From Octopus sinensis (Eukaryota), in the NCBI RefSeq assembly GCF_006345805.1, contig NW_021828641.1, forward strand, positions 1 to 7,966: 7,966 bases of DNA, in the 5' to 3' direction. The notes beneath the pieces were generated by a model, which was not told the DNA's origin, searched no databases, and was given only the letters and a program-made list of their open reading frames with translations. Below are positions 1 to 7,966 of this stretch, one piece after another. The position numbers and the translations under genes are program-made. Numbering within the stretch: the stretch's first letter is position 1; every line of letters starts with the position of its first letter.

Positions 1-70
1 GTATTGGTGAACGGGTGACCTTTCAACAGTTGAATGCGATTGTCTAAAATGTGTGTATTATTTGTGGCGT

Positions 71-200
71 ATATATGTACGCATATATATGTAATATATA
101 TGTATATTTATATATATATAATAGATATATATATATATATATTATATGATATAAATATTATATATGTATCTTTATATATGTATGTATATATATATATCTA

Positions 201-248
<48 letters not shown>
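71..248. repeat. Degenerate (TA)n microsatellite region
   Basis: Long TA dinucleotide runs, purest at about 207-247. Confidence 0.95.
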
Positions 249-249
<1 letters not shown>

Positions 250-549
250 TAATTAATTAGAGAGATACAAATGACAATCAATAATTTATTTATATTATAA
301 TATAAGATACTACACTATGAATATAATATGATATAACATAAATTATAATTGCTTACGTTATAATATTCATAGTATATTCTATTATATTATAATATAAATA
401 AATTACTGGCTTCTCAATTGAATCTCTATTTAATTTATTGTTTATAATTTGCATGATACCCATATTTATGTGGTATTCAACCGACGAACCCGTGAATTCG
501 ATGTTTTTATACACCAATTTGAAAGAATGTTTTCCTTTGTTTGTTACCT

Positions 550-550
<1 letters not shown>

Positions 551-597
<47 letters not shown>
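551..597. repeat. (TA)n microsatellite
   Basis: Direct reading. Confidence 0.95.
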
Positions 598-598
<1 letters not shown>

Positions 599-811
599 TG
601 ATACTGGTGTACATAGGGTAATGTGTTTGAAATTTGGGGTTTCTTTGGTTTGTTTTTTCCTAAAACAACACTTTTAGTGCTGTTGACACCGCGGTGTACT
701 GTCCAGGTGTCGAAACAATAATGATATCCGTGGTGCAGCTGATGATGGAGGTATGTTGGATTGTTGGTGTGGCTGTTTTTGAGTATGTGGAATAGTATTA
801 TAACATATCTT

Positions 812-985
812 TTATATATATATATATATATGCATAAGTGTATACTGTCAATATGCTGTGCGTTAGAGAGTAAAAGAGCACCATTATTCTGTTAATACAT
901 ACACACATACATACATACATATGTATATAAATGTGCATGTGTGTGCGCGTTTCTGTGTGTGGTGTGTGTGTGCGTGTGTGTGTGT
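812..985. repeat. Cluster of short microsatellites: (TA)n 812-832, (CATA)n/(TG)n 895-985
   Basis: Direct reading. Confidence 0.85.
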
Positions 986-1039
986 TCATTGATGTATGCT
1001 TCCGTACGTTCAACAATAGATAGCCGCATAACCGCAACT

Positions 1040-1392
1040 GCCTTCAATCGAGCAGATCGACCCCAGGACTTATTCCTTGTAAGCCTAGTACTTATTCTAT
1101 CGGTCTCTTTTGCCGAATCGCTAAGTTACGGGGACGTAAACACGCCAGCAGCAGTTGTCAAGCGATGTTGGGTGAGCAAACACAGACACACAAACACATA
1201 CACACACATACATATATATACATATATACGACGGGCTTCTTTCAGTTTCCGTCTACCAAATCCACTCACAAGGCTTTGGTCGGCCCGAGGCTATAGTAGA
1301 AGACACTTGCCCAAGGTGCCACGCAATGGGACTGAACCCGGAACCATGTGGTTGGTAAGCAAGCTACTTACCACACAGCCACTCCTACGCCT
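1040..1392 (-). mobile_element. tRNA-derived SINE, family 'A' copy 1 (head, CORE-like segment, internal microsatellite, 3' domain)
   Basis: Minus strand begins aggcgtaggagtggctgtgtggtaag (A-box-like TGGCTGTGTGG) and has gggttcagtccc (B-box-like), then ccttgggcaagtgtctt, which resembles the CORE-SINE motif. An internal (TA/TG) microsatellite lies at about 1175-1230. Homologous copies occur at 3243-3375 and 7855-7951. Confidence 0.85.
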
Positions 1393-1422
1393 ATGCATTA
1401 CATAACAGAGGGATTTTCTAAG

Positions 1423-1428
1423 TTTATT
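1423..1428 (-). promoter_or_regulatory. Candidate polyadenylation signal AATAAA
   Basis: First AATAAA on the minus strand after the stop codon (about 250 nt downstream), followed by a T/GT-containing stretch (ctctgttatgtaatg). Confidence 0.4.
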
Positions 1429-1444
1429 TCAGGTCAGTCTTTTT

Positions 1445-1605
1445 TGTATGTATGTATGTATGTATGTATGTATGTATGTATGTGTGTATGTATGTATGTA
1501 TGTATGTATGTATGTACGTACGTATGTATGCATGTGTATGCATGTGTATACCAGCGTATATGTATGTATTTATGTATGTATGCATGCATGCATGCATGTA
1601 TATAC
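1445..1605. repeat. (TATG)n compound microsatellite grading into TACG/TGCA units, in the putative 3' UTR
   Basis: Direct reading. It lies between the stop codon (1676) and the candidate AATAAA (1428). Confidence 0.95.
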
Positions 1606-1675
1606 ATTTACAGACACATTTTTGATGTAAATTCATAGAATTAATTGGCGAAAAAATTAAATATATATAATTATG

Positions 1676-3047
1676 TCAATATGTTTTGGAACCATAATAC
1701 CTGACACTTCTTGGAATCCTCCTCCGACCACCATTCCTGTCATCAGTTCGACGACCATTCTCGTCATCAGTTCGACGATCATTATCGTCATCAGTTCGAC
1801 GATCATTATCGTCATCAGTTCGACGACCATTATCGTCATCAGTTCGACGACCATTCTCGTCATATGTTGGACGACCATTCTCGTCATCAGTTCGACGACC
1901 ATTATCGTCATCAGTTCGACGACCATTATCGTCATCAGTTCGACGACCATTCTCGTCATATGTTGGACGACCATTCTCGTCATCAGTTCGACGACCATTC
2001 TCGTCATCAGTTCGACGACCATACTCGTAATATTCAGTTGTACGATCAATCACGTCATATGTTGGTGGCTGGTATTCACCTTCGTCAATGAATGTCGTAA
2101 TTTCTCTATCGTAGGGTGGTGGTGGGATGACGGTCCATTCGTAGTCCTGTGTGCAGTGGTAGCCTAATTCCATTCCTTTCACGCCACAATGTGGATCATA
2201 ACTGCGCCAATCGTCAGAGTAGTCGCGATGGTAGCTAGGGTATCTGTTTCGTCGGTTGCTCCGGCGATAGCATCTGCCACCTCCATCATGATAATCGCCA
2301 TGGCAACCTCCATTGTGGTGACCGCCATGATGTTCTTCACCATCGTAACCTCGTTCGTTGTCGCCCTCCCCATGATGGTGACCTCCATGAGGACCTCCTC
2401 CATGGTGACCTTCTCCATGGTGACCTCCACGATGACCTCCTTCATGGTGACCTTCTCCATGATGACCTCCATGATGACCTTCATGGTGACCTCTTTCATG
2501 GCTGCCCTCCCCATGATGGTTTCCCCTATGACCTCCTCCATAGGGCCGCTCCTCACTGTGGTGACCCCCATGATGTCTCCCTCCATGTTGACCTCGTCCA
2601 TGATGCATTCCACCACGGTGGCTACCTCCATGATGGCGACCGCCGTGATGGCCACCTCGACCGTGCCCCTCTCCATGACGGTCATCGTAATGATCTTCCA
2701 CATAAACGTCAGTTGGACGATCATAATCTTCACGCTCGCCTTCATACTGATCTTCATAGCGACTTCGTCTAGGACCATAGTCATGTCGACGACTATCTTG
2801 ATATCTATAGCGATCACGTCGAAAACCGTTATCATCATCACGTCGTTGGCTTAAAGGCCGCCGAAGAAACCGTCGCCAGCGTCGCTGACCGGAATTTCGA
2901 TTCTGTTGGCCAGAATCTTGTCCATCGTCTTGACCTATGTTTTGCTGGTTCAAATGCTGACCTCTGATGCGGTCATAAAGCCTTGCAGAACGTTGAAGGC
3001 TTGGATTATCGTAGATTTCTGCAGGATCATTTTTCGATTTGTTAAAG
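1676..3047 (-). CDS. Probable terminal coding exon of an uncharacterised His/Gly-rich, Arg/Asp/Tyr-rich repetitive protein (about 456 aa in this exon; 5' exon not securely identified)
   Basis: The 425-aa ORF in the track starts at a TTG (2953). The same frame stays open upstream to 3052 (TAA at 3055-3053), adding FNKSKNDPAEIYDNPSLQRSARLYDRIRGQH. The first in-frame ATG is only at aa116 of the track ORF (2608). A pyrimidine tract and first AG lie at 3084-3048. The stop is TGA at 1678-1676. The segment is GC-rich in an AT-rich background and is the only frame open across both repeat blocks and the unique linker. Confidence 0.8.
1733..2020 (-). repeat. Coding minisatellite, 12 x 24 nt (GRRTDD[E/D]N; variants GRPTYDEN, DRRTDD[D/E]N, GRRTDDRN)
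   Basis: Plus-strand unit att(c/a)tcgtcatcagttcgacga(c/t)c repeated contiguously with no spacers. 1805-1900 is identical to 1901-1996. Confidence 0.97.
2276..2677 (-). repeat. His/Gly low-complexity coding block with degenerate GHH/HGEGHH/GGRHHGG repeats
   Basis: aa 93-226 of the track ORF. Manual count is about 41 His and 52 Gly in 134 aa. Recurrent DNA units such as catggtgaccttctccat at 2401 and 2444. Confidence 0.95.
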
Positions 3048-3084
3048 CTATTTTAACCAATCAAAAATAGAGAGAAAGAGAAAA
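3048..3084 (-). promoter_or_regulatory. Candidate 3' splice acceptor (polypyrimidine tract plus TAG) for the large exon; phase 2
   Basis: Minus strand reads ttttctctttctctctatttttgattggttaaaaTAG|CTTTAAC. The TAG at 3050-3048 is the first AG after the tract. A weaker alternative, cctgCAG|AAATC (exon start 3018), would be phase 1. Confidence 0.55.
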
Positions 3085-3165
3085 TTACGAGTCATGACAA
3101 TTAACGACACGAATAGACATACATCGTCAGCAAATGCTGATGACTCTGATGAAGGAGCGTCTGGA

Positions 3166-3200
3166 TGGTCATTCAATATGCTAGAAATAACAGCCAAATC
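3166..3200 (+). repeat. 35-bp element with an inverted partner at 5064-5098
   Basis: tggtcattcaatatgctagaaataacagccaaatc matches the reverse complement of 5064-5098 (tggtcattctatatgctagaaatagcagccaaatc) at 33/35. Confidence 0.9.
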
Positions 3201-3242
3201 TCCATCAAACCCTACACACACATAGAGGCTACCCCCACAAAT

Positions 3243-3375
3243 TTAGTCGGCAAAATTCACTCACAAGGCCCGGGGCTATCGTAGAAGACATTTGCCCAAG
3301 GTGCCACGCAGAGGGACTGAACTCAAAACTACGTAGTCACAAAACGAGCTTCTTAACGAAACAGCCGTGTCCGTA
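3243..3375 (-). mobile_element. SINE family 'A' copy 2, diverged head fragment
   Basis: cactcacaaggc..ccggggctatcgtagaagacatttgcccaaggtgccacgcagagggactgaac aligns with 1263-1340, with a 10-nt deletion. Confidence 0.85.
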
Positions 3376-3635
3376 TGTTTGCATTTGCAACCGACAGGGG
3401 GCTTCTTTGGTAACATTTAGTAAGGGAAGAAAGGGCAGAATCTATAACCGTTTATTAATTTCTTTTTTTTTTGGTGGGGTGGGGAGGGCATTATTAGAGG
3501 AAGTTAAGCTTATGCTGATTCTTGTCCTGAATTTTAGAAACGAGTTGAAGTTTGCAGAGGGTTCCAAATGCTTGCAATGGAATATTTGCAAAGGGGTGTA
3601 TTCCGATAAACTAGTCAATTTTATTGCAACCGAAA

Positions 3636-3864
3636 GGCGGCGAGCTGGCAGAAACGTTAGCACGCCGGGCAAAATGCGTAGCTGTATTTCGTCTGTCGTT
3701 ACGTTCTGAGTTCAAATTCCGCCAAGGTCGACTTTGCCGTTCATCCTTTCGGGGTCGATAAATTAAGTACCAGTTACGCACTGGGGTCGATGTAATCGAC
3801 TTAATCCGTTTGTCTGTCCTTGTTTTCCCCCTCTATGTCTAGCCTCTTGTGGGCAATAAAGAAA
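3636..3864 (+). mobile_element. tRNA-derived SINE, family 'D' copy 1 (full length, tail type 1)
   Basis: ggcggcgagcTGGCAGAAACGTTAG (A-box-like) ... GAGTTCAAATTCCgcc (B-box; ccgcc can pair with the 5' ggcgg), a central domain (catcctttcggggtcgataaattaagtaccag), and an A-rich end aataaagaaa. Four related copies are in the window. Confidence 0.9.
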
Positions 3865-3866
3865 TT

Positions 3867-4064
3867 AGAAACGATAGCACGCCGGGCAAAAATGCTTAGC
3901 GGTAGTTTGTCTGTCTTTACGTTCTTAGTTCAAATTTCGCCGAGGTCAACTTTGCCTTTCGGGGTCGATAAATTAAGTACCTGTTACACACTGGGGTAGA
4001 TCTAATCGACTGGCCTCCCCTCCCACAAAATTTCGGGCTTGTGCCTAGAGTAGAAAATATTATT
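3867..4064 (+). mobile_element. SINE family 'D' copy 2 (5'-truncated, tail type 2)
   Basis: Starts at agaaacgatagcacgccggg immediately after copy 1. It has an 8-nt deletion in the core and ends cctcccctcccacaaaatttcgggcttgtgcctagagtagaaaatattatt. Confidence 0.9.
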
Positions 4065-4124
4065 AGTTATACTTCCAATATGTATTTCAGTGGTGGAGGT
4101 CATACAATATTTTTATTGTTTTAA

Positions 4125-4269
4125 GGCGACGAGCTGGCAGAATCGTTAGCACGCCGAGCGAAATGCGTAGCCGTATTTCGTCTGCCGTTACGTTCTGAGT
4201 TCAAATTCTGCCGAGATCGACTTTGCCTTTCATCCTTTCGGGGTCGATAAATTAAGTACCAGTTACGCA
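4125..4269 (+). mobile_element. SINE family 'D' copy 3 (3'-truncated)
   Basis: Highly similar to 3636-3780 and stops after gtaccagttacgca. Confidence 0.9.
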
Positions 4270-4692
4270 TATACAGTAATATACATATACAGTAATGTGT
4301 TGGAGATGGGAAGGACACATTTAAGAATTGACTAAATAACCACAGGTCCTCTTTTGGGATCCAAAAGTGGTACATTACTCTTTGGCTAACTACATATGTT
4401 GTTCAAAAGAGGAGGGACCACCATACACAATTGAAAGATTGAGTGGGAGATAACTCCATCTCGATAAGAAGGGGTTTTCTATTCGAAGTATTTCCTTTAA
4501 AAGCTGAATAAGCAGAGCAAGGGTACACACGGAGACAGAAAGTGTCGGCGAGGGGATCTCAGATGTGTGACGAAAGATTCCCGGACAATGGACAAGAGTT
4601 GGAATAAGAACAGAAATAAACGAGTGAAGAACGAATATACAGTGCGTGTGTTTATTTGGCAAAAACAAAATGACCGTCCCGAAATACAATAT

Positions 4693-4694
4693 AC

Positions 4695-4733
<39 letters not shown>

Positions 4734-4813
4734 TATATATACATATACACATACATATGTATTATACGTATGTACGTATTTATGTGTGTATGCATATATA
4801 TAGGTATACACAA

Positions 4814-4859
<46 letters not shown>

Positions 4860-4930
4860 GAACACACATACACACGCACCACATGCACATACATACGCAC
4901 ACATGAAATGCACACACACACACACGCATA
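4693..4930. repeat. Compound (TG)n/(CA)n/(TA)n microsatellite with quasi-palindromic organisation
   Basis: (GT)15 at 4701-4730, (CA)n at 4815-4840, (TA)n at 4841-4859, and further CA-rich sequence to about 4930. Confidence 0.95.
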
Positions 4931-5063
4931 CCGACAAACAGAAACACACTGACAATTTTGAATGAACCAAATATGAAGAGTGCATTTTTCATAAAAACAA
5001 CGAAATCCTAACAGCTTTGTACACCTTTTCTATTTAAAGTCTCTAACAGTATGATTCTACACG

Positions 5064-5098
5064 GATTTGGCTGCTATTTCTAGCATATAGAATGACCA
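5064..5098 (-). repeat. 35-bp element with an inverted partner at 3166-3200
   Basis: 33/35 identity to 3166-3200 in the opposite orientation. Weaker similarity extends about 15 nt further (gagggagcctc versus gaaggagcgtc). Confidence 0.9.
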
Positions 5099-5145
5099 AT
5101 TGGAGGCTCCCTCTTTGGCTTGTTGTTGCAGTATGCTGCGATGAT

Positions 5146-5390
<245 letters not shown>

Positions 5391-5639
5391 AATCTTTTTA
5401 CTATAGGCACAAGACCTGAAATTTTGGGGGAGGGGGTAAGTCGATTACATCGACCTCAGTGTATCACTGGTACTTAATTTTGGGGGAGGCAGTAGATTAG
5501 ATCGACCCCCCAGTACGCAACTGGTACTTATTTTATCCACCCTGAAAATATTATGAAAGCAATGTCGACGACGGCGGAATTCGAACTCAGAACGTAAAGA
5601 CAGACGAAATAACGCTAACGTTTCTGCCAGCTCGCCGCC
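5391..5639 (-). mobile_element. SINE family 'D' copy 4 (inverted orientation, internal duplication, tail type 2, long (TAT)n tail)
   Basis: Minus strand reads ggcggcgagctggcagaaacgttagc..gttctgagttcgaattccgcc. The aagtaccag..ggtcgat..ccccc block occurs twice. It ends caaaatttcaggtcttgtgcctatagtaaaaaagattat and runs into the (AAT)n tract at 5146-5390. Confidence 0.88.
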
Positions 5640-5649
5640 AACTAACTAT

Positions 5650-6040
5650 CAATTATTACAATTATTATTATCATTGTTGTTGGTGGGGGGTTGGCTGCGC
5701 GGGGGGGGTAGTGTTTTGGTTGATGTTGTTTTAGGGGTTGTTATTCTTGTTATCCCCTTCATCATCATCATCATCATGATCATCATCATGATCATCATCA
5801 TCATTACCATCATCATTACCATCATTATTATTATTGGTATCATCAATATACAAAATTTGATAAATAGTGCTAATATCAAAAATTAGGAACATTTTAGAAA
5901 ACATGCAAAAAGCTAATTAAGGTTAATAGAAACGCTCAAACATTTAATGGTTATTGCTATTATTATCATTATTGATGCTATTATTATTATTATCATCATC
6001 AAAATTATTATTATCGTTGTTGTTATTATGATTATTACAT
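5650..6040. repeat. Degenerate trinucleotide low-complexity region (ATT/ATC/GTT)
   Basis: Two blocks at about 5650-5845 and 5955-6040. Confidence 0.9.
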
Positions 6041-6400
6041 AATGCGTTGGACTGACAAAATCGGTAAAACATGAGACAACATCGCTGGACTCGTAGGGTC
6101 AAGAGGCACGTACCCGCATATCCGACCACTAAGCAGAAGAGAGCAACGAGAAAAGACCTTCCACGCAACTACCTCATCCGAACAGCAAGACTAAACATAG
6201 TAGTCTGGTCCACCCTTGGGGTACGACGTTCACCTGGAGCGTAGTTGTTCCCCCGCAGCCGATCCGAGCGCTTCCAGACGGCTGTGAACGCGATATTGAC
6301 CCCGTGCATGGGGTGCAACCGGCAGCTGAAGCAAGGCCAGCACCAGTTTTTCTTCTGTCTAGCAGCTAGGGTAAAATGCTGAATGTTGGGACGAAGCAAA
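6040..6400 (+). mobile_element. GC-rich structured segment, possibly a decayed 5' fragment of an RTE-clade LINE
   Basis: Island of about 55% GC with several hairpins. Motifs ggtcaagaggc, ccacgcaac..tccg and gcgcttccagacgg resemble RTE 5' regions as I remember them (not searched). It ends in GKMLNVGT, loosely like the start of an APE endonuclease domain. Confidence 0.35.
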
Positions 6401-6419
6401 AACGATTAAGACAAAACAC

Positions 6420-6537
6420 TTTTCTCTTTCGGTCATGAAGAACAATCACAACGCGCCGTACGGTGGTCCAGGAATCGAACCCAATGATCTAGCGATCGCG
6501 AGCGCAATGTCCTAACTACAAGGCCACGCGCTTTCAC
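6420..6537 (-). mobile_element. Short tRNA-derived SINE (third family), probably internally deleted
   Basis: Minus strand: gtgaaagcgcgTGGCCTTGTAGttagg (A box, 6526-6516) ... GGTTCGATTCC (B box, 6481-6471), then gttgtgattgttcttcatgaccgaaagagaaaag. It has no convincing acceptor stem or cloverleaf, so it is not a functional tRNA. Confidence 0.7.
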
Positions 6538-6653
6538 GTATACTCAATACAAAAATAAATTCTTCCAAGTAAATATAAATCATGATCAGAACTGGTTTAG
6601 TAATTCATGTAGCAAAACAGCCAAACATTAGATCAATAACCATAGCATTCTAC

Positions 6654-6654
<1 letters not shown>

Positions 6655-6684
<30 letters not shown>

Positions 6685-6725
6685 TGTATGTATGTATGTA
6701 TGTATGTATGTATGTATGTATGTAT
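6655..6725. repeat. (TATG)n microsatellite, about 17-18 perfect units
   Basis: Direct reading. Confidence 0.98.
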
Positions 6726-7122
6726 CAGAGGCATTTGACTTCAGAAGCAAAGGCTTAAAGGTTTTATATAGAATATTGCAAAGTTTAAGAGACTTGCCAA
6801 AGATTCACATTCCGCATATGTATTTAAATTTAATACTGATAAAATGAATGTCCAAGATCAAAGGCTTAATAGAAATGCCCAACATGCTTGTCCATTAAAA
6901 GGAAATATCGTCATTTGTCCTAAATAATTGACCTAAAGAAATGCACAAGATTTTTTTTTGGCCAAAATAGAATGTTTGCGCAAGTTAAGGTTAGAAGACA
7001 CTGGTGCAGCAGAGAGGGCTTCAGCGATAAAATACATCCCAAAGATATTGACCAATCAGAACTAGAATTATGTGACACCTGTTCCTTACGAAGCCACTTA
7101 CCGAAGACTTTATTATTGCTTT

Positions 7123-7284
7123 TTGAGTGAGAGAGCCTCGCGTGCCATCAAAGTGACGCTGGGGTACAAATATACGAAGCCCGATATATCCGTCATAACT
7201 ACCCGTCTAATAAGGGTACACGAGGCACATGCATCACAACGATACCGTGATCTCATATCAAGACAAGCAGTACATGACCTTGCA
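7123..7284. repeat. Dispersed repeat fragment, copy 1 (probable retroposon 3' end on the minus strand)
   Basis: Aligns at roughly 75% (by eye) with 7355-7527 in the same orientation: ttgagtgagagagc..atcaaagt..ctggggta..aatatacgaagccc..catcacaac..atcaaga..catgac.ttgca. Confidence 0.8.
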
Positions 7285-7285
7285 A

Positions 7286-7301
7286 TATTGTTATTATATT
7301 A

Positions 7302-7349
<48 letters not shown>

Positions 7350-7354
7350 CATTA
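7286..7354. repeat. (ATT)n microsatellite
   Basis: Direct reading. It separates the two dispersed repeat copies. Confidence 0.97.
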
Positions 7355-7664
7355 TTGAATGAGAGAGCAGTGCATGCTATCAAAGTAATCCTGGGGTAAA
7401 ATATACGAAGCCCGGTATACCCATCATGACTACCCATCTGATAATGGTACACCAGGCAGATACATCACAACCATATGTACCCACCATGGTGACCTTTTAT
7501 CAAGATAAACAACGCATGACATTGCAGGTGTGGGGGGGGGCTAGTTAGAATTTTCTTCAGATCGTGTAGCCCATCTCGCCCAAAAGGCCCTTGTATAAGG
7601 GTTGTTTAAGGACGTTGAACGAAGTACCCATATTTCCAGAGGTGAATTATTCAAACCCCTAAAG
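7355..7664. repeat. Dispersed repeat fragment, copy 2 (longer), abutting an (ATT)n tract
   Basis: Homologous to 7123-7284. Read on the minus strand it ends in ...ctctctcattcAATAATGATAATAAT, as expected for a microsatellite-tailed non-LTR retroposon. Confidence 0.75.
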
Positions 7665-7711
7665 TTGGTGCTCTAGCATGGCCGCAGTCAAACTACTGAA
7701 ACAAATAAAAG

Positions 7712-7712
<1 letters not shown>

Positions 7713-7747
<35 letters not shown>

Positions 7748-7853
7748 TTACATATATATACATATACATTATATACATATACAATATATATATATATTAT
7801 ATATAATATATATATATATATAATATACATGCATATATATATATATATAAATA
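7713..7853. repeat. (CA)n followed by degenerate (TA)n microsatellite
   Basis: Direct reading. Confidence 0.95.
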
Positions 7854-7854
7854 C

Positions 7855-7951
7855 ACGGCGGGTTTTTTCAGTTTCCGTCTTGGAAATCCACTCACAAAGC
7901 TTTGATTCGACCCGAGGTTTGAAACAAACTTCTTACCACGCACGTAACGCC
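7855..7951 (-). mobile_element. SINE family 'A' copy 3, internally deleted head fragment
   Basis: tttcagtttccgtcttggaaatccactcacaaagctttgattcgacccgagg aligns with 1239-1290, then jumps to ttcttaccac..acgcct (about 1365-1392). Confidence 0.8.
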
Positions 7952-7966
7952 TTTTACTTAACCTAA

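What the first reader, a model, noticed from the sequence alone, without database searches (positions are those of the whole stretch)
1676..3047. Unassigned block-copolymer protein: Arg/Tyr/Asp polyampholyte, His/Gly block, Cys linker and acidic-basic octapeptide array
Seen: sharply delimited blocks. The 425-aa ORF has zero Ala, about 69 Arg against 2 Lys (manual count), abundant Tyr, and no hydrophobic segment. The central block is about 31% His and 39% Gly. Established: Gly/His-rich proteins harden or coacervate invertebrate biomaterials (Nereis jaw Nvjp-1 with Zn, Glycera jaw multi-tasking protein with Cu, Dosidicus histidine-rich beak proteins), and Arg/Tyr-rich, Lys-poor sequences favour cation-pi phase separation, as in reflectins. 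This protein lacks the Met-rich reflectin motif and the GAGFA/GHGLY motifs of beak proteins. Inference: a lineage-specific, pH- or metal-switchable coacervating structural protein (beak, radula, sucker cuticle, egg case, statolith or skin granule), possibly of an undescribed family.
Basis: partly seen in the sequence, partly recalled or inferred. Interest (0 to 1): 0.8.

Follow-up and report, generated by a model that had tools for sequence, protein, structure and literature searches.

The report
Hidden His-rich exon in octopus TGFBI/periostin gene
The odd histidine-, glycine- and arginine-rich reading frame is real, but it is one large optional exon lying in the first intron of the octopus version of a well-known secreted matrix gene (TGFBI/periostin), not a stand-alone unknown protein, and what it does is untested.

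Summary
On the minus strand a frame stays open for 458 codons. The 425-aa ORF has 0 Ala, 69 Arg, 2 Lys and 29 Tyr. A central block is 31% His and 38% Gly, and twelve 24-nt units encode GRRTDD(E/D)N.

It is not an unassigned protein. It is a 1,347-nt internal exon (window 3047 to 1701, minus strand) with an AG acceptor and a CAG|GT donor. The window is 94-98% identical in its aligned blocks to Octopus vulgaris chromosome OX597836.1. There it lies wholly inside intron 1 of a 700-aa gene encoding signal peptide, EMI and four FAS1 domains (human TGFBIp, E 5e-74).

The O. bimaculoides RefSeq model XP_014784788.1 ("filaggrin-like") joins that gene's signal-peptide exon to this exon. It then joins it to the exon for the CCPGY half of the EMI domain. 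Codon phases fit this, and also fit use as a plain cassette.

The frame is selectively kept. About 10 stops are expected at the measured neutral divergence (dS 0.20) and none is seen, and at least 11 indels are all in frame. Amino-acid constraint is weak, and the array is absent from O. bimaculoides.

The pH- or metal-switchable material role is plausible: computed charge is +28 at pH 5.5 and -17 at pH 8.1. It is untested, and I obtained no transcript or tissue evidence.

The parts
1701..3047 (-). Internal coding exon of 1,347 nt (a multiple of 3), made of 1 nt + 448 codons + 2 nt. It encodes the whole low-complexity module.
   Evidence: tblastn of XP_014784788.1 residues 44-375 matches window 3049..2054 (67% identity, E 5e-163). 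The same exon in O. vulgaris is L001 21474-22820, with no indel. Splice sites are identical in both species.
3048..3085 (-). 3' splice site: pyrimidine tract ttttctctttctctctattttt, then gattggttaaaatAG | C
   Evidence: Read directly. Exon 1 of the host gene ends ...ATC AG|gtaag, and AG + C gives Ser, so the product reads PISFNKSK. This matches PFSFKKSE in XP_014784788.1.
1695..1703 (-). 5' splice site CAG|gtatta (donor; the exon ends at 1701)
   Evidence: Read directly. AG + A, the first base of the EMI exon, gives Arg. The product then reads RSVR|IVEDAEK, as in XP_014784788.1 (RSVR|IIEDAEK). AG + C, the first base of canonical exon 2, gives Ser, which is also in frame.
2678..3046 (-). Block A, residues 1-123: Arg/Asp/Tyr/Gln polyampholyte (R 20%, D 15%, Q 10%, Y 8%), with one N-K-S sequon at residue 2
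   Evidence: It is 63% identical to O. bimaculoides, close to my neutral expectation of about 64%.
2282..2677 (-). Block B, residues 124-255: His/Gly block (G 38%, H 31%, E 10%, R 8%), built from degenerate 15/30/42/54-nt tandem repeats
   Evidence: Computed charge is +31 at pH 5.5 and -6 at pH 8.1. It is 83% identical to O. bimaculoides.
2081..2281 (-). Block C, residues 256-322: the conserved non-repetitive Cys block (C-x27-C-x10-C, then WTVIPPPPYDRE). A fourth Cys lies 10 residues upstream.
   Evidence: It is 82% identical with no gaps, and all Cys are conserved in the three species.
2018..2080 (-). Block D, residues 323-343: Tyr/Glu/Thr-rich lead-in to the array. PPTYD...RTTEYYEY looks like the source of the repeat unit.
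   Evidence: The O. bimaculoides counterpart is PPPTDDASDHPRRRLPRSVR.
1730..2017 (-). Block E, residues 344-439: coding minisatellite of 12 x 24 nt encoding RRTDD(E/D)NG, with RPTYDENG variants. Net charge is -12. It holds 9 NGR and 9 G-R-R sites.
   Evidence: It is present with 12 units but a shuffled unit order in O. vulgaris, and absent from XP_014784788.1.
1676..1700 (-). Read-through tail (R)YYGSKTY + TGA. This is intronic if the donor is used. If it is not, this would be the C-terminus of a truncated isoform.
   Evidence: An AATAAA lies at window 1428 (-), 248 nt after the stop.

Best explanation
The ORF is a genuine, selectively maintained internal exon of 1,347 nt. It lies in the roughly 22-kb first intron of the octopus orthologue of TGFBIp/periostin, a secreted matrix protein built as signal peptide - EMI domain - four FAS1 domains.

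The exon is spliced onto the gene's signal-peptide exon, so its product enters the secretory pathway. Downstream it joins the exon that encodes the CCPGY half of the EMI domain. It does so either in place of the two small exons for the first EMI half (as in the O. bimaculoides RefSeq model) or in addition to them. Both routes are in frame.

The exon adds about 450 disordered residues in four parts:
- an Arg/Asp/Tyr polyampholyte;
- a His/Gly block with 41 His;
- a conserved 4-Cys block;
- in the O. vulgaris lineage only, a young acidic-basic octapeptide array that grows and reshuffles as a coding minisatellite.

Shown: the exon structure, the host gene, the phase compatibility, the maintenance of the frame and the turnover of the array.

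Inferred (about 35% likely): the His block works as a pH or metal switch. It would be strongly cationic and soluble in an acidic secretory granule. At seawater pH it would be deprotonated, free to bind Zn, Cu or Ni or to self-associate with the Tyr/Arg parts. That would turn an adhesive matrix protein into a cross-linkable, condensing one.
For: Orthologue and gene model.
- XP_014784788.1 (O. bimaculoides, 432 aa) matches the exon at E 8e-110. tblastn gives 67% identity over residues 44-375.
- An exhaustive HMMER search with its C-terminus found a 700-aa protein, P0003. P0003 has an identical first exon (residues 1-45) and the same IIEDAEKMEELEIMECCPGYSRKIGDFGCPI exon.
- The cluster mate of P0003 is O. 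vulgaris CAI9739244.1, a FAS1 domain-containing protein.
- That protein matches human TGFBIp 5nv6 at E 5e-74 and Pfam Fasciclin at E 1.6e-80. Pfam EMI covers residues 61-124.

Position in the genome.
- The window aligns to O. vulgaris locus L001 at 15956-24862, at 94-98% identity in its main blocks.
- Exon 1 ends at 10131 and exon 2 starts at 32352, so the window is inside intron 1.
- Splice sites and codon phases were read directly.

Selection.
- Canonical exons give dS 0.20 and dN/dS 0.10 between the O. bimaculoides-type transcript and O. vulgaris.
- At that divergence about 10-11.5 stop-creating substitutions are expected in this exon, and none is seen.
- At least 11 indels against O. bimaculoides are all in frame.
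- Against O. vulgaris there are 0 indels in the exon. The flanking 3.1 kb of the same alignment has 18.
- Outside the array, exon divergence is 1.0% against about 2.0% in the intron.
- The open frame exceeds all 1,000 shuffles.

Functional hints.
- Computed charge switch: the whole exon goes from +28 at pH 5.5 to -17 at pH 8.1.
- Squid histidine-rich beak proteins were reported as not found in O. bimaculoides (PMC9068888). That leaves room for a different His-rich matrix protein in octopods.
Against: - I could obtain no transcript, EST or proteome evidence for the exon. The only joined model is a computational RefSeq prediction. It ends oddly, apparently reading into the intron after the EMI exon with the tail GDVVEERHNLF*.
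- The O. vulgaris annotation does not include the exon.
- Window against O. vulgaris gives dN/dS 0.95, from only 31 differences. Block A is no more conserved than neutral expectation.
- The Cys block shows no sequence similarity to the exons it would replace.
- AlphaFold2 gave no confident fold: pLDDT 38 from a 2-sequence alignment.
- No experiment bears on metal binding, phase separation or tissue.
Confidence: 0.72

Rival explanations
1. Stand-alone truncated isoform. The donor at 1701 is not used and translation runs on 8 codons to TGA at 1676-1678. The transcript is polyadenylated in the intron. The product is the signal peptide plus this exon only, a secreted disordered protein of about 500 aa with no EMI or FAS1 part.
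For: The donor CAG|gtatta is weak, lacking G at +5. The short tail and its stop are conserved in O. vulgaris. An AATAAA lies 248 nt after the stop.
Against: The only available model splices on to the EMI exon with a perfect phase match. A single AATAAA in AT-rich intron DNA is weak evidence. This can coexist with the main explanation as a second isoform.
Confidence: 0.15
2. Not a functional exon. It would be an open frame left by low-complexity repeat expansion in an intron, picked up by ab initio gene prediction in O. bimaculoides.
For: dN/dS is about 1 against O. vulgaris. Other frames of the same region are also open for 177-228 codons. The O. vulgaris annotation omits it. No other protein in the searched collections carries it. 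AlphaFold2 finds no structure.
Against: Zero stops are seen against about 10 expected at dS 0.20, and all indels (at least 11) are in frame. The splice sites are conserved and phase-compatible with both neighbouring exons. The His/Gly and Cys blocks are 82-83% identical against about 64% neutral expectation. The RefSeq name carries no 'LOW QUALITY PROTEIN' flag.
Confidence: 0.1
3. Humoral defence module. A secreted His/Gly-rich, cationic-at-low-pH polypeptide would act, whole or after cleavage at its many Arg-Arg sites, as an antimicrobial or opsonising factor in skin mucus. This would be analogous to Gly/His-rich antifungal peptides and to sea-urchin SpTransformer proteins.
For: Composition, 20 dibasic sites and rapid evolution with repeat shuffling. 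TGFBI ig-h3-like isoforms are reported in the O. vulgaris skin-mucus proteome (PMC11431876). SpTransformer proteins share the layout of a leader exon plus one large repeat-rich exon with Gly- and His-rich regions (PMC5491942, listed).
Against: There is no homology to any such family. The mucus paper does not identify this gene or this exon. Net charge at seawater pH is negative.
Confidence: 0.08
4. Peptide precursor. The array would be cut at each G-R-R by prohormone convertases and the Gly used for amidation, releasing many copies of TDDEN-amide or TDDDN-amide.
For: Nine G-[KR][KR] sites sit at exact 8-residue spacing. This is the classical layout of amidated multi-copy peptide precursors (established knowledge).
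Against: The array is absent from O. bimaculoides and its units are shuffled between close relatives. Signalling peptides are normally conserved. The host gene encodes a matrix protein, and such acidic pentapeptides have no known counterpart.
Confidence: 0.03

Closest known systems
TGFBIp (beta-ig-h3) / periostin family of matricellular proteins (signal peptide, EMI/CROPT domain, four FAS1 domains)
   Same: The host gene is a clear member (E 5e-74 to human TGFBIp, with all FAS1 domains). The exon shares its signal-peptide exon and its CCPGY EMI exon. Vertebrate periostin also varies a disordered, Arg/Lys-rich region by alternative splicing (my own knowledge).
   Different: In periostin the variable disordered region is C-terminal, short and made of small cassette exons. 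Here a single 1.35-kb His/Gly/Arg/Asp/Tyr exon sits at the N-terminus and, in the only model available, replaces half of the EMI domain. My literature searches found no His-rich exon described for this family.
Squid histidine-rich beak proteins (HBP-1/2, Dosidicus) and Nereis jaw protein Nvjp-1
   Same: Secreted, disordered and Gly/His-dominated, with pH- or metal-dependent condensation as the proposed mode of action. This is a resemblance by composition only.
   Different: It has no GAGFA or GHGxY motifs and almost no Ala. No sequence relative was found. HBPs are separate clustered genes reported as not found in O. bimaculoides (PMC9068888). This one is an exon of a matrix-adhesion gene and carries extra polyampholyte, Cys and array blocks.
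Filaggrin / S100-fused-type proteins (the RefSeq name of the O. bimaculoides model)
   Same: His-, Gly-, Arg- and Ser/Asp-rich low-complexity composition.
   Different: Filaggrin has an N-terminal S100 EF-hand domain, no signal peptide and repeats of about 324 residues, and it is intracellular in vertebrate keratinocytes. Here there is a signal peptide, no S100 domain (no Pfam match) and no such repeats. The name reflects composition only.
Histidine-rich region of vertebrate histidine-rich glycoprotein (GHHPH repeats)
   Same: It is a His/Gly-rich stretch inside a secreted multidomain protein, where it works as a Zn2+ and pH sensor that switches ligand binding (my own knowledge). This is the closest analogy for how the block might work within a larger adhesive protein.
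   Different: There are no GHHPH motifs, no cystatin domains and no homology.
Sea-urchin SpTransformer (Sp185/333) proteins
   Same: A leader exon plus one large exon with Gly-rich and His-rich regions and shuffled repeats; disordered and fast evolving.
   Different: That is a multigene immune family with no sequence similarity to this exon. This is a single exon inside a conserved matrix gene.

Membership tests
TGFBIp/periostin (EMI + 4 x FAS1) gene - host locus | Four FAS1 (fasciclin) domains with significant similarity to TGFBIp or periostin | tested here: met
   For the host gene product P0005, Pfam Fasciclin scores E 1.6e-80 (5 stretches) and PDB 5nv6 TGFBIp scores E 4.9e-74. The window itself holds none of these exons.
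TGFBIp/periostin (EMI + 4 x FAS1) gene - host locus | The exon lies physically inside the gene and shares exons with it | tested here: met
   The window maps to L001 15956-24862, between exon 1 (10001-10131) and exon 2 (32352-32400). XP_014784788.1 and P0003 share exon 1 and the CCPGY exon.
TGFBIp/periostin (EMI + 4 x FAS1) gene - host locus | A transcript that joins this exon to the FAS1 exons | not testable with these tools
   The only model with the exon (XP_014784788.1) stops after the EMI exon. No RNA reads were available.
EMI / CROPT domain | Pfam EMI match above the gathering score | tested here: inconclusive
   The canonical protein scores 19 bits against a cut-off of 25, but covers profile positions 1-69 of 69. 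The CCPGY exon aligns to TGFBIp and periostin YECCPGYEKVPGEKGCPA at E of about 1.5 on its own.
EMI / CROPT domain | The exon's own Cys block is homologous to the first half of the EMI domain, which it would replace | tested here: not met
   BLASTP against exons 2-4 finds nothing (E 12). There is no Pfam hit. AlphaFold2 gives pLDDT 38 and no fold. Only the Cys spacing is alike: C-x27-C-x10-C against C-x25-C-x8-C.
Filaggrin / S100-fused-type proteins | N-terminal S100 EF-hand domain and no signal peptide | tested here: not met
   No Pfam domain in the exon or in XP_014784788.1. The model starts with a hydrophobic signal-like leader, MATRQPLTLVLAVVCSIVCYCGVSVIAG.
Squid histidine-rich beak proteins | Repeated GAGFA and GHGxY-type motifs, and an Ala-rich composition | tested here: not met
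   0 GAGFA, 0 GHG.Y and 2 Ala in 448 residues.
Reflectins | Met-rich reflectin motifs [M/F]D(X)5MD(X)5MD | tested here: not met
   0 motifs and 2 Met. No Pfam hit.
Histidine-rich glycoprotein | Cystatin-like domains and GHHPH repeats | tested here: not met
   0 GHHPH. No Pfam hit.

The most novel reading that the evidence does not exclude
Octopods, in which squid-type histidine-rich beak proteins were reported as not found, make their His-rich, pH- and metal-switchable hardening or condensing protein in another way. They would splice a lineage-specific 1.35-kb low-complexity exon into the ancient TGFBIp/periostin adhesion gene, replacing half of its EMI domain. One promoter and one signal peptide would then yield either a conventional matrix adhesin or a cross-linkable biomaterial protein for beak, radula, sucker lining or egg-stalk cement. 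A coding minisatellite would tune its charge from species to species.
Probability: 0.15. Interest if true: 0.75.

Novelty: new variant of a known kind. Interest (0 to 1): 0.45.

Why it matters
If the exon is expressed as the O. bimaculoides model suggests, a very conserved matrix gene (TGFBI/periostin) has acquired a large low-complexity module by repeat expansion inside an intron. That would be a clean case of new coding sequence born and kept under selection for frame and composition rather than for sequence.

It would also give a concrete candidate for the His-rich matrix chemistry of octopus hard or adhesive tissues, in which squid-type histidine-rich beak proteins were reported as not found.

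Practically, the RefSeq name 'filaggrin-like' is misleading, and the O. vulgaris annotation misses the exon.

Tried and rejected
- Pfam scans of the exon, of XP_014784788.1 and of the Cys region found no family.
- Two further word-index protein searches with short queries returned nothing at all, not even the known hits XP_014784788.1 or CAI9739244.1. The queries were the Cys region plus the EMI exon, and exon 1 plus block A. These negatives carry no weight.
- Exact-sequence look-ups of XP_014784788.1 and of the 425-aa ORF in the contig collection found nothing on record.
- A metagenome contig scan with the Cys block found no relative.
- AlphaFold2 on the Cys region plus the EMI exon, with a 2-sequence alignment, gave pLDDT 38. 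No fold search was therefore run.
- BLASTP of the Cys block against canonical exons 2-4 showed no similarity. The idea that the exon arose by duplicating the EMI exons is unsupported.
- P0002 (an ORF with NGLRTDDRNG repeats on an unnamed ENA contig, which I judge bacterial-type from its sequence) and P0004 (an Anisodus plant repeat protein) were rejected as chance low-complexity matches.
- Other His-like tblastn hits in the O. vulgaris locus are trinucleotide microsatellites, not paralogous exons.
- Rfam and tRNA scans of the window found nothing.
- Literature searches for the accession, for 'filaggrin-like' with octopus, and for periostin, ig-h3 or fasciclin with octopus or histidine-rich found no description of this exon.
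Full report
1. What is in the sequence

The window is AT-rich, microsatellite-laden animal DNA. On the minus strand one frame is open for 458 codons, from 3052 to the TGA at 1676-1678. In 1,000 dinucleotide-preserving shuffles of the same stretch the longest open frame averaged 130 codons and never exceeded 298.

The 425-aa ORF has 0 Ala, 69 Arg, 2 Lys, 29 Tyr, 46 His and 76 Gly. The central block is 38% Gly and 31% His, and there is no hydrophobic segment. Twelve 24-nt units encode RRTDD(E/D)NG with RPTYDENG variants, and one 96-nt higher-order copy is exactly duplicated.

2. It is an exon, not a gene

The open frame is preceded by a pyrimidine tract and ...aaaatAG|C at 3048/3047. Eight codons before its stop it contains CAG|gtatta at 1701/1700.

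The best database match is XP_014784788.1, 'PREDICTED: filaggrin-like [Octopus bimaculoides]', 432 aa, E 8e-110. Its residues 44-375 align to window 3049..2054 at 67% identity in a single frame.

That model has two parts that are not in the window. One is an N-terminal hydrophobic leader (MATRQPLTLVLAVVCSIVCYCGVSVIAG...). The other is a C-terminal piece...RSVR|IIEDAEKMEELEIMECCPGYSRKIGDFGCPIG.... The coding unit is therefore the 1,347-nt exon 3047..1701.

3. The host gene

A weak PDB match linked MECCPGYSRKIGDFGCPI to the end of the EMI/CROPT domain of TGFBIp and periostin (E about 1.5). This was a lead only.

I then ran an exhaustive HMMER search of 1.84 billion representative proteins with the C-terminal 147 residues of the O. 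bimaculoides model. It returned a 700-aa protein, P0003, from a transcript contig of run SRR32601320. P0003 begins with the identical first 45 residues and contains the identical IIEDAEK...GCPI segment. Between them it has RVSFGNGNGRAWWKGPNVCKNK...SVRCKTT, and it continues into fasciclin domains.

Its 90% cluster includes O. vulgaris CAI9739244.1, 'FAS1 domain-containing protein'. That protein matches human TGFBIp (5nv6) at E 4.9e-74 and Pfam Fasciclin at E 1.6e-80. Pfam EMI covers residues 61-124 at 19 bits, below the 25-bit cut-off but over the full length of the profile.

4. Position in the genome

The O. vulgaris locus was fetched as L001 (OX597836.1:6465778-6522956). The gene spans L001 10001-47179. 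The window aligns to L001 15956-24862 with its minus strand in the sense of the gene. The four main collinear blocks are 94-98% identical. The window therefore comes from O. vulgaris or a very close relative.

Gene layout in L001:
- Exon 1, 10001-10131: signal peptide.
- His-rich exon, 21474-22820: the exon in this window.
- Exon 2, 32352-32400.
- Exon 3, about 32949-33073: first half of the EMI domain.
- Exon 4, about 33757-33853: the CCPGY half of the EMI domain.
- Exons 5 onward, to 47179: FAS1 domains.

The whole window is therefore inside annotated intron 1. The O. vulgaris annotation does not include the exon.

5. Phases

Exon 1 ends ...ATC AG|gtaag. Both the His-rich exon (C TTT AAC...) and exon 2 (C TTC CGG...) complete that codon as AGC, Ser.

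The His-rich exon ends ...GTC AG|gt. With the first base of exon 4 (A) this gives AGA, Arg, exactly the RSVR|I(I/V)EDAEK of the O. bimaculoides model. With the first base of exon 2 (C) it gives AGC, Ser.

Because the exon is 3n long, it is in frame in either use. It can replace exons 2-3, as the model has it, or be added before them as a cassette. A third option is that the weak donor is skipped and the transcript ends after the 8-codon tail, since an AATAAA lies 248 nt downstream. I cannot tell which of these occurs.

The model's own tail (GDVVEERHNLF*) looks like read-through into intron 4. Codon G|GT at the donor would give the Gly that replaces the Ala of the canonical protein. The 3' end of that model should therefore not be trusted.

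6. Is it under selection?

Canonical exons compared between the O. bimaculoides-type transcript (L002) and O. vulgaris give dS 0.20, dN 0.019 and dN/dS 0.10. I took 0.20 as the neutral divergence.

On that basis the His-rich exon should have collected about 10-11.5 stop-creating substitutions, since 4.3% of its single-base changes make a stop. It has none in either lineage.

At least 11 indels separate the two species and every one is in frame.

Identity to O. bimaculoides varies by block. My neutral expectation is about 64%.
- Block A (N-terminal polyampholyte): 63%.
- Block B (His/Gly): 83%.
- Block C (Cys block): 82%, with no gaps.
- Block D (lead-in to the array): 33%.
- Block E (the array): absent from O. 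bimaculoides.

Against O. vulgaris the exon has 31 differences and no indel, and dN/dS is 0.95. Twenty of the 31 lie in the 288-nt array, where the same 12 units appear in a different order of variants. The rest of the exon differs at 1.0%. The flanking intron in the same alignment differs at about 2.0% and has 18 indels.

Reading: selection keeps the frame, the composition, and the His/Gly and Cys blocks. It tolerates most replacements, as is usual for disordered material-type sequence. The array is a young coding minisatellite evolving by unit turnover. It seems to have grown from an ancestral ...PPPTDD...RRR... stretch that is still seen in O. bimaculoides.

7. How it probably works

Shown: the exon is attached to a signal-peptide exon of a secreted matrix gene in the one joined model available.

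Computed:
- The exon product carries about +28 at pH 5.5 and about -17 at pH 8.1. Nearly all of the shift comes from the 41 His of block B, which goes from +31 to -6.
- 26 of 28 Tyr have an acidic neighbour.
- The array is net -12 and carries nine NGR and nine G-R-R sites.

Inferred: the module is a pH- and metal-responsive tail on, or truncated version of, an adhesive matrix protein. It would stay soluble in acidic granules and become cross-linkable or condensing in sea water. I put this at about one in three. It rests on analogy with His-rich regions of histidine-rich glycoprotein, mussel byssal proteins, Nvjp-1 and squid beak proteins (my own knowledge), not on any test.

I also asked whether the Cys block (C-x27-C-x10-C) stands in for the first EMI half (C-x25-C-x8-C). 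Only the spacing supports this. BLASTP finds nothing and AlphaFold2 gives pLDDT 38.

Albertin et al. 2022 report that they could not identify squid histidine-rich beak proteins or suckerins in O. bimaculoides (PMC9068888). This makes an octopod-specific His-rich matrix protein an attractive idea, but an unproven one. TGFBI ig-h3-like isoforms occur in the O. vulgaris skin-mucus proteome (PMC11431876), but that paper does not identify this gene or this exon.

8. Comparison with known families

The host gene is a member of the TGFBIp/periostin family.

The exon itself belongs to no described family. It has no Pfam match. It lacks the reflectin, HBP and HRG motifs and the S100 domain that defines filaggrin-type proteins. 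No relative beyond Octopus turned up in 1.84 billion representative proteins.

The RefSeq name 'filaggrin-like' reflects composition only. I found no paper describing the exon.

9. Verdict

It is corrected on the central point, because this is an optional exon of a known matrix gene, already present in a public gene model, and not an unassigned protein family.

I rate it a new variant of a known kind, of moderate interest. The interest would rise sharply if RNA or proteome data place the exon in a hard or adhesive tissue.

Noticed in passing
window 1037-1404; partial copies at 3267-3355 and 7860-7904: A dispersed repeat of about 350 nt that looks SINE-like. Further copies at 89-92% identity lie elsewhere in the O. 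vulgaris locus (L001 1941-2294, 5951-6125, 7982-8340).
   Followed up: partly
window 3634-3801, 3890-4011, 4123-4290: Three nearby copies of a second dispersed repeat (70-93% identical by segment). It is also present at L001 15097-15324 and 36471-36702. No tRNA or Rfam match.
   Followed up: partly
window 5147-5393, 1445-1601, 6655-6725, 83-246, 7752-7853: Very long microsatellites: (ATA) about 83 copies, (TGTA) about 39, (TATG) 18, and (AT)n. They account for most of the length differences from the O. vulgaris assembly and for several long spurious ORFs in the ORF list.
   Followed up: partly
window 1730-2017 (-): The array carries nine Asn-Gly-Arg tripeptides. By my own knowledge, NGR in fibronectin deamidates to isoDGR, an integrin ligand. 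In a gene family known for integrin binding this could be more than coincidence. Not tested.
   Followed up: no
window 1730-2017 (-) against L001 22503-22790: 20 of the 31 base differences between the window and the O. vulgaris exon fall in the 288-nt array. The unit number (12) is the same but the order of variant units differs, which points to gene conversion or unequal exchange.
   Followed up: yes
window 1428 (-): An AATAAA lies 248 nt downstream of the read-through stop. It could serve an intronic polyadenylation isoform.
   Followed up: no
L001 33853-33900 (O. vulgaris intron 4) against the tail of XP_014784788.1: The O. bimaculoides model's last 11 residues (GDVVEERHNLF) look like read-through of the exon-4 donor. 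The O. vulgaris intron reads differently there (GLYIPVYV...), so that tail is not conserved and the model's 3' end is doubtful.
   Followed up: partly
window 7168-7244 and 7399-7475: A direct repeat of 77 nt at 86% identity, 231 nt apart, of unknown nature.
   Followed up: no
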